A stretch of DNA of 64,000 nt from an uncultured SAR86 cluster bacterium. GTDB taxonomy: Bacteria > Pseudomonadota > Gammaproteobacteria > Magnimaribacterales > D2472. The stretch covers positions 6,684 through 70,683 of the forward strand of contig CAXYBK010000002.1 in NCBI GenBank assembly GCA_964275345.1, written 5' to 3'. Positions 1 through 64,000 of the stretch are shown here, one piece after another; position 1 is the first letter of the stretch; the number at the start of each line of letters is the position of its first letter. A model generated the notes under the pieces. That model worked only from the letters and a program-made list of their open reading frames with translations, searched no databases and was not told the DNA's origin. Position numbers and translations under genes: made by a program.

Positions 1-2
1 AT

Positions 3-272
3 TTTCCTGAAGAGTATCAAAATACTCTTTTTATAACTCTTCATGGGTCTTGGAATAGAATCTCTCACCCTTCAGGTTATACAGTGGTTGCTGTCTCCAC
101 AGACAAACAAGGCAATGTTACTGGATATAATGATTTTATAACTGGATTTCTTCAAGGGAAAAAGGCTTGGGGCAGACCATCGGCTCCATTTATGATGTCA
201 GATGGATCGCTTTTGGTTTCTGATGATAAATATGATGTAATTTATCGAGTTACATATAACCCAGAATCATAA
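3..272 (+). CDS. PQQ-dependent sugar/sorbosone dehydrogenase family, C-terminal part (5' truncated by window edge)
   Basis: Frame is open from base 3: FPEEYQNTLFITLHGSWNR..GY..V...FITGFL..AWGRP......DGSLLVSDD, typical of the glucose/sorbosone dehydrogenase propeller C-terminus. Confidence 0.8.
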   Translation, partial: FPEEYQNTLFITLHGSWNRISHPSGYTVVAVSTDKQGNVTGYNDFITGFLQGKKAWGRPSAPFMMSDGSLLVSDDKYDVIYRVTYNPES

Positions 273-273
273 A

Positions 274-1305
274 ATGTCTCTGAGAGTCGGTATTGCTGGG
301 TATGGAATAGTTGGTAAGACAAGGCACAAAGTTTTAGCTCAACATGAAGCATTTGATGTTATCGCTGTCTCTGATATTAACTTTAAAGAAAATCCTATTG
401 AATTAGACAATATTCATACCTATTGTGAGTATGAAGATCTAATTAATGCCGAAGATTTAGATGTTTTATTTGTAAGCCTTCCGAATAAACTAGCTTCAGA
501 GGCTACCCTCACAGGCTTAAAAAAAGGCTTACATGTTTTTTGTGAAAAGCCACCAGCAAGAAGTCTAGAAGAACTTTATCCAATAAGAGATTATTTAAAA
601 GAAAATACTGATCTTAAATTAATGTATGGCTTTAATCATAGATTTCATGCATCCATAATTGACGCCATTAGTATTATTAGAGATGGCTCCTTAGGCGAGG
701 TTGTTAATCTCAGGGGTGTTTACGGCAAGTCTAATATGATAAGTTTTAATCAGACTGACTGGAGAACGAAGCGATCTGAGTCAGGAGGTGGAATACTTTT
801 AGATCAAGGTATTCACATGCTGGATTTAATGAGATATTTTGCTGGAGATTTTACTAGTGTGCATTCGTTTATAAGCAATTCTTTTTGGAATTTTGACGTT
901 GAGGACAATGCTTATGTGATGATGAAATCAGATACTGGAATAGTTGCTCAGTTAATGTCATCTGCCACCCAATGGCAACATACTTTTAATTTAAACATTA
1001 CATTAGAAAAAGGCTCTCTTGTTTTAGGAGGTCTTAGAACGAGTTCAAAAAGCTATGGTGAAGAAACCCTAAGAATTATTTCATCTGATTCTGGAAAGCT
1101 TAATACAAAGCCTCAAGTAGAGGAGAGAAGTTATGATGAGGATATATCTTGGGATGAAGAGATTAAGTGTTTCGCTGGGGTATTATTAAATTCTGATAAT
1201 ATAGAAAATGGTTCTATTGATGAAGCTTTAAAAATTATGGAACTTGTTGAAACAATTTATAAAGCTGATCCAGAGTGGAGAGCAAAATATTACAATGAAT
1301 CTTGA
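274..1305 (+). CDS. Gfo/Idh/MocA family NAD(P)-dependent oxidoreductase
   Basis: GIAGYGIVG Rossmann motif, HVFCEKP, GFNHRF, GGGILLDQGIHMLD. Confidence 0.9.
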   Translation: MSLRVGIAGYGIVGKTRHKVLAQHEAFDVIAVSDINFKENPIELDNIHTYCEYEDLINAEDLDVLFVSLPNKLASEATLTGLKKGLHVFCEKPPARSLEELYPIRDYLKENTDLKLMYGFNHRFHASIIDAISIIRDGSLGEVVNLRGVYGKSNMISFNQTDWRTKRSESGGGILLDQGIHMLDLMRYFAGDFTSVHSFISNSFWNFDVEDNAYVMMKSDTGIVAQLMSSATQWQHTFNLNITLEKGSLVLGGLRTSSKSYGEETLRIISSDSGKLNTKPQVEERSYDEDISWDEEIKCFAGVLLNSDNIENGSIDEALKIMELVETIYKADPEWRAKYYNES

Positions 1306-2047
1306 TAAAGAGTATAAGTTAGCAAAAATAGCAGCCAAAGAAGCTGGAAATTTTTTGATTAGTGAAAAAGAGAATATTTCTGCAACTATATTTTCTAAAG
1401 ATAAAGATATAAAGCTTCAAGCTGACATTCAAACAGAAGCGCTAATTAAAGCTATTCTAGAAAAAGATTCAAGTTTTCCAATATTAGGCGAAGAGTCGGG
1501 TGCTTCAATAAAAGAATTAGGTGAAACCTACTGGGTTGTTGATCCTTTAGATGGAACTGCTAATTTTGCCAGGAATATTCCAATTAGTTGTGTTTCGATT
1601 GCTCTTATAGATAATAATCAGCCTGTTTTAGGGGTAATTTATGATTTTAATCATGATGATATGTACTCTGGATCAAAATATCATAAAGCCGAAATGAATG
1701 ATCTTGAGATTAAAGTTTCTCAAGTTCAAGAAAAAAGTTTAGCTACGATAGTTACTGGCTTGCCAGCAAAAACAGATTTTTCTGATACAGCAATGCAAAA
1801 AATGATCAATGATTTTCAGTCATGGAAAAAAGTAAGAATGATTGGGTCTGCTGCAATGGCATCAGTTTATGTGGCTTCAGGTAAAGCAGACTTGTATAAG
1901 GAATTTGGTATTTATTTGTGGGATATCGCAGCGGGAGCAGCAATTGTAGAGGCAGCTGGTGGGAAAGTTTCTTTATTAAATCAAAATGATGCTTATCAAG
2001 TGGATGCATTTTTTTCAAATGAATTTTTAGAAAATGAACACTCTTGA
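1295..2047 (+). CDS. Inositol monophosphatase family protein
   Basis: ILGEE, WVVDPLDGTANF, WDIAAG motifs; ATG at 1295 overlapping the upstream stop preferred over TTG at 1244. Confidence 0.9.
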   Translation: MNLDKEYKLAKIAAKEAGNFLISEKENISATIFSKDKDIKLQADIQTEALIKAILEKDSSFPILGEESGASIKELGETYWVVDPLDGTANFARNIPISCVSIALIDNNQPVLGVIYDFNHDDMYSGSKYHKAEMNDLEIKVSQVQEKSLATIVTGLPAKTDFSDTAMQKMINDFQSWKKVRMIGSAAMASVYVASGKADLYKEFGIYLWDIAAGAAIVEAAGGKVSLLNQNDAYQVDAFFSNEFLENEHS

Positions 2048-3001
2048 TAAAATAGCTATAACCTCTAGATCCTTTTCAGCTAATAAATATTTAGTTGACG
2101 AATTAAGATCTAGATATACAAATATTACTTTAAACAATTCTGGCAAAACTCTTGTTGGTGCTGATCTGCTTGAATTTTTAGATGGGCAAAATAAAGTTAT
2201 TGTAGGCTTAGAAAATTTTGATAAAAATTTGATAGATCAACTGCCTGAATTAAAAGTTATCAGTAAGTTTGGAGTTGGACTTAATAATATTGACCTTAAA
2301 TCAATGAAAGAACATTCTATTTCTTTAGGTTTTCAGCCTGGAACTAACAAACAGTCTGTTGCTGAGCTAGCTTTAATGCATATGTTTATTGCACTTAGAA
2401 AAGCGCCATCAAGCAAAGAAGATATTTCTAATAATATTTGGAGCCAAAGTAAGGGGCATGAGCTTTTTGGTAAATCTATAGGAATTATAGGGTTTGGTAA
2501 TATTGGTCAAAGGCTTGCTGAGTTGCTTGAACCATTTAAATGCAAAATTATTTTTTATGATGTATTGAGTTCTCTAAGGAAGATTTAGTTACTAAATTCC
2601 CATCAAGATCTGAAGATTTTATAAATAGTCTGCAGCAAAGTTCATTAAATGAAGTTCTTAAAGAGGTGGATATAGTCTCTATTCACATTCCACTACTTGA
2701 AGAAACGCAAAATTTGATAAGTACTGATGAACTAGCATGCCTAAAAAAAGATGCCAGGATTATTAACACTTCAAGAGGCGGCATTGTTGATGAAAAGGCT
2801 CTAGAAGATTTTTTAAATCAAAATGAGAATGCATTTGCTGCTTTTGATGTATTTGAAAAAGAACCAGCTTTTAATCATCCTTTGTTAAAGCTAAATAATT
2901 TTTATGCAACATCTCACCTTGGTAGCATGACAATAGAAGGGGTTATCTCAATGGGTATTGCTGCAATTAATGGACTGGATGAAAATAGAATACCTCTATA
3001 A
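2034..3001 (+). CDS. D-2-hydroxyacid (phosphoglycerate dehydrogenase-like) dehydrogenase, split by a one-base frameshift near 2564
   Basis: ORF 2034-2588 has GVGLNNID and GIIGFGNIG; the second frame is open from about 2564 (IEFSKEDLV...) through SIHIPL, INTSRGGIVDE, DVFEKEP, TSHLG to 3001. Confidence 0.85.
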
Positions 3002-3010
3002 ACTTATACT

Positions 3011-3745
3011 ATGAGCAAAACTGATACATCTTTGGGAACCTGGCTTAGTCTTTATAGTGAAGCTATTGCTGAAGTTCTTGTAAATGCAGGTTATGAGTGG
3101 GTTACTGTTGATCTGGAGCATAGCGCAATTACTATTGATCAAGCTGAGAAGCTTATAAGAGTTATAGATTTAGCTGGTGCAAAACCCTATGTAAGAGTTT
3201 CAAGTAACGATGAGGTTCAAATTAAAAGAGTGCTAGATGCTGGAGCAAAAGGCATTATTGTCCCAATGGTAGAATCCAAAGAAGATGTTTTGGCTGCTAT
3301 CAATGCAACAAACTATCCTCCTAAAGGAACAAGAGGCATGGGGCTTGCAAGAGCTCAAGGTTATGGCGAAGCTAAAGCAAAAAATAATTATATTCAAAAT
3401 ACTTCAAATCAGATTGAGTTATATATTCAAATTGAATCAGAAGCAGCTTTGAATCATCTTGATGAAATATTTTCTCAAGACATAGATGGCTATATGATTG
3501 GACCTTATGATCTATCTTCATCCATGGGCATACCAGGAGATTTTTTAAATCCTGCTTTTATAAAAGCAGAAGAATCGATACTAGAGACAGCAAGAAAATA
3601 TGATATCAAAAGAGGCTATCACATAGTGGAGCCTGATTTAGAACAGCTTGAATTAAGAAAATCACAAGGCTATAACTTTATTGCTTTTAGTGTAGATTTT
3701 AGAATGTTAGATGTAATGGCGAGAACACCATTTAATAATGACTAG
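3011..3745 (+). CDS. HpcH/HpaI (GarL-like) class II pyruvate aldolase
   Basis: VDLEH, KRVLDAGAKGIIVPMV, YPPKGTRG, QIES, IGPYDLS. Confidence 0.9.
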   Translation: MSKTDTSLGTWLSLYSEAIAEVLVNAGYEWVTVDLEHSAITIDQAEKLIRVIDLAGAKPYVRVSSNDEVQIKRVLDAGAKGIIVPMVESKEDVLAAINATNYPPKGTRGMGLARAQGYGEAKAKNNYIQNTSNQIELYIQIESEAALNHLDEIFSQDIDGYMIGPYDLSSSMGIPGDFLNPAFIKAEESILETARKYDIKRGYHIVEPDLEQLELRKSQGYNFIAFSVDFRMLDVMARTPFNND

Positions 3746-4502
3746 AATTCTTGCAGTAGTTCCTGCAAGAATGAGCTCCTCAAGATTTCCAGGTAAACCT
3801 TTAAAAACAATTAATGGCATCCCTATGATTGCCCATTGTTACTTTCGAGCTTTACAAGCAAAACAAATTACTAAAGTTGTTCTTGCAACTCCTGATGAGG
3901 AGATTATGCAATTTGGTAAAGAATTTGGCATAGAAACAGTTCTGACATCTAACAAGCATGAAAGAGCAACTGAGCGAGCAGAAGAAGCACTCCAGATATA
4001 TAAAAAGCAGGGCGAAGAATATGATTATGTCCTGTTACTTCAAGGAGATGAGCCTCAAATTGATCCTAAAGAAATAGATAATCTTGCTTTAGCACTTCAA
4101 AATAGCTCAAATTGCGTAGTCAATATTATTCATCCTATAAAAGGAGATGATATGCATAACCCTAGTGTTGTTAAGTCCATATTAGACTCACATGGCAATA
4201 TATTATTTTTTAGTAGAGCTCACATACCCTATAAATCAGATTCAGGATATAGGCAGCTTGGCATGATTGGATTTACTGCAAAAATCCTAGAAAAATACTG
4301 TGAGTTGGAGCCTACAAAACTAGAAATTACAGAGTCCATAGATATGATGCGATTTTTAGAAAATGATATTGCAATAAGCTCTCTTATGACTCATAAATCT
4401 ATTATTGGAGTTGATCATCCAGAAGATATTAAAAAAGTTGAATTGCTTATGGCTGATGATGAATTAGTAGATGCATATTCAAATCTTTTTATAAAAAAGT
4501 AA
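3738..4502 (+). CDS. kdsB: 3-deoxy-manno-octulosonate cytidylyltransferase (CMP-Kdo synthetase) family
   Basis: PARMSSSRFPGKPL, LQGDEP, FSR..IP, LE..ESID.MRFLE, GVDHPED; true substrate may not be Kdo. Confidence 0.75.
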   Translation: MTRILAVVPARMSSSRFPGKPLKTINGIPMIAHCYFRALQAKQITKVVLATPDEEIMQFGKEFGIETVLTSNKHERATERAEEALQIYKKQGEEYDYVLLLQGDEPQIDPKEIDNLALALQNSSNCVVNIIHPIKGDDMHNPSVVKSILDSHGNILFFSRAHIPYKSDSGYRQLGMIGFTAKILEKYCELEPTKLEITESIDMMRFLENDIAISSLMTHKSIIGVDHPEDIKKVELLMADDELVDAYSNLFIKK

Positions 4503-4503
4503 T

Positions 4504-5502
4504 ATGAGAACATTAATTCTGAGTGATGGCATTCCTGGACACTTTAATCAGTCTAGAGGCGTTGCATCTTTATTAAAAGAAGACATTGATCTAAATGAAG
4601 AAGTTATAAAGCTTGAGCCAAAAATAAAATCTCTTCGATCACCAATTAAATTAATTGCAAGATACTTATGTAATAACCTTACTCAATTTAAAGCTAAAAT
4701 CATTATAAATTTATTTAAATCCATAGATTCTTCTGATGCAAAACTTATTATTGCAGCAGGGGGGAATACAGCAGCATATTCTGCAGCATTATCTCTATTA
4801 ACGGATATTCCAAATATTCAATTGGGTTCCCCTAGAGGTATTCATTCTAAAAATTTTAATGCCCATTTAACAATTGAAAGATATTTTGATGTTCCAAATA
4901 ACCTAGTTTTAGATATAACCCCCAATCTTTATTCACCAGAGTTATGCATGAATGCCGCAAATGAAAAGGCTTTTTTAAATTCTGCTCTACTGCTTATAGG
5001 TGGTCAGGGTATTGGTTATTCATACGTAGACGCAGAATGGAATCAATTGATTAAGAATATTATTGATTTTACTAATATAACGCATTCCAAAATTACAATT
5101 GTGACGTCTAGAAGAACAGATCCATCTATAGAAGCATTATTAAAAAGCAGTTTAAGTGATTACTTTACAGATGATTCAATTTGGTTTCATGATGGAGGAG
5201 CTAATGCGAATTTAGCTGAATTATTTGGCAATGCTGCTAAAATTTTTGTTACCGAAGATAGTGCAATGATGATTTCTGAATCGATAAGTAGTGGAAAAAA
5301 AGTTACGACTCTTTTCCCTGCCTCTATAGATACACCTTTACGATACAGTAAGCATATTCAAAAGTACCGAGACCTTAATCTTATTGATAGTCAAAGTATT
5401 AAAAACCAATTGAGCTTTGAAGACGGCAAAGATAATATTGAAAAAATTAATTTAATTAGAAAAGATTTAAAAAGAAGTATCTTTACAAGGATTGAAATAT
5501 GA
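4504..5502 (+). CDS. ELM1/GtrOC1 family putative glycosyltransferase
   Basis: LSDG.PGH.NQS.G, LLIGG, TSRRT, VTEDSAMMISE...SGK motifs of the ELM1-like family. Confidence 0.8.
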   Translation: MRTLILSDGIPGHFNQSRGVASLLKEDIDLNEEVIKLEPKIKSLRSPIKLIARYLCNNLTQFKAKIIINLFKSIDSSDAKLIIAAGGNTAAYSAALSLLTDIPNIQLGSPRGIHSKNFNAHLTIERYFDVPNNLVLDITPNLYSPELCMNAANEKAFLNSALLLIGGQGIGYSYVDAEWNQLIKNIIDFTNITHSKITIVTSRRTDPSIEALLKSSLSDYFTDDSIWFHDGGANANLAELFGNAAKIFVTEDSAMMISESISSGKKVTTLFPASIDTPLRYSKHIQKYRDLNLIDSQSIKNQLSFEDGKDNIEKINLIRKDLKRSIFTRIEI

Positions 5503-6917
5503 AAGGACTAGTCTGGCTTAGAAATGATATAAGAATGGATGATAATCCTGCTCTTAAAACAGCGTTTGAGGAGTGTGACTCAGTTATATCTGTTTATGCA
5601 TGGTCTCCTGAACAACTTAAGAAACATAATGAAGCAAACATAAAACAAGATTTTTTAGTACAAAATCTCAAATCTTTAGCTGCTAACTTGAATGCAGTAA
5701 ATGTTCCACTGCTTATCATGGAGAGTGAAAGCTTTCATGCTGTAAAAGACGAAATTGCTAAACTTATTCAAGAGCATTCAATAAATAAGATTTACTGGAA
5801 TAAAGAATTTGCCTTAGATGAAATTAATAGAGACAAAGATGTCCATGATGCCTTAGAAGCTCAAAGCGTTGAGATACAAATATTTAATGATCAAATAATT
5901 TATGAGCCTGGTTTTTTAAGAACAGGTCAAGACAATCCATTCTCTGTATTTACACCTTTTAAAAGAAGATGGATTGAAAATTTCGATATGAAATTTTTGG
6001 ATATTGAATTTGATTATCCAATGAAAGATAAGCTTAACTTTGAATCAAATGTAGATACATTTGATTTTGGTTTTACCTCTACCCATGGAGTTGATATGAA
6101 TCTTTGGCCGATAGGTGAAGCAAGCGCATTAGATAGAGTAAATGATTTTCTTGATAACAAAGCAGTAGACTATTCAAAGAATAGAAATGATCCTATTTTA
6201 GATGGAACCAGTAGAATTTCACCCTATCTTGCACTTGGTATTATTTCTTCAAAAAGATGCATTTTAGAAGGTCTTAAAAAAAATAATTTTGAATTAAGTT
6301 CCGGGAATATTGGTATTACAAAGTGGATTGATGAGATAGTTTGGAGAGAATTCTATCGAAATATCATGTATTCCTTTCCAAAAGTAAGCAAAGGTCAGCC
6401 TTTTCAAGACTATACAAAGAATATTGAATGGGTCTTTAATGAAGATCATCTCAATGCATGGAAAAATGGTAATACAGGTTTTCCATTAATTGATGCAGCT
6501 ATGAGGCAATTGCTCCATGAAGGCTGGATGCACAATAGACTCAGGATGGTTGTAGCCATGTTCTTTACTAAAAATATGTTGCACGATTGGCGATTAGGCG
6601 AAGCATATTTTATGCAGAACCTTATAGATGGAGATTTTGCATCCAATAATGGTGGTTGGCAGTGGAGCAGTTCAACTGGAACAGATGCTGCGCCTTATTT
6701 CAGGATCTTTAATCCTGTAACTCAATCTAAAAATTTTGATAAAGAAGGTTTATTTATTAAAAAGTATGTTCCTGAACTTCAAGATTTAGATAAGTCGGTT
6801 ATCCATGATCCTCCTGTTGAACATAGGAAATATTGTAATTATCCGCTGCAGATTTTAGATCTAAAAGAATCTAGAGTTAGAGCAATTGAAGTCTTTAATA
6901 AAGCTAAGAATACATAG
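5499..6917 (+). CDS. phrB: Class I CPD deoxyribodipyrimidine photolyase
   Basis: WLRNDIRMDDNPAL, TSRISPYL, WREFY, GWMHNRLRM, NNGGWQW, YFRIFNP. Confidence 0.95.
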   Translation: MKGLVWLRNDIRMDDNPALKTAFEECDSVISVYAWSPEQLKKHNEANIKQDFLVQNLKSLAANLNAVNVPLLIMESESFHAVKDEIAKLIQEHSINKIYWNKEFALDEINRDKDVHDALEAQSVEIQIFNDQIIYEPGFLRTGQDNPFSVFTPFKRRWIENFDMKFLDIEFDYPMKDKLNFESNVDTFDFGFTSTHGVDMNLWPIGEASALDRVNDFLDNKAVDYSKNRNDPILDGTSRISPYLALGIISSKRCILEGLKKNNFELSSGNIGITKWIDEIVWREFYRNIMYSFPKVSKGQPFQDYTKNIEWVFNEDHLNAWKNGNTGFPLIDAAMRQLLHEGWMHNRLRMVVAMFFTKNMLHDWRLGEAYFMQNLIDGDFASNNGGWQWSSSTGTDAAPYFRIFNPVTQSKNFDKEGLFIKKYVPELQDLDKSVIHDPPVEHRKYCNYPLQILDLKESRVRAIEVFNKAKNT

Positions 6918-6997
6918 CTCTTTAAAGTCTATAGTCTAGTTATTTCTTCTTATGTATACTTTACAAATAATAGCTTATCTATAGGGGAGCAAATATT

Positions 6998-8677
6998 ATG
7001 AAAGAGTTTCTTACAGACCTCGAGATAGCAAATGCTGCCTCAAAAAATGATATTACAGATATTGGTAATTTAATTGGGATTCCAAGCGATGCCTTAATTC
7101 CTTATGGAAATGATAAAGCTAAAGTAACCTATGACTTTATAGATAGTTGTAAGGATAAAAAAGACGGCAAACTAATTCTTGTTACAGCTATATCTCCTAC
7201 TCCAGCTGGGGAAGGTAAAACCACAACAAGTGTTGGTTTAGTTGATGGTTTATGTCATTTAGATAAAAAAGCCATGATCTGTCTTAGAGAACCAAGCCTT
7301 GGTCCTTGCTTTGGAATGAAAGGTGGAGCAGCCGGAGGTGGTTACGCTCAAGTTATACCAATGACTGATATTAATCTTCATTTTACTGGAGACTTCCATG
7401 CAATTGGTGCTGCTCATAATCTAGTCTCAGCCATCATTGATAATCATATGCATTGGGAGAATTCTTTGAATATAGACCCAAGAAGAATTACTTGGAAAAG
7501 AGTGGTTGATATGAATGATAGATCACTAAGAGATATTACTTGCGGCCTAGGCGGTCCAGGAAATGGAATTCCCAGACAAAGTGGGTTTGATATAACAGTA
7601 GCCTCAGAAATAATGGCAGTTTTTTGCCTAGCTTCAGACTTGGAAGATCTGGAAACAAGAGTTAGCAACATTACTATTGGTTATTCAAGAGATTTAAAAC
7701 CAGTAACCATAAAGCAATTAAACGCTCATGGCGCAGTAACTGCATTATTAAGAGATGCTCTTCAGCCAAATCTAGTGCAAACGCTTGAAAATAATCCTGC
7801 ATTTATGCATGGCGGACCATTTGCAAATATAGCTCATGGATGTAATTCGGTTGTAGCTACTAAAACAGCTTTAAAACTTTCTGATTATGTTGTAACTGAG
7901 GCAGGTTTTGGTGCTGACTTAGGCGCTGAAAAATTCTTTGATATTAAATGCAGAAAAGCTGGACTTGCCCCTGATGCTGTTGTTCTGGTTGCAACCACTA
8001 AAGCATTAAAAATGCATGGCGGTATTTTAAAAGATGACTTAAAGGCAGAGAATGTTGAAGCTATTATTAAAGGCTGTAAAAATTTAGAAAAACATATTGA
8101 AAATATAAGTAAATTTGGGGTGCCAGTTGTTGTAGGTATTAATGAATACATTACAGATACCAAAGAAGAACACCAAGCCATCATCGATTTTTGCAAGCAG
8201 CTAGGGGTTGAATGCAAAATTTCGTCTCATTGGTCAGATGGCGGAAAAGGTGCTGCTGATTTAGCAGAGTGTGTTGCTAATATTGTTGATTCTAAGGAGT
8301 CTGATTTCAAAACTCTGTATCAAGATGACATGCCTTTACTAGAAAAAATAAAACATATCGCACAAAGTATTTATGGAGCAGACGATATTACTATTGATAA
8401 AAAAGTTAGCCAGCAATTAGCTGATTTTGATAAAAATGGCTACGGGCACTACCCCATTTGTATGGCAAAAACCCAATATAGTTTCTCAACAGATCCTTTA
8501 TTAATGGGAGCTCCAACTGGACATGATATCCCAATAAGAGAAGTGCGCTTGTGTTCTGGTGCAGAATTTATTGTAGTTATTTGTGGCGCTATTATGACTA
8601 TGCCAGGATTGCCAAGAAAGCCTGCTTCAGAAAACATAGGCATCGATAAAGATAAAAATATAGAAGGCTTATTTTAA
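6998..8677 (+). CDS. fhs: Formate--tetrahydrofolate ligase
   Basis: [49 protein letters not shown]. Confidence 0.97.
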
Positions 8678-8760
8678 TTCTTTAGCATTTTTGCTTTATA
8701 GCATGCGTGTTAATGAATTATAATTTTATTCCTTTAATTTAATACCTTGGAGTTTTGGTT

Positions 8761-10179
8761 ATGAAAGATAAATTAGATTTTTACATTAATGGTCAGTGGG
8801 TTCAATCTGAGTCTAGTGAAACTATTGAGGTAATCAATCCTGCAAATGAAAATATAATAGGCCATGTTTCTGCTGGAACAAAAGAAGATATTAATAAGGC
8901 AGTTATTGCAGCTTCAGATGCTTTTCAAACATTTCAATATTCATCAAAGGATGATCGAATTGAGTTGTTAAATAACATTGTTTCAGAATATGAAAATAGA
9001 TATCAAGACTTTGTTGATACCATTACTGAGGAAATGGGTTCTCCTATTTGGCTTTCTAGTGCAGCTCAAGCAAAAACAGGTATTAAGAATATTAATGAAA
9101 CATTAGATGCCTTAAAAGAATATGAATTCGAAAAAGAAGAGGGCGAATACATTTTAATAAAAGAGCCTATAGGAGTTGTTGGTATGATTACTCCTTGGAA
9201 TTGGCCAATGAATCAAATTACTACAAAAGTATCAGCAGCACTGGCAGCTGGTTGCACCATGGTTTTAAAGCCTAGTGAAATTTCACCTTACTGTGGAATG
9301 CTTTTGGCCGAGGTTTTTGATAAAGCTGGGGTGCCTGATGGTGTTTTTAATCTTGTAAATGGTTATGGTCCAATTGTTGGAGCAGCACTTTCAGAACACA
9401 AAGATGTAGATATGATGTCATTTACTGGTTCTACTAGGGCTGGTATAGCTGTTGCTCAAGCATCTGCAACATCAGTAAAACGTGTCCATCAAGAGCTTGG
9501 AGGTAAATCATCTAATATAGTTCTTGATGATGTTGCCGATTTAGAAAAATCAGTTAAAGGTGGAGCTGGCCATTGTTTTTTAAATTCAGGCCAGTCATGT
9601 AATGCACCAACAAAAATGCTGGTGTCGTCTAAAAATTATGACAAAGCAGTAGAAGTTGCTGCTTTAACTGCTAAAAATACTACTGTTGGAGATCCTCATG
9701 GAGAATTTAGAATTGGACCAATAGCTAACAAAGTTCAGTATGAGAAAATTTTAAGATTAATCGAGCTTGGTATTGAGGAAGGAGCAACTTTAGTAGCCGG
9801 AGGCATTGAAAAGCCTGAGGGTTGTGAGCAAGGTTATTATGTTCAACCAACAGTTTTTGCAAATGTCACCACTGATATGACTATTGCTAATGAAGAAATA
9901 TTTGGCCCAGTGCTTTGTATGATTAAATATGAAACAGAAGATGAAGCAATTGCAATTGCTAATGACACTGAGTACGGATTAGCTGGGTATATTCAAGGTG
10001 AAAAAAGCCATGCACATGAGGTTGCTAAAAAAATTAGAGCTGGTCAAGTTATCATAAATGGTGGAGCTAGAGGAACAGGCGCACCTTTTGGTGGATACAA
10101 GTCTTCAGGAAATGGAAGAGAGCATGGCCGTCATGGTTTAGAAGAGTGTCTTGAAACTAAAGCTGTTATTTCGCCTTAG
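8761..10179 (+). CDS. Aldehyde dehydrogenase family protein
   Basis: ITPWNWP, FTGST, ELGGKS, NSGQSC, EEIFGPV; GGAG at about 8749 favours ATG 8761. Confidence 0.92.
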   Translation: MKDKLDFYINGQWVQSESSETIEVINPANENIIGHVSAGTKEDINKAVIAASDAFQTFQYSSKDDRIELLNNIVSEYENRYQDFVDTITEEMGSPIWLSSAAQAKTGIKNINETLDALKEYEFEKEEGEYILIKEPIGVVGMITPWNWPMNQITTKVSAALAAGCTMVLKPSEISPYCGMLLAEVFDKAGVPDGVFNLVNGYGPIVGAALSEHKDVDMMSFTGSTRAGIAVAQASATSVKRVHQELGGKSSNIVLDDVADLEKSVKGGAGHCFLNSGQSCNAPTKMLVSSKNYDKAVEVAALTAKNTTVGDPHGEFRIGPIANKVQYEKILRLIELGIEEGATLVAGGIEKPEGCEQGYYVQPTVFANVTTDMTIANEEIFGPVLCMIKYETEDEAIAIANDTEYGLAGYIQGEKSHAHEVAKKIRAGQVIINGGARGTGAPFGGYKSSGNGREHGRHGLEECLETKAVISP

Positions 10180-10181
10180 TT

Positions 10182-10991
10182 TTAATCCAATAAATCAGGT
10201 TCTTTTTTAACAATCATATCAAATGCTGGCTGGTAACTTGCCCATGCTGCCATATCATTTGCTATAAAATTTCTAGTTTTAACTGCAGTATCGTGAGGAA
10301 TGATAATTGGATCACCTGCAGCTTCAGCCATAAGTTGAGCCTGGCAACATCTTTCCATAGACATATAAAACCATAAGGCGATATCTACCGAAGGACCAGT
10401 GGTAAGAATTCCATGATTTTGAAGAATAATCACTTTTTTATCACCTAAAGCTTTAGCAATTTCATCACCCTCATCAACTTCTTCGACAACTCCAGAAAAG
10501 TCTTTATACATTCCTTGAGTCTCATAAAATGCACATGCATCTTGTGATATTGGATCAAGAGGTTTTCCAAGAGTTGAGAAAGTCCTTCCATATATAGAAT
10601 GTGAGTGAGCAGCAGCATTTACATCTGGTCTTGCGGCATGCAATCTTGAATGAATAGCAAAGGCAGCGACATTAACGTCTTTGTCTCCTTGAACTACTTT
10701 TCCATCATGATTAACTAATATTAAATCTGAAACAGATATTTGAGAAAAATGCACACCAAGAGGATTAACCCAAAAATGATCATTAAATTCTGGATCCCTA
10801 AGAGTAATATGACCTGCAACACCCTCATTAAAACCAAAATAAGCAAACATTCTGAATCCAGCAGCTAATTTTTCTAATTGGTTTCTTCTAAGCTCTGCAA
10901 CATTAGCAAATTCAGTCATTTCTAGACCTTTGCCTTTTACAGGAAGCCTTCCGTCTGCGATATCAATTTTTATAGGTGTAACATTTGACAT
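10182..10991 (-). CDS. Class II aldolase/adducin family protein (NovR/CloR-like subgroup)
   Basis: GVAGHIT.RDP, AAFAIHSRLH..RPD, HSHS, ILQNHG. Confidence 0.88.
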   Translation of the reverse strand: MSNVTPIKIDIADGRLPVKGKGLEMTEFANVAELRRNQLEKLAAGFRMFAYFGFNEGVAGHITLRDPEFNDHFWVNPLGVHFSQISVSDLILVNHDGKVVQGDKDVNVAAFAIHSRLHAARPDVNAAAHSHSIYGRTFSTLGKPLDPISQDACAFYETQGMYKDFSGVVEEVDEGDEIAKALGDKKVIILQNHGILTTGPSVDIALWFYMSMERCCQAQLMAEAAGDPIIIPHDTAVKTRNFIANDMAAWASYQPAFDMIVKKEPDLLD

Positions 10992-11050
10992 TGTATATCC
11001 CCCTTAGAACTAATGAATGTTAAAATAGGATAACAAATAAAGACATTATT

Positions 11051-12442
11051 ATGAAATATAGAATTGAAAAAGATAGCTTAGGCGAAGTTAAAGTACCTCA
11101 AAAAGCTTTATGGGGAGCCCAAACCCAAAGAGCATTAGATAATTTTACTATCAGTGGAATTAAGTTTGCTTTTCCTTTTGGCAGATCTTTTATTGAAGCT
11201 CTTGGGATTATCAAATTTTCTGCAGCTTCAGCTAATCAGAAATTAAAATTATTAACTGCAAAAAAAGCTGCACCAATAAAAGCAGCATCAAAAGATGTAA
11301 TTAAGGGTCTTTATGACGATTCATTCCCTTTAGATGTATTTCAAACCGGATCAGGAACCAGTACTAATATGAATGCTAATGAAGTGATTGCTAATGTAGC
11401 CTCTAAAGCTTCAAAAGTATCAATTAATGCAAATGATGATGTGAATATGAGTCAAAGCTCAAATGATGTTATCCCAACAGCAATATGTATTAGTGCATTA
11501 ATAGATATGCACAGACTCTTACTTCCTAATTTAGACATTTTAATTAAATCAATAGATACAAAAATGTTAAGCCTTAAAGGAGTAACAAAAACAGGCAGAA
11601 CTCATCTCATGGATGCCATGCCAATTGATTTCTCCCAAGAGCTATCTGGATGGAAAGCACAATTAGAGTCCTGTAAAGCAAATCTTATTAATTCAACCAA
11701 TCGGATGGATGAACTGCCTCAAGGCGGAACGGCGATTGGAACCGGAATCAATTGCCACAAAGACTTTTCAAAAAACTTTTGTATTGAAGTTAATAAAATA
11801 TCTAAACTAAAAACTAAGCCAGCCAAGAATTTTTTTCAAGGTTTAAGCTCTGTAGATAATGCAGTAGAACTTTCTTCTGCTTTGAAAAACCTAAGCATAG
11901 TCTTAATGAAAATTTCTAATGATTTAAGGTGGATGAATAGTGGCCCTTTAACTGGTCTTGGAGAGATAGAGTTAGAGGCGCTTCAGCCTGGAAGCAGCAT
12001 AATGCCTGGAAAGGTTAATCCTGTTATTCCTGAAGCTGTTGCTATGGTATGTGCAGATGTTATTGGAAATGACACTAGCATCACTGTTGCAGGACAAAGT
12101 GGTAATTTTCAGTTAAATGTCATGCTGCCAGTAGTTGCTTACAATCTTTTGAAAAGTATTAATTTACTTGGAAATGCTATGCCTTTACTTGCAAACAAGG
12201 CGATCAAAACTTTTAAAGTTAATTCAAAAAATATAGATGAGTCCCTATCTAAAAATCCAATATTGGTCACAGCTTTAAATAGAATTATTGGTTATAGCAA
12301 AGCTGCAGCAATTGCTAAAAAAGCTTATAAAGAAAATAAATCGGTCATTGATGTTGCTCATGAAGAAACTGGAATGAGTAAAGCTGAACTGAAGAAACTG
12401 CTTAACCCTTCTAAGCTTACCAAAGGTGGCATTAGTGGTTGA
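11051..12442 (+). CDS. fumC: Class II fumarate hydratase
   Basis: QTGSGTSTNMNANEV, GRTHLMDA, GSSIMPGKVNP. Confidence 0.93.
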   Translation: MKYRIEKDSLGEVKVPQKALWGAQTQRALDNFTISGIKFAFPFGRSFIEALGIIKFSAASANQKLKLLTAKKAAPIKAASKDVIKGLYDDSFPLDVFQTGSGTSTNMNANEVIANVASKASKVSINANDDVNMSQSSNDVIPTAICISALIDMHRLLLPNLDILIKSIDTKMLSLKGVTKTGRTHLMDAMPIDFSQELSGWKAQLESCKANLINSTNRMDELPQGGTAIGTGINCHKDFSKNFCIEVNKISKLKTKPAKNFFQGLSSVDNAVELSSALKNLSIVLMKISNDLRWMNSGPLTGLGEIELEALQPGSSIMPGKVNPVIPEAVAMVCADVIGNDTSITVAGQSGNFQLNVMLPVVAYNLLKSINLLGNAMPLLANKAIKTFKVNSKNIDESLSKNPILVTALNRIIGYSKAAAIAKKAYKENKSVIDVAHEETGMSKAELKKLLNPSKLTKGGISG

Positions 12443-12776
12443 TTTAGTGAGCCAGTCTTGTGAAGCTTGCCGAATTGATGCTCCAAGGTTGTCTGATGCA
12501 GAAATAAGCGAGTTATTAGTAGATATAGACGACTGGAATTTAATTTCAGAGCCGGTAAAACAATTAAAGAAAGTTTTTAGTTTTCCTGACTATCAGAGCA
12601 GTCTTACTTTTGTTAATGCAATTGCTGCGATGGCCGATAAAGAAGATCATCACCCTCTAATAACTCTAGAATGGGGAAAGGTAACCATATTATGGTGGTC
12701 CCATAAAATTGAAGGTTTGCATAAAAATGATTTTATCTGCGCCTCAAAAACAGAGAATATTTACAACAAAAGCTAG
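12426..12776 (+). CDS. phhB: Pterin-4-alpha-carbinolamine dehydratase
   Basis: CEAC, DHHP, WWSHKIEGLHKNDFICA; exact GTG start uncertain. Confidence 0.9.
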   Translation: MALVVDLVSQSCEACRIDAPRLSDAEISELLVDIDDWNLISEPVKQLKKVFSFPDYQSSLTFVNAIAAMADKEDHHPLITLEWGKVTILWWSHKIEGLHKNDFICASKTENIYNKS

Positions 12777-12831
12777 AGAAAATTTAGCTAAGCGACTTTT
12801 TTTTCTTTATAAACTTAAGTTATAATCTCTC

Positions 12832-14295
12832 ATGGACAAAGTAAAACAAAAAGCACTTACATTTGATGATGTACTTCTGGTGCCAAATTTCAGCGATTTC
12901 TTACCTAGCGAAGCATCACTAGATACCAAATTAACAAAAAATATTTCATTAAAGATTCCTTTAGTAGCTGCAGCTATGGATACAGTTACAGAATCACGTA
13001 TGGCAATAGCATTAGCTGAAGCTGGCGGTATTGGAATTATTCATAAGAATTCTTCTATTGAGGAGCAATGTGCAGAGGTAAAAGCTGTAAAAAAATATGA
13101 AAGTGGAGTTGTAAGAGATCCAGTAACTATTCAATCCACCCAGACCATTGCTGATTTGAAACAATTAACTCAAGAGTTAAAGATCTCTGGGATGCCTGTT
13201 GTTGATGATGGAGTACTTAAAGGTATTGTTACAGGTCGAGATTTCAAATACGCAGATGACATGGATGCATCAGTTTCTTCCATTATGACTGCAAAAGATA
13301 AGCTCATTACTGTTCAAGAAGGAACCGCTTTGGATGAAGTAAAAAAACTTATGTATACCAACAGGATAGAAAAGATTCTTGTTGTTGACTCTCCTGACAA
13401 TCTTACAGGGCTAGTAACAATGAAAGATATTGAGAAGTCCGCAGAGTATCCAGATGCAACCAAAGATCAACAAGGACAGTTGATGGTAGGCGCAGCAATT
13501 GGAACAGGTGCAGATACCCTTGAGAGAGCTGCAGAGTTGGTTAAAGCAGGGATTGACTTATTTGTTGTTGATAGCGCACATGGACATTCAAAAAATGTAA
13601 TTGATACCATCAAAATGATTAAACAAGAATTTAAAGGAATTGATGTTATTGGAGGCAATGTTGCAACAGCAGAGGGAGCTATTGCTTTAAGAGATGCTGG
13701 AGCAGATGGTGTAAAAGTTGGAATGGGCCCAGGCTCTATTTGCACAACAAGGATTATTGCAGGGATTGGTGTTCCGCAAATGACAGCTATTATGGATATT
13801 AAAGCCGCACTAAAAGATGATGAAATTTCAATTATTGCTGATGGAGGTATTCGTTTTTCTGGGGATATCTCTAAAGCTATTGGTGCAGGAGCAGATACAG
13901 TCATGTTAGGAAGTATTTTTGCTGGAACTGAAGAGGCTCCAGGTGAAGTTGAATTATTTCAGGGCAGAAGTTTTAAAACGTATAGAGGCATGGGGTCAAT
14001 TGGTGCTATGTCTGAAAGACAAGATGCAAATAGGTATTTTCAAGAAGATGTTGATGCCGAAAAATTAGTTCCTGAAGGAGTAGAGGGCAGAGTTCCCTAC
14101 AAGGGCTGGGTTAAGAATGTTATTGATCAATTAACCGGTGGTATTCGCCAAAGTATGGGCTACGTTGGCTGTAGAACCATTGTATTGATGCAAGATCAGA
14201 GCCAATTTATTGAAATTACGAATGCTGGCATGACTGAGAGTCATGTTCATGATGTCATGATCACTAAAGAATCACCTAATTACCAAAGAAGCTAA
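12832..14295 (+). CDS. guaB: IMP dehydrogenase
   Basis: [11 protein letters not shown] pair, [22 protein letters not shown]. Confidence 0.98.
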
Positions 14296-14313
14296 CCTTT
14301 AAATTATTTCTAT

Positions 14314-15888
14314 ATGGATGCTAAAGCAAAAATTTCGTTAGCAAACAAATCAATAGATACTATTTTAGTATTAGATTTTGGATCTCAATATACTCAACTT
14401 ATCGCAAGAAGAGTTAGAGAAAGTGATGTTTATTCTGAAATTCTTCCATGGGATATTGATGAAGACAAAATAAAAGCGCTTAAACCTAAAGGTATTATTC
14501 TGTCAGGTGGTCCAGAATCGGTGACTCAAAGTCATACCCCAAGAATACCGCAAATAGTTTTTGATCTAAACATACCTTTACTTGGAATATGTTACGGAAT
14601 GCAAACTCTTGCAGAGCAAATGGGTGGTCAAGTTATTTCCTCCGAACATAAAGAGTTTGGACATGCAGAAATTTCTATTAAAACAGATTGTGAGCTGTTT
14701 TCTGATTTAGATAAAACTCTCAATGTTTGGATGAGTCACGGAGATCAGGTTCAAGATATACCAGATGATTTCACCTTAGTAGCATCGACAGCATCAGCCC
14801 CTATAGCTGCTATGCAACATGATTCTAAGCCTATTTTTGCATTACAGTTCCATCCAGAAGTAACCCATACAGAGTCTGGAAAAGTGATTTTAGAAAACTT
14901 TATCTTTAAAGTTTGTAACGCTCGCAACGACTGGAAGATGGATGACCTTATTAGCCAAAGAATTGAAGAGATAAAACAACAAGTTGGTGACAATAAAGTC
15001 TTATTAGGTTTATCTGGCGGGGTGGATTCATCAGTTACCGCAGCTTTATTACATCAAGCTATCGGAAAGAAGTTGGTATGTGTCTTTGTTGATAATGGTT
15101 TGTTAAGAAAAGGTGAGGCAGTTGAAGTCATGCAAACCTTTAAAGAGAATATGAACCTTAATGTTATTAAGTCTGACAGCGAAGAAGCTTTTTTACGTCA
15201 CTTAAAAGGCGTTGAAGATCCTGAGCAGAAGCGCAAGATTATTGGAAGAACCTTTATTGATGTCTTTGATGCTGAGGCTATAAAAATTAAAGACGTACAT
15301 TTCTTAGCACAAGGAACTATCTATCCTGATGTTATAGAATCATCTGGATCTGAATCAAAAGAAGCAAGGGTTATTAAATCTCATCATAATGTTGGTGGAC
15401 TCCCTGAAGAAATGAAAATGGATTTAGTTGAACCTCTTAGAGATCTTTTTAAAGATGAGGTCAGAAGAATGGGAGTTGAGTTAGGGTTATCTCCTGAGAT
15501 GCTTTATCGCCATCCTTTTCCTGGTCCAGGATTGGGTGTCAGAATACTCGGTGAGGTAACAAAACAAAAAACAGCTATCCTTCAAGAAGCAGATCATATT
15601 TTCATACAAGAACTTATTAAAGCTGATTTATATGACAAAGTTAGCCAAGCTTTCGCAGTCTTCCTCCCTATTAAATCTGTTGGCGTAGTAGGGGATGAAA
15701 GAAGATATGCTGAAGTAATTGCCTTAAGAGCAGTAGAGACCATTGATTTTATGACAGCCAGATGGGCCCATCTCCCATATGAGTTTTTAGAACATGTTTC
15801 AAACAGAATTGTTAATGAAATTGAGGATGTAAGTAGGGTGGTTTACGATATTTCTAGCAAACCACCAGCCACTATTGAGTGGGAGTAA
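14314..15888 (+). CDS. guaA: GMP synthase (glutamine-hydrolysing)
   Basis: [44 protein letters not shown]. Confidence 0.98.
15866..15888 (+). repeat. attL-like site (guaA 3' end, GAGTGGGA core)
   Basis: Last codons of guaA; repeated at 17550-17567 and 21017-21039. Confidence 0.85.
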
Positions 15889-16029
15889 AAAAAGTCAATA
15901 AAATCAATAACGTAAAGAGATAAAAAATGATTGAGATAATTGCAGGCACTGCTTTATTTATTTAGTGCAACTTTTGCTTCCTATGGGCCTCAAGACAGGA
16001 AGTGAGCAAGCAAAAAAGGACAGCATTAG

Positions 16030-17223
16030 ATGAAAATAGTATTTAAATGGATCGGTATTACGAGCATTGCACTGGCAATAGTTGCTGGAATCGGGTGGTC
16101 GGCGATTGGCCCTGATTGGCGTGCGCTTATTGCTGGCGCACTACAAAACAATAACCTTTTGCTTTGGGAGCAAAGTCAGCGTGAAGTTGCTTTTAAAATG
16201 ATGGATGAAGTCCCTTGGATGGTGAAATCAAGAGAGATCAAACCAAGTACATCGGTGAGAGAGTTACCCAATGGCGAGCCATTAGAATTTGCTACTGACA
16301 TGGATGAGTTTTTTGCAACACAACATCTTGCCGGTGCGCTAATTTTGCACAACGGAGAAGTTCGCTATGAACGATATGGCCTTGGACTTTCGCCAGAAAA
16401 ACGTTGGACAAGCTTTTCTGTCGCCAAATCATTTGCGTCTAGCCTAGTCGGTATTGCTGTTAAAGAAGGCTATATCAAGAGTCTAGATGACAGTGTTTCA
16501 GACTACATTAAAGGCATGAAAGGGTCTGCCTATGACAACGTCACCATTGCACAGCTACTGACCATGACATCAGGTGTGCAGTGGAATGAAGACTATGGTG
16601 ATCCACAATCTGATGTCGCTAAATTTAGTACTCATGTTGGTAATGATGGTCTGCCCAGCATCGTTAGTTACATGCGAAAACTGCCTAGAGCCTACCCTGC
16701 TGGAGAGCAGTGGCAGTACTCCACTGGGGAAACAAACCTTATTGGGGCTTTAGTGAGTGAAGCAACGGGGAGCACTCTGTCGCACTACTTAACTGAGAAG
16801 ATCTGGAAGCCCTTTGGAATGGAAAGCCAAGCAAGTTGGCTGTTAAGTCCGGATGGCGAAGAGATGTCGGGTTGCTGCATACAGGCAAGCTTGCGTGATT
16901 TTGCTCGCTACGGTCTTTTTGTATTGGAAGATGGCAAGATAAATGGTGCTTCTATTTTGCCTGAAGGTTGGTTTGCAGCGGCTACCACCGAACAGGCAAA
17001 TATTGGCTATCCGGGCGTTGGTTATGGCTACCAATGGTGGACGTTTGCGGATGGCAGCTTTACCGCGCAAGGTATTTTTGGGCAAACGATCTTTATAGAT
17101 CGTAAAAGGCAGCTGGTAGTTGCCTTTAATGCTAATTGGCCTAACGCTGCGGAATCAGAGCTTGATAAGCAGAGATTTGAATTCATTGAGTCTGTTCGGA
17201 ACAGTATTGATCAAGAAAACTAA
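16030..17223 (+). CDS. Serine hydrolase, beta-lactamase/6-aminohexanoate-dimer hydrolase-like, with N-terminal membrane anchor
   Basis: SFSVAKS (SxxK), LLTMTSG, WQYSTGETN, YGYQWW, AQGIFGQ. Confidence 0.88.
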   Translation: MKIVFKWIGITSIALAIVAGIGWSAIGPDWRALIAGALQNNNLLLWEQSQREVAFKMMDEVPWMVKSREIKPSTSVRELPNGEPLEFATDMDEFFATQHLAGALILHNGEVRYERYGLGLSPEKRWTSFSVAKSFASSLVGIAVKEGYIKSLDDSVSDYIKGMKGSAYDNVTIAQLLTMTSGVQWNEDYGDPQSDVAKFSTHVGNDGLPSIVSYMRKLPRAYPAGEQWQYSTGETNLIGALVSEATGSTLSHYLTEKIWKPFGMESQASWLLSPDGEEMSGCCIQASLRDFARYGLFVLEDGKINGASILPEGWFAAATTEQANIGYPGVGYGYQWWTFADGSFTAQGIFGQTIFIDRKRQLVVAFNANWPNAAESELDKQRFEFIESVRNSIDQEN

Positions 17224-17391
17224 CCCTCTAAACCAATTAAATAGTGCGGAGTATCATAACGGTGCCGTCCCTTTACTTTACTAACAAAAGCAAACAAGCA
17301 TTGAGAACTAATACACATAGACTATTGCGTAAAGCAGAAGCAAACATCAACGCAATAGTAGAGAAGGGTATGTCTGGAGTTAAGCATTAAG

Positions 17392-17666
17392 GTTACAATG
17401 TTTGTAACTCAGCATCTGCTAAAGTGTTGATATTACAAGGGTTTTGAGAAGTTATGAAAGTAAGAAAAATAGGCAAGAGTTACAAAGTAGTTACAAACTA
17501 CAGAATGCCCCTTGTAAACCATTGTTCTTACAAGGCTTTTTCTAACCCTACTAACGAGTGGGAGTAATAACACGCCCTACAACCCCGATTCTTACGCTAT
17601 TTCCTATGTTGTAAAGTTGTTGTAAAGACGCATTCCTTCGTCTTTGTTGTAAATATTGTTGTAAAG
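17392..17666. repeat. attP-like junction: att core flanked by arm-type repeats and an IHF box
   Basis: Core GAGTGGGAGTAA 17556-17567; AGTTACAAA x2 (17478, 17489); TGTTGTAAA x4 (17607, 17618, 17645, 17657); inverted repeats 17392-17408 and 17510-17535; WATCAANNNNTTR match on the minus strand 17420-17432. Confidence 0.75.
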
Positions 17667-17723
17667 TTCTGCTACTATTACACTTCATAAGTGTATCAAG
17701 TATGTAATACAACTTAGTTGAAA

Positions 17724-18584
17724 ATGAGCAAAGCCCCGATGACAAATATTTCAATAAAAAGCCTACTTCTCAGATTTAGATGGCGAATACTGCTTACATT
17801 CGTTTTGGTGACGCTGGAGGCACTGACTGGAATTCTTTTCCCGCTTCTAATTGGAATCGCAATCGATGGTCTTTTGGAAGACAGCTTCGATGGGATACTC
17901 TGTCTATCTATCGCTGGAGTGGCAGCACTAATAGTAGGAAGTGCAAGACGATTCTACGACACCCGAATCTACTCTGGAATTTACTGCAGAATTACTCCCG
18001 AGATGATCGAAAATGAAACAAACAAAGACGCATCGGTTTCCAGAATATCAGCCCGGACGGGCCTTCTAACTGAATTTGTGGAATTTCTTGAAAATTCGAT
18101 GCCTGAAATGATAACTGCAATTATTTCTGTCGTCGGTATTCTTGCCATCATCGCTACTTTGAATATCAATGTCTTTTTTGCTTGCCTTTCACTACTAGGC
18201 CTCATTGTTCTTATCTATACCATAACTGGAAAATTCAACTATAAGCTCAATGCAAACTACAATAATCAACTTGAGAAACAAGTAGACGTCTTAACCGCAA
18301 GAGATTCCATTGCTATCAAAAGTTTTTATCAGGAGTTAATGAGATGGAATATAAAGCTGTCTGACCTTGAGACTATGAATTACTTTGTAATATGGGTGGG
18401 GGTTATTGCGGTGTTTATCTATACGCCTATAACGGTAATTGGTGCAGGGGTATTGAGTTACGGTCTCGTATTCTCGATCATAATGTATGTTTTCGATTTC
18501 ACCGGCAGTATTGTCAGCTTCCCTCTTTTCATTCAACAAGCAATTCGATTGAAAGAAATATCTGCTAGATTGGCTAAACCCTGA
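17724..18584 (+). CDS. Stand-alone ABC transporter six-transmembrane domain protein
   Basis: LFPLLIGIAIDGLL, ARRFYDTRIY, EFVEFLE..MP, IKLSDLE; several hydrophobic helices; start could be 17718, 17724 or 17739. Confidence 0.75.
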   Translation: MSKAPMTNISIKSLLLRFRWRILLTFVLVTLEALTGILFPLLIGIAIDGLLEDSFDGILCLSIAGVAALIVGSARRFYDTRIYSGIYCRITPEMIENETNKDASVSRISARTGLLTEFVEFLENSMPEMITAIISVVGILAIIATLNINVFFACLSLLGLIVLIYTITGKFNYKLNANYNNQLEKQVDVLTARDSIAIKSFYQELMRWNIKLSDLETMNYFVIWVGVIAVFIYTPITVIGAGVLSYGLVFSIIMYVFDFTGSIVSFPLFIQQAIRLKEISARLAKP

Positions 18585-18671
18585 AATTCCGGCTCTGGCG
18601 GCAGCAGCTAAGTAGCGTTCAAGATATTCAGCGTACGTTATTAGTTTAGAATCAATAAAGGATAATCCTTT

Positions 18672-18713
18672 ACTTTCCAATATAGAAAATTACGACTTTC
18701 CATTATGGAAAGT
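18672..18713. promoter_or_regulatory. Tandem palindromic operator
   Basis: Perfect ACTTTCCA-TTA-TGGAAAGT (18695-18713) and imperfect ACTTTCCA-ATA-TAGAAAAT (18672-18690), 23 bp apart, upstream of the membrane protein/HTH operon. Confidence 0.65.
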
Positions 18714-18759
18714 AAATGTTATAGTTATTTCATTAATATAAATTTTACGGACAGAAGCT

Positions 18760-19243
18760 ATGAATAATGAAAAAGAAACTATAAGCAAAGAAGAGGCGGC
18801 AGCGATATTAAAATCAGTAGACTCAACTAAACGCGACGCTATTAAGTCATTCAGAATACCGCTATTACTAATAGCAGGAATAAGCAATAGTTACTCCCTT
18901 GTCGTTTTTAGCTGGGGGATGACAGAACATGAAAACATGTGGGCTTTGGGTATGTATATAGGTGCAGCGAGCTTTGGTATTTTTGTAGCTCTCTATTTAT
19001 ATACCTTCCATCTTTTGGGGATAAAGGTAAGTATTTTAGCTAGGACAAAAGAGAGGATAGTAAGTGAGCTTAGTATTAGCTGTTATCTTTGGGGTAATTC
19101 TTGTTGCAGGAAGACAAGTTCGATTGTTAGGGTTCGAATTCGCACCTCACATAGCCGCATTGATTGCAGGTGGTTATATGGCTTATCTGCTATATAAATA
19201 TCCTACTGGTGAGTACTTGCAGGGAATCAAACATAATGACTAA
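18760..19243 (+). CDS. Hypothetical multi-pass membrane protein, one-base frameshift near 19068
   Basis: After ...RIVSE the shifted frame reads LVLAVIFGVILVAGRQVRLLGFEFAPHIAALIAGGYMAYLLYKYPTGEYLQGIKHND* and ends at 19243, overlapping the next ATG. Confidence 0.7.
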
Positions 19244-19526
19244 GGCAACATTTGACACCGTCATCCATGCACCAAATCGCCTGCAAATATGTGCTTTATT
19301 GGACACTACAAAAGAGTTAGAGTTTCAGGTTATTAAAGAACAACTCGATGTAAGTGATTCAGTACTTTCGAAACATTTAAAGGTATTGGAAGATGTAAAT
19401 TACGTTCAATTAATTAAAAAGACAGAATTTACTCGCCAACGAACTTGGGTTTCATTAACGACTTTAGGAAGAACAGCTTTTAAGAATCACTTAAAAGAGC
19501 TCAAAAGTATTATTGGCACAATATAA
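19236..19526 (+). CDS. Winged helix-turn-helix transcriptional regulator (MarR/ArsR-like, HTH_34 type)
   Basis: FDTVIHAPNRLQICALL, LDVSDSVLSKHLKVLE, RTWVSLT..GR.AF; ATG at 19236. Confidence 0.88.
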   Translation: MTKATFDTVIHAPNRLQICALLDTTKELEFQVIKEQLDVSDSVLSKHLKVLEDVNYVQLIKKTEFTRQRTWVSLTTLGRTAFKNHLKELKSIIGTI

Positions 19527-19530
19527 ATTG

Positions 19531-19920
19531 ATGGAAAAAACAAGAAATCCAAGATTCACCGGTGTTCTAATATTTGCTGGCCTGTGGAATTTATGTCTTG
19601 CAACATGGGCGCTTTTTTTCACAGATATTTTCATACAAGTACTTGCTCTTGAAGCCGGTCCAGCACTGCCTCCTCTGGGTTGGACGATCGTAGGTATAAC
19701 TGGGATTATGTTTATTCTTTCTGGTCTAAATAATGCACGATTCAGATTCATAATTGCTATCGCAGTGCCAGGGAAAATCCTCGTCTTTCTAGGTTCAGCT
19801 AATGCCTTGCTGGCTGGACAGGCTGGTGTGGAGATTATGTTTATTGGGTTTGCCGACCTACTGTTTACAATACCTTTTATTATGTATCTGCGTGCAACGA
19901 GACAATTTGGTTGGTTTTAA
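19531..19920 (+). CDS. Hypothetical four-helix membrane protein
   Basis: Four hydrophobic segments; ATG 19531 follows the regulator stop. Confidence 0.7.
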   Translation: MEKTRNPRFTGVLIFAGLWNLCLATWALFFTDIFIQVLALEAGPALPPLGWTIVGITGIMFILSGLNNARFRFIIAIAVPGKILVFLGSANALLAGQAGVEIMFIGFADLLFTIPFIMYLRATRQFGWF

Positions 19921-19936
19921 TACAAAATATAAAACA

Positions 19937-20020
19937 ATGAAAAAATACTTTTCTAAAAAACAAATAATAATATCAATTATAGTTCTTCTTATATTTAACT
20001 TATTTATTATATTTTTATAA
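19937..20020 (+). CDS. Possible 27-aa single-TM peptide or truncated gene start
   Basis: MKKYFSKKQIIISIIVLLIFNLFIIFL* fills the gap and stops 2 nt before the next ATG; very AT-rich, could be chance. Confidence 0.35.
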   Translation: MKKYFSKKQIIISIIVLLIFNLFIIFL

Positions 20021-20022
20021 TT

Positions 20023-20997
20023 ATGAAACAAAGAAAATTTAAGCCTTTTGGAAATATAAGCTCACTCAGTTTAGGGGGAGGCGGAATAGGAAATGTTTGG
20101 GGTCAAACTACTAGATCTGAAAGAGTTTCTACTGTGAGTTTGGCGATTGAATCAGGAATCAACCATCTTGATATGGCTCCAATGTATGGCAAAGGAGAAG
20201 CAGAAAGAGTTGTTGGGGAAGTTTTTAAAGAGCTAGACCATTCAGCAATAAACCTGACAACTAAATGTAGACTTGGAACAGTTAAAGATTCTGAGGTTTA
20301 TACCAGATTGAACAATTCTCTTTGCAGAAGTTTGGAGACGATGGGAGTAGAAAAAGTTAATTTATTTCTTCTTCACTCCCAACTTATTGAGGATGACTAT
20401 CAACTACCTTTTTTTAATGAACACAGAGCTACAAATGCCACAACTCTTTCGTGTTATTACAATGCAGTAATTCCGGCTTTTGAAATGTTAAAAAAAGAAG
20501 GCAAGATTGATCACTGGGGCATTGGATTAGGGCAAGAGGAAGCTCTTATAAAAGCTATACATCACGAATATCCTCCTGAAGCTATGCAGTGTGCTGTAAA
20601 TATTTTAAATTCAATCGGCGCCATTGGATACATTAGTAAAAAATCTGATCCCAGTAGAGTTTTACTAGAATGTCAAAAAAAGGATATACCAATTTTAGCG
20701 ATTAGAGCTGTTCAAGCAGGGGCGCTTACCTCTGGTATGGACAGAGAGCCACATCCTTCAGGAATGGATAAGGCCGATTTTATAGATTTTGAAAGAGCCT
20801 TACCTTTTAGAAAGCTTGCTAATGAGTGGGGCGAATCCCCGGCATCTTTAGCCCACAGATTTGCTCTTAGTGTCGATAAGATTAGTTCTGTAATTCTTGG
20901 AGTTAAAAATAGACAAGAATTACAAGAATGTATTAATGCAGAGAGTAAGGGCAAACTTAGCTCTCATGAGATGGAAACTTTACTAAATATTTTTTAG
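20023..20997 (+). CDS. Aldo/keto reductase
   Basis: GINHLDMAPMYGKGEAE (Asp/Tyr), TTK, LFLLH, SVILGVKN..EL. Confidence 0.9.
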   Translation: MKQRKFKPFGNISSLSLGGGGIGNVWGQTTRSERVSTVSLAIESGINHLDMAPMYGKGEAERVVGEVFKELDHSAINLTTKCRLGTVKDSEVYTRLNNSLCRSLETMGVEKVNLFLLHSQLIEDDYQLPFFNEHRATNATTLSCYYNAVIPAFEMLKKEGKIDHWGIGLGQEEALIKAIHHEYPPEAMQCAVNILNSIGAIGYISKKSDPSRVLLECQKKDIPILAIRAVQAGALTSGMDREPHPSGMDKADFIDFERALPFRKLANEWGESPASLAHRFALSVDKISSVILGVKNRQELQECINAESKGKLSSHEMETLLNIF

Positions 20998-21016
20998 ACT
21001 GAAATGGTTGGTAAAT

Positions 21017-21039
21017 CAGCAACTATTCAGTGGGAGTAG
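21017..21039 (+). repeat. attR-like displaced, degenerate guaA 3' end
   Basis: Translates as SATIQWE* versus guaA PATIEWE*. Confidence 0.85.
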
Positions 21040-21066
21040 TTTGTAAATCGTGGCATAATTTATTCA

Positions 21067-21627
21067 ATGAATAATAATTTTTATAAGACCTATTACGATG
21101 AATATTTTCGATTAATTTATTCTGATAATCTTGATGAAACTTTTGATGATTTTAAAAAACTTGCCGAAAGTGTTAAGAGTAATAAACATAAACTAATCTT
21201 TGCTGGAAATGGTGCTAGCGCATCCATATCAGCTCATGCTGCTGTAGATTTTACAAAACAGGCGGAGGTAAGATCTATAACATTTAATGAGGCTAACATA
21301 ATCACATGTTTCTCTAATGATTATGGTTACGATAAATGGATCGCAACAGCTTTAGATTTTTATGCAAATGATGGTGATGTACTCGTATTAATAAGCGTTA
21401 GTGGAGAATCTCCAAGTGTAATTGAAGCGGCAAAAAGAGCTAAAGAAATTGGGCTTAAGGTTGTAACTTTTTCTGGAAGAAATGCTAATAATAGTTTAAG
21501 AGCTCTTGGTGATGTTAATTTTTGGGTTGATAGTAATGCATATAACATTGTTGAATGTATTCATATGATGTGGATTACAACAGTCATCGACTCTGTCATT
21601 GGTAAATCTGAGTATGAAGTTTCATAG
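21067..21627 (+). CDS. SIS-domain phosphosugar isomerase (GmhA-like)
   Basis: AGNGASASISAH, NDYGY, ISVSGESPSV, VECIH; diverged from canonical GmhA GNGGSAADAQH. Confidence 0.8.
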   Translation: MNNNFYKTYYDEYFRLIYSDNLDETFDDFKKLAESVKSNKHKLIFAGNGASASISAHAAVDFTKQAEVRSITFNEANIITCFSNDYGYDKWIATALDFYANDGDVLVLISVSGESPSVIEAAKRAKEIGLKVVTFSGRNANNSLRALGDVNFWVDSNAYNIVECIHMMWITTVIDSVIGKSEYEVS

Positions 21628-21665
21628 GCTGATACAGAAGCGATATATTAATTAGGAGCAATATT

Positions 21666-22524
21666 TTGTCCAAATGGAATGACTTATCATGGGTTGAAGG
21701 TATTCGCACTCCAGGATTATCAATATTCTTTGAAAATATTTCTCTAGCAGGCTATCCAACTTTTTTAATTTTATTTATTTCTTTTGGCTATTTTTATTGG
21801 TCTCCATCAAGATTTTCTCGCAGTTGCCATGATGCTATTTATTTCAGGATTAATTAATGCTTTTTTAAAAGATTTTTTCCAAGACCCAAGACCTGCTATT
21901 GAATTAATGCTTGATCCAAAAGTGGGGACATCCTATGGCTGGCCTAGTGGTCATGCTCAAATAGCTGTTACTTTGTGGGGATTGATAGCATATGAATTAA
22001 AAGATAAATGGGTTTCTATAGGTGCAATTACTGTAATTTTTTTAATAGCTTTTAGTAGAATGTACTTGGGAGTTCATGATCTAGGAGATGTTGTTTCTGG
22101 ACTTCTTATTGGGGCGCTTATTCTTGCTATGTGGCATTTCGCAGTTATCTATAAAATATATGAGTCTTTAAGTAAGAATTCTTGGCTATTCCTAATTTTA
22201 TTATTCCAAGTATTTTTTTATATTTTTTATCCAGTCCACGAAGGCCATGAAGCAAGCGTTTGGTTTTTAGGTGTTATGACAGGATGGTTTGTAGGTCATT
22301 CAGAGATAAATTTATCTTCAGGGGGTATAAAGAAGATATTCTTGTCATTGGCAAGTTTAGTAATTGTTTTTTTTGGGATGGTTTTCATTACTCAATTTGA
22401 GTCAAGCATCCAATCAGAAGGACTACTAAGAATAATATACAGCTATTCACTGGGTATATTTTTCTCTATTTTAGTTACATGGATTATTCCACGGTTTTGG
22501 AGATCTCTAAAACTAGCTTCTTAA
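21666..22524 (+). CDS. PAP2 family membrane phosphatase, one-base frameshift near 21821
   Basis: AGGAG then TTG 21666; N-terminal ORF joins the frame carrying K..FQDPRP, PSGHAQ, SRMYLGVH...DV. Confidence 0.85.
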
Positions 22525-22539
22525 TAAAACATTCTTGCC

Positions 22540-23841
22540 TTATGGCAAAAATATGAATTTAGCTAAAAAAACAATAGTAAGAAACCAAGCGCCAGAAGAA
22601 ACATTTCTTAAATCACCTGTAGATATCTTCATGACTACATAGGATATAAAACCTAGAGCAATTCCATTAGCGATAGAGAATGTTAGTGGAATCATAATGA
22701 TGATTATTAGTGCAGGCAGAAGCTCAGTAAAGTTTGTCCAATCTAATTTTTCCATACCACTCAGCATTAATATAGCTACATAAATTAGGGCTCCAGCTGT
22801 AGCGTATGCTGGAACTATGGCTGCTAATGGAGAAAAGAAAATTGCTACTAAAAAGAATACGCCTACAAAAACAGCTGTCAAACCAGTCCTTCCGCCAGCT
22901 TCAACTCCAGCAGAACTTTCTACATAACTAGTTACTGGCGCACAGCCTAAAAAAGAACCAATAACACTTGAGCTACTGTCAGCTTTAAGAGCTCTTTCTA
23001 GATTTACAACCTCTCCAGATTCATCAATCAATTTTGCTCTTGTTGCCACACCCATAAGCGTGCCCGCAGTATCAAATAAATTAACAAAAAGAAAAGACAT
23101 AATGACACTTATCATTGCTAGATCTAAAGCACCCAAAATATCTAATTGCATAAATATTGGAGATATATCAGGAGGATAGGCTACGAAACCTTGAAACTGG
23201 ACAAGGTTTAATACTACGCCAAGAAGGGTTATTGAAAGAACTCCAATAATAATTGCTCCAGAGACATTTCTTACAGCTAAAATTGCAATTAAAAGAAATC
23301 CTAATCCAGATAACAATGTTTCAATTTCAAGGAAATTCCCAAGACTTAAAAAAGTAGCATTATTTGAAACTATGATGCCACCACTTTTTAAGCCTATAAA
23401 GCCTATAAAAAGCCCAACACCTGATCCCATAGCAATTCTAAGGTTGAGAGGAATACTATCTAACATCCACTTTCGTAATGGAGTAATGCTCATAATTACA
23501 AATAAAATACCTGCTAAAAATACTGCTCCTAGGGCAACTTCCCATGAATAACCCATTTCACCAACAACTGTATAGGTAAAAAATGCATTTAAACCCATTC
23601 CAGGCGCAAGTCCTACAGGCCAATTTGAGTAAATACCCATAGCAAAACATGCTATAGCAGCAGCAATGCAAGTCCCAACAAAACTTGCCCCTTGATCCAT
23701 ACCGCTTGAGGCCATCATCTGTGGATTAACAAAAATGATATATGCCATTGTTATAAAGGTAGTAAATCCTGCTAAAAACTCTTGTTTTATAGAAGTATTA
23801 TGAGATTCAAGATGAAAGATTTTTTCTAGCATTAATTTCAT
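22540..23841 (-). CDS. NCS2 family (AzgA/AdeP/GhxP-type) purine permease
   Basis: EFLAGFTTFITMAYIIFVNP, APGMGLNAFF, LFDTAGT, TSYVESSAGVEAGGRTGL. Confidence 0.93.
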   Translation of the reverse strand: MKLMLEKIFHLESHNTSIKQEFLAGFTTFITMAYIIFVNPQMMASSGMDQGASFVGTCIAAAIACFAMGIYSNWPVGLAPGMGLNAFFTYTVVGEMGYSWEVALGAVFLAGILFVIMSITPLRKWMLDSIPLNLRIAMGSGVGLFIGFIGLKSGGIIVSNNATFLSLGNFLEIETLLSGLGFLLIAILAVRNVSGAIIIGVLSITLLGVVLNLVQFQGFVAYPPDISPIFMQLDILGALDLAMISVIMSFLFVNLFDTAGTLMGVATRAKLIDESGEVVNLERALKADSSSSVIGSFLGCAPVTSYVESSAGVEAGGRTGLTAVFVGVFFLVAIFFSPLAAIVPAYATAGALIYVAILMLSGMEKLDWTNFTELLPALIIIIMIPLTFSIANGIALGFISYVVMKISTGDLRNVSSGAWFLTIVFLAKFIFLP

Positions 23842-23916
23842 GAATTATGATGTAAATATTTACAATACAATTTAAACTATAAATAGATCTACTACAAAAT
23901 AATTTTTTACTTTTTT

Positions 23917-23932
23917 TGGCATATATATTGCA
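23917..23932 (+). promoter_or_regulatory. Sigma54 (-24/-12) promoter for the TonB receptor
   Basis: TGGCATATATATTGCA, GG-N10-GC spacing, about 70 nt upstream of ATG 24003. Confidence 0.65.
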
Positions 23933-24002
23933 TAGATATTATTAATATTAACTTTTAATCGCACTGTTAAATTTAACCTGAATAAGTGCATGAGGAACAA
24001 CA

Positions 24003-26345
24003 ATGAAACCCTATCTTTTCTTTAATAAATTTTATATAACAGCATTTGCTCTTCTACTTAGTTTTAATCTAGTTGCGCAAGAAAACACTCTATTGATCGA
24101 AGAGGTTATCGTAACTGCAGAAAAGCGTAGTGAAAGCTTACAGGATATATCTCAAGCTATTACTGCTTTAAGTGGCTCTGATTTAGAAGAAAAAAATATC
24201 AATTCCTTTGTTGATCTGGGTTCAATCGTTCCTGGCGTAACAGTGGCTAAAAATGAAGGTTATAAAACAGTTATCTCGATTCGTGGCGTTGGTAACGAAA
24301 CAAATCAAAATGCTATTGCTGCACCATCTGTAGCATTTCATATGGATGGTATTTTTATAGCATCGCCTTTCTCATTACAGACAGATTTTATTGATATAGA
24401 TAGAATTGAAGTCCTTCGTGGCCCACAAGGCACACTTTTTGGGCAAAACTCAACTGGTGGAGCTGTTAATGTTATTAGCAAGAAACCATCAACAGATGAG
24501 TTTGCTGGTAAAGCTGATTTAACTTTGGGAAATTATGGCCTCAAAAAATATCGCACAAGCTTAAATATGCCTATAAGCGATAAGGTCGCTACAAGATTTT
24601 CAGTTTCATCTACTGAAAGAAATGGTTTTAGCAATAACGTCTATACAGGACAAGATTTAGATGATGCTAATAATATTAGTGTTAGAAGTGATTGGCTTTT
24701 TGATTTAAACGATACGTCTAGCTTAAGAGTTTTTGGTCAATACTTTGATGTAGACAGAAACGGTTCAGCAATGCGAGGCATTGATGATCCAACAGTTGGC
24801 AAGAGAAATTTATCACAAGATACAATTTCAGAGCATAGCCTTAGATCCTATGTTGTAGCAGGTATTTATGAATCTGATTTAGGTTATGCAAACCTCAAAG
24901 CAATGGCAAGTATTCAAGAAGATGATATTTCAGTTGTTAGAGATAATGACAGACATAATTATGGTGACCTTGTTAAGGTCATTCCTGGGTTGGGTGCAGA
25001 TGCAACTTACCAAAGGTCAGAATTTACTCCAGAAACCTCATTGGTTGAATCAAAAACATTTGAAATTAACCTAGTTTCTAACGAGCCTCTTTTTGGTTCT
25101 TTAGATTGGACTCTAGGTGCTTTTTATATGGAACATGATATCGAAAATCATATTCGAGGCTACAGAGATAATAATCTTGATGGCGAAATAATGTACGAAT
25201 GCAGCAGCCCTCTAGCTAACCCTGCAAACTGTTACGAACACGATTATGGTATTCCTGGGCGTTTTGATGTTTTTGGAGCAGAATGGGATTTTGTTACCGA
25301 TGCTTTTCCTAGTAGAGAGTCATATTCTGTCTATGCTCAAACAACTTATAGCTTTAGTGATGATGTTCGTTTAGTTTCTGGACTGCGTTATTCTGAGGAT
25401 ACTTTTGATACAGATGTTACCAACTTTTTTAACGTAGAAACTTTTCAAGCAGCTGGAACTGTAGACAAGGTTACAGGCAAAGTTCTTGGAGAAATTGATC
25501 TTGCAGATGACACTATGGCTTATGTTTCTTTCACTAGAGGATTTAAACCTGGCGGAAGTAATTTAACATTTGGATTTACTGAAGAAGAAGATGCTGCATC
25601 TGGAACGCCTTTAGCTCCTGCAATGGTATTTCCAACCTACGAAAGTGAAACTATTGAAGCTTTAGAGTTTGGATTAAAAACTGACTTGATGGATGGAAGG
25701 GCTAGAGCAAATATTGCCTTATTTACTTATGATTATAAAAATCTTCAATTTCAAGCAACAGATCCCGATCCTTATAGAGGTGGAGTAGCTAATATTCCAG
25801 AATCAGAAATGTCGGGATTAGAGATTGAGTTTACAGCATTAATTTCAGATTCTTTGAGTATGGATATTAATCTAGCTTTTCTTAATTCAGAGGTCACATC
25901 TGACTATCAGGTTCTAGATAACGTGGATGCATATCAATACTTTTTTGGACAAGAAGATTTACGTTACGGCCTTAGAGAAAATGTAAAAGGTAATGAACTA
26001 GCGAAAAGCCCAGATTTCACAGCTGATATCAACATGGTTTATGAAACAGAGTTGTCTTCAGGTAGATTACTAACTGCAATTCTTCAATATGTTCATAGAG
26101 GAGAATTCCAACAGCGGGTTTCTAATAATTCATTAGTTGATGCTATAGATGCATATGATCTTCTTAACGTAACAACAAGATTAGAATTTCTCAACGAGGA
26201 TTGGGGTGTAGACTTTAAATTACTTAATCTGACTGATGAAGATGGAGTGAATTCAAGTATGACTGATGTATTCGGAGTTGCTGCTACTGGTTTAGAGCTA
26301 ATACCTCCTCGTCAATTTATGGTTCGTTTAAGTAGAAATTTCTAA
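24003..26345 (+). CDS. TonB-dependent receptor
   Basis: Signal peptide, EEVIVTAEKR TonB box, RIEVLRGPQGTLFGQN plug motif, C-terminal Phe. Confidence 0.95.
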   Translation: MKPYLFFNKFYITAFALLLSFNLVAQENTLLIEEVIVTAEKRSESLQDISQAITALSGSDLEEKNINSFVDLGSIVPGVTVAKNEGYKTVISIRGVGNETNQNAIAAPSVAFHMDGIFIASPFSLQTDFIDIDRIEVLRGPQGTLFGQNSTGGAVNVISKKPSTDEFAGKADLTLGNYGLKKYRTSLNMPISDKVATRFSVSSTERNGFSNNVYTGQDLDDANNISVRSDWLFDLNDTSSLRVFGQYFDVDRNGSAMRGIDDPTVGKRNLSQDTISEHSLRSYVVAGIYESDLGYANLKAMASIQEDDISVVRDNDRHNYGDLVKVIPGLGADATYQRSEFTPETSLVESKTFEINLVSNEPLFGSLDWTLGAFYMEHDIENHIRGYRDNNLDGEIMYECSSPLANPANCYEHDYGIPGRFDVFGAEWDFVTDAFPSRESYSVYAQTTYSFSDDVRLVSGLRYSEDTFDTDVTNFFNVETFQAAGTVDKVTGKVLGEIDLADDTMAYVSFTRGFKPGGSNLTFGFTEEEDAASGTPLAPAMVFPTYESETIEALEFGLKTDLMDGRARANIALFTYDYKNLQFQATDPDPYRGGVANIPESEMSGLEIEFTALISDSLSMDINLAFLNSEVTSDYQVLDNVDAYQYFFGQEDLRYGLRENVKGNELAKSPDFTADINMVYETELSSGRLLTAILQYVHRGEFQQRVSNNSLVDAIDAYDLLNVTTRLEFLNEDWGVDFKLLNLTDEDGVNSSMTDVFGVAATGLELIPPRQFMVRLSRNF

Positions 26346-26374
26346 TAAGAATAACTTTTACCTCATACGAGTTA

Positions 26375-26416
26375 ATACGAGATTATGTTATTATCAACTT
26401 AATCTCGTATATTTTT
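26375..26416 (+). terminator. Stem-loop after the TonB receptor (terminator or mRNA-stabilising hairpin)
   Basis: ATACGAGATTA-N14-TAATCTCGTAT followed by ATTTTT. Confidence 0.55.
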
Positions 26417-26424
26417 AAAAACAC

Positions 26425-26994
26425 ATGGAAAAACAATTTATTCAAGCAAAAGAGCTTTTAAAAGACTCTTTTCAACTTGCCTGGAAAGTATACGAAAGTG
26501 GATATAGACCAAATTACATAATAGGAGTTTGGAGAGGTGGTGCACCTATTGGCATTGCTGTTCAAGAATTTCTAGATGTCTTAGGTGTTAAATCTGATCA
26601 CATAGCAATAAGAACTTCATATTACAATAATATTGGAAAACGTAATGATGAGGTTCAGATTTATGGACTAAATTACGTAATTAGAAAACTCGAATCAGAA
26701 GATTCATTACTAATTGTTGATGACGTGCATGACACAGGAATATCAATCCAAAAAATAATTTCAGACATCAAGGCGGCGTGCAAGAAGAATACTCCTGAAA
26801 TAAAAATTGCAACACCTTACTTTAAACCACTTAAAAATAAGACTGATAGAGAGCCTGATTACTACCTTCATGAAACTGATCAGTGGCTTGTTTTCCCTCA
26901 TGAGCTGCAAGGTTTAACTTTAGATGAGATTAAAGATAACAAACCCGAGCTTACTAGCTTGATTGATTCAATTACCCCTTTAATTGATAAATAA
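26425..26994 (+). CDS. Purine (hypoxanthine/xanthine/guanine) phosphoribosyltransferase family
   Basis: GVWRGG, LLIVDDVHDTG PRPP loop, WLVFPHE. Confidence 0.85.
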   Translation: MEKQFIQAKELLKDSFQLAWKVYESGYRPNYIIGVWRGGAPIGIAVQEFLDVLGVKSDHIAIRTSYYNNIGKRNDEVQIYGLNYVIRKLESEDSLLIVDDVHDTGISIQKIISDIKAACKKNTPEIKIATPYFKPLKNKTDREPDYYLHETDQWLVFPHELQGLTLDEIKDNKPELTSLIDSITPLIDK

Positions 26995-27037
26995 AGCATA
27001 TTTTAAATATATAAAAAAGTTTTAAAGGAAAATTAAT

Positions 27038-27913
27038 ATGTCCAAATTTACTGCAAAAACAGCTGTTATAAGTGGTGGTGCAGAAGGTATAGGTTTTTCT
27101 ATTGCTAAAGCGCTAGGCGATCAGAAGATGAACATTGTACTAACAGATATTAATGAAGAAAATCTTCAAAAAGCTTGTTTAGAACTTGAAGAAAATAAAG
27201 TTTCTGTATTGCCTGTTGTCCTCGATGTAGCCGAAGAAGACCAGTGGGAAGCAGTAGCACAAAAAGCATTAGCACGATTTGGAAAGATTCATATGGTGGT
27301 AAACAATGCTGGTGTTGGTGGAGAATCAGGCTCAATTGAAAGTCAAAATAAAAAAGGCTGGCAATGGGCGCTAGACGTTAACTTGATGGGAGTAGTCTAT
27401 GGAGCCAAAGTAATGGTTCCATTGATAAAACAACATGATGAAGGTGGATGGGTTGTAAATGTTGCTTCAATGGCAGGCATGGGAGGCGTTCCTTATAGTG
27501 GAGCCTATACTGCGACCAAAGCTGCCGTAGTAGCGTTATCGGAAAGTTGGGCTGGAGAGCTTGAAAGTACTGGTATAAATGTTTCAGTTTTATGCCCGGC
27601 TTTTGTTCAAACACGTATTTATGATTCTGAAAGAAATCGTCCAGCTCAGTACAAGTCTGATGCTATACATTCAGATAATAAAAATAGTTTTCTAAATCGC
27701 GCTAAAGAAATGGTAAAAAATGGGATTGAAGTTTCCATTGTTGGAAAAAGAGTTGTTGAAGCTTTAAATGATGGTGAGTTCTATATATTCACACATCCTA
27801 ACTACCATCCTATTTTAAAAAAACGCTCTACAGACATTGATGAAGCATTTAAAAAATCTTCAGAAAGTCCTCTCCTTCAGCATCTTATAAATCAAAAAAT
27901 AGACATGCTTTGA
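27038..27913 (+). CDS. SDR family oxidoreductase
   Basis: SGGAEGIG, NNAGV, YTATK. Confidence 0.92.
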   Translation: MSKFTAKTAVISGGAEGIGFSIAKALGDQKMNIVLTDINEENLQKACLELEENKVSVLPVVLDVAEEDQWEAVAQKALARFGKIHMVVNNAGVGGESGSIESQNKKGWQWALDVNLMGVVYGAKVMVPLIKQHDEGGWVVNVASMAGMGGVPYSGAYTATKAAVVALSESWAGELESTGINVSVLCPAFVQTRIYDSERNRPAQYKSDAIHSDNKNSFLNRAKEMVKNGIEVSIVGKRVVEALNDGEFYIFTHPNYHPILKKRSTDIDEAFKKSSESPLLQHLINQKIDML

Positions 27914-27937
27914 GCAAAATAACTCAGCTCATATCAA

Positions 27938-29176
27938 CTAAGATTTAGGCTGCATTAATAGATAAGCCGCAAAAGCACCTACAAATCCAAAACCAGATAT
28001 TATTAAATAGTAAATCTGATAACCAAGTACTCCAGGAAATTGCTCTAGAAGAGGCGCACTAATTAACGGGAGATAGAATTCTGGAAAGTAACCAATCATT
28101 GAGATAACGCCAATTGCTAACCCTTTAGATTTATTGGGAATATTGCAACCAGCTAATGTAGCCCAGTAGACACCTCTTACTCCATAAGTCAAAAATCCAA
28201 TCAACAATACAACAAGTATCATAGCTATAACTGATGAATTAGTAGGCAAAAATGCCATTATCCCAAGCGATAGAGATGCAGCTATTAAAAGTATGGAAAG
28301 AACTTTTTCTGGATTACTCCAATCGGCGATAAAACCAGCAGTAATTCCTCCAATAGGCCGCATCCACAACTTAGCAACCGTAATCGTTCCAACTGCAACT
28401 GCCGTTAAACCAAAATTTTGTTGAAGATAAGCTGAAAAAGAATAAGTTGCATAAAATAATTGATAGCCACAGACAATACAAATTGCACATAACCAGATTT
28501 CACGATGCTTTAAAATAGTTTTTAAATCTGCTACAAAATTACTATTTGTAATTTTTTTATCATTGTCATCAAAGTCATCAAGAAGCCAATAAACTAGTGG
28601 AGATACTACAAGCAAAACTCCTATATATAGATAAATAACCTGCTGTAATGCCATCCTTGTTGATTCAGATTCTTGACTGATTACATAGGCAAAAAGAGTT
28701 ATAGCAATAGTAGCTAAAATAGCCTCTACTAAACCTCGGCCTCCATCTAGAATTCCAAAGAATTTGCCTTGTTGATCTTTTTTTGCAAGCATTGCTACCA
28801 ACTTTATATGTGCAGACCAAAATGTAAGTCCAGTAGCAATACCCCAGGCTCCATAAATAACTAATAATGAAGCATACGAGGGCATTGTCGAAAACCAAAT
28901 ACCTATCAAAGCAGTTGCTAACAAAGAGTAGGCAAGTAATTTGCGCGATGAAAAGCGATCAGCTAGCCAACCACTTGGGATATAGCTAATCATAAAAATA
29001 AGACCAAGCATTGAGCTGCAATAACGTAACTGTGTCTGAGTTATCTCAAAAGATTCTAATATAGAAATCTCAAAGTTTTGTCTTAGATAAAGAAGTGGGT
29101 AGATGGCTCCAGCAGCAATAACAATAAGCGCGAGTTGACTATAACTTCGAAAAGCATCTGATTTAAATAATAGCAA
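27938..29176 (-). CDS. MFS transporter (YihN-like)
   Basis: GWLADRFSSRK motif A; about 12 TM segments. Confidence 0.9.
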   Translation of the reverse strand: MLLFKSDAFRSYSQLALIVIAAGAIYPLLYLRQNFEISILESFEITQTQLRYCSSMLGLIFMISYIPSGWLADRFSSRKLLAYSLLATALIGIWFSTMPSYASLLVIYGAWGIATGLTFWSAHIKLVAMLAKKDQQGKFFGILDGGRGLVEAILATIAITLFAYVISQESESTRMALQQVIYLYIGVLLVVSPLVYWLLDDFDDNDKKITNSNFVADLKTILKHREIWLCAICIVCGYQLFYATYSFSAYLQQNFGLTAVAVGTITVAKLWMRPIGGITAGFIADWSNPEKVLSILLIAASLSLGIMAFLPTNSSVIAMILVVLLIGFLTYGVRGVYWATLAGCNIPNKSKGLAIGVISMIGYFPEFYLPLISAPLLEQFPGVLGYQIYYLIISGFGFVGAFAAYLLMQPKS

Positions 29177-29313
29177 AGAAAATCCTTATTTAGATTTATT
29201 GAACTAGTGTAGCCTTATTAAAAGGCAACGCCAAAAATATGCTTAACTAAAATTTATCTTGCATTACCTTAGCTATTAATGAGGTATTATTAACAAAGAA
29301 ACATACATTTTTT

Positions 29314-29730
29314 ATGGAGAAAGTTATGGTAGCAAGAATATTATCCGGTCTAGTTGGTGCAGTAATGCTTATTTCAGCTATAAATTGGATTATTGATCCA
29401 GTTGCAGCTGCAGCAGGCTTAGAAATTAAAGAAAGTTTAAAGGCTGTTGGTGGTGAAACTTTATTAGGAAAAAATACATTAATAGGCGATTTCACTTCTT
29501 TCTTTTTTACAGCTGGTATTTTGTCTTGTATTGGCTCTTATAAAAATGAACATGAATGGCTATATGGACCCTTAGTTCTATTAGGCTCAGCCGCTATATT
29601 TAGATTAATTGCAGGGGTTATGCACGGTACCGAAATTTTGGTTTCTGCAATAATATCAGAAGTACTTATTGCAATCATGCTTATTATTAGCATCAATTTA
29701 ATGAAAAAATCTAAGAAAGAGTTAAATTAA
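29314..29730 (+). CDS. Hypothetical membrane protein
   Basis: Four hydrophobic segments, DP..AAAGL. Confidence 0.7.
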   Translation: MEKVMVARILSGLVGAVMLISAINWIIDPVAAAAGLEIKESLKAVGGETLLGKNTLIGDFTSFFFTAGILSCIGSYKNEHEWLYGPLVLLGSAAIFRLIAGVMHGTEILVSAIISEVLIAIMLIISINLMKKSKKELN

Positions 29731-29778
29731 AGTCAGGTATTAAATACTGGGCTTATATTGGAACAAGATAGGCTTAAT

Positions 29779-31011
29779 ATGATTAATAAAAAATTTGATA
29801 TTATTATTCTCGGCGCAGGTGCAGCTGGCTTAATGGCGGCATTGACTGCAGCGCAAAGAAATAAAAGTGTTTTAATCTTAGAAAAATCTAATAAAGCTGG
29901 AAAGAAGATTTTAATGTCTGGTGGCGGCCGTTCAAATTTTACAAATCTGTATGTTGAAGCAGAAAATTTTCTTTCAAATAATCCACATTTTTGTAAATCA
30001 GCTCTTACAAGGTACACACCTGATGATTTTATAAATCTAGTTAAGAAGCACAGAATAGATTTTGAAGAAAAGAAACATCATCAATTATTTTGTATTAATT
30101 CATCAAAAGATATTCTTAATATGCTTTTAGAAGAGTGTACTGATTTAGGCGTAGAGATTCATATGGATGTAGAAACTGAAAAAGTAGAAAAGCTGCATGA
30201 AGAGGGCGATAAGACTTTATACGAAGTGACCTCAATTTTTAATAGCAAAACATCCTCAGATAAAACATTGCTTAATTGCAAATCTCTTATTGTCGCAACT
30301 GGGGCACTATCAATACCAACTCTAGGAGGTAGCGGTTTTGGATATGAATTGGCTAAGGACTTTGAATTACCATTAGTGCCAAGGCGAGCAAGCTTAGTTC
30401 CGTTTATGTTTTCTGATGAGATTAAAGACCTATGCGAAAGACTAACAGGTCTATCTGCACCAGTAGATATTATGAGCAATAATATTCATTTTGTAGAATC
30501 AATGTTATTTACTCACAGAGGATTAAGTGGGCCTGCAATTCTCCAAATTTCAAATTATTGGAACCCTGGAGATACTATTACGATTAACCTATTGCCAGAA
30601 ATTGATGCTGCTATGATGCTAGTAAATAAAAAAGAAGAGCAGCCTAAAACTTCAATTAAAAAGCATTTAAGTGACTTATTGCCAAAGGCTCTAGTGCTCG
30701 AGTTAGAAGAAATGTCCTGGCCTGACTGTAAAGATCAAATGCTTGCCGAGATTAGCAATGAGAGGATTCAAAATATTGGTAATTTTCTAAATGCATGGAT
30801 TTTAAAGCCAGCAACGACAGAGGGATATCGAACAGCTGAGGTAACACTTGGTGGAGTTGATACAGATGTAATTAATTCAAAAACAATGGAAACTAAAGAT
30901 CACTCTGGATTATTTTTTATAGGTGAGGTTCTGGATGTAACAGGTCATTTAGGAGGCTATAACTTTCAATGGGCTTGGGCCTCAGGTTATAGTGCAGGGC
31001 AAGTGGCATAA
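29779..31011 (+). CDS. BaiN/HI0933 family flavoprotein
   Basis: GAGAAG, GKKILMSGGGRSNFTN, LFTHRGLSGP, AEVTLGGV, GGYNFQWAW. Confidence 0.93.
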   Translation: MINKKFDIIILGAGAAGLMAALTAAQRNKSVLILEKSNKAGKKILMSGGGRSNFTNLYVEAENFLSNNPHFCKSALTRYTPDDFINLVKKHRIDFEEKKHHQLFCINSSKDILNMLLEECTDLGVEIHMDVETEKVEKLHEEGDKTLYEVTSIFNSKTSSDKTLLNCKSLIVATGALSIPTLGGSGFGYELAKDFELPLVPRRASLVPFMFSDEIKDLCERLTGLSAPVDIMSNNIHFVESMLFTHRGLSGPAILQISNYWNPGDTITINLLPEIDAAMMLVNKKEEQPKTSIKKHLSDLLPKALVLELEEMSWPDCKDQMLAEISNERIQNIGNFLNAWILKPATTEGYRTAEVTLGGVDTDVINSKTMETKDHSGLFFIGEVLDVTGHLGGYNFQWAWASGYSAGQVA

Positions 31012-31056
31012 AAGTTAGTTTTTTTAATTATTTCTAATAATAAAAAATAATATTAC

Positions 31057-31085
31057 TTGAAAAAAATTACTATAAGGCTCACAAT
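31057..31085 (+). promoter_or_regulatory. Sigma70-type promoter for the RAPP leader ORF
   Basis: TTGAAA-17 nt-CACAAT; the ORF-track TTG start coincides with the -35 box. Confidence 0.5.
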
Positions 31086-31092
31086 TCTTTCT

Positions 31093-31371
31093 GTGAAATT
31101 TTGGACTAGCAGATATCTTCTTCTATTAACTGGATTACTTTTTGTATTTTCAGTTTCTTTAGACCCTTTTAATCATGGGTTTTCTGAACATCATCATGAA
31201 CTTGCAGAAGTAGAGTGCCAATTTTGTGAAAATGAAGTATTTGATACCAATCAATCTAAGTCTAAGTTAGCAAAAGTTTCGCATTTAAAAGTAATCAAAA
31301 TTGAGATAAACCAATTATTTATCTCATACCTCCCAAAATATTCTCATTCAAGAGCTCCGCCAAAAAATTAA
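31093..31371 (+). CDS. DUF2946/CruR-like leader peptide: hydrophobic N-terminus, His cluster, CxxC, C-terminal RAPP
   Basis: MKFWTSRYLLLLTGLLFVFSVSLDPFNHGFSEHHHELAEVECQFC...YSHSRAPPKN*, directly upstream of a TonB receptor; GTG 31093 preferred as start. Confidence 0.8.
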   Translation: MKFWTSRYLLLLTGLLFVFSVSLDPFNHGFSEHHHELAEVECQFCENEVFDTNQSKSKLAKVSHLKVIKIEINQLFISYLPKYSHSRAPPKN

Positions 31372-31407
31372 ATACTGAATTTTTTTTTAATTTTTTTTGG
31401 AGTTTTT
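31350..31407 (+). promoter_or_regulatory. Putative anti-Shine-Dalgarno hairpin linking the RAPP codons to the receptor RBS
   Basis: CTCC 31355-31358 pairs with GGAG 31399-31402; AAAAAATTAAA 31362-31372 pairs with TTTAATTTTTT 31386-31396. Confidence 0.6.
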
Positions 31408-31410
31408 TTT

Positions 31411-33543
31411 ATGAAACATTTATTTACAGCGCTTTTAACATTTAGCGCATTTACAAATTTTTTACATGCCGAGAGCATGGAAGAGGTTGTAGTAACATCC
31501 TCTTTTCTTGAATCAAGTAATATCAATAACCCTCTATACGTAATAGATGGTGATGATATCAATGACGGAGCAACTACTAGCTTAGGTGAAGCAGTTGATT
31601 CTTATTTAGGAGTCTCCATAGCAGACTATGGTTCTGCGGTTGGACAACCAATTATTAGAGGCATGTCTGGACCAAGGGTTAAAATCCTTAAAAATGGTAT
31701 GGTCAACCGAGATGTATCTGGTCTTGGTGTAGATCACTTGAATGATCTTGATCTAAATGACGTTAAACAAATTGAGATTGTTAAAGGCCCATCTTCATTA
31801 CTTTATGCAAATGGTTCAATCGGTGGAATTATCAATGTTGTTGATGATTGTATTGCAGAAATGGATTTTGCTGGATCAGAGTTTTCTGCAGGCTACGAAA
31901 AGCAATCTGTTAATGATGGCACTGCTCAAAACTTTAATTTTAAAGATAATCTAGGCGGCTTTAATATAAATTTTGGCTATTCAAAAATTGAATTAGGTAA
32001 TTTTGATGTTCCAGATGAAGCTATCCTTCACGAAGAAGAAGAGCATGAGGGTGAAGAAGAGCATGAAGAAGAAAATTTAGGATTTGTTAATAACTCTGAT
32101 TATCAAACAGAAGCAACAAAATTCGGCATTTCAAAAGCTGGAGATTGGGGTTACTTAGGATTCTCCGTTGATAATCTTGAAAGTGTTTACGGTATTCCAT
32201 TTCATGGAGAAGAACATGAAGAAGAAGAGCATGAAGAAGAGCATGAAGAAGAAAGAATTTTTTCAACCACAGATTCTGAAAGCTTTACTATAAAAGGCTC
32301 ATTTAACATGAATGGGGATTTAGTGAATAAAGTTGATTTCACTTTTCGTGATTCAGATTACATCTTAACTGAGGCTCATGCCGAAGAAGAGCATGATGAA
32401 GAAGAGCATGAAGAAGAAGAGCATGAAGAACATGAACCTACAAGCTTCATGAGCGCGTCTACTGAATACGGTGCAATTTTTGATCTATCTAACGACAATA
32501 TGACTCAAAAAGTCGTATTTAATGTTCTTGATGAAGATTCATCAATTATCGGCGAAGAAGCTTTTATGAATCCTGCTACAAGTGAAGAATTCACACTCGG
32601 ATATTTCATGAGTAAAGACATAGGAATGTATAACGTCGACTTTGGTTTCAGAATGGATCAAATTGAAAGGTCTGGAAGCGTAACTGATGAAGATCATGGA
32701 GATATCGACTATTACAATATAGATGATACGACTAATAGTTTTGCTGTAGCTTTAGGAAGAAGCTTAAGTGATAACTTAGATATAAATCTTGGTTTTGCTA
32801 GTGTTGAAAGATTACCTTCAGTTATTGAGCTCTTTATGAATGGACCTCATTTAGCTACCGGAAGACTTGAAGTTGGAAATCCTAATCTAAAAAGTGAAAC
32901 ATCAAATAATTTTGATGTTACTTTTGATTATGACAATGGAGACTTTTTTGCTTATGCAAGTTTTTATATAAACGAAGTCGATAACTACATTACTTTAATG
33001 GATGAAGACGAGGATCATGATGAAGACCACGGAGATGAAGACCATGGAGATGATCACGGAGAGTCAGATGATCACGGAAACTTAATCCACTCATTTTATG
33101 TTCAAGAAAATGCTGAATTTATTGGTTATGAATTAGAATTTGGAAGAACTGTTAATCTTGCATCTGGAGATTTAACTTACTCATTTGGAAGAGATCAAGT
33201 GAATGCGGAGTTTGCTGACGGACACAATGTGCCAAGAATTAATCCAGCAAGGAATGTATATTCTTTATCTTATGAACAAAATGATACTGTTTTTAAAATT
33301 AACCTGAAAAGTGTCGAAAGACAGAATGATTTTGGTGAAGGTGAGACTGCTACAGATTCTTATCGTATGCTCGATACTCGAGTAACAAAAACATTTAGTG
33401 TTAATGATAAAAGCAATATGAAAGTTACTTTATTTGCAAATAATTTGCTTGATGATGTAGCTAGAAATCATTCATCTTTTGTCAAGGGTCCAGTTCCATT
33501 ACCGGGAAGAAATGTTGGTGTTAAATTTAATCTAACTTTTTAG
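31411..33543 (+). CDS. ZnuD-like His-rich TonB-dependent receptor (probably zinc or other transition metal)
   Basis: EEVVVT, PIIRGMSGPRV, DVS..G.DH, IEIVKGPSSLLY, YGIPFH, ELFMNGPHLAT, ARNHSSFVK...PLPGRN, C-terminal Phe, four His/acidic loops. Confidence 0.88.
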   Translation: MKHLFTALLTFSAFTNFLHAESMEEVVVTSSFLESSNINNPLYVIDGDDINDGATTSLGEAVDSYLGVSIADYGSAVGQPIIRGMSGPRVKILKNGMVNRDVSGLGVDHLNDLDLNDVKQIEIVKGPSSLLYANGSIGGIINVVDDCIAEMDFAGSEFSAGYEKQSVNDGTAQNFNFKDNLGGFNINFGYSKIELGNFDVPDEAILHEEEEHEGEEEHEEENLGFVNNSDYQTEATKFGISKAGDWGYLGFSVDNLESVYGIPFHGEEHEEEEHEEEHEEERIFSTTDSESFTIKGSFNMNGDLVNKVDFTFRDSDYILTEAHAEEEHDEEEHEEEEHEEHEPTSFMSASTEYGAIFDLSNDNMTQKVVFNVLDEDSSIIGEEAFMNPATSEEFTLGYFMSKDIGMYNVDFGFRMDQIERSGSVTDEDHGDIDYYNIDDTTNSFAVALGRSLSDNLDINLGFASVERLPSVIELFMNGPHLATGRLEVGNPNLKSETSNNFDVTFDYDNGDFFAYASFYINEVDNYITLMDEDEDHDEDHGDEDHGDDHGESDDHGNLIHSFYVQENAEFIGYELEFGRTVNLASGDLTYSFGRDQVNAEFADGHNVPRINPARNVYSLSYEQNDTVFKINLKSVERQNDFGEGETATDSYRMLDTRVTKTFSVNDKSNMKVTLFANNLLDDVARNHSSFVKGPVPLPGRNVGVKFNLTF
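32029..33078 (+). repeat. Four in-frame low-complexity His/Glu/Asp tracts in the receptor
   Basis: GAAGAAGAGCAT-type units at 32029-32073, 32203-32253, 32377-32436; GATGAAGACCAC-type units at 33001-33078. Confidence 0.9.
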
Positions 33544-33568
33544 ATTTTAATTTAAATAACAAATAATT

Positions 33569-33604
33569 ATAGGGAAGCTAAATTTATAGCTTCCCTATTT
33601 TTTT
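33569..33604 (+). terminator. Intrinsic terminator
   Basis: 12-bp perfect stem ATAGGGAAGCTA/TAGCTTCCCTAT, 6-nt loop, T tract. Confidence 0.9.
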
Positions 33605-33622
33605 AACGTATTAATAAAAAAT

Positions 33623-34042
33623 ATGGCACAATTCAATCAAATGTCAGTTAAATCACAATTAAGAACAGATAAGTATGCAGCTTCTTTGTCTTTCATATGC
33701 GCGCTTCATTGTTTACTTGCGCCATCATTCTTTATCTTAACTTCAGGTTTTTTTGCACTTTCAATAGATAATGAATTTATTCATAATTTTATTTTGTTTC
33801 TAGCCATCCCTATTAGCTCATATGCATTAATTGCTGGTTATAGAAATCATAAAACTCTTAACTTTTTATTTATAGGCTTTGCAGGCTTGTTCATGTTAAT
33901 CTCTGCGATTATCTTCAATGGAATTCTTTTTGAAGAATTAGGCGAAAAAGCATTAACCTTTTTAGGGTCAGTACTCGTTATTTATTCTCACTATAAGAAT
34001 TATCAAACATGTAAGAATATAGATTGCTCTTGCCATGAATAA
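33623..34042 (+). CDS. MerC-domain inner membrane protein
   Basis: DK....LS.ICALHC, EFIH, GYRNH, E..LT.LG.......H..N, terminal C...CSCH. Confidence 0.85.
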   Translation: MAQFNQMSVKSQLRTDKYAASLSFICALHCLLAPSFFILTSGFFALSIDNEFIHNFILFLAIPISSYALIAGYRNHKTLNFLFIGFAGLFMLISAIIFNGILFEELGEKALTFLGSVLVIYSHYKNYQTCKNIDCSCHE

Positions 34043-34084
34043 TAAAAACTGTCATTTATAAAATCAATCTGTCACCATAGCTTT

Positions 34085-34528
34085 ATGGATATTGACGGTA
34101 TTAATTACACAGATAAATATATAAAAGAAATACTTTCTGAAGTTAAGACTATTGCTGTAGTGGGCGCAAGCTCTAATCCAGATCGAGATAGCTATAAGGT
34201 TGTAGAATCGTTAGTGGCACATGGCTATAAAGTATTTCCAGTTAATCCTAATGAAAAAGATAGCTCTATTCTAGGGCTAAACTTCTACTCTAATTTAAAG
34301 TCAATTCAGGATTCTATCGATATGGTAGATATATTCCGTTTACCAAATGCTGTTATGGGCATTACTCAAGAGGCTATTGAGATCAATGCTAAAGTTATAT
34401 GGATGCAACTTGATATTATTAATCATGAGGCAGCAAATCTTGCCAAAGCCGCTGGTTTAAAAGTTGTTATGGATAGATGCCCTAAAATAGAATTCAAGAA
34501 ATTAAATTGGACTAGTAAGACTAATTAG
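34085..34528 (+). CDS. CoA-binding protein (YccU-like)
   Basis: TIAVVGAS..P.R.S, PVNP, DMVDIFR, WMQL, MDRCPKIE. Confidence 0.92.
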   Translation: MDIDGINYTDKYIKEILSEVKTIAVVGASSNPDRDSYKVVESLVAHGYKVFPVNPNEKDSSILGLNFYSNLKSIQDSIDMVDIFRLPNAVMGITQEAIEINAKVIWMQLDIINHEAANLAKAAGLKVVMDRCPKIEFKKLNWTSKTN

Positions 34529-34543
34529 CTTTAAATAATATAT

Positions 34544-35344
34544 ATGGAAGTTGAAAATATACTGCTAAAAGATAATGTTGATAAGGGTATTCTTCGTCTC
34601 ACCCTCAATAATTCAAAACATCAAAATACTTTGTCAGAAGCAATGATGGAGTCCTTAAAAAAAGAACTTTTAGACGTTGCAACCAATGAATCCATTAGGG
34701 TGGTTATTTTAGCTGCAGATGGACCTATTTTTTGTGCAGGACATGATCTAAAAGAGATAACTGAAGCACGAAATAATGAAGACTTGGGACATGCTTACTT
34801 TGAAAATTTATTTAGTACTTGCTCAGAAGTAATGCAATTAATTGTTAATAACCCCAAACCAATTATTGCTGAAATAAATGGAATTGCTACTGCTGCTGGA
34901 TGTCAGCTTGTTGCAAGCTGTGATCTTGCTATTGCTTCTGATGAAGCAAAGTTTGCTACTCCTGGGGTAAATATAGGTTTATTCTGCTCAACTCCAATGG
35001 TTGCATTATCAAGAAACATATCTAACAAACATGCAATGGAAATGCTCCTTACAGGAGATATGATAGATGCAAAAAAAGCTACAGATATTGGTTTAATTAA
35101 TAATAATGTAAGCAGCAAAAATTTAATGCAAGAAACATTAACATTAGCTAAAAAAGTTGCGAGCAAATCTTCTATGACTCTCAAAGTAGGAAAACAAGCT
35201 TTCTATGTCCAATCTTCATTAGAGTTATCTGAAGCTTATAAATACACCTCTAAAGTAATGTTAGACAATATTTTAAAAGATGATGCAAAAGAGGGCATAG
35301 AGGCATTTATTGATAAACGTGATCCTAAGTGGAAAGATAAATAA
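34544..35344 (+). CDS. Enoyl-CoA hydratase family (ECHDC3-like)
   Basis: FCAGHDLKE, ATAAGCQLVASCDL, TPGVNIGLFCSTP. Confidence 0.92.
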   Translation: MEVENILLKDNVDKGILRLTLNNSKHQNTLSEAMMESLKKELLDVATNESIRVVILAADGPIFCAGHDLKEITEARNNEDLGHAYFENLFSTCSEVMQLIVNNPKPIIAEINGIATAAGCQLVASCDLAIASDEAKFATPGVNIGLFCSTPMVALSRNISNKHAMEMLLTGDMIDAKKATDIGLINNNVSSKNLMQETLTLAKKVASKSSMTLKVGKQAFYVQSSLELSEAYKYTSKVMLDNILKDDAKEGIEAFIDKRDPKWKDK

Positions 35345-35347
35345 AAA

Positions 35348-36277
35348 ATGAAATTCAAGTCAGGCGATCAAGGAAATATATTTTATAAATCTTCAAACCC
35401 CTTTGAGTTCTATGACATTTTTAATGGAAAGAATGAAAAAAACCAAGAGGTTTTTGGCACACTGGTTTTTCCTGAAACTAAGAAAGACACATATCCTCTT
35501 GTTATCTGTATGCATGGAAGCATGGGTTGGGCTATGTCATCTCATGATCATTCAGTCAATTTCTTAGAAAATGGTTTTGCTATATTCAAAGTTCAAAGCT
35601 TTGAATCAAGAAATGTTACCTCTATTGTTGAAGATCAAGTCCAGGTCACAGTTGCAACTGCTCAAACAGACTGTTTTGAAGCATTAAAAATTTTATCAAA
35701 TCATCCTGATATAGAACCAAATAATATATTTATTGCTGGATGGAGTTTTGGGGGTTCAACTGCAATCTATTCCGCATGGGAGCCTATTGCAGAAAAACTT
35801 GCTCCTGATGGAGAAAGATTTAAAGCATTCTTAGCTTTTTACCCTGGAGCTTATATGTGGCCTGAAGAAATGCGATGGAGTTCAAGACCAATATTAAGTC
35901 TTATCGGGACTGATGATGACTATACACCTGCAAGCCTACTTGAGGAATTATCTCCAGCTATTAATAAAGCTGGAGGAAATAGCTCAGTTATTTTATACCA
36001 AGACAGTCATCATAGTTTTGACAGAGTGGATCCTGTTGCTTACTTACCCAATGCTGTGGCTTTGAGTAAACAGCATAGTGTAATTAAAAAAGATGGCTAT
36101 CAATATTTTGATGGATCTGATGGAGTTAGATATGAAATGAATACCCCAGAGGAAAGAATTAAATTAATTCAGTCAGGCTTAGCACCTATTGGTGCGCATC
36201 TTGGTTGTAATTGGAAAGCTAGAAAAAAATCTATGAAGGATAGTTTAAATTTTCTTATAGAAAATCTTAGTGATTAG
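35348..36277 (+). CDS. Dienelactone hydrolase family alpha/beta hydrolase
   Basis: HGSMG, GWSFGG nucleophile elbow, G..DDYTP, HHSFD. Confidence 0.85.
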   Translation: MKFKSGDQGNIFYKSSNPFEFYDIFNGKNEKNQEVFGTLVFPETKKDTYPLVICMHGSMGWAMSSHDHSVNFLENGFAIFKVQSFESRNVTSIVEDQVQVTVATAQTDCFEALKILSNHPDIEPNNIFIAGWSFGGSTAIYSAWEPIAEKLAPDGERFKAFLAFYPGAYMWPEEMRWSSRPILSLIGTDDDYTPASLLEELSPAINKAGGNSSVILYQDSHHSFDRVDPVAYLPNAVALSKQHSVIKKDGYQYFDGSDGVRYEMNTPEERIKLIQSGLAPIGAHLGCNWKARKKSMKDSLNFLIENLSD

Positions 36278-36656
36278 CTCTTTTAGTTGAAGCTAATACA
36301 AGGAGCCCGGCTGCGACCCCCATATTTTTATAAAAATTTTGAGCTTCATGTGCTTGAATATCTCCATATAAATTCCAAAAATCATGAATAAAAACATTTA
36401 TCAGCATAGTCAGAATAAATAAAAGAATTGAGCTAATTTGCACATACTTTCCAAAAATTAAGAAAAGACCTAACCCAATTTCTATTAGAATTGTGAGCGG
36501 TAAGGAGATTATTGCAAAAGGGACTCCTTTGGCAGCTAACAAGATAAGGTTATCAGAGTAGGTAAATATTTTACCTAATCCAGGCAATAAAAAGTAAATG
36601 CCAAGCAGTCCTCTTCCTAAAGCAAATATAAGATTATTAAGTTTCACGCTATCCAT
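36267..36656 (-). CDS. DoxX family membrane protein
   Basis: GR.LLG.YFL..G..K, HDFW, NFYKN.....GLL. Confidence 0.88.
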   Translation of the reverse strand: MDSVKLNNLIFALGRGLLGIYFLLPGLGKIFTYSDNLILLAAKGVPFAIISLPLTILIEIGLGLFLIFGKYVQISSILLFILTMLINVFIHDFWNLYGDIQAHEAQNFYKNMGVAAGLLVLASTKRANH

Positions 36657-36716
36657 CTTTTTATAATATCTTAAAACTAGTAAATCTATTAAAATATTAT
36701 TTAAAAAGGAATATTA

Positions 36717-37508
36717 ATGAAGATCTTAGATAAAAGAGTGGTTGTCACTGGAGCTGCTAGTGGAATAGGAAAGGCCTTATCAATAGCATTTAATAAAGCT
36801 GGAGCCAAGTCGCTTGTTTGCGTTGATATGAATTTAGAAGGGGCTAAAGAGACTGCAGAACTAGTAGGTGGTATAGCAGTCCAAGCTAATGTAGCCAAAG
36901 AAGATGAGATTATTAATGTTATTGAAGAGGCTAATAAATTTTCTGGCGGCATAGATATTTTTTGTTCAAATGCTGGTATTGGTGGTGTTCCTGGTTTTTT
37001 TGAAGCTGAAGTAGAGGATTGGCAAAAAATATGGGAAATTAATGTTCAGTCTCACATTCATGCTGCTAAACACGTACTTCCACAGATGTTAGAAAGAGGG
37101 GATGGCTATTTAGTTAATACCTCATCAGCTGCAGGGCTATTAACCCAGCTTGGAGCAGCCGGTTATGCAGTAACTAAATCAGCAGCTGTTAGTTTTGCAG
37201 AGTGGATAAAAATAACTTATGGAAATAAAGGTATAGGAGTGTCCTGTTTATGCCCTCAGGCAGTTAGGACAGCAATGACTGCTGGTGGAGCAGGTGTAGC
37301 AGGTGTTGATGGAATGTTGGAGCCCGATGTTGTAGCTAATGACGTATTAAAGGCAATAGAAGAAGAAACTTTCTTGGTTCTTCCTCATGAAGAAGTTGCT
37401 GAATATGTTAAAAGAAAAGCAAACGATAGAGATAGATGGATTTCTGGCATGCAAAGACTTCAAGTTCAATTTGAAGATTTTTTAATGCCTGGTAAAGAAA
37501 AAGATTAA
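36717..37508 (+). CDS. SDR family oxidoreductase
   Basis: TGAASGIG, SNAGI, YAVTK. Confidence 0.92.
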   Translation: MKILDKRVVVTGAASGIGKALSIAFNKAGAKSLVCVDMNLEGAKETAELVGGIAVQANVAKEDEIINVIEEANKFSGGIDIFCSNAGIGGVPGFFEAEVEDWQKIWEINVQSHIHAAKHVLPQMLERGDGYLVNTSSAAGLLTQLGAAGYAVTKSAAVSFAEWIKITYGNKGIGVSCLCPQAVRTAMTAGGAGVAGVDGMLEPDVVANDVLKAIEEETFLVLPHEEVAEYVKRKANDRDRWISGMQRLQVQFEDFLMPGKEKD

Positions 37509-37553
37509 ATAAATATTTAGATAATATTTTTTCTAGATGCTAAATTATTAAAA

Positions 37554-38579
37554 ATGTCACAACAAACACATGGTCGACTAATGATAGATATCGAAGGGAT
37601 ATCTTTATCAGAGGATGACATCTATTTATTAAAAAATCCCAATATAGGAGGAATAATTCTATTTGAAAGAAACTTTGAGTCTCGTGATCAAATATTATCT
37701 TTATGTTCTGATATTAAAAGTATTAATAAAGAAATACTTATAGCTGTGGATCATGAGGGAGGTCGAGTTCAACGCTTTAAAGAGGATTTCACTCATATTC
37801 CATCGATGCAATCTTTAGGAGATTTTGTTAAAAAAAATCCTAGTCAAGGATTAAAGCTTTCAGAAGAAATTGGTTGGCTTCTTGCTTCAGAGTTAATTTC
37901 GTCTGGAATAGATATCAGTTTTGCTCCTGTTTTGGATCTAGATAGAGATAAAAGCTCTATCATTGGCAATAGATCATTCGGCGATGACCCTCAACTAGTG
38001 ATTGATACATCAGAAGCTCTAATTAAGGGCATGAATGATGCAGGTATGGCTGCTACTGGAAAACATTTCCCAGGTCACGGCGGTGTAGTTGAGGACAGCC
38101 ATCTTGAGGCGCCTCAAGATTTAAGAGAATTAGAAGAATTGTTTAAACATGATCTAAAACCTTACATAATCCTTCAAGATTCGCTTAAAGGCATTATGTC
38201 AGCCCATTTAACCTTCCCAAAAATTGATCCCGATATAGTAAGTTTTTCATTTTTTTGGCTCACTGTCGTCCTTCGTCAGCAATTAGGTTTTAATGGTGTT
38301 ATTTTTAGTGATGATCTATCAATGAAAGGAGCTGACGTTGCTGGCAGTTATTCTGAGAAAGCGAGGATGGCCTTGGAGGCAGGATGCGATATGATATTAG
38401 TTTGTAATAACAGAAAAGGCTCCAAAGAGGTGATAAAATATCTCGAAGAAAATAAAGTACCAAGAACATCAAAAATAACTACTATGCTAAAGACTAATGA
38501 AATTAATTGGAATGATCTCAAAAGCCATCCCAGAAGAATAAGTGCAATATCTATGATTAAAGAGATAGGATTAATTTAA
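37554..38579 (+). CDS. nagZ: Beta-N-acetylhexosaminidase
   Basis: DHEGGRVQRF, FAPVLD, KHFPGHG...DSH, FSDDLSM. Confidence 0.95.
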   Translation: MSQQTHGRLMIDIEGISLSEDDIYLLKNPNIGGIILFERNFESRDQILSLCSDIKSINKEILIAVDHEGGRVQRFKEDFTHIPSMQSLGDFVKKNPSQGLKLSEEIGWLLASELISSGIDISFAPVLDLDRDKSSIIGNRSFGDDPQLVIDTSEALIKGMNDAGMAATGKHFPGHGGVVEDSHLEAPQDLRELEELFKHDLKPYIILQDSLKGIMSAHLTFPKIDPDIVSFSFFWLTVVLRQQLGFNGVIFSDDLSMKGADVAGSYSEKARMALEAGCDMILVCNNRKGSKEVIKYLEENKVPRTSKITTMLKTNEINWNDLKSHPRRISAISMIKEIGLI

Positions 38580-39814
38580 TGGATTATGTTCCTTTAGCAG
38601 TCCCATTTTTTCTCTTAGCTATATTGCTAGAATTTATATTTGGTTGGCTTAAAAATAAAAATACCTATCGCCTAAATGATACTGTCAGCAGTCTTTTTAT
38701 GGGCTCTTTAAGCACTGCATCAAAAATAGTTCTTATTGGTGTTGGCGGAGCAGTTTTTTACGCTATTGAAACTCATTATGCACTCTGGAGAATGGATGAT
38801 AGTCTTCTTATAACCTGGATTTTTGCTTTTGTTGCCTATGATCTTTGTTATTATTGTTTTCATAGAATAGGCCATGAACGTCAAATATTTTGGGCATCTC
38901 ATGTTGCTCATCATCAAAGTGAAGACTACAACTTATCGACAGCATTAAGGCAAACGAGCAGTAGTTTTTTATTAAATTGGATTTTTTATGTACCTTTATT
39001 TTTAATAGGAGTTCCTGCAAAAGTTTTTGTAAGTGTTGCTTCAGTAAATTTAATTTATCAGTTTTGGGTGCATAGTCAGCACATCCCTAAACTTGGCTGG
39101 TATGAATTATTTTTTGTTTCTCCTTCAAATCATAGAGTTCATCATGCAACTAATGATATATATATAGATAAAAATTATGGTGGAGTTTTTATTATTTGGG
39201 ATAGGATGTTTGGAACCTTTCAAGAAGAGCAAGATGATGAGCCTTGTGTCTATGGCATAAGAGGACCAATTAGATCTTTTAACCCTTTATGGGCAAACAT
39301 TCATATTTATCTTGGTATCGCCAAAGATTTCTTTCGAACAAAAAAATTTAAAGATAAACTCCATGTCTTGGTTGCAAGAACTGGGTGGCAGCCTGAGGAT
39401 GTAGCTAAAAAATTTCCATCCAAAGAATATAATCCAAAAACTTACATTAAGTTTGATCCAATAGTAAGCAAACTAATAAGTTTTTATGGATTTCTCCAAT
39501 TAATTGTCCTTGCAATTGTTGGACCTCTTATTATTGAATACGGATCTTCAAATTACATCTTAGGTCTTATATATGTAGGCATGTTAGTTTTTACGATGGT
39601 TTCTACTTCAAGATGGTTAGAAGGAAGATCTGCAATGTATATGGAAATTTCAAGACTATTTATTTTTACAATAATTGGAGTTGTAGGAACTCAATACTCT
39701 CAAAGCTATGATGCAGCAATTTTTCTATTGATATATACCATTATTAATTTTGTGGCACTTCCTTTTTTAGGTAAGGTCTCCAATAATCAAAACACTGTAT
39801 ATCAGCATGGGTGA
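38579..39814 (+). CDS. Alkylglycerol monooxygenase-like fatty acid hydroxylase/sterol desaturase family protein
   Basis: HRIGHE, HVAHHQSEDYNLSTALRQ, YQFWVH, HRVHH, DKNYGG..IIWDR.FGTF. Confidence 0.85.
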   Translation: MDYVPLAVPFFLLAILLEFIFGWLKNKNTYRLNDTVSSLFMGSLSTASKIVLIGVGGAVFYAIETHYALWRMDDSLLITWIFAFVAYDLCYYCFHRIGHERQIFWASHVAHHQSEDYNLSTALRQTSSSFLLNWIFYVPLFLIGVPAKVFVSVASVNLIYQFWVHSQHIPKLGWYELFFVSPSNHRVHHATNDIYIDKNYGGVFIIWDRMFGTFQEEQDDEPCVYGIRGPIRSFNPLWANIHIYLGIAKDFFRTKKFKDKLHVLVARTGWQPEDVAKKFPSKEYNPKTYIKFDPIVSKLISFYGFLQLIVLAIVGPLIIEYGSSNYILGLIYVGMLVFTMVSTSRWLEGRSAMYMEISRLFIFTIIGVVGTQYSQSYDAAIFLLIYTIINFVALPFLGKVSNNQNTVYQHG

Positions 39815-40391
39815 GACTAAAAATAAGAATAAAACAGATGGTAGATTAGAAAGAAGTAAAAAAAGTAGGGACCTTATTATTAAAGCCATGCGCGACCTCA
39901 TTGATGAAGGTATATTAAGTCCAACAGCCCAGCAAGTGGCAGAAACTGCTCAGGTAGGGATAAGAACAGTCTTTCGTCATGCCAATGACATGGAAACTCT
40001 TTTCAAGCTCATCACTAAGGCCAATACTAAAAGGCGCACTAAGTATTTTTTGAAAGCCAGTTCGAGTGGAAGTCTTGAAGAAAGAATTGAGAAACTTGCT
40101 GATTCAAGAGCAGAAGGGTACAAAGAAATGCAAAATTTTATTTTAGCTACTGCATCCTCACAATGGAGGTATAAATTTCTTCATAATCAGTATAAGAAGA
40201 CCATAAAAAAACTAAAAAAAAATCTTCATGAATGGTTGCCTGAAATGTCCAAGCTAAGCGATGAAAAACAAGAAATGATTGAAGCGATTATGTCTTTTGA
40301 ATTTTGGTATAGACTTAAAATCCATCAAAATAACTCAAGTAAAAAAACTATTGAGATAATTACAAATCAAACTAAAGCATTATTTAAATAA
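39807..40391 (+). CDS. TetR/AcrR family regulator
   Basis: DGR..R, PTAQQVAETAQVGIRTVFRH. Confidence 0.9.
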   Translation: MGETKNKNKTDGRLERSKKSRDLIIKAMRDLIDEGILSPTAQQVAETAQVGIRTVFRHANDMETLFKLITKANTKRRTKYFLKASSSGSLEERIEKLADSRAEGYKEMQNFILATASSQWRYKFLHNQYKKTIKKLKKNLHEWLPEMSKLSDEKQEMIEAIMSFEFWYRLKIHQNNSSKKTIEIITNQTKALFK

Positions 40392-40450
40392 CATATTAAT
40401 ATTTTTATAATAATGTCGTTATAATTTTTATATAAATTGAAGGGGATAGT

Positions 40451-42247
40451 ATGAAAGAATTTTTTAGAATGTTAGGGGAACTTAAATATATGATCCCAGT
40501 TTTGAGATATAAATGGCCACATCCTGATAGCAATGCATCCTTAGCTCATACCTTTCAGGATTCAACTGAAAAATTTGCAGAGCGTCCCTTTGTTTACTTT
40601 GAAAATGAAACTTGGACATACTCTCAGGCTAACAAGGCGGCCAATAGTTTTGCGAGGTATCTTGTAAAAAATGGCGTGCAGCATGGCGACAGAGTTGTAC
40701 TTTTTATGGAAAATCGTCCTTATTATGTAATTTCACTTCTTGCATTAAATAAAATAGGAGCTATAGGTGTTCTAATTAATACAAGTTTGACAGGTGATCC
40801 TTTAATCCACTGCATAAATTCGTCTGATTCTATAAAGTGCATAGTTGGAGCTGAAAGAGCTAAGCCTTTAGAGGATGTGCTAGACCAAATTAATATTTCA
40901 AATAAAGATGATCTTTTATGGGTTGAAGATAATAAAGATTATGGTCTCCCAGTCTGGGCAACAGATTTAAAAAGTAACCTAGATTTTGCTGATGATGAGA
41001 ATCTAGAGGAAACTAATTTAGTTACATCTAAAGATACTGCATGTTATATATTTACTTCTGGTACCACCGGAGTGCCAAAAGCTGCCGTCTTACCAAATCG
41101 TAAACTTATTGCAGCTGCAGTAAATATCACCAAAGCAGGCTATAGAATAAATCATGAAGATTGTATGTATAACTGCCTGCCTTTATATCATTCAACAGGG
41201 TTAATGCTTGGTTTATGTGGAGCTATACATGTAGGCGCTTCATCATTTATAAAAAGAAAATTTTCTGCCTCTTCTTTTTGGACAGATGCCCATAAATACA
41301 ATACAACAGCATTTGTATATATTGGTGAGTTATGTAGATACCTTGATAATCAAGAGCCCTCTGAAGCTGAAAAGAATAATCCAATAAAAAGTATGGTTGG
41401 CAATGGTCTTAGGCCTGATGTTTGGGACTCTTTTAAAGATAGATTTGATGTAGACAGAATAATTGAAATTTATGGAGCAAGTGAAGGAAATGCTCTATTT
41501 ATGAATCTTTTTAATAAAAATAAGACTATAGGTATGACAAGTGCTGATGTTGCTTTACTCGAATATGATGTTGCTGAAGATGAAATTCTTAAAAATGAAG
41601 ATGGGTATTGTAAAAAGATTTCTAATCATGAGCCTGGCCTGCTAGCTATAGAGATTGGACCAAATGCAGTCTTTAATGGTTATACGGATAAAGACGCAAG
41701 TGAAAAGAAAATTCTGCGCAATGTATTTAAAGATGGAGATGCTTGGTTTAACACGGGTGATCTTATTAAAACAGTTGATGTTGGATTTGCTTTTGGAAAA
41801 GAACACTATCAATTCGTAGACAGAGTTGGTGATACTTTTAGATGGAGATCAGAAAATGTTTCAACTAATGAGGTTGGTGAGATATTAAATGGTTTTACGG
41901 ATGTAAATATGTCGAATGTTTATGGTGTTGAAGTTCCAGGTTGTGAGGGTCGTGCTGGCATGGCCGCCTTTAGCCTTGAAGATGTAAAAAACTTTAATTG
42001 GAACGCATTTTCTGAGCACGTAGAAAATAATTTGCCAAAATATGCTCGCCCTGTTTTTATAAGAATTATCCAGGAAATGGATACTACAGGAACTTTTAAA
42101 TTAAAGAAAAATGAATTAAGAGACGAGTCATTTGATTTAAATAAAGTAAGTGACATAGTTTATTGTTTAAAACCATCTTCAAATACCTATGAATTACTTG
42201 ATCAAGATTGGTTAAACAAGATTAATTCTTGTGAAGCAGGTTATTAA
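40451..42247 (+). CDS. FATP-type long-chain acyl-CoA synthetase
   Basis: YIFTSGTTGVPKAA, YIGELCRYL, GNGLRPD, DRVGDTFRWRSENVST. Confidence 0.93.
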   Translation: MKEFFRMLGELKYMIPVLRYKWPHPDSNASLAHTFQDSTEKFAERPFVYFENETWTYSQANKAANSFARYLVKNGVQHGDRVVLFMENRPYYVISLLALNKIGAIGVLINTSLTGDPLIHCINSSDSIKCIVGAERAKPLEDVLDQINISNKDDLLWVEDNKDYGLPVWATDLKSNLDFADDENLEETNLVTSKDTACYIFTSGTTGVPKAAVLPNRKLIAAAVNITKAGYRINHEDCMYNCLPLYHSTGLMLGLCGAIHVGASSFIKRKFSASSFWTDAHKYNTTAFVYIGELCRYLDNQEPSEAEKNNPIKSMVGNGLRPDVWDSFKDRFDVDRIIEIYGASEGNALFMNLFNKNKTIGMTSADVALLEYDVAEDEILKNEDGYCKKISNHEPGLLAIEIGPNAVFNGYTDKDASEKKILRNVFKDGDAWFNTGDLIKTVDVGFAFGKEHYQFVDRVGDTFRWRSENVSTNEVGEILNGFTDVNMSNVYGVEVPGCEGRAGMAAFSLEDVKNFNWNAFSEHVENNLPKYARPVFIRIIQEMDTTGTFKLKKNELRDESFDLNKVSDIVYCLKPSSNTYELLDQDWLNKINSCEAGY

Positions 42248-42274
42248 TAATTAAAAATTTAAAAGGGGAATTTT

Positions 42275-43441
42275 ATGAGTGAAAGAAATTTTGATGTAGT
42301 TATTTATGGAGCAACTGGCTTTACTGGAAAGCTGGTCGTTGAATATATGTTAAATCAATATGGTGATGATAATAGTATTTCATGGGCCATGGCAGGTAGA
42401 AGTCATGAGAAACTAATAGCAGTTAGAGACAGCCTAAATGTCCCCGAAGAAGTGCCTTTATTAATTGTAGATAGCGATGATAAAGCAAGTATTACAGATA
42501 TGGTTAAACAGACTAAATGTGTTTTAACTACAGTAGGTCCTTATCAGCTCTATGGAGACGATATTGTTGGAGAATGCGCAGCTTTAGGTACTGATTATGT
42601 TGATTTATGTGGAGAACCTGGATGGATGCATGAAAAGATAGAAGCCCATAGTGAAGCTGCAAAGGCTTCAGGAGCAAGAATTATCTTCTCATGTGGTTTC
42701 GACAGTATTCCATTTGATTTAGGCGTTTTCTTTCTTCAAAAAGAAGTAATTAAGAAATTTGGAAAGCCTGCGGCTAATGTTAGAGGAAGAGTGAGAGCTA
42801 TGAATGGTGAATTCTCTGGAGGAACAGCAGCTTCAATGGCAGCGACTATGAGCTCATTAAAAAATAAGCCTGAACTTTTTGAAATTTTAGTAAACCCATT
42901 TGCATTATCTAATGGTTTTTCAGGTCCTGAGCAGCCAGCAGATAGCAAGCCTATATTTGATGAAAAACTTGATACCTGGGTAGCTCCATTTTTTATGGCA
43001 CCTATAAATACAAAAAATATTCATAGATCAAATGTATTAATGAATCACTTTTATGGTGAAGATTTTTGTTACAACGAAATGTGGATTCAAGGTCCTGGGG
43101 ACGAAGGTAAAGCTGCAGCTGATTTTATCTCAAGCATTAATCCTTTGGGTGATGCGCCTAAACCAGGCGAGGGACCTTCAAGAGAATCAAGAGAAAATGG
43201 AAATTATGATATTTTATTTTGTGGGGATATAGAAAATCAAAGCATTCATGTGTCTGTTGCAGGAGATATGGACCCAGGCTATGGATCAACATCTAAGATG
43301 ATTCTTGAAAGCGCCCTTTGTTTAGTTAATGACTGTCCAGAACTAGTGGGAGGTATATACACACCTGCCCCTTCAATGGGTATGAAATTAATTGAAAGGC
43401 TTGAAGCCAAAGCCGGACTTACATTTAAAATTGAAGATTAA
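42275..43441 (+). CDS. Saccharopine dehydrogenase-like / trans-acting enoyl reductase family
   Basis: YGATGFTG, TVGPY..YG, YVDLCGE, CGFDSIPFDLG, DPGYGST. Confidence 0.9.
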   Translation: MSERNFDVVIYGATGFTGKLVVEYMLNQYGDDNSISWAMAGRSHEKLIAVRDSLNVPEEVPLLIVDSDDKASITDMVKQTKCVLTTVGPYQLYGDDIVGECAALGTDYVDLCGEPGWMHEKIEAHSEAAKASGARIIFSCGFDSIPFDLGVFFLQKEVIKKFGKPAANVRGRVRAMNGEFSGGTAASMAATMSSLKNKPELFEILVNPFALSNGFSGPEQPADSKPIFDEKLDTWVAPFFMAPINTKNIHRSNVLMNHFYGEDFCYNEMWIQGPGDEGKAAADFISSINPLGDAPKPGEGPSRESRENGNYDILFCGDIENQSIHVSVAGDMDPGYGSTSKMILESALCLVNDCPELVGGIYTPAPSMGMKLIERLEAKAGLTFKIED

Positions 43442-43863
43442 TGATTCAAGAGAATATTAAAAAGTGGCATGACCATACTCATGGAAATTTTCCAGGTGGT
43501 CTAGACGTCTTGCTTGCTGATGACATTGTTTTTTACTCACCTGTCGTCTTTACACCCCAAGAAGGCAAAGACCTTGCTAAGTTATATCTAATGGCTGCAG
43601 GGAACACTTTTGGAGGAGATGATGCCAAAAAGAGTGGAGGCCTAGGAGATTCTAGTTTTAAATATACCAAAGAAGTTTTAAGTGGAAATCAGGCAATTCT
43701 TGAGTTTGAAACCACAATAGAAGGCAAATATGTAAATGGCGTTGATATTATTACTTTTAATGACGAGGGAAAGATTTCAGAATTTAAAGTAATGATAAGA
43801 CCATTACAAGCTGTGAATATTATTCATATGCAGATGCAGAGGATGTTAGAAGAATTAGCATAA
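43441..43863 (+). CDS. SnoaL-like/NTF2 family protein
   Basis: LLADDIVFYSPVV, VNGVDII, EFKVMIRPL. Confidence 0.85.
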   Translation: MIQENIKKWHDHTHGNFPGGLDVLLADDIVFYSPVVFTPQEGKDLAKLYLMAAGNTFGGDDAKKSGGLGDSSFKYTKEVLSGNQAILEFETTIEGKYVNGVDIITFNDEGKISEFKVMIRPLQAVNIIHMQMQRMLEELA

Positions 43864-44213
43864 TGAGTAAATTTATTATTTACCATAATCCTAGATGTAG
43901 TAAATCCAGAGAAGCTTTAGAGATTATTCGTCAAAATAATTTGGACCATCAAATTAAATTATATTTAGAAGACCCTCTTACATCTAAAGAGCTAGAAAGT
44001 ATTCTTTTAAAATTACAAATGCAACCAAGAGAATTACTGAGAAAGGGCGAGAATGATTATAAGTTAAATAATTTGTCCGACCTCAAGCATTCTGATCAGG
44101 ATATTATTAATTTTATGATTAAGTTTCCAAAATTAATTGAAAGACCAATTATAATTAAAGAAGAAAAAGCAGTTTTAGGAAGACCTCCTGAAAATATTAA
44201 TAATTTGTTTTAA
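43863..44213 (+). CDS. arsC: Glutaredoxin-type arsenate reductase family
   Basis: YHNPRCSKSR, PKLIERPI, LGRPPE. Confidence 0.88.
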   Translation: MSKFIIYHNPRCSKSREALEIIRQNNLDHQIKLYLEDPLTSKELESILLKLQMQPRELLRKGENDYKLNNLSDLKHSDQDIINFMIKFPKLIERPIIIKEEKAVLGRPPENINNLF

Positions 44214-44228
44214 TAGTGAAAATAATTT

Positions 44229-45518
44229 ATGACAATCGGATCCAATTTTAAACTACCTTGTGGCGTTACATTAAAGAACAGGCTCTGCAAAGCAGCTATG
44301 ACTGAGGGCATTGCTGATTCAAATAATTTTGCAACCCAAAGGCATATTAATCTTTATAAAAAGTGGGCCTCAGGAGGAGCTGGCATTTTATTATCTGGAA
44401 ATGTTCAGGTTGATAAAAGATATCTAGAGGGCCCCGGAAACGTTGCAATAGAAAAAGAAACATATCTTGATCAAATAGATAATTTAAAAAAATGGGCTGA
44501 AGCGGGTACAAAAAATAATACTCAATTTTGGATGCAAATAAGTCATGCTGGGCGCCAAACGCCAGGAGCAATAAATCCTAATCCTTTATCTCCATCTTCT
44601 GTTCAGCTAAAAATACCTGGTGCTAATTATGGAATTCCAACACCTATGTCAGTTGATGATATTGAGGATGTAATTCAAAGATTTGTCTTTGTAGCAAAAA
44701 TTGCAAAAGAAACTGGTTTTACTGGTATTCAGTTGCATTCTGCACATGGTTATCTACTCTCACAATTTCTTTCACCAGATATCAATCTAAGAGATGATGA
44801 ATGGGGTGGTTCTATCAGAAACAGATCCAGGCTTATGCTAAGAATTATTGAAGGCTGTCGCGCTGAATTGGGTAATGATTTTCCAATAGCTGTTAAGTTA
44901 AATTCTGCTGATTTTCAAAAAGGTGGTTTTAGTGATTTAGATTCAATAAAAGTTGCTAAATTATTAGATGACGCAGGAGTTGATGTTATTGAAATTTCAG
45001 GTGGAACATATGAACAACCTCGTTTACTTGGATTAGATGATGTAAGTGTTAATAAAGAGCGAAGTGAAATAAGAAAGCCAAGCACTATTGCCAGAGAAGC
45101 ATATTTTTTAAATTATGCAGAAAAAATACAAAAAGCTATTAATATTCCTTTAATGGTAACAGGTGGATTTCGAACTTCAGCTGGAATGAATGCTGCATTA
45201 AATGCAAAAGCCTGCGATTTGATAGGTGTAGGAAGGCCCCTATGTGCTGAACCATTAGTATTAAATGATTTGCTGGCTGGCTCTATTCAAGAGTTACCAT
45301 CCTATGAAAAATCCCTTCAAATTGGTAAATGGTGGCTGTCACCTCATAGTCCATTTTTAATTATTCAAGCCCTTAATGCTTTCTCTCAGCAGGCTTGGTT
45401 TTATATACAAATCAAGAGAATGGGAGATAATTTGGCCCCTAATTTAAAACTACCAATTTTCAAAGCATATAAAGAAAATAAAAAGCTTGAAAAAGTAATG
45501 ATTAAGGAATTAAGCTAA
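44229..45518 (+). CDS. NADH:flavin oxidoreductase (old yellow enzyme family)
   Basis: KNRLCKAAMTE, QISHAGRQ, HSAHGYLLSQFLSP, KLNSADFQ.GG. Confidence 0.92.
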   Translation: MTIGSNFKLPCGVTLKNRLCKAAMTEGIADSNNFATQRHINLYKKWASGGAGILLSGNVQVDKRYLEGPGNVAIEKETYLDQIDNLKKWAEAGTKNNTQFWMQISHAGRQTPGAINPNPLSPSSVQLKIPGANYGIPTPMSVDDIEDVIQRFVFVAKIAKETGFTGIQLHSAHGYLLSQFLSPDINLRDDEWGGSIRNRSRLMLRIIEGCRAELGNDFPIAVKLNSADFQKGGFSDLDSIKVAKLLDDAGVDVIEISGGTYEQPRLLGLDDVSVNKERSEIRKPSTIAREAYFLNYAEKIQKAINIPLMVTGGFRTSAGMNAALNAKACDLIGVGRPLCAEPLVLNDLLAGSIQELPSYEKSLQIGKWWLSPHSPFLIIQALNAFSQQAWFYIQIKRMGDNLAPNLKLPIFKAYKENKKLEKVMIKELS

Positions 45519-45547
45519 GCATATTTATAGACTTATAGGATAAATTT

Positions 45548-46699
45548 ATGAACAATATTGATCCATCAGCATACATTTCGTTTGGTTCTAGAATTAGAAA
45601 ATCACCATTTTATAATTCAACAAGAAAATATGGAGCCAAAGCTTTTACTATTTACAACCATATGTATATGCCAACGGTTTATACAAGTGCAGAAGAAGAA
45701 TACTCTAGCCTAATTAATGATGTCACTATGTGGGACGTTGCAGCTGAAAGACAAATTGAAATTAATGGTCCCGATGCTTATGCATTTGTAAGAACTTTAA
45801 CTCCTCGTAATCTTGAAAAATGTGAAATTGGGCATTGTTTATATGTTCTTTTAACAGGTGAAGATGGGGGGATTATGAATGATGCAGTTTTATTGAGACT
45901 TCAACCAGACCAGTTCTGGATTTCACCTGGAGATAGTGATGTACTGTTATGGTTGCAAGGAGCTGCAATTAATTCAGGCATGGATGTAAATGTTTTTGAA
46001 CCAGATGCATCTCCTTTACAAATAGGTGGACCTAAAGCTCACCTATTGATTGAAAAGTTATTTGATGAAGAGCACAAAAATGTAGGTTATTACAGAGCAA
46101 GAGAAACATCATTGCAGGGTATACCTCTAGTGCTTGGAAGAACCGGATGGAGTGGAGAGATAAGCTATGAACTTTACTTAAGAGATCGTAAGCTCGGTGA
46201 TCAGCTTTGGGAAATAGTGCGAGAAGCTGGTTTAGAATTTAATATAGTTCCAATAGCGCCCAATTCTATAAGAAGCATTGAAGGCGGCTTGCTATCATAT
46301 GCATCAGATATTCTAAGAGAGGACAATCCTTTTACTATAGGCCTCGATAGATTAGTTGATACAGAGCAATCAATCGATTTTATTGGCAAATCTGCTCTTA
46401 AGAAAATAAAAGAAGAGGGTATCAAAAGAAAATTAGTAGGTATCGTTGTTGATGGAGATCCAATCAAAAGTCCTCCTGAACAGTTTTGGCCAGTTACAGA
46501 TAATGATCTAAAAATAGGTCATGTCTCAAGATGCATTTTTTCACCAAGATTGAATAAGAATATTGGTTTTGCAAATGTTCCTATAGAATATAGTGAAATA
46601 GATTCAAATTTTCCAGTAGTAACTCCAGATGGTCAAAGAAATGCAACTGTTTGTAAATGGCCTTGGTTTCCTGCTGAAAGAATAAATAAAAAAACTTAA
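45548..46699 (+). CDS. DmdA-like THF-dependent demethylase (GcvT family)
   Basis: YNHMYMP, WDVAAERQIEI.GPDA, ND.VLL, WIS..DSD, RTGWSGE..YE, RSIEGGLLSY. Confidence 0.8.
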   Translation: MNNIDPSAYISFGSRIRKSPFYNSTRKYGAKAFTIYNHMYMPTVYTSAEEEYSSLINDVTMWDVAAERQIEINGPDAYAFVRTLTPRNLEKCEIGHCLYVLLTGEDGGIMNDAVLLRLQPDQFWISPGDSDVLLWLQGAAINSGMDVNVFEPDASPLQIGGPKAHLLIEKLFDEEHKNVGYYRARETSLQGIPLVLGRTGWSGEISYELYLRDRKLGDQLWEIVREAGLEFNIVPIAPNSIRSIEGGLLSYASDILREDNPFTIGLDRLVDTEQSIDFIGKSALKKIKEEGIKRKLVGIVVDGDPIKSPPEQFWPVTDNDLKIGHVSRCIFSPRLNKNIGFANVPIEYSEIDSNFPVVTPDGQRNATVCKWPWFPAERINKKT

Positions 46700-46708
46700 A
46701 ATATTATT

Positions 46709-47242
46709 ATGAATAAACTACTCTTAATTCTCCTTCTCTCACCAACAGTTTTTGCAGATAATCTGGTTATTGAGGATTTTGAGAATAATAGAGCTCAATG
46801 GGATGCTGTCTCAGACCAAGTTATGGGCGGACTCTCAGAGATTAAATTTACAAAACTATCTGATGAAGATATTAATTTTTATAGACTAGAAGGTGAAGTT
46901 AGCACAAAAAATAATGGCGGCTTTATTCAATTTAGATCAAGAGTTGATGCAGGTTCAGATGATTATGAAGGGGTGAGAATTAAAACAAGAGGAAATGGTG
47001 AGGTTTATGAGATTCATCTTAGAACTCCTGCAACATTTCTACCTTGGCAATATTACAAGGCTACCTTTACTGCCAATGACAATTGGGAAATTTTAGATAT
47101 TCCTTTTACTTCTTTTCAAAGAGTTGGTCCTGCTTACGTTCCACGCAAAGTTAAATCTTCAAAGGTAAACTGGATTGCTGTTGTAGCTTATGGAAAAGAT
47201 TTTTACGCAGAAGTTGATTTAGCTAAAATCGAACTTTATTAA
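46709..47242 (+). CDS. CIA30 family exported protein
   Basis: Signal peptide, W..VSDQVMGGLS, NNGGFIQ. Confidence 0.88.
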   Translation: MNKLLLILLLSPTVFADNLVIEDFENNRAQWDAVSDQVMGGLSEIKFTKLSDEDINFYRLEGEVSTKNNGGFIQFRSRVDAGSDDYEGVRIKTRGNGEVYEIHLRTPATFLPWQYYKATFTANDNWEILDIPFTSFQRVGPAYVPRKVKSSKVNWIAVVAYGKDFYAEVDLAKIELY

Positions 47243-47250
47243 TATATTTA

Positions 47251-47706
47251 ATGTTCTCTGAACTTGATCGTGCATTTATGCAGGAAGCTATTGAGCTTGC
47301 AAAAGAAGCAGAATTAAATGATGAAGTGCCTGTTGGAGCTGTAATAACTTTAGATAATAAAATTATTGGAAGAGGTTTTAATCAAGTTATTTCTCTAACT
47401 GATGTCACAGCTCATGCTGAAATTCTTGCCATAAAAGATGCCAGTAAAACAATAAATAACTACAGACTTAAAAATACTTGCATGTATGTAACTTTAGAGC
47501 CTTGCCACATGTGCGCTAAGGCTTTAATTGACGCAAGAGTATCAAAACTTATATTTTCTACCTTTGAACCAAAATCTGGAGCAATTACATCTATAGATAA
47601 TCTTTACGAAAAGCCATTTAATCATAATATTGAATATCAGCATGGCCTATTGCAGGCTGAGAGCAGCAAAATCTTAAAAGAATTTTTTAAAGCAAGAAGA
47701 AATTAA
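47251..47706 (+). CDS. tadA: tRNA adenosine(34) deaminase
   Basis: EVPVGAV, AHAE, NYRL, VTLEPCHMC. Confidence 0.92.
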   Translation: MFSELDRAFMQEAIELAKEAELNDEVPVGAVITLDNKIIGRGFNQVISLTDVTAHAEILAIKDASKTINNYRLKNTCMYVTLEPCHMCAKALIDARVSKLIFSTFEPKSGAITSIDNLYEKPFNHNIEYQHGLLQAESSKILKEFFKARRN

Positions 47707-48515
47707 CTCTTTAACTCTACCCAGACAGGACAATGGTCTGATGGTTTTTCCATGGCTCTAGCTCCATGATCTATTCCAACAGCTTTTATACCATCCACAA
47801 GGTTATTTGAAAGCATTATATGATCAATTCTAAGGCCTCTCTTGGGATTATCATCAAACATCCTTGACCTATAGTCGAACCATGAATAAATTGTGGATTC
47901 TTCAGGGTGAATGCACCTCCAAGAATCTTGAAAGCCTAAATTTTTTATACTATTCCACATTTCACGCTCTTGAGGCTGAAATGAAGTCTTACCATCTCTC
48001 AACCATCGCTTCATATTTGGCTCTCCAATACCTATATCTATATCCTCTGGAGCAACATTAAAGTCCCCCATAACAACAAGATTTTGTTCTTTTTTCTGGA
48101 GTTTGCTTATATGTTTATGTAAGTCATCATAGTATTTTATTTTTTTTGGGAATTTACTTTCATGATGAATGCTTTCTCCTTGGGGGAAATATCCATTCAT
48201 AATTACAATTTTCGACTTCCCAAATTCATAAGTGCATTGAATGAAACGTTTTTGATCTTCCTCAGTATCACCAACAAAACCTTTTTGAGTTTGTAATGGC
48301 TTCTTCTTGCTGAGTAATGCTACTCCATAATGACCTTTTTGGCCCCAGTACTCAGTGTGATAACCAATCTCCTCTATTACTTCTAATGGAAAGTCAGGAT
48401 CATTTACTTTTGTTTCTTGTAATCCAATAACATCCGGCTTTATTACATCTCTTATATACTCTAATTGATGAGGTCTTGCTCTTATACTATTAATATTAAA
48501 GGAAACTATTAACAT
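47703..48515 (-). CDS. xthA: Exodeoxyribonuclease III
   Basis: SFNINS, LQETK, NGYFPQGE, GDFN, SWFDYRS, LRIDH, PSDHCP. Confidence 0.95.
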   Translation of the reverse strand: MLIVSFNINSIRARPHQLEYIRDVIKPDVIGLQETKVNDPDFPLEVIEEIGYHTEYWGQKGHYGVALLSKKKPLQTQKGFVGDTEEDQKRFIQCTYEFGKSKIVIMNGYFPQGESIHHESKFPKKIKYYDDLHKHISKLQKKEQNLVVMGDFNVAPEDIDIGIGEPNMKRWLRDGKTSFQPQEREMWNSIKNLGFQDSWRCIHPEESTIYSWFDYRSRMFDDNPKRGLRIDHIMLSNNLVDGIKAVGIDHGARAMEKPSDHCPVWVELKS

Positions 48516-48517
48516 AA

Positions 48518-50593
48518 TTATTGACCTAGTTTAGTGATTAAAATTTTATCGTTTAAGTATATATAGTCAGCAATAATATTAGCAGTCTCTTGCAACAAAT
48601 AATCACTATCCATATCAATATCTAAATCTTTTTCATCCTTTTCTTTATTAAAATCTTCCATATCTGAGTATGTTTCAAATCTAGTAAGACCAACATTTTC
48701 TCTTCGTGTGTTTTCAATGTCAAAAATCCAATCTTTTCTTTCTGCCTTTTCTTTTTTTCTATTATCAATATTGAGACTCAATTCTTTTTTATTTTTTACA
48801 AGGTCATATCTCTCTCTTAGATTCAGAATATATTTCATATTAGGGCTTTCATTTAAGCGATTTAGATGAGATTTTTTTACAGCTGCAAGAATATCCTCAT
48901 CAATATCAAAAGTTCTATATCTAACAGGCGGTATCGTGTCCCAGGGCAAAGATAGGTATAAAGAACTTTCACCACTTGTCTCAATATCCCAAGATGATGG
49001 CAATTCAATATCTGGGGTTACTCCTTTATTTTGAGTACTTTCTCCAGTAACTCTATAAAACTTAGATTCAGTAATTTTGATTTGACCAGATGTTAAAGTA
49101 TCCAAAGCTTGTACAGTTCCTTTTCCAAAGGTCCTATGTCCAACAACTAGTCCTCTTTGATAGTCTTGAATAGCGCCAGCAAATATTTCCGATGCAGAAG
49201 CAGAGCCTCTATCAACTAGAACAGCTACAGGTTTTTTCCATGCTTGCTTTGCATAGTAGTCTCCCCAAGATCCTATTTTCCCTGAATTTTGTTTAACTTG
49301 AACTGTCGCGCCTGATGAAGTGAATAGGCCTGTAAGCTTATTGGCTTCAAGCAAAGAACCACCAGAATTTCCTCTCAGATCAATTATTACCGCATCTACA
49401 GAATTTTTATTGAAGTCTTTTAATATCTTTTTAACATCATTGCTGCTGCTCTTGTAATTTGGATCTCTATTTCGATAAGCCTCAAAATCAATATAAAATG
49501 TAGGTAAATCGATTATTCCAATTTTATATTCTTGATCCATTATTTTTACTGAATGAACTTTTGATTTTGCAGCTCTATCTTCTAACTTAATTTCTTCTCT
49601 AATAAGATTTACAACTTTTCTATTACTATTATCTTCAGAATTTGAAGGTATAAACTCAATATCTAAGCTTGAGCCCGATTTGCCTCTAATTAAATCAACA
49701 ACTTCATCAACTCTCCAGCCAATAACATCAATAAACTCTTCTGAATCTTCTTGTTTGATTCTTGTAATTTTATCTTCGGGATCAATTTGTCCAGATTTTT
49801 CTGCAGGGCCTCCTGGAACAAGACTAACAATTTCTGCATAGTCATCTTCTGTGGTTAAAAGAGCGCCTATACCTTCTAATTTAAGACTCATATTTAACTC
49901 AAAATCTTCAGCTGATCGCGGTGAAAAATATGTTGAGTGAGGATCAAATTGACTGGTTAAAGAGTTCATAGCTAACGAAAAGATATCCTCATCTTTTCTT
50001 TGATTAATTCTTCTTATTCTATTTGTATATCTTTTCTTGATATTCTCAATAGAATCATCATCCTCTTTATCTGCTAATTCAGATGTAAGGACATCATTTT
50101 TTGTTATTTGTTTCCATAATCTTTTGAGTGCCAACTTAGATGGCTGCCAATCATTATCATCTGAATATATATCTAAAAAATCTTTACCACTAAAACTAAA
50201 TGTTTCTTTTTCTAGCAAGTAAATTTGATAATCAGAATACTCTACTAATCTATTAAAATAGAGATTAATTATTTTGTATGCAGAATTAACATCGAATGTT
50301 TGTTTTGATGAATTAAAAATTTTTGCTGAATTTAAAAAACGATTGACTTCATACTTTGTAAAATAACGTTTATTGTCATCTAGTTCACCAATAAGATGCT
50401 CAATGTATTTATAGTTAAAATCTTCATCTGTAGCTTGAATATAATGTTCTTCAGTTAACTTCTCAAAAATCTCATTGCTTAATAAAATCCTTTCATCATT
50501 TGGAATAAAATTTATTTTTCCAGCAAGTAATGATTGAGAAAAGAGAGCTAGAATTAAAAGCTTTGAAGCAAAATTTATATTTTTAATGTTCAA
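48518..50593 (-). CDS. prc: Carboxy-terminal processing protease (tail-specific protease)
   Basis: DPHSTYFSPR, PDZ LEGIGA, DLRGNSGG, SASASEIFAGAIQDY, TFGKGTVQ. Confidence 0.93.
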   Translation of the reverse strand: MNIKNINFASKLLILALFSQSLLAGKINFIPNDERILLSNEIFEKLTEEHYIQATDEDFNYKYIEHLIGELDDNKRYFTKYEVNRFLNSAKIFNSSKQTFDVNSAYKIINLYFNRLVEYSDYQIYLLEKETFSFSGKDFLDIYSDDNDWQPSKLALKRLWKQITKNDVLTSELADKEDDDSIENIKKRYTNRIRRINQRKDEDIFSLAMNSLTSQFDPHSTYFSPRSAEDFELNMSLKLEGIGALLTTEDDYAEIVSLVPGGPAEKSGQIDPEDKITRIKQEDSEEFIDVIGWRVDEVVDLIRGKSGSSLDIEFIPSNSEDNSNRKVVNLIREEIKLEDRAAKSKVHSVKIMDQEYKIGIIDLPTFYIDFEAYRNRDPNYKSSSNDVKKILKDFNKNSVDAVIIDLRGNSGGSLLEANKLTGLFTSSGATVQVKQNSGKIGSWGDYYAKQAWKKPVAVLVDRGSASASEIFAGAIQDYQRGLVVGHRTFGKGTVQALDTLTSGQIKITESKFYRVTGESTQNKGVTPDIELPSSWDIETSGESSLYLSLPWDTIPPVRYRTFDIDEDILAAVKKSHLNRLNESPNMKYILNLRERYDLVKNKKELSLNIDNRKKEKAERKDWIFDIENTRRENVGLTRFETYSDMEDFNKEKDEKDLDIDMDSDYLLQETANIIADYIYLNDKILITKLGQ

Positions 50594-50619
50594 TTTATTA
50601 TTTAGATGTATAGTTTTGT

Positions 50620-51234
50620 ATGATGAATGCTAACTATATCGAATTTTTCTTTGATTGTTCAAGTCCTTGGACATATTTATCTTTTAATGCTTTAAAAAAT
50701 TTGGCTGAAGACCATAATCTTGAACTTAGATATAAACCAATATTAGTTGGAGGTATATTTAATTCCGTGAACCCATCCGTTTATGAAAATAGATCAAAGC
50801 CCATACCAATTAAAGAAAAGTACTATCTTGATGATATTCAAAATTGGGCAGCAAGTAGAGATGTTGTTATTAATTGGCCCAGTATTTTTCCTATTAATTC
50901 TGTAAGAGCAATGCGTGGGTGCCTCTATGCAGAGTCAAATAATACTTTACATCACTATGCTCTCAGTGTTTTCAAGGCATACTGGACAGATGATAAAGAC
51001 ATAAGCTCCAATAAAGTTTTAGAGGATATTTGTTTTGAAAATGATCTTGATTCTAAAAAGTTTTTTGAATTTATTGACATGCCATCAACAAAACAAGAGC
51101 TTATTGATAATTCTAAGGATCTAATCGAAAAGGGTGGTTTTGGTTCACCAACTTTTTTTTATAAAGATAAAATGTTTTTTGGGAATGACAGGCTAGACTT
51201 ATTAGCTAGCCTATTAAAAAAAGAATTAATTTAG
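50620..51234 (+). CDS. 2-hydroxychromene-2-carboxylate isomerase (kappa GST/DsbA-like)
   Basis: EFFFDCSSPWTYL, GFGSPTF, FGNDRL. Confidence 0.9.
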   Translation: MMNANYIEFFFDCSSPWTYLSFNALKNLAEDHNLELRYKPILVGGIFNSVNPSVYENRSKPIPIKEKYYLDDIQNWAASRDVVINWPSIFPINSVRAMRGCLYAESNNTLHHYALSVFKAYWTDDKDISSNKVLEDICFENDLDSKKFFEFIDMPSTKQELIDNSKDLIEKGGFGSPTFFYKDKMFFGNDRLDLLASLLKKELI

Positions 51235-52319
51235 AACCCTTGTACTCTTCCAGCTTCCTCTCTCACTAACTCTGGTGAACCGAGCAATTGTCGATTCATG
51301 CCAATCCTTTTAAACCAGTAATGGAGTCCAAGAAGGTCTGTGAAACCCATGCCGCCATGAACCTCAGTTGCTTTTTTAGCTACCATTTTACTAACCTCTG
51401 ATACATGAGACTTGGATTGGCAAGCCATTAATCTAGCTTCTTCTGGAACATTATTAAAACAATGAGCTGCATGCCAAACAATTGCATAGCAAGGTTCTAA
51501 TTCTGCTGCCATCTCGGCACACATATGTTTTACAGCCTGAAAAGATCCTATCACTCTTCCAAACTGCTTCCGTTCTTTTGCATATTCAACAGATTTATCA
51601 ATCATAACCTGAGAGGCTCCCACACTATCTGCCGCTAACATTATTCTTCCAGCATCAATAGTTTTAGTAATAGCCTCTGCACTTTGAGAAGAGTTTTCTA
51701 AAACATCGACATCTGCATTATTAAGCAAAATCTCAAAATAACCTCTAGTTTTATCAACAGAAGTTAATTTAACTAACTCAACTTCAGCATCTTCAGCACG
51801 CACAATACACATAACACCGTTTTTGTCAGCCAATACAAAATGAGACGCGTGATCTCCATCAATAACAAATAAAGCTCTTCCACTTGCTTTACTTCCATCA
51901 ATCTCAATACCGGCATCCTCACGAGCTGCTATATATTCTGTTAAACCCACACCAAAACTAATTTCATTTGATGCAATCTTATTAAGATATTCCTTTTTTT
52001 GAGAGTTGCTTCCACCATGCATGATTGCAAGAGGAGCCATTACATAGGATCCAATAAAAGGAATAGGTGCAACACCTGATCCTAGGCCTTCTGATACTGC
52101 TGCAGCAAAAAGAAGATCTAATTCTAATCCTCCGTACTCTTCTGGAATTAATAGGGCATTTAGACCTAAATTAATAAGCCCTTGATGAATTTCTTTTTGA
52201 AGCTCTTCACCTTCTCCGGCAGTAATCCTTCTTATTACATCAAGCGATGATTGATCTTCAAGAAATTTTTTTACATTGTCTTGAAAAAATACTTGATCTT
52301 CAGATAATCCAAAATACAT
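51231..52319 (-). CDS. Acyl-CoA dehydrogenase, short partner subunit
   Basis: R.QFGR.IGSFQAVKH, VHGGMGFT; lacks the SEP..GSD FAD motif. Confidence 0.88.
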   Translation of the reverse strand: MYFGLSEDQVFFQDNVKKFLEDQSSLDVIRRITAGEGEELQKEIHQGLINLGLNALLIPEEYGGLELDLLFAAAVSEGLGSGVAPIPFIGSYVMAPLAIMHGGSNSQKKEYLNKIASNEISFGVGLTEYIAAREDAGIEIDGSKASGRALFVIDGDHASHFVLADKNGVMCIVRAEDAEVELVKLTSVDKTRGYFEILLNNADVDVLENSSQSAEAITKTIDAGRIMLAADSVGASQVMIDKSVEYAKERKQFGRVIGSFQAVKHMCAEMAAELEPCYAIVWHAAHCFNNVPEEARLMACQSKSHVSEVSKMVAKKATEVHGGMGFTDLLGLHYWFKRIGMNRQLLGSPELVREEAGRVQGF

Positions 52320-52320
52320 C

Positions 52321-53544
52321 TTAAACTCCTTGAACCTTAGGTTCTCTTGGAAGGCCTAAACCTCTTTCTGAAATTATATTTTTTTGAATCTGGCTAGTTC
52401 CACCACCTATTATTAAACCCAGAAAATACATGTAAGTGAACTGCCAAGATCCTCCATCTCTCAAGTGGGGACTATCTTCATATAAAGTTCCTAATTCACC
52501 CATTATGTCTATACCCAGACCCTCAAGTTCGTGTCTTAATTCAGTCCCAATTAATTTTTGAATCATTTTGCCAACTTTGACATCCTGACCAGGATTTAAT
52601 TTTGCGGACAATACCCTTAAGGCATGAGATTGAAATGCCATAACTTTGCCCTGCACTTGGAGCAATCTATCTCTGTAGATAGGGTTTTCAATTAGAGTTT
52701 CTCCATTTATTGTTTCTTTTTTCATCCTTTCGATTAGCATATTTAATCTATTCATAGTTGCATTTGGGTTAGCAAGAGATCCTCTTTCATGACCTAAAGT
52801 TGCATTTGCAACAGCCCAACCTTCGCCTCTACTTCCCACTATATTGTCTCCAGGAATAGTAACGTCAGTAAAAAATACTTCATTAAATCCTGCTTTAAGT
52901 GTCATATCTACTAAAGGCCTTATTTCTAAACCAGGTGTATCCATTGGAACTAATAAATAACTAATTCCTGCATGCTTTGAAGCTTCTGGCTCTGTTCTTA
53001 CTAGGCAAAACATCATTTGAGAATATTGTGCTGTACTAGTCCAAATCTTTTGCCCATTAATAACCCATTGATCATCAATTAACTCGCCTTTAGTTTGCAA
53101 GCTAGCTAAGTCACTCCCGGCATTAGGTTCTGAATAGCCTTGGCACCATATCATTTCTCCATAAAGCGTCGGCTTTATGTATTTATTTTTTTGCTCTTCT
53201 GTTCCAAGTTCTAGCAATGTTGGAACAAGCATATCAATTCCTTGACCTCCCATTGGTCCTGGAATACCTGAATTTGAAAATTCAGTCGCCGCAATCCTGC
53301 TCTTTATTACATCTGATTCCCCACCAAATCCGCCATACTCTTTTGGAATAGATCTTGCAAAATAGCCGTTTTCAATTAGAGTCTTTTGCCAATCTGATCT
53401 CGACATTGAAGGGCCGCCAGATTTATTATTTTGAGCTAGAGGCACTTTAGCCGAATCACTAAATTGAATACCTTTATATTTATTACAGAAGGCCTGAACT
53501 TCTTTTTTATAGTCTTCATATTGCGGCCCGTATTCTAAATTCAT
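52321..53544 (-). CDS. Acyl-CoA dehydrogenase, catalytic subunit
   Basis: WCQGYSEPNAGSDLASL, NGQKIWTS, FNEVFF, TLGHER, IGGGTSQIQKNII. Confidence 0.92.
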   Translation of the reverse strand: MNLEYGPQYEDYKKEVQAFCNKYKGIQFSDSAKVPLAQNNKSGGPSMSRSDWQKTLIENGYFARSIPKEYGGFGGESDVIKSRIAATEFSNSGIPGPMGGQGIDMLVPTLLELGTEEQKNKYIKPTLYGEMIWCQGYSEPNAGSDLASLQTKGELIDDQWVINGQKIWTSTAQYSQMMFCLVRTEPEASKHAGISYLLVPMDTPGLEIRPLVDMTLKAGFNEVFFTDVTIPGDNIVGSRGEGWAVANATLGHERGSLANPNATMNRLNMLIERMKKETINGETLIENPIYRDRLLQVQGKVMAFQSHALRVLSAKLNPGQDVKVGKMIQKLIGTELRHELEGLGIDIMGELGTLYEDSPHLRDGGSWQFTYMYFLGLIIGGGTSQIQKNIISERGLGLPREPKVQGV

Positions 53545-53547
53545 AAT

Positions 53548-54351
53548 TTACTCCTTATTAACCTTATCCCAATCTGGTTCTCTTTTTTCTAAGAATGCAG
53601 CAATACCTTCTTTAGCATCGTCACCCTCAAAACATTTAGCAATTTGTTTTTGCAGATAAGGTAGAGCTTCATCAAAACTCATAGCATCCTGTTTTTCATA
53701 GGCCTCTAGACCAAATTGCATAGTACCCGGAGCTAGGCTTGCTAGTTCATTTGCAAGATTACTTACCCTAGCATTTAAATCTTCGCTATTAACAGACTCA
53801 TTAATTAAACCCCATTGCTCTGCTTTATCTGCATCTATTGGCTGCCCCCTCATTACAAAATCTAACCCAGCTCTTTTAGGCATAACTCTAAATAAACCTG
53901 CCATGACCATAAAGGGCCATAATCCACGCTTAATTTCTGGGGCAGAAAATGTTGCTTCTTTAACAGCTATAGCGTGAGTTGAATTTGTAACCATTAAAAG
54001 TGCACCAGCTAATACTGAACCTTGAATTTTGCATATAACTGGTTTGTATAGGTGTCTTAAAGCTAGACTTATATCATTTGCATTTTCTAATACAGGAACA
54101 TTTGATTCTGATTTTTCTCTTCTTAAATCAGCCCCTGCACAAAAAACATCACCCTCAGCAGCAATAATTACTACTCTTACAGATCTTTCTTGTTTTGCAT
54201 AAGCTAATGCATAGTTAATTTCATTCATCATTACATTATTTAATGCATTCTTTTTTTCTGGTCGGTTAAGAATAATGGTCAGTATGTTATTAGAAACATC
54301 TATTTTAGTAGCTTGAAAGATTAATCCCTCTAGTGATAATTTATCAGACAT
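53548..54351 (-). CDS. Enoyl-CoA hydratase (AtuE/LiuC-like)
   Basis: LNRPEKKNAL, FCAGADL, PEIKRGL, EGIAAFLEKR. Confidence 0.88.
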   Translation of the reverse strand: MSDKLSLEGLIFQATKIDVSNNILTIILNRPEKKNALNNVMMNEINYALAYAKQERSVRVVIIAAEGDVFCAGADLRREKSESNVPVLENANDISLALRHLYKPVICKIQGSVLAGALLMVTNSTHAIAVKEATFSAPEIKRGLWPFMVMAGLFRVMPKRAGLDFVMRGQPIDADKAEQWGLINESVNSEDLNARVSNLANELASLAPGTMQFGLEAYEKQDAMSFDEALPYLQKQIAKCFEGDDAKEGIAAFLEKREPDWDKVNKE

Positions 54352-56124
54352 TTAAGACTCCTTCATTATTGAATTTGGTATATCTATTATTTTAGCTCTT
54401 AAGTATTCACCTAATGATTTTGCTTGCCCATCTTTCCTATTATTTGATGAGACTCCATCTTCTAGTATGTCGTGAATATAAAAGTTTAAGGACTTAATAT
54501 TTGGAAGATCATATCTATCGATTTCGAAGTTGTTTAGATCAGGTAGTAATTCTTTGAGCTTCTCAATAGTTAAGAACTCAAATAAGAAAGAATAGGCCAA
54601 GTCGGTCTTTGCCCAAACCCCTAAGTTAGCGCAACCACCTTTATCACCTGATCTTGCACCATATAAAGTTCCAAGAGGACTCTTCTGAGTTTCACCTCCA
54701 AGCGCCGGAGCTATTTCAATTGGATTTTTTTGATAAAAATTTTCTTTAAAACCCATTTGACTCGTTGGAATTACTTCAATTGTCTCTCCATTTAGGTGAA
54801 CATATTCTTTGATGTATTTACTATCCACCAGCGCTGGCCAATAGACAATAACCGGTCCAGGCTTTTTCCCACCACCTCCAGAAAAGAAACCTGGATAATT
54901 TGCCAAAGATAATTCAATTATTTTTGCACTAAATAATCTGCCCACTAAATCAGGATTCATAGATTTGACTGCAATTGATAATGTTGCCATAGCCTCTTCG
55001 TTAGAATTTGGATTTTCTTTATCGGTTCTATGTAAATTAATTGAAACATCATCAAATTGTTCTTTTCCTCCGACTGAGTTAAACAAAGCATTTGTAAATG
55101 CATCAGCTTTTTCTTCAATATCTAGACCAGTTAGAACAAGATCCATGCCATTTCTGTATCCGCCAGCAAGATTAATGCATGCTTTGTGGGTTGGAGGAGG
55201 GTTGCTGCCTCTGCATCCTGAAACATAAACTCTATCCTCATCTTCTTGCTCAATAGAAAGGGTATCGAAATGACCAATAACATCTGGATTTAGGTAAGCT
55301 GGCGAACTAATTTCATAAAGAAGTTGTGCGGTAACAGTTCCAACTGAAACCAACCCACCGGTTCCTGGATGTTTAGTGATGGTAAAACTTCCATCATTTT
55401 CTATTTCAGCAATTGGATAACCAACATTATCAAAACTTGGTACTTCTTTAAAAAAAGAATAATTTCCTCCAGTTGCCTGACAACCGCATTCTATAATGTG
55501 ACCAGCAGCAAGCGCACCTGCAAGAGAGTCGTAATCTGTTCTCTTCCATCCAAACTTCCACGCAGCTGGTCCAATAACAACAGCTGCATCTGTAACTCTA
55601 GGGCATACAACAATATCAGCACCTTTGTCTAAAGCTTCCTTAATACCCCAAGCTCCTAAGTATGCATTTGCAGTAAGGGTCTGACATCCAGAATCTACCA
55701 AGGGTATATTTTTGTCCATATTAGTGAATAACTCTCCCGAATTATTTAATTCTGAAATTCTAGGCATAAGATCATCACCATCTATATATGCAACTTTTAG
55801 ATCTATAGATAATTCTTCTAATATTTTTTCTATTTCTAAAGCCATAGAGGAAGGATTCAGCCCTCCAGCATTAGTAACAATTTTTATATTTTTTTCTTTA
55901 CAAGATTGAGCTACATCTTTTACTTGCTTTAAAAAAGTACCAACATAGCCTTTGTCGTCTCCTCTTTGCATTTTTTGATTAAAAAGAATGGTCATAGTTA
56001 ATTCAGCAAGATAATCTCCAGTAAGAACATCTATAGGACCTCCATCAACCATTTCTTTAGCTGCGGATAGCTTATCTCCATAATACCCACTGCAATTAGC
56101 TATTTTTATTACGTCTTTACTCAT
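54352..56124 (-). CDS. atuA: Acyclic terpene utilisation AtuA family protein
   Basis: IANCSGYYGD, GDYLAELT, NAGGLNP, RVTDA, AGHIIECG.QATGGN, ARSGDKGG..N, DGQAKSLGE; ATG 56124 has GGAG upstream. Confidence 0.88.
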   Translation of the reverse strand: MSKDVIKIANCSGYYGDKLSAAKEMVDGGPIDVLTGDYLAELTMTILFNQKMQRGDDKGYVGTFLKQVKDVAQSCKEKNIKIVTNAGGLNPSSMALEIEKILEELSIDLKVAYIDGDDLMPRISELNNSGELFTNMDKNIPLVDSGCQTLTANAYLGAWGIKEALDKGADIVVCPRVTDAAVVIGPAAWKFGWKRTDYDSLAGALAAGHIIECGCQATGGNYSFFKEVPSFDNVGYPIAEIENDGSFTITKHPGTGGLVSVGTVTAQLLYEISSPAYLNPDVIGHFDTLSIEQEDEDRVYVSGCRGSNPPPTHKACINLAGGYRNGMDLVLTGLDIEEKADAFTNALFNSVGGKEQFDDVSINLHRTDKENPNSNEEAMATLSIAVKSMNPDLVGRLFSAKIIELSLANYPGFFSGGGGKKPGPVIVYWPALVDSKYIKEYVHLNGETIEVIPTSQMGFKENFYQKNPIEIAPALGGETQKSPLGTLYGARSGDKGGCANLGVWAKTDLAYSFLFEFLTIEKLKELLPDLNNFEIDRYDLPNIKSLNFYIHDILEDGVSSNNRKDGQAKSLGEYLRAKIIDIPNSIMKES

Positions 56125-56125
56125 C

Positions 56126-56737
56126 TTATTTCTCCAACCTAATACCATTTAAAATTATTTCAGTAATAGAATTTGCAGATTTCTCAGGAGAATCTGAAAG
56201 CTTTGCAACATTTACATCTTTTGCAAAGTCTCTTCCTATTCCTCCTAATAAAAGTGCAAACGCTTGTGTATCAATTGCTCTAATCTCTTTTTGAGTCACA
56301 GCAGCATCTAATAATTCTTTAGTAAAAGAGATAATATAATCTTCGTGATAATCAATCATTTCTTTTGATTTATTATTGTTACCCAAGTTTTGAAGATAGA
56401 CTTTAAATTTCGGACCTACTGCTTGATTAGCATGCTGTAAATATCTTTTTAATTTTTCTACAGGAGAATTTATATTAGCAATTATATCTAAGGCTTCTTT
56501 GCCTAATTTCATCAAAATTCTATTAACTGTCATTCTTATTAAGTGATCTTTACTAGGAGCAATCTCATAAAGTGTTCTTAAAGATACTTTTAATTTAGCT
56601 GCCAATTCCGACATTGTTAAATCAGGAATACCTTTTTCTAACATCAACTCTAATTTATCAATTACTTGTTTATGTTTATCTGTAAGAGGTTTTACAGATT
56701 TTCCTGAAATGATTTTAATTTTTTCAGTTACATGCAT
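56126..56737 (-). CDS. TetR/AcrR family regulator
   Basis: LTMSELAAKLKVSLRTLYE...SKD. Confidence 0.88.
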   Translation of the reverse strand: MHVTEKIKIISGKSVKPLTDKHKQVIDKLELMLEKGIPDLTMSELAAKLKVSLRTLYEIAPSKDHLIRMTVNRILMKLGKEALDIIANINSPVEKLKRYLQHANQAVGPKFKVYLQNLGNNNKSKEMIDYHEDYIISFTKELLDAAVTQKEIRAIDTQAFALLLGGIGRDFAKDVNVAKLSDSPEKSANSITEIILNGIRLEK

Positions 56738-56740
56738 TAT

Positions 56741-58669
56741 CTAATGAGAATCAAGAACCATTAACAAGGCACCATTTTCGACTTGGTCATTGCCGCTTAT
56801 AAATAATTCACTTATAACTCCATCTTCAGAAGCTTTGATAGAGTGCTCCATTTTCATTGCTTCTAGAATAACTAAGGTGTCGCCAGCTTTTACCTTAGAG
56901 CCTTTTTTAACTTTTAAATCTATAACCGTTCCTGGCATAGGCGCTACGAGACCGCCAGCTTGAACCTCTAATCCTGGAACAATAAATCTTGGAAGAATCT
57001 CGAGCAAAACATCACCAAAAGGCATATGCACGAGGACTTGATTTTTATGAATAGTTACCTTCGAAAAATGTCTTCTGCCATCAAACTCAAGATCAATTCC
57101 ATTTTCGTAACATTCATAAATAAATGCTACCGAGGAATCATGTATCTTAAAGGATCCATCTCTTTTTCCTTTGTAAGTAACATTAATTTCATCTTCTTTA
57201 TATTTAAATTTAATATTCTGTCTTGGTGTTCTTCCATTCGTCCAGCCTGAAGGCAAGTGACCTAAAACATCATCATGTAATCTATTTAATTCCTGTATCC
57301 ATAACGCAGCTATAGCAGTTACATGTTTGATTTGTTCGTCACTTAAAACCAATGCCCTAGGCGGCTTTACTCTATCGATAAAATCAGTAGTGGTATCACC
57401 ATCTAAAAATTCCTGTGTTTTTAAAGTCGCAACTAGAAAATCTCTATTCGTAGTAAGTCCTCCGATATGAGCTGCCTCTAATGCTCTAGCTAGCTTTGTT
57501 GCCGCATCAGTCCTTGTTGCGCCATATGAAATAACTTTAGCTAACATTGGATCAAAAGATGTACCAACTATCGATCCTGACTCTACTCCAGAATCCCAAC
57601 GAGCCTCAGCCTCATAGTCTTCTTCAAATGCTATTAAAGTTCCTGTTTCAGGCAAAAAGTCATTGTCAGGATCTTCAGCATATAATCTGGCTTCAATGGA
57701 ATGTCCATTCCAACTAATGTCACTTTGCTCATAGCCCAACTCTTCGCCTCTAGCTATTCTTAACTGCTCATAAACAAGATCCATATCTGTAACTTCTTCA
57801 GTGACAGGATGTTCTACTTGCAACCTAGTATTAACTTCAAGAAACCAGAATTCTCCAGTTTTATCATCAAACAGAAACTCCACAGTTCCAGCAGACTGAT
57901 ATTTAATTTTTTTTGCAAGCTTAACTGCTGCTAAACCCATAGCTTCTCTTATCTCAGGAGATACCCTTGGTGAAGGAGACTCTTCTATAATTTTTTGATG
58001 CCTTCTTTGAATAGAACACTCTCTTTCACCTAGGTGAACTATATTCCCATGAGAATCCCCTAGAATTTGTATTTCGATATGTCGAGATTTTTCAACATAC
58101 CTTTCTATAAAAACTCTCTCATCTCCAAATCCAGATTTAGCCTCTCTTTGAGCGCTTACTATTGCTTCTTTGAGATCCTTTTGTGATTGAACTATTCTCA
58201 TTCCTTTTCCACCACCGCCAGCCGCAGCTTTGATCAAAAGCGGATACCCAATATTTTTGGCTTCTCCAGGTTTTGATGTCATTGGAAGGGTAGGGACGTC
58301 AGCTTTTGAAGCTAACTCTTTAGCTTTTAATTTATCTCCCATAACAGAAATAACATGAGCAGATGGTCCAACCCAGACAATCTTTTCTTTAAGAACTTTT
58401 CTGGCAAAAGACGCATTTTCAGATAAAAAACCATAGCCAGGATGAATTGCCTGTGCGCCAGTTCTCTTTGCAGCATCAAGAATAAGGTTTCCATCAAGAT
58501 AACCTCCATCTGGAAGACGAAAAGCTTCATCAGCTGCTCTTACAAAGGGTGCATCTGCATCTGCATCAACATATACAGCAATACATTTGATACCCATCTC
58601 ATGGGCAGTTTCTATTATCCTGACAGCTATTTCGCCTCTATTAGCGATAAGTAGTGAATTAAAAATCAT
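56741..58669 (-). CDS. Acyl-CoA carboxylase alpha subunit (biotin carboxylase + BCCP; AtuF/LiuD-like)
   Basis: ANRGEIA, HPGYGFLSEN, GGGGKGMR, RLQVEH, EAMKME. Confidence 0.92.
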   Translation of the reverse strand: MIFNSLLIANRGEIAVRIIETAHEMGIKCIAVYVDADADAPFVRAADEAFRLPDGGYLDGNLILDAAKRTGAQAIHPGYGFLSENASFARKVLKEKIVWVGPSAHVISVMGDKLKAKELASKADVPTLPMTSKPGEAKNIGYPLLIKAAAGGGGKGMRIVQSQKDLKEAIVSAQREAKSGFGDERVFIERYVEKSRHIEIQILGDSHGNIVHLGERECSIQRRHQKIIEESPSPRVSPEIREAMGLAAVKLAKKIKYQSAGTVEFLFDDKTGEFWFLEVNTRLQVEHPVTEEVTDMDLVYEQLRIARGEELGYEQSDISWNGHSIEARLYAEDPDNDFLPETGTLIAFEEDYEAEARWDSGVESGSIVGTSFDPMLAKVISYGATRTDAATKLARALEAAHIGGLTTNRDFLVATLKTQEFLDGDTTTDFIDRVKPPRALVLSDEQIKHVTAIAALWIQELNRLHDDVLGHLPSGWTNGRTPRQNIKFKYKEDEINVTYKGKRDGSFKIHDSSVAFIYECYENGIDLEFDGRRHFSKVTIHKNQVLVHMPFGDVLLEILPRFIVPGLEVQAGGLVAPMPGTVIDLKVKKGSKVKAGDTLVILEAMKMEHSIKASEDGVISELFISGNDQVENGALLMVLDSH

Positions 58670-60324
58670 AGTCTAAATACCCCATATTCATTTGCACCTT
58701 CAATCGGAATATTACTAACGACTGATAAGCAGAACCCTAATATTGTTCGAGTATCTCTTGGGTCAATAATTCCATCATCAGTGACCATGCTGCTGGCAAC
58801 TAGTCCATGAGACATTCCTTCTGCTGCAGCTTCAACCATTTTTCGTATTTGCGCATCAGCTTTTTCATCAAACTTTTCACCAGTTCTTTTTGCTTTAGCT
58901 TTTCTAACTATAGACATGACTCGAGCAATCTGCTCAGGCCCCATAACTGCTATTTTTGCTGTAGGCCATAAGAAAGTGAAGCGATTATTGTAAGCTTGTC
59001 CAGACATAGCATAAGTTCCAGCTCCATATGAAGCACCAATAATAATTGTTATATGAGGAACCATCGAATTAGAAACAGAATTAATTAATTGAGAACCTTT
59101 TTTGATAATTGCCTGTCTCTCAAAATCTTTACCTACCAAGAACCCAGTAACATTCTGTAAAAAGATAAGCGGAATATTTCTTTTATTACATAATTGAACA
59201 AAGGTCGCAGCTTTTTCTGCACACTCTGGATAAATAGGCCCATTATTTCCAACTATTCCAACCTGATAGCCATGAACACTTGCCCAGCCACATATCATAG
59301 TAGGGCCATATAAAGATTTATATTCTTCAAATTGTGAGCCATCTGTAAATCGTGCAATTACTTCTCTTATATCTACTGGAGATTTAAGGTCTTCACTAAT
59401 TAAACCCAAAAGCTCTTCTTGATCAAAAATAGGCTCAGTAGGAATCTTTTTAGGCAAATCACCATCTTTTTTCCAATTTAAATGTGACACAACTTCTCTA
59501 CATATTCTTAAAGCATCCATTTCATCTTCAGCAAGATAATCTGATAAACCAGAAATTTCAGAATGCATTTGAGCACCACCTAAAGTTTCAGCATCTGACT
59601 CCTCACCAGTAGCCGCTTTAACCAAAGGAGGCCCGGCAAGAAAAACTTGAGACTGATCTTTAATAAAAATATTGTAATCGGACATTCCAGGCTGATAGGC
59701 TCCACCAGCAGTAGAAGACCCAAAAACTACAGAAATAACTGGAATTTTAAGTTTAGATAACTCAGTCATCTCATAAAAAAATCTACCTGTTGCTGCAAAG
59801 TGAGTATTTTGAATAGTCGGTGAGATTGGAGCTTGACCACTTATGCTTCCAGTTCCCATGCTCAAGTCACCACCTGCAGATTCAACAAAACTAATAAAAG
59901 GAATTTTATTTTCTCTAGAGATCTCTATAGCTCTTTGCCATTTCGCTCCAACATAAACAGTCATAGCTCCCGCTTTTACAGATGGATCATTACCAAAGAT
60001 TACGCACTCAACACCCGCAACCATTCCTATACCAGAGACACAACCACCTCCAACTGTATAATTAGTTCCATATGCTGCAAAAGGGCTTATTTCTAAAAAA
60101 GGACTATCGTCATCAATTACATTCATTATTCGCTCACGGATAGGCATCTTGCCTCTTTTAGCCAATCTCTCATGATGATAAGCACCACCACCTAATTCAG
60201 CTTGATCTAGCAGATCATCAATAAAATCAAGCTTTTCAAGCATGCTTTGTTTATTTTTTTGATACTCTTCTGATTTTGTATCTAAATTACTTCGAAGTTG
60301 AGGGGCGATATTTTTAGAATGCAT
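58666..60324 (-). CDS. Acyl-CoA carboxylase carboxyltransferase subunit (AtuC/LiuB-like)
   Basis: VESAG, GSSTAGGAYQPGMSD, FLAGPPLVK.ATGE, GASYGAG.YAMSG, DDGIIDPRDTR. Confidence 0.92.
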   Translation of the reverse strand: MHSKNIAPQLRSNLDTKSEEYQKNKQSMLEKLDFIDDLLDQAELGGGAYHHERLAKRGKMPIRERIMNVIDDDSPFLEISPFAAYGTNYTVGGGCVSGIGMVAGVECVIFGNDPSVKAGAMTVYVGAKWQRAIEISRENKIPFISFVESAGGDLSMGTGSISGQAPISPTIQNTHFAATGRFFYEMTELSKLKIPVISVVFGSSTAGGAYQPGMSDYNIFIKDQSQVFLAGPPLVKAATGEESDAETLGGAQMHSEISGLSDYLAEDEMDALRICREVVSHLNWKKDGDLPKKIPTEPIFDQEELLGLISEDLKSPVDIREVIARFTDGSQFEEYKSLYGPTMICGWASVHGYQVGIVGNNGPIYPECAEKAATFVQLCNKRNIPLIFLQNVTGFLVGKDFERQAIIKKGSQLINSVSNSMVPHITIIIGASYGAGTYAMSGQAYNNRFTFLWPTAKIAVMGPEQIARVMSIVRKAKAKRTGEKFDEKADAQIRKMVEAAAEGMSHGLVASSMVTDDGIIDPRDTRTILGFCLSVVSNIPIEGANEYGVFRL

Positions 60325-60427
60325 ATAATAAAATTAAAAAATAATGTAGCTTATGGTAATATAATATTATTAATATTACCACTCAAAAAGAGTACTATTA
60401 ACTTACCCAAATACCCAAGGAGTTTAT

Positions 60428-61051
60428 ATGACAATTAAAATTTATAGTTGTGAAGGTTCAAGAGGAATGCGTCCTATATGGACAGCTGAAGAAATGGGTC
60501 TTAATTATGAAGTGGAGATGATGCCTTTTCCACCACGTTTTCTTCATAAAGAGTTTATGGATATTAATATTTTAGGAACCATACCCTATATGATTGATGG
60601 TGATGTGCGTATGACAGAGTCAGTAGGAATGAGTCAGTACTTTGTAGACACTTATGGTCCAACAGACCTTAAGGTAAATGTAGATGAAGCTGATTACGGT
60701 AATTATTTAAATTGGTTATCACATGCAGATGCTACTTTAACTTTCCCTCAAACCGTAGTACTTAGATACACTCTTCAAGAAATTGGAGTTGCTGATAAAG
60801 CAGCCGAAGGTTATAGACGCTGGTTTGTTGCAAGACTAAAATTATTAGAACAAACTTTGGGTGATAGAGAATATCTTTGTTCAAATAGATTCACAATTGC
60901 AGACATTTGCGTTAGTTATGCATTATTCTTAGCAAAATCTTTAGGGATAGAGGAGGCTTTTAAGCCTAATATTACTCGATGGACAGATATGCTATTTGAA
61001 AGAGAGGCTTTTCAAAAAGCTAAAAGCTTTAAATGGGAGGCGCAAGAATAA
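60428..61051 (+). CDS. Glutathione S-transferase family
   Basis: SRG.R..W..EE, IN.LGTIP...DG...MTES, FTIADI. Confidence 0.9.
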   Translation: MTIKIYSCEGSRGMRPIWTAEEMGLNYEVEMMPFPPRFLHKEFMDINILGTIPYMIDGDVRMTESVGMSQYFVDTYGPTDLKVNVDEADYGNYLNWLSHADATLTFPQTVVLRYTLQEIGVADKAAEGYRRWFVARLKLLEQTLGDREYLCSNRFTIADICVSYALFLAKSLGIEEAFKPNITRWTDMLFEREAFQKAKSFKWEAQE

Positions 61052-61052
61052 A

Positions 61053-62324
61053 TTGAAAAACTTTTTTAAAAAATCTTTCTTTTTTACTTTTATATGTTTG
61101 ATGCCTTTTAGCTTGTCCGCACAAGAAGACATTAATAGTACAAATCATATTCAATCTATAGTTTTGGGGTCTGGTTGTTTTTGGGGAGCTGAAAAGGGTT
61201 ACGAAGCAATTCCAGGAGTCATTAGTGCTATTTCAGGTTATGCGGATGGCTCAGGAGTCAAACCAAATTATAGAGCTATCACCCAGTTAAAGAATAGAAT
61301 GAATCCGAATAATCATGCTGAGGTTGTAAAGGTTATTTTTAATTCTCAATTAATTAATGTTGAGGATTTATTGCAACACTATTATGAAAGCCACGATCCA
61401 ACTCAGCTTAATAGACAAGGAAATGACATAGGCACTCAATACAGGTCTATTATTTTGTATGAAAATGATGACCAGAAAAAAGCTGTAAGCAAAGTAACTG
61501 ATACTTTTCAAAAACTATTAACAGATTCTGGTTATGGTCAGATTAAAACTGTAATTAAAGAACTTGAGAAGTTTTATGATGCTGAAGAATATCATCAAGA
61601 CTATATAGCCAAAAACCCTAATGGATATTGTCCTGATCATTCAACAGGAATTAAATTTAATGCAAATAACCAAATTGCTAAATTAGATAACAGTATGCTT
61701 AAAGAGGGCAAACAGATAGTCATCATAGAACCAGAAGGCTATTGCCCATATTGTGAAAGCTTCAAAGAGGATGTCGCAAAAGATTATAAGGGTAGTATCA
61801 GCATGTCATTTCGTTTAGCAACTAATTTACAAGATCTAGAAATTAAAACACCAACATGGGCTACGCCTACAATTTTATTTTTAGAGGATGGCGTTGAGGT
61901 CTTTGGTTATCAGGGATACCTTGAGCCTGAAGAATTTTATAGATATTTTGGTGCTTTTAAATTAGGAAAAAGCGAAGCTTATAATGTGGCATTTAATGAA
62001 GGCACAGATGCAAGATTCTGCCAAGAGTATGAAATTTTTAAGAATACTCCTGATGGAATATTTATAGATAAATTAAGTGGAGCTGCTTTATTTGATACAA
62101 GAGATAGATTTAATTCTTCATCTGGCTGGCTCTCTTTTACCAGACCAGTTCAAGACTCAACATATGAGCTTGCGGATAATAGCTATGGAATGCGAAGAAC
62201 AGAAATAAGATCTAAGAGTTCAGGTATTCACCTTGGCCATGTATTTCCCGATGGACCAAATGGAATGCCTAGATATTGTATTAACGCAACGGTTTTGGAA
62301 TTTGTTTTAAGAAAAAATATATAA
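61053..62324 (+). CDS. msrAB: Exported MsrA-thioredoxin-like-MsrB fusion
   Basis: Signal-like N-terminus from TTG 61053 (GGAGG at 61036); GCFWG, AEEYHQDY, GYCP (MsrA); CPYC...TPT (Trx fold); SGWLSF, HLGHVF.DGP, RYCIN (MsrB). Confidence 0.88.
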   Translation: MKNFFKKSFFFTFICLMPFSLSAQEDINSTNHIQSIVLGSGCFWGAEKGYEAIPGVISAISGYADGSGVKPNYRAITQLKNRMNPNNHAEVVKVIFNSQLINVEDLLQHYYESHDPTQLNRQGNDIGTQYRSIILYENDDQKKAVSKVTDTFQKLLTDSGYGQIKTVIKELEKFYDAEEYHQDYIAKNPNGYCPDHSTGIKFNANNQIAKLDNSMLKEGKQIVIIEPEGYCPYCESFKEDVAKDYKGSISMSFRLATNLQDLEIKTPTWATPTILFLEDGVEVFGYQGYLEPEEFYRYFGAFKLGKSEAYNVAFNEGTDARFCQEYEIFKNTPDGIFIDKLSGAALFDTRDRFNSSSGWLSFTRPVQDSTYELADNSYGMRRTEIRSKSSGIHLGHVFPDGPNGMPRYCINATVLEFVLRKNI

Positions 62325-62355
62325 CTTTAAAAATATATCTATATATAATTATTGC

Positions 62356-62832
62356 ATGAATAATCAAGATAAATTTATTAAGGCTCTTAGAAATTTAGCA
62401 TATCCTGTATGCATTATTTCTAATGCTGAAAATGGTAATAAGAATGCTATAACAGTATCCTCTATGACTTCTCTTTCTATTGATCCAGCATCTTTATTGG
62501 CATGTATAAACAAATCAGCAAGCATTCATGGAACTCTAAAAAATGGTCATCTGGTTAATGTAAATTTATTAAGTTCTTCTCAACAAGAGATTTCAACAAT
62601 CTGCAGCTCTAGTGATTTAGATGTTAGTAGGTTTGACAATGACCATTGGTCTTATGATGAAAATCAAACTCCTTTTCTCAGTGATTCTCAGGCAATAATA
62701 GGATGTAAGATTGAAGAGATGGTAGATTATGCAACTCACTCAATCTTAATTTTATCCATAGAGAACGTTATTTTAAATAGTGAAGAGCCTGACCCATTAC
62801 TCTATTGTAATGGCGACTATTTGAAGCTTTAA
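62356..62832 (+). CDS. Flavin reductase family protein
   Basis: AITVSS.TSLSIDP.SLL.CIN, THSI, PLLY..G.Y. Confidence 0.9.
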   Translation: MNNQDKFIKALRNLAYPVCIISNAENGNKNAITVSSMTSLSIDPASLLACINKSASIHGTLKNGHLVNVNLLSSSQQEISTICSSSDLDVSRFDNDHWSYDENQTPFLSDSQAIIGCKIEEMVDYATHSILILSIENVILNSEEPDPLLYCNGDYLKL

Positions 62833-62842
62833 AATTTAGTCT

Positions 62843-64000
62843 TTATTCGTCTAATAGCGAAACAACTCTTTCATAAGCCACTGCAAACTCTTCTTTAAAT
62901 TTTTGGACGGTCTGTCCGGCTGAAATAGTCTCATCAACTAATCCAATTCCCTGGCCAACCCAATAGGTTGCAAGTTCTTTAGCACCTTCATGACCAATTT
63001 CAGCTTGCTTATTAACTACAGCTAAAGCTGGCTCACTAATCATAGTTTGAAGTGGCATAGGTAGAGGCTCAGGAGCATCTTTAGATTCCCAGGCATCTGT
63101 CCAAGCAGATTTGAGTTGTCTTGAATGTTTACCAGTTCTACTTCGGGATCTTACAGTTTGACTTGATGAAGCATTTACCATTTTTTCCTTAATTACTTCT
63201 GATGTTTCGGCTTCTGTTGTCGGAAGGAATACCGAGGCACACCAAACCCCATCAGCACCCATAGCCATAACTCCTGCCATCTGCTCTCCAGTTGCTATAC
63301 CCCCTGCTGCAAGTATTGGAATATCACCATGCTCTTGAATTGCTCTTTTAACCTCTGGTACCAGCACCATTGTAGAAACACTGCCACAGTGACCACCACC
63401 TTCAGTTCCAGAAACTACCAAGATATCAACTCCAGCTTGAACCTGTTTAATAGCATGCTCTTTAGCACCTAATAGCGCCGCAACTTTAACATTATTCTCT
63501 TTACCCATATCAAGCATCCATTTTGGCGGAACTCCTAATGCATTTGCTATTAGTTGAATAGGGTGAGAAAAAGCAACTTCTAAAAGTTTTTGTGCGCCAT
63601 CTTGTCGTAAGTTTTTACCAAATCTAGAATCAGAGGCTAGTTCAATATTTTTAGCCTCACTACCGCCTCTTAAAATTTCACCATCAACATCATATTGCTT
63701 CAGCACATCAGCTCTAAAATCTCTATATTCTTGAGGAATCATATTTCTTAAATCTTCAGAAGTTTTATTTGAACCTTTTCCTTCAAATTTATTAGGTACC
63801 AATAAGTCCACGCCATATGGCATACCATCAATGTGCTCATCAATCCATTTTAAGTCTTGCTCAAGCATTTCAGGAGTATGTCCAACTGCGCCTAAGACAC
63901 CCATTCCTCCAGCTTTTGAGACGGCAACAACAACATCCCTGCAATGGCTAAATGCAACCATTGGAAATTCTATATCAAACATTTCACAAATTGGTGATTT
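62843..64000 (-). CDS. Nitronate monooxygenase family flavoprotein (start just beyond window edge)
   Basis: AFSHCRDVVVAVSKAGGMGVLG, GTEGGGHCG, LAAGGI; frame open to 64000 (KSPICEMFD...). Confidence 0.88.
   Translation of the reverse strand, partial: KSPICEMFDIEFPMVAFSHCRDVVVAVSKAGGMGVLGAVGHTPEMLEQDLKWIDEHIDGMPYGVDLLVPNKFEGKGSNKTSEDLRNMIPQEYRDFRADVLKQYDVDGEILRGGSEAKNIELASDSRFGKNLRQDGAQKLLEVAFSHPIQLIANALGVPPKWMLDMGKENNVKVAALLGAKEHAIKQVQAGVDILVVSGTEGGGHCGSVSTMVLVPEVKRAIQEHGDIPILAAGGIATGEQMAGVMAMGADGVWCASVFLPTTEAETSEVIKEKMVNASSSQTVRSRSRTGKHSRQLKSAWTDAWESKDAPEPLPMPLQTMISEPALAVVNKQAEIGHEGAKELATYWVGQGIGLVDETISAGQTVQKFKEEFAVAYERVVSLLDE

Follow-up and report, generated by a model that had tools for sequence, protein, structure and literature searches.

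A leader reading frame in front of a ZnuD-like receptor

The question raised by this locus is what a peptide of 92 residues does directly in front of the gene for a metal receptor. The locus lies in a 64,000-nucleotide stretch of DNA (the window) from an uncultured SAR86 cluster bacterium, and all of its features are on the forward strand. The downstream gene, which begins with ATG at 31411 and extends to 33543, encodes a ZnuD-like TonB-dependent receptor of 710 residues with Plug and TonB beta-barrel domains. The leader reading frame occupies 31093–31371, beginning with GTG and ending with a TAA stop at 31369–31371, and a gap of 39 nt (31372–31410) separates the two.

The translated leader reads MKFWTSRYLLLLTGLLFVFSVS, then LDPFNH-GFSE-HHH-ELAEVE-CQFC, 41 further residues, and SRAPPKN before the stop. 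Its N-terminus is a predicted signal peptide (31093–31158) with K2 and R7 in the n-region, a core from L9 to V21 and an S-V-S motif, the cleavage site having been placed by eye. There follow a candidate metal-binding cluster, H28-x4-HHH-x6-C42-Q-F-C45 (31174–31227), assigned on the conservation of C42 and H28; a 41-residue spacer (31228–31350); and the putative arrest motif RAPP at residues 87–90, whose codons AGA GCT CCG CCA (31351–31362) also constitute an anti-Shine-Dalgarno sequence (CUCC). The Lys and Asn tail codons and the stop (31363–31371) complete the frame and form the inner 5′ arm of a predicted hairpin, an assignment that draws on the tail and stop geometry of homologues. The original prediction had described an export-like, His-rich leader of this kind, and the ORF, the H-x4-HHH-x6-CQFC cluster, RAPP, the 39-nt gap and the receptor were all found where it had placed them.

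An in-frame TTG upstream at 31057 would give a leader of 104 residues; we favored the start at 31093 because homologues begin ~8–10 residues before the hydrophobic core. The GTG has no visible Shine-Dalgarno (SD) sequence of its own. When the whole 982-kb assembly was scanned in six frames, the leader was the only stop-to-stop ORF of 30–200 residues with RAPP no more than 8 residues from its end, and given this uniqueness, together with the recurrence of the arrangement upstream of orthologous receptors in relatives, the pairing of leader and receptor is more than chance.

On balance we favor the reading that this is a cis-acting arrest leader of the CruR/CutF kind, exerting zinc-responsive control over the ZnuD-like receptor by unmasking its SD sequence. 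The nascent peptide would be exported, its C-terminal RAPP would arrest the ribosome three codons before the stop, and a ribosome with Pro89 in the P site would cover the stretch from the RAPP codons to the stop, both tail codons included. While the stall lasted, the SD and start codon of the receptor would be free and the receptor would be made; on release, termination would follow, the hairpin would re-form and the receptor would be turned off. Were zinc available, the Cys/His cluster would bind the metal and folding or a pulling force would release the arrest; were zinc scarce, the stall would persist and the uptake receptor would be translated. The leader would, on this scheme, stand in for Zur in this lineage.

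Conservation of the leader

Among 61 relatives, receptor orthologues were found in 52 and leader matches in 43, the latter from four families of one order. Ten of the 11 receptor-bearing genomes without a leader match carry a divergent leader of the same anatomy, and a leader lies immediately upstream of the receptor orthologue in 51 of the 52 receptor-bearing genomes; RAPP itself was read in 39 of these 51, and the other 12 were counted on a homology match and adjacent coordinates. In all 30 loci that were read the ORF ended in RAPP, one or two residues and a stop, and in 29 of the 30 the receptor ORF began 37–52 nt downstream of the leader, behind a strong SD.

The first Cys was present in 30/30 loci and the full CxxC in 25/30, the second Cys being absent from five. 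C42 was invariant and H28 was present in at least 90% of members in alignments of 27 and 100 sequences, R-A-P-P was invariant in the leader alignment, and a hydrophobic N-terminus, a basic n-region and a small-x-small site, which together make up a predicted export signal, were also conserved (alignments A2 and A4). The proposal that RAPP and CxxC would recur upstream of orthologous receptors was therefore borne out. For the His cluster the outcome was mixed: H28 is nearly invariant and His-richness is kept, with at least two His within the 25 residues before the Cys in 94 of 108 family members, but the HHH run itself is not conserved.

The leader family comprises 160 clusters at 50% identity in a global protein set, and CxxC was present in 102 of 113 RAPP-bearing representatives. 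The distance from CxxC to RAPP was 40 (23 members) or 41 (58 members) residues in most of these 102, with a range of 40–46, and the intervening spacer, in which column identity is low, is thus variable in sequence and fixed in length. The C-terminal tail was two residues long in 78 of the 113, and the Arg codon to the end of the stop measured 21 nt in 28 of 29 sequences.

A reading frame of this composition could also be viewed as encoding a peptide that binds metal in the periplasm and serves the receptor as chaperone or shuttle, in which case the terminal RAPP would be incidental. It is rich in His and Cys and predicted to be exported, and it weakly resembles the His-rich N-terminal part of ZinT (E 0.088). 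We nevertheless consider this extremely improbable. An AlphaFold model of the leader was without a confident fold (pLDDT 69.7, pTM 0.30), residues 11–20 being the sole confidently modelled helix (pLDDT 96), and a functional peptide would sit uneasily with a 41-residue segment that is constant only in length. [quoted passage not shown]

A predicted hairpin over the receptor start

The minimum-free-energy fold of the junction mRNA is a hairpin (31344–31414; −17.8 kcal/mol, z −4.39), and 0 of 200 shuffles folded as well. Positions 31350–31359 are predicted to pair with 31398–31407, a segment that includes the SD sequence GGAG of the receptor gene (31399–31402), 31362–31372 with 31386–31396, and 31344–31347 with the ATGA at 31411–31414, that is, with the receptor start. 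The predicted 5′ arm is made up of the RAPP codons, the two tail codons and the stop, with CUCC pairing to GGAG; in this model a ribosome stalled at RAPP would cover the arm and free the receptor SD.

The calculated cost of opening the SD was 10.6 kcal/mol, the highest among 83 SD-bearing genes tested in the source genome (G000), and it dropped to 2.5 kcal/mol when the footprint of the stalled ribosome was held unpaired. Across 29 orthologous junctions the median cost was 8.4 kcal/mol for the free RNA and 2.6 with the footprint unpaired, and the corresponding values for 10 divergent junctions were 7.4 and 2.2 kcal/mol. Altogether 31 of 39 junctions lay above the 95th percentile (6.17) of the 83 G000 genes; predicted sequestration was weak in eight.

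Where the Ala-Pro codons lack CUCC (L016, L017 and L022), the tail codons and stop pair with the SD instead. RNAalifold, applied to a MAFFT alignment of the junctions, gave no column-wise consensus structure; the register of pairing differs between lineages, and classical covariation was therefore not demonstrated. The choice of synonymous Ala-Pro-Pro codons favors the hairpin weakly: in 26 of 29 sequences the native codons lay above the usage-weighted expectation (mean effect +1.6 kcal/mol; median weighted P 0.32), and in an AT-rich context Ala-Pro-Pro codons would be expected to pair with an SD almost by default.

Given the eight weak hairpins, another output may exist. One possibility, after the model of CruR, is termination or polarity through Rho instead of or besides SD unmasking, in which the stalled ribosome would block the loading of Rho on the 3′ part of the leader and its release would lead to termination before or inside the untranslated receptor gene. 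The source genome has rho (696.9 bits), and C exceeds G both at 31280–31320 of the window (C 0.22–0.23, G 0.05–0.08) and in the late part of 23 of 27 leaders (median C 0.18, G 0.11), the mapped rut region of cruR being described as such a C>G bubble (PMC9426467). However, C is only mildly enriched, reaching twice G or more in just 7 of 27 leaders, and the intergenic regions are short (36–57 nt across junctions, including divergent ones), AT-rich and, in the window, 3% C, whereas CruR termination takes place in a GC-rich intergenic region of 162 nt in B. pertussis (PMC9426467). Since the SD hairpin is also strong in 31/39 junctions, and in the window the most extreme in its genome, we judge an output through Rho to be rather unlikely.

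It was also reasonable to consider that arrest might be released by Sec-dependent export, in the style of SecM, VemP and MifM, with no sensing of a metal and with receptor synthesis tuned to export capacity, or that the leader might be a constitutive translational enhancer. The predicted signal peptide is conserved, it was as secretion monitors that RAPP leaders first became known, and any translation of the leader would transiently open the hairpin. ApdA, ApdP and SecM do monitor protein export rather than metals; here, however, a Cys that never varies and a His that rarely does, both set at a constant distance from RAPP, would be left with no role, and the controlled gene encodes a metal receptor and no part of the Sec or YidC machinery. 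The relative in which a Zur box replaces the leader (G015) argues in addition that the receptor gene needs metal-dependent control, and we hold a metal-blind leader to be very unlikely.

The metal and its regulators

If the leader does respond to a metal, the receptor should give some indication of its identity. The nearest solved structure to the receptor is ZnuD (E 1.3e-33, the next being at 1e-9), and its best NCBIfam match is likewise ZnuD (NF038289), although at 225.3 bits this lies below the curated cut-off of 950. The high-affinity zinc site of ZnuD is reported to consist of Asp99, His100, Glu340 and His499 (PMC4557270). D108-H109 in the plug and H480 in the barrel of the receptor align to identical Asp99, His100 and His499, with an inferred numbering offset of 14, and these D-H and H residues were invariant in 20/20 receptor sequences; the fourth ligand, Glu340, falls outside the aligned part. 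The receptor also carries four runs (loops) rich in His, Asp and Glu.

In G000 the only FUR-family member found was Fur, and no second, Zur-like gene of this family was found in 55 of 61 relatives; the idea that uptake is regulated here with no transcription factor thus holds as far as it is searchable. Six relatives have a Zur-like gene, scoring 106–122 bits against a cut-off of 167. One of them is G015, which carries the sole orthologue without a leader and, 34 nt ahead of the receptor start codon, has a perfect TGTTAT-N3-ATAACA palindrome that shares its core with the Caulobacter Zur boxes (PMC4176598). In G022 a box with one mismatch ends 7 nt before the leader ATG. Perfect boxes numbered seven in the six genomes with a Zur-like gene and seven in the other 55, and the reversed-pattern control gave nine in 61.

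From these sequences, a zinc-sensing repressor appears to control the receptor in a few relatives. G022 and G029 possess both a Zur-like gene and a leader, and Zur and the leader are therefore not strictly alternatives. Within one genus, G015 has just the operator, G036 just the leader, and G022 and G029 both; on the bolder version of the zinc reading given below, the replacement of Zur would thus appear to have been caught in progress.

We consider zinc the most likely signal because ZnuD is by far the nearest structure, the residues aligned to three of its four ligands are conserved, and the leaderless orthologue has a Zur box and a Zur-like gene in its genome. This agrees with the original prediction, which had named zinc with nickel or cobalt as possible substitutes. 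The same kind of arrest leader might instead respond to copper, as the functional equivalent of CruR, or else to nickel or cobalt. In CruR, as in most CutF-like clusters, CxxC is the characteristic Cu(I) motif (PMC9426467; PMC9973294), and His-only CutF-like clusters adjoin nickel and cobalt genes (PMC9973294; bioRxiv 10.1101/2025.02.05.636593). Against copper, the receptor had no match to CrtA- or OprC-type chains at E <= 1e-5 and scored 43 bits with the TonB-copper model, the second Cys is dispensable in 5/30 loci, and no PCuAC, Sco or PepSY_TM was seen beside the receptor in 14 loci, as judged by eye from ORF starts. The conserved residues aligned to ZnuD ligands and the Zur-type box before the leaderless orthologue argue against all three metals, any of which we consider an unlikely signal.

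As to where zinc would be sensed, the cluster would sit 44–62 residues behind the peptidyl-transferase center, and with a spacer of constant length this would place it immediately beyond the exit tunnel or where the Sec channel opens to the outside. The zinc-dependent folding of an engineered zinc finger is reported to release SecM arrest, doing so at 24–26 residues (PMC4571824), a shorter distance than the 44 residues between the last ligand and the P site here. In a bolder version of the zinc reading, the nascent chain would be threaded through SecYEG and the His/Cys cluster would reach the periplasmic mouth exactly as the ribosome met RAPP; a ruler of 44 residues would roughly span exit tunnel and channel together, and zinc in the periplasm would be read directly at the mouth of SecYEG with no DNA-binding protein. 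The leader would then be the first zinc-sensing arrest peptide, one that took over the job of Zur for this receptor across an order of streamlined marine bacteria. We put this forward tentatively, at somewhat less than an even chance, and periplasmic sensing is not a given since the signal peptide is described as dispensable in CruR (PMC9426467).

The gene that follows the receptor (33623–34042) encodes a MerC-family membrane protein (Pfam PF03203, 86.6 bits) with CALHC and a C-terminal CKNIDCSCHE. A MerC-family gene comes next after the receptor in 6/20 relatives, making it accessory rather than constant, and its product may provide an inner-membrane route for metal. In G015 and G017, more distant genes of the MerC family have perfect Zur-type boxes.

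Relation to known arrest leaders

On sequence grounds the leader is probably a zinc-responsive variant, new within the known CruR/CutF-type class. CruR (Bp2923) of Bordetella pertussis is reported to control a TonB transporter in a RAPP- and CXXC-dependent manner (PMC9426467), and its arrest has been demonstrated in vitro, with the P site on the third RAPP codon and the A site on the fourth (PMC12992588). Like CruR, the leader immediately precedes the gene for a TonB-dependent transporter and has an export signal, CxxC, a fixed spacer, and SRAPP followed by two to three residues and the stop; as would be expected for an uptake gene, metal would in both cases relieve the arrest and shut off the receptor. 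The differences are in dimensions and cargo. CruR and other DUF2946 proteins are ~130–145 residues long and the leader 92; CxxC and RAPP are 43–45 residues apart in 105 of 120 DUF2946 proteins with both motifs (45 in CruR), as against an equally tight 40–41 here; and tails in the DUF2946 set have two (57) or three (48) residues, as against mostly two. CruR serves a CrtA-type receptor and copper, whereas the leader has a His-rich cluster, a ZnuD-like receptor and, probably, zinc as its signal.

Membership in DUF2946 or DUF2607, which the original prediction had suggested checking, was not supported. With PF11162 (DUF2946) neither the window leader at E <= 1 nor a six-frame search of G000 gave a match, and 0/27 leaders matched at E <= 10; hhalign of the leader against a profile of 19 DUF2946 proteins gave a probability of 9.8%, with 13 columns around CxxC aligned. 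PF10795 (DUF2607) was not among the Pfam matches of the 27 leaders at E <= 10, and a genome search with it found 0/251 genomes, a result made uninformative by controls that were also without a match. An ESM Atlas feature match of the leader to DUF2607 (rank 30, score 0.93) is a lead only.

In CutF of Rhodobacter capsulatus copper-induced stalling turns on a detoxifying oxidase, and CutF-like clusters commonly have TonB-like neighbors and are not all copper-specific (PMC9973294; bioRxiv 10.1101/2025.02.05.636593). The leader shares with CutF a small Sec-exported peptide, a Cys/His motif, a C-terminal proline stall motif and a short intergenic region, and passes the filters used for CutF-like upstream ORFs (PMC9973294), with 92 residues, RAPP at 87–90, a predicted signal peptide and the receptor 39 nt downstream. 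Stalling on CutF lets the ribosome open a stem-loop that otherwise masks the ribosome-binding site downstream; for the leader, a comparable arrangement is a prediction. The sign of the response is expected to be opposite, and the motif is RAPP where the stall of CutF is PPP-type and EF-P-dependent.

'TonB-related' upstream ORFs with RAPP or RGPP are reported to be widespread in Gram-negative bacteria, and the leader resembles them as a small secretory protein that has RAPP close to its C-terminus and is encoded ahead of a TonB-dependent receptor (PMC12992588); the accessible text of that survey names no metal, no ZnuD-type receptor and no SD hairpin. With the Zur-repressed receptors, as described for Neisseria ZnuD (PMC4557270) and Caulobacter znuK/L/M (PMC4176598), the locus has in common a ZnuD-like cargo with the plug Asp-His and the barrel His. 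It differs from them in that a translated leader, not an operator, precedes the gene in the window and in 51/52 receptor-bearing relatives, G022 having both.

Implications and expression

To our knowledge CruR (2022) and CutF (2023) are the only metal-sensing arrest peptides to have been worked out, both for copper, and the field is young. Neither copper nor zinc has a known riboswitch, as the CruR authors emphasize (PMC9426467). If our favored reading is true, the leader would be a naturally occurring analogue of the engineered zinc-finger/SecM force sensor, and the case would illustrate how genome streamlining may replace a trans-acting repressor with ~280 nt of cis-acting sequence. That replacement is directly testable, since one orthologue has a Zur box in place of the leader, and the leader region, at ~320 nt, is small and portable enough to be tested in E. 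coli.

Contigs from the marine metatranscriptomes of two studies span the leader-receptor junction, and 19 RNA runs from marine metatranscriptomes hold about half or more of the sampled words of the locus. Given its presence in many such data sets, the arrangement may matter for how this abundant group of marine bacteria copes with scarcity of zinc.

The leader and its receptor

Read directly from the sequence, the leader is an ORF of 92 aa that begins with GTG (31093-31371, + strand) and encodes a basic and hydrophobic N-terminus, MKFWTSRYLLLLTGLLFVFSVS (from 31093), followed in order by LDPFNH-GFSE-HHH-ELAEVE-CQFC, 41 further residues, SRAPPKN and the stop codon (31369-31371); the RAPP codons occupy 31351-31362. 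The GTG is favoured as the start over an alternative in-frame TTG at 31057 because homologues start 8-10 residues ahead of the hydrophobic core. The leader is followed, after a T-rich stretch of 39 nt (31372-31410, + strand) that carries the Shine-Dalgarno (SD) sequence GGAG at 31399-31402, by a TonB-dependent receptor of 710 aa on the same strand (31411-33543, ATG at 31411) with Plug and barrel domains and four long His/Asp/Glu runs. On re-reading, all sequence statements of the original prediction proved correct. When all six frames of the window's own 982-kb assembly (G000) were searched for ORFs of 30-200 aa with RAPP no more than 8 residues from the end, the leader was the sole match, and in a scan of 30900-31500 promoter-like matches did not exceed shuffle numbers and terminator-like sites were absent.

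The region is represented in marine RNA, nineteen runs each containing 49-61% of the words sampled from 30900-33600. These metatranscriptomes were read as contigs, which carry no transcript ends, strand or levels. Among four runs examined, contigs from two bridge the leader-receptor junction (X1, 31021-32123; X2, 31343-31795), which fits a single transcript, with DNA carry-over possible. A 302-nt contig from run X18 matches without mismatch from exactly the GTG (31093) to 31392, shortly before the SD; where a contig begins is no proof of a 5' end, but this one may represent a processed fragment or a leaderless mRNA of the leader.

Conservation of the leader across the order

We compared 61 genomes of the same order, each 1-1.8 Mb, by six-frame search, and found leader matches in 43. 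The proposal that RAPP and CxxC would be conserved upstream of orthologous receptors was borne out in the 30 loci that were read: RAPP plus 1-2 residues and a stop ends every leader, the first Cys is kept in all 30, and CxxC is kept in 25, the other five (L008, L011, L027, L028 and L030) having C-x-[YF]-x in its place. A long receptor ORF lies 37-52 nt 3' of the leader, behind AGGAG or GGAGG, in 29 of these loci; at the thirtieth (L025) an SD, an ATG and a similar N-terminus are in that position, and the scripted ORF search returned no long ORF. Most leaders show no visible SD of their own upstream.

A receptor orthologue is present in 52 of the 61 genomes (E <= 1e-60), 41 of which have a leader match directly upstream by coordinates, with RAPP read in 29 and the other 12 resting on the match and its coordinates. 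Ten of the remaining 11 receptor genomes have a divergent leader built in the same order, from a signal peptide through a His-rich stretch, CxxC and 40-41 residues to RAPP and a tail of 1-2 residues, so that in total a leader precedes the receptor gene in 51 of 52 genomes.

Searching 1.84 billion representative proteins with a profile gave 160 clusters (E <= 0.001), almost all of them 88-95 residues long. Among the best 150 of the 160 clusters, 113 carry RAPP (110) or RGPP (3); three of the remaining 37 have QAPP, and most of the other 34 appear by eye to be chimeras or truncated gene calls. CxxC and RAPP stand 40 residues apart in 23 sequences, 41 in 58, 42 in 8, 43 in 3, 44 in 7, 45 in 1 and 46 in 2, and the sequence of the intervening segment is barely conserved. 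An AlphaFold model of the leader (pLDDT 69.7, pTM 0.30) is confident only for the signal-peptide helix. A fixed distance, a variable sequence and the lack of a confident fold are together the signature of a ruler and arrest module, and by its sequence the leader is best described as a ruler with a tunnel-resident candidate arrest module, not as a folded protein.

Five family members (P0072, P0081, P0096, P0145 and P0156) end in the variants SQAPPKI, SRATPKI or SRTPPVKLD; such natural variants could show on which parts of the motif arrest depends. In one locus from the window's own genus (L007, G003:C2:70860-73276) an in-frame TAA cuts the leader and the receptor is in three pieces, being either a decaying copy or an error of an assembly that is 59% complete.

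Evidence for zinc as the probable metal

The nearest solved structure to the receptor is ZnuD of Neisseria (E 1.3e-33), followed by a haem receptor (1e-9). The best NCBIfam model is likewise ZnuD, at 225 bits and thus far under its equivalog cut-off of 950, and the TonB-copper model scores 43 bits. The buried zinc site of ZnuD is described as Asp99, His100, Glu340 and His499 (PMC4557270). HMMER aligns D113-H114 and H513 of the ZnuD chain with D108-H109 and H480 of the window receptor, and we infer a single numbering offset of 14 between paper and chain, which fits all three ligands; Glu340 falls outside the aligned part. D108-H109 and H480 are invariant in the window and 19 orthologues, a count that excludes the interrupted receptor gene L045. 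Among strain variants in metatranscriptome contigs, the His/acidic loop repeats of the receptor are shortened in frame by 15 nt and 6 nt (window 32398 and 33060).

The strongest evidence for zinc comes from comparing genomes. Six of the 61 genomes (G015, G017, G022, G024, G029 and G031) encode a second FUR-family protein besides Fur, and those of G015, G022 and G017 best match Zur, at 106-122 bits (Zur cut-off 167) against 25-36 for Fur. G015 is the sole genome with a receptor orthologue (56% identity, full length) but no leader, and a perfect TGTTAT-GTT-ATAACA lies 34 nt before the start codon of that orthologue; Zur boxes of Caulobacter are described with the same core (PMC4176598). G015 has just one further perfect site, before a MerC-family gene, and G017 has two, one before a MerC-family gene and one before another TonB receptor. 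From composition alone, about 0.4-0.6 perfect boxes are expected per genome, so it is the positions of the boxes and not their counts that carry weight; the six Zur-like genomes contain 7 in total and the remaining 55 likewise 7, and a reversed-pattern control gave 9 in the 61 genomes and none in the six.

Two genomes of genus g8 combine a Zur-like gene with a leader. In G022 a box with one mismatch (L069, G022:C1:10774-10788) ends 7 nt before the leader ATG, and by eye G029 (L019) has a two-mismatch box just before the ATG, which suggests either that both controls act together or that one mode is giving way to the other. G003, the relative with the interrupted leader, has one perfect Zur-type box (C1:554918), and only a split Fur gene was found there.

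In G000 the FUR family is represented by Fur only, there is no perfect Zur-type box, and family searches of this 81% complete assembly gave no match to ZnuA or ZIP. Inspection by eye of the regions upstream of leaders revealed no shared operator. At eight loci (L008, L012-L015, L018, L027 and L028) a preceding gene with the C-terminus ...GLVCLKH stops 13-25 nt before the leader, a gap too short for a dedicated operator and one that implies read-through transcription or a promoter within the preceding gene. We conclude from these comparisons that in genomes with Zur the receptor orthogroup appears to be part of the zinc regulon, and in genomes lacking Zur to be under the leader.

A predicted hairpin that masks the receptor SD

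The segment 31339-31425 is predicted to fold at -17.8 kcal/mol (z -4.39), with none of 200 dinucleotide shuffles as stable. In the predicted fold (+ strand) 31350-31359, running from the nucleotide before the Arg codon through the first Pro codon and including CUCC, pairs with 31398-31407 (U-GGAG-UUUUU); 31362-31372, which reaches from the third base of the second Pro codon across the Lys, Asn and stop codons to one base beyond, pairs with 31386-31396; and 31344-31347 pairs with AUGA of the start codon. With the first Pro codon in its P site, an arrested ribosome would protect roughly -12 to +15. That footprint extends exactly through the stop codon and would therefore cover the whole 5' arm. 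This assignment of the P and A sites is that given for CruR, the copper-responsive DUF2946 protein of Bordetella pertussis (PMC12992588).

We calculated the free-energy cost of opening GGAG in free RNA and with the footprint held single-stranded. The median cost was 8.4 kcal/mol free versus 2.6 with the footprint at 29 orthologous junctions, and 7.4 versus 2.2 kcal/mol at 10 divergent junctions picked without reference to RNA. Among 83 control ORFs of G000 (at least 200 aa, GGAG 5-10 nt before ATG) the median was 2.1 and the 95th percentile 6.17 kcal/mol; the receptor ranks first at 10.6, the next gene standing at 7.2. Thirty-one of the 39 junctions lie above 6.17 and eight are weak.

The anti-SD register varies by lineage, being GCUCC, CCUCC, or tail codons plus stop, the last in one family (L016, L017 and L022) whose Ala-Pro codons lack CUCC. 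RNAalifold found no consensus structure in a MAFFT alignment of the 29 junctions. Among the 64 variants per sequence of the Ala-Pro-Pro codons, the natural choice lies above the usage-weighted expectation in 26 of 29 (mean +1.6 kcal/mol), with a median weighted P of 0.32, and so gives weak support. The missing consensus, the weak codon effect and the eight weak junctions go against a selected structure. In the folding model the SD pairing is physically expected and extreme for G000, part of it coming free from C-rich Ala-Pro-Pro codons in an AT-rich setting.

An intrinsic terminator was rejected as a conserved feature, the U-run after the SD in the window not being kept in other genera. Strain variants in the metatranscriptomes have length changes of 1-2 nt in both T-runs of the hairpin 3' arm (31380-31403).

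Proposed mechanism

In CruR, arrest at RAPP is reported in vitro (PMC12992588), and arrest is described as keeping expression on until metal relieves it (PMC9426467). We propose that, in the same way, arrest of the leader at RAPP would keep the uptake receptor expressed and that metal would relieve the arrest, since an uptake gene needs this logic, as shown for CruR. The proposed output resembles that of CutF, in which stalling is reported to melt a stem-loop shielding the ribosome-binding site of the next gene (PMC9973294).

The last ligand of the leader lies 44 residues from the P site, and folding around the metal would therefore take place outside the tunnel. By estimate, 44 residues would roughly span the exit tunnel and the SecY channel together. 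Were the chain exported during translation, as CutF is, the Cys/His cluster would sit at the periplasmic mouth; in CruR the signal peptide is described as dispensable (PMC9426467). Folding of a nascent chain around zinc is reported to have relieved arrest in an engineered case: with a zinc finger joined to the arrest peptide of SecM, read-through occurred only with Zn, half-maximally at ~1 uM, for a tether of 24-26 residues (PMC4571824).

Rho is present in G000 and the 3' part of the leader has more C than G in 23 of 27 leaders, as a contribution of Rho to the leader's output would have it, though we think such a contribution improbable. Arrest relieved by metal is the reading we prefer, and we hold the full mechanism to be somewhat likelier true than false. 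As far as computation goes, the interpretation first offered, of metal sensing by the nascent leader, is supported by the leader's near-universal linkage to the receptor, the ZnuD ligands and the orthologue behind a Zur box.

Family placement

The class of RAPP and CutF-like leaders has been described: upstream ORFs with RAPP are reported to occur widely ahead of TonB receptors (PMC12992588), and CutF-like peptides are described as forming 29 clusters whose motifs contain Cys, His or both, some with Ni or Co as the supposed signal (PMC9973294). Membership of DUF2946, for which the original prediction suggested a search, was not found: HMM scans and a profile-profile comparison, whose DUF2946 profile represents one narrow group of relatives of a Hydrogenophaga protein, were all negative. 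DUF2946 itself occurs in 3 of 151 genomes of the class; for DUF2607, 0 of 251 genomes matched, and the control was likewise without a match anywhere. [quoted passage not shown] The likeness extends to a DUF2946 protein of the same class (L034, G208:C1:836887-837285), which has a signal peptide, CPWC, 43 residues and SRAPPLA before the stop, and whose gene lies, by eye, upstream of an ORF for a PCuAC-type putative copper chaperone.

What appears to be new, from the sequence comparisons, is a distinct family of ~90 residues that as far as seen is confined to this marine lineage, the coupling of such a leader to a receptor of ZnuD type, for which zinc has independent support, and an apparent exchange of the leader with Zur; the use of the arrest codons themselves as the predicted anti-SD is also new. 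Among the papers listed by a literature search, none links ZnuD-type receptors to such leaders; published member lists lay outside this search and may include the family.

Neighbouring genes

A gene for a MerC-family membrane protein (PF03203, 86.6 bits; 33623-34042) begins 80 nt after the receptor and encodes CALHC in the first helix and a C-terminal CKNIDCSCHE. It was rejected as part of a conserved module, following the receptor in only 6 of 20 relatives. Because G000 has no ZnuA or ZIP match, this protein may provide an inner-membrane route for zinc. The MerC-family genes directly beside perfect Zur-type boxes in G015 and G017 are more distant members.

In 4 of 20 relatives (L048, L052, L053 and L056) the gene immediately after the ZnuD-like receptor encodes another TonB receptor, of ~860 aa. 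A genome-wide scan of G000, where the copy of this second receptor lies elsewhere (C3:443501-446044), found no RAPP-ending leader for it. The box-bearing TonB receptor of G017 (L077) is its orthologue, at ~51% identity.

Follow-up and report, generated by a model that had tools for sequence, protein, structure and literature searches.

RAPP codons of an upstream ORF as the predicted mask of a TonB-dependent receptor gene's Shine-Dalgarno sequence: a candidate translational switch in a SAR86 bacterium

The window, a 64,000-nt stretch of an uncultured SAR86 cluster bacterium (assembly GCA_964275345.1, contig CAXYBK010000002.1, positions 6,684 to 70,683), carries on its forward strand a small upstream open reading frame (uORF, 31093..31371) of 92 aa if it starts at GTG 31093, or 104 aa if the start is TTG 31057. 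The product starts with an N-terminal hydrophobic segment (31111-31161; signal peptide called by eye), followed by a His-rich stretch (31174-31200), the sequence ECQFCEN with its CxxC codons TGC CAA TTT TGT (31216..31227), and the C-terminus SRAPPKN*, so that both a CxxC and, close to the stop, a RAPP at the C-terminus lie behind the hydrophobic segment. RAPP is encoded in frame by AGA GCT CCG CCA (31351..31362), within which CTCC, an anti-Shine-Dalgarno (anti-SD) sequence, occupies 31355-31358; TAA (31369-31371) stands two codons past RAPP. A 39-nt intergenic spacer separates the uORF from a TonB-dependent receptor gene (31411..33543, forward strand, 710 aa; Pfam Plug and TonB_dep_Rec_b-barrel), whose SD, GGAG (31399-31402), lies 8 nt ahead of the ATG at 31411. 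The positions of the RAPP codons, CTCC and GGAG are as the first-pass annotation had given them. The receptor contains four His/Glu/Asp-rich inserts (32029-32073, 32209-32253, 32383-32436 and 33001-33057), and its top NCBIfam match is ZnuD, at 225 bits, far under the 950-bit cut-off. A gene for a MerC-family membrane protein (33623..34042, forward strand; Pfam MerC, E 2.2e-24) is, judged by its position, probably third in the unit. One 1126-nt contig from an RNA library spans 31021-32123, from the uORF into the receptor gene, and is compatible with both being on one transcript. In two runs the RNA contigs were deeper at the uORF than at the receptor gene, a comparison in which assembled contigs cannot rank genes.

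Profile searches ruled out membership of the uORF in the DUF2946 family (PF11162): the window uORF had no match at E <= 1, its own genome, searched in six frames, had none at E <= 10, and 0 of 45 orthologous uORFs matched at E <= 1. Similarly, no Pfam domain or name was attached to any of the best 120 of 325 database relatives of the uORF. The family stands outside current Pfam models, in abundant small-genome marine bacteria. At the RNA level, the Rfam 15 covariance models returned for 30900-31700 just two chance-level matches, to unrelated lncRNA models (E 0.49 and 0.71).

Across all six-frame ORFs of at least 80 aa from this assembly (371,172 residues), R[AG]PP occurs just once, as the RAPP motif of the uORF. 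This fits the proteome-wide avoidance of RAPP described in the accessible part of a 2025 survey (PMC12992588). RAPP and the first Cys of CxxC were invariant in 45/45 aligned uORFs, the RAPP codons varying, and the His-rich motif was widely conserved among relatives; the second Cys was absent from some lineages (L005, L011, L016, L024, L025 and L029). The CxxC is presumed, by analogy with what is reported of CruR (PMC9426467), to be a metal-sensing motif of the nascent chain. Also by analogy, translation of the SAR86 uORF would be arrested at RAPP, with the P site expected to hold CCG (31357-31359) and the A site CCA (31360-31362); this assignment follows the toeprinting of CruR, in which Pro1 is reported as the P-site codon of the arrest (PMC12992588, accessible part).

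The first-pass annotation had proposed that the RAPP codons themselves pair with the receptor SD in a stem that AAGAG can extend. RNAfold of 31340-31420 bears this out, giving AAGAGCUCCG:UGGAGUUUUU plus an 11-bp inner stem formed by AAAAAATTAAA (31362-31372) and its exact reverse complement, TTTAATTTTTT (31386-31396). The predicted 5' arm (31350..31372) includes the last two sense codons and TAA, the loop (31373..31385) is 13 nt long, and the 3' arm (31386..31407) contains GGAG and part of the T-run spacer; 31350-31359 pair with 31398-31407, and 31362-31372 with 31386-31396. The minimum free energy (MFE) was -17.8 kcal/mol, compared with -7.88 ± 2.23 kcal/mol for shuffled sequences (z -4.45; 0/200 shuffles as stable), and the identical structure was obtained in a 151-nt context (z -5.92). 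The predicted cost of opening the SD was 10.6 kcal/mol. When 31342-31372 were forced to be single-stranded, the remainder folded at just -2.3 kcal/mol and the SD was free. Sequencing errors in the homopolymers, which had been raised as a concern, are immaterial to the fold: variants taken from RNA-library contigs, with 1-2 T fewer at 31380, 31391, 31398 and 31403, kept the fold (MFE -17.7 to -18.5 kcal/mol, P(SD paired) 1.00). The synonymous change of GCT CCG suggested earlier would be expected to derepress the receptor only in part, as GCT to GCA halved the predicted SD-opening cost (10.6 to 5.3-5.9 kcal/mol); most synonymous codings are also anti-SD-like.

The receptor was present in 53/61 related genomes, and 50 of the 53 loci were examined. 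The uORF came first and the TonB-dependent transporter next at 49/50 of them; a RAPPxx* uORF was found at 46/50, 36-57 nt upstream of the receptor start, a QAPP uORF at 3/50 and none at 1/50. In all of 44 distinct sequences the receptor SD had some predicted pairing partner; this lay in the ribosome-covered zone in 39 sequences and was formed by the RAPP codons (P > 0.5) in 35. The covered zone is defined by the textbook extent of the ribosome footprint. Counted from the Pro1 codon's first base, the SD partner lay at -2..+1 or +1..+4 in 35/44; in 40/44 it fell within -15..+15 nt of the P-site base expected for the stall, with 51-69 nt from P site to start codon, so that a ribosome stalled there would occupy one arm of the stem. 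Hairpin stability was in excess of expectation in most orthologues (z < -2 in 33/43 and < -3 in 23/43; median -3.29). Retention of RAPP with loss of the pairing, named beforehand as an outcome that would count against the proposal, was thus the minority case: the SD was not paired with the RAPP codons in 9/44 orthologues, and 10/43 had no excess stability, these exceptions (L002, L019, L024-L026, L036-L038, L044 and L045) falling mostly in two genera.

Complementarity of the arms was maintained through sequence change. Native 5' and 3' arms averaged -13.2 kcal/mol, compared with -9.15 kcal/mol for arms exchanged between orthologues, and 0/20000 permutations were as good. RNAalifold on a MAFFT alignment of 43 sequences did not find a consensus structure; MAFFT had lost the register of the arms, and covariance models were therefore used instead. 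In a covariance-model alignment of 19 sequences, which is biased towards the structure used to build it, 90.3% of cells were paired versus 41-65% with slid partners, and double changes were seen at eight pairs versus 3.6 expected (0/500 shuffles). A second such alignment was left uncounted, having mixed in reverse-strand matches of the near-palindromic hairpin and forced CCT-CC into the GCT-CC register. The inner A/U stem varies in sequence while its complementarity stays, and its G/C-bearing versions differ between lineages. The codon register also varied with the flank of the SD: CCT-CC occurred with GGAGG in 21/26 sequences and GCT-CC with GGAG-not-G in 21/28 (Fisher p 5e-5 by sequence, 0.015 by uORF cluster, values that overstate independence because uORF clusters and genera are related). 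Native codons added a mean of 1.2 kcal/mol to the SD-opening cost over usage-weighted synonymous codings and beat the median in 57/77. Covariation among orthologues, proposed at the outset as a check on the stem, is thus present as compensatory changes, and most orthologues keep an SD-sequestering hairpin.

Taken together, the fold, its conservation and its covariation indicate that the downstream gene's SD is sequestered in a stem-loop, and we consider it fairly likely that the locus is a translational switch in which a nascent-chain arrest motif is combined with an mRNA hairpin. In the proposed mechanism, the 5' arm would consist of the RAPP codons plus the A-rich ones that follow, and the receptor SD would lie in the 3' arm; with the SD closed on free mRNA, the receptor gene could not be initiated. 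An arrest that holds Pro1 in the P site, with Pro2 occupying the A site, would bring the entire 5' arm (31350-31372) into the mRNA channel of the ribosome. The SD, which lies downstream of the P-site codon by 42 nt, would become single-stranded, and the receptor would be translated. On release of the arrest, termination would occur three codons later, the hairpin would re-form and receptor synthesis would be switched off. The trigger of release would most likely be the binding of copper or zinc by the nascent chain's His/CxxC part, in line with the proposal for CruR; release by metal, the identity of the metal and the effect on translation are all put forward here as expectations. The earlier suggestion that a stalled ribosome frees the ribosome-binding site fits the comparative evidence as far as the hairpin, the geometry and the forced opening are concerned, and we infer the arrest and its translational effect.

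The stop codon, just two codons past RAPP, is itself inside the 5' arm, so every terminating ribosome would cover the arm and melt the hairpin too. Plain translational coupling could therefore be at work, in which any ribosome reaching the uORF stop opens the hairpin, no arrest is regulated, and RAPP at most prolongs the opening. The three QAPP orthologues retain the hairpin (z -3.7 to -4.9), which can thus persist without the canonical Arg, and a published arrest-defective uORF is reported still to disrupt such a stem transiently (PMC10987492, accessible part). However, RAPP is invariant despite varied codons and is the genome's sole R[AG]PP, and coupling has no need of an invariant first Cys or a widely kept His-rich motif. 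We regard coupling as an improbable account of the locus.

Transcription attenuation, in which the hairpin and eight U would act as an intrinsic terminator and/or Rho would act on the C-rich 3' part of the uORF, the stall blocking termination and the SD pairing being secondary, is likewise judged unlikely. The stem has four G-C pairs at its base, followed by TTTTTTTT, and several RNA-library contigs stop within 31388-31405, a weak indication because low-complexity runs break assemblies. However, just 7/44 orthologues have a U-tract, defined as 6 or more T among the 8 nt that follow GGAG, whereas the SD lay in the 3' arm in nearly all, and a terminator scan of 30800-31700 gave 0 sites; the locus thus does not match an intrinsic terminator with a conserved U-tract. 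The bridging RNA contig, moreover, passes through the hairpin into the receptor gene. As to Rho, the first-pass annotation had contrasted the locus with the Rho-dependent control of CruR, and that contrast is not established: a rho gene is present in the genome, and a C>G bubble (31260..31390, forward strand; C 18-23% and G 5-10% in 78-nt windows) resembles the cruR rut region. By that analogy the bubble, over the last ~130 nt of the uORF, is a possible Rho loading region, and CruR, the one studied case of a RAPP uORF before a receptor, is reported to work through Rho (PMC9426467, accessible part). Against this, the spacer is 39 nt here versus 162 nt reported for cruR-bfrG (PMC9973294, accessible part), and Rho-dependent polarity could still result from translational repression. 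Control would be translational rather than, or as well as, Rho-dependent.

The bare match of CTCC to GGAG is unremarkable: about 70% of synonymous Ala-Pro-Pro codings hold CTCC by chance at the codon usage of this genome (GCT 0.46, CCT 0.45), and P(SD paired) exceeds 0.9 for 18% of a genome-wide set of 130 candidate SD-bearing starts, a crude background that includes some internal ATGs. What is remarkable is the hairpin in its entirety, together with its conservation. A pattern scan run without any requirement for complementarity recovered ~40 further RAPP uORFs, 35 of them new, with titles from Pseudomonadota, Kapaibacterium/Melioribacteraceae, Aquificota, Oligoflexia and Bdellovibrionales. 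The SD paired with the RAPP codons in 34/40 of these uORFs versus 10/32 spurious pattern matches, and the median z was -2.57 versus -0.26; the 40 versus 32 split was made by eye, as an automatic one was too strict and lost the DCVCC family and others whose ORF reached the locus edge. Even though AT-rich spurious matches paired at P > 0.5 in 4/6 cases, z was < -2 in just 1/6. That the hairpin is a by-product, with C-rich Ala-Pro-Pro codons inherently matching GGAG and A-rich Lys/Asn codons folding onto a T-rich spacer anyway in a genome of 34% G+C, is very improbable, given that chimeras with swapped arms fold 4 kcal/mol worse with the A-then-T layout intact, that the inner stem shows compensatory G/C changes, that codon register and SD flank vary together, and that spurious matches lack the stability of real uORFs.

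For the translational switch, the coding of the motif itself is central: Ala-Pro-Pro codons (GCU-CC or CCU-CC) spell an anti-SD, so that the stall site and the SD mask fall in the same dozen bases, the 12 bases specifying both the arrest motif and the mask. No paper describing arrest codons as an anti-SD was found in a literature search with subscription journals and bioRxiv supplements outside its range. Tentatively, and with somewhat more doubt than confidence, we suggest that a RAPP uORF 50-70 nt before an SD-led gene may be a self-contained switch that gates TonB-dependent receptors and other genes in A+T-rich bacteria of several phyla, G+C-rich lineages using Rho; Bordetella-like GCC/CCG codons could not mask an SD, for which reason Rho would be used there instead. 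RAPP/RGPP uORFs upstream of TonB-dependent receptors and metal genes have already been catalogued across bacteria by the 2025 survey, whose accessible main text has no mention of stem-loop, hairpin, secondary structure or SD terms and whose authors list the control of the downstream gene by the arrest as an open question (PMC12992588). The self-contained switch, if true, would be the missing output mechanism for many of these uORFs. Through this locus and its ~80 distinct relatives, a concrete output mechanism becomes open to testing, one that would need no extra factor; in these marine bacteria it would place trace-metal uptake under post-transcriptional control while sparing them a dedicated regulator protein.

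We read the uORF as a CruR-like RAPP uORF with a translational output of the SecM/CutF type, found in several other phyla too. As described in the accessible parts of the reports on CruR-BfrG/CrtA of Bordetella pertussis (PMC9426467, PMC12914433), that system shares with the SAR86 locus a small exported uORF with a CxxC, plus RAPP at its C-terminus near the stop, its position directly before a TonB-dependent metal receptor gene, a stall that means (in SAR86, would mean) ON for the uptake gene, and, towards the 3' end of the uORF, a C>G bubble. In contrast, CruR is a DUF2946 uORF, its third gene encodes a PepSY_TM rather than a MerC-like protein, and the CruR report (PMC9426467), in its accessible part, describes Rho-dependent termination and mentions neither Shine-Dalgarno nor hairpin; the receptor here is ZnuD-like, and membership of the CrtA cluster is not claimed.

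ApdA/ApdP and the RAPP/RGPP uORFs likewise have a C-terminal RAPP in a small secretory protein, with RAPP avoided elsewhere in the proteome (PMC7897499, PMC12992588, accessible parts), and differ in that the structure prediction of the ApdA/ApdP authors is reported to have given no SD-sequestering hairpin (PMC7897499), whereas one is predicted here. CutF-cutO of Rhodobacter capsulatus, in the accessible parts of its reports (PMC9973294; bioRxiv 10.1101/2025.02.05.636593), combines a metal-sensing exported uORF with C-terminal proline stalling that melts a stem-loop over the SD of the next gene. CutF, however, has PPP instead of RAPP, its anti-SD CTTC lies in the intergenic stem-loop rather than in the arrest codons, and copper induces stalling and turns a detoxifying oxidase ON, whereas release by metal is expected here to turn an uptake receptor OFF. 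In SecM-secA, MifM-yidC2, VemP-secDF2 and uDF_RQH-secDF2, as presented in the accessible parts of PMC7897499 and PMC10987492, the uORF product is similarly exported and bears an arrest peptide close to its C-terminus, and the stalled ribosome disrupts a stem-loop sequestering the downstream SD. Those systems use pulling force to monitor the Sec/YidC machinery, and their targets are localisation factors; the putative target in SAR86 is a metal receptor, and the codons of the arrest motif themselves would be the anti-SD.

The uORF ends in SHSRAPPKN, with its TAA stop at 31369–31371, and the gene for a 710-aa TonB-dependent receptor (Pfam Plug and barrel) starts at ATG 31411, 39 nt past the uORF. 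The RAPP codons, AGA GCT CCG CCA (31351–31362), contain the CTCC (31355–31358) that serves as candidate anti-Shine-Dalgarno (anti-SD) to the receptor SD, GGAG (31399–31402). Among the six-frame ORFs of at least 80 aa in the 0.98-Mb assembly, 371,172 residues in all, R[AG]PP occurs once, in the uORF. On re-reading of the sequence, all coordinates in the first-pass annotation were correct, and the 11-nt A-rich and T-rich blocks it described are exact reverse complements. The stem it proposed was recovered by RNAfold of 31340–31420 (–17.8 kcal/mol, against –7.88 ± 2.23 kcal/mol for shuffled sequence; z = –4.45; 0/200 shuffles equally stable), and the same hairpin formed in a 151-nt context (z = –5.92). 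Rfam returned no family match for the hairpin region. The uORF also contains another perfect hairpin, of 9 bp (GAGATAAAC...GTTTATCTC type), at 31302–31326, ~25 nt 5' of RAPP; it is present in some close relatives (L010, L039) and absent from more distant ones.

The genome is 34% G+C and uses GCT (46%) and GCA (39%) for Ala and CCT (45%) and CCA (45%) for Pro. With this codon usage, ~70% of the synonymous ways to encode Ala-Pro-Pro include CTCC, so a CTCC:GGAG match by itself is near expectation. Among 130 SD-bearing starts of the same genome, a crude background set, the SD was predicted to be paired at P > 0.9 in 18%, and the window hairpin ranked 7th by MFE. Since the chance level for SD pairing is this high, the evidence that counts is the hairpin as a whole and the comparison with relatives.

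About half of the words sampled from the window were contained in six metatranscriptome runs, and among the contigs of four of these runs, one of 1126 nt joins uORF and receptor (31021–32123). Homopolymer lengths had been flagged earlier as possible sequencing errors; strain variants in the RNA contigs do differ by 1–2 T in these runs, and the predicted fold is unchanged. The T-run differences, found in contigs of four studies, fall in the loop, the 3' arm and the SD–ATG spacer (31380–31405). One error-free contig is exactly 31093–31392, starting at a candidate GTG, contig ends and depth not being interpretable as RNA ends or levels.

Of 61 related small genomes (0.7–1.8 Mb), 53 have the receptor, and 50 of these 53 loci were examined (G018, G049 and G056 were left out). 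A RAPP-ending uORF was found 36–57 nt before the receptor start in 46/50 loci, with one to four codons between RAPP and the stop (two in 41/46). At one locus of the 50, L015 (G015:C1), the receptor (56% identity) has neither a RAPP uORF nor the QAPP variant upstream. Common to the uORFs are a hydrophobic N-terminal part, a stretch rich in His, a C-x-x-C and SRAPP. Column identity is 31% overall, with the first Cys and RAPP kept in 45/45. RAPP is spelled by many different codons across the relatives, which argues for selection acting on the peptide. The second Cys of CxxC is missing in L005, L011, L016, L024, L025 and L029 (variant motifs CQYNEN, CEYFEN, CDYFEN, CEYAEN, CEYTEN and CQFHNN), where the first Cys and the nearby His residues are kept. 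Three of the 50 loci, all in one genus, have QAPP in place of RAPP (L043:630–700, L046:137–206, L048:114–189; peptides SQAPPKI or AQAPPKI, Arg to Gln).

The SD was predicted to be paired (P > 0.5) in 44/44 distinct orthologue sequences, its partner lying in the predicted stalled-ribosome zone in 39/44. The original claim that the RAPP codons are the anti-SD is valid for most orthologues (35/44 pair there) and not for all, since in three relatives (L031, L032 and L034) the anti-SD has shifted to a CTCT or CACT within the two codons that follow RAPP. Excess stability reached z < –2 in 33/43 orthologues and z < –3 in 23/43; the ten without it are L002, L019, L024–L026, L036–L038, L044 and L045. 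A conserved terminator between uORF and receptor is unlikely, because the 8 nt that follow GGAG include six or more T in just 7/44 sequences (the window among them), and a terminator scan detected none. The inner stem varies in sequence by lineage yet remains complementary, G/C-bearing versions included. When 3' arms were swapped between orthologues, a control that preserves the A-rich-then-T-rich layout, a mean of –13.2 kcal/mol for native arms became –9.15 kcal/mol (0/20000 permutations as good). In a covariance-model alignment of 19 sequences, which was fitted to the structure, 90.3% of cells were paired, against 41–65% with slid partners, and double changes occurred at eight pairs (reached by 0/500 shuffles); a plain alignment of orthologues (MAFFT/RNAalifold) gave no consensus structure. 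Covariation among orthologues, named earlier as a check on the stem, is seen as compensatory inner-stem changes together with an arm-swap loss of 4 kcal/mol on average, and both weaken the reading of the SD pairing as a by-product.

Two anti-SD registers were distinguished, GCT-CC at the junction of Ala and the first RAPP proline (Pro1) and CCT-CC at the Pro1/Pro2 junction. CCT-CC co-occurred with GGAGG in 21/26 sequences, and GCT-CC was accompanied by GGAG plus T, A or C in 21/28 (Fisher p = 5e-5 by sequence; 0.015 over uORF clusters). The predicted cost of opening the SD was 1.2 kcal/mol higher with native codons than with usage-weighted synonymous alternatives, and native codons were above the synonymous median in 57/77.

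In CruR, the Bordetella RAPP uORF, toeprinting placed RAPP codons three and four in the P and A sites, according to the part of PMC12992588 available. The SD partner lies at –2 to +1 or +1 to +4 from the first base of Pro1 in 35/44 sequences, and inside –15 to +15 in 40/44. A ribosome footprint spans roughly –15 to +16; the 5' arm in the window ends at +15, and folding with 31342–31372 forced single-stranded left the SD free, in agreement with the proposal that a stalled ribosome covering the 5' arm would free the SD. The distance from P site to start codon, 51–69 nt, is enough to accommodate an initiating 30S subunit. Plain translational coupling, in which translation of the uORF itself would open the receptor start, fits the stop two codons past RAPP and the QAPP loci, which retain a CCTCC:GGAGG hairpin (z –3.7 to –4.9); in that genus, arrest may persist with QAPP, or else the hairpin acts by such coupling. 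Rho-dependent control may also operate, plausibly in combination, as translational repression followed by Rho-dependent polarity: the genome has a rho gene, and a C>G bubble lies at 31260–31390, as described for cruR in the accessible sections of PMC9426467. The SD-sequestering hairpin is real and conserved; its best reading, which we consider fairly probable, is that it forms the output stage of a RAPP arrest switch.

Beyond the order, one genome per species was scanned for AGA-GCN-CCN-CCN, two codons, TAA, 25–55 nt, GGAG, 4–10 nt and ATGAA, a pattern that imposed no complementarity and was biased towards A+T-rich genomes. At least 72 loci matched. Among the matches listed, 40 were judged real RAPP uORFs (35 new) and 32 spurious; the SD pairs with RAPP codons in 34/40 and 10/32, respectively (median z –2.57 and –0.26). 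By record title, the listed matches come from groups such as Porticoccaceae, Polynucleobacter, Kapaibacterium, Melioribacteraceae, Hydrogenobacter/Thermocrinis, Oligoflexia and Bdellovibrionales. Among 21 representative downstream genes of these listed matches, 12 encode a Plug domain, one a CarboxypepD_reg-like domain (PF13715), which commonly forms the N-terminal part of TonB receptors of the Bacteroidota type, and one gave a weak SecDF match. Some RAPP uORFs with this layout lie ahead of genes other than TonB receptors (L106, L059, L118, L067/L070/L115), for example those for a protein with a weak SecDF-like match (Bdellovibrionales MAG), a protein without assignment (Hydrogenobacter, Thermocrinis) and a CBS-domain protein (Marinomonas).

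The best named relative of the receptor is ZnuD (225 bits, against a 950-bit cut-off), and the receptor has four long His/Glu/Asp-rich inserts, e.g. HEEEEHEGEEEHEEE (32029–32073, 32209–32253, 32383–32436 and 33001–33057); from these two features, the metal may be zinc rather than copper. Downstream of the receptor lies a gene for a MerC-family membrane protein (33623–34042; Pfam), whereas Bordetella has a PepSY_TM protein there; the MerC-family protein may be responsible for the inner-membrane stage of this uptake pathway.

RAPP uORFs upstream of TonB receptors have already been catalogued, as the available part of PMC12992588 describes. From the portions available of the respective sources, the studied case, CruR, belongs to DUF2946, works through Rho and has a spacer of 162 nt (PMC9426467, PMC9973294); CutF, also DUF2946, combines PPP with an intergenic SD-shielding stem-loop (PMC9973294, bioRxiv 10.1101/2025.02.05.636593); and structure prediction gave no SD hairpin for ApdA and ApdP, which are RAPP peptides (PMC7897499). 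The DUF2946 profile gave no match for the present uORF family, and no named relatives of the uORF were found among the best 120 of 325 database matches. Excerpts returned by a full-text literature search held no description of arrest codons acting as anti-SD. Given this comparison and the failure of the DUF2946 profile, the present family is CruR-like in architecture while lying outside that profile, and SecM/CutF-like in output, with the added feature that the arrest codons would themselves be the anti-SD.
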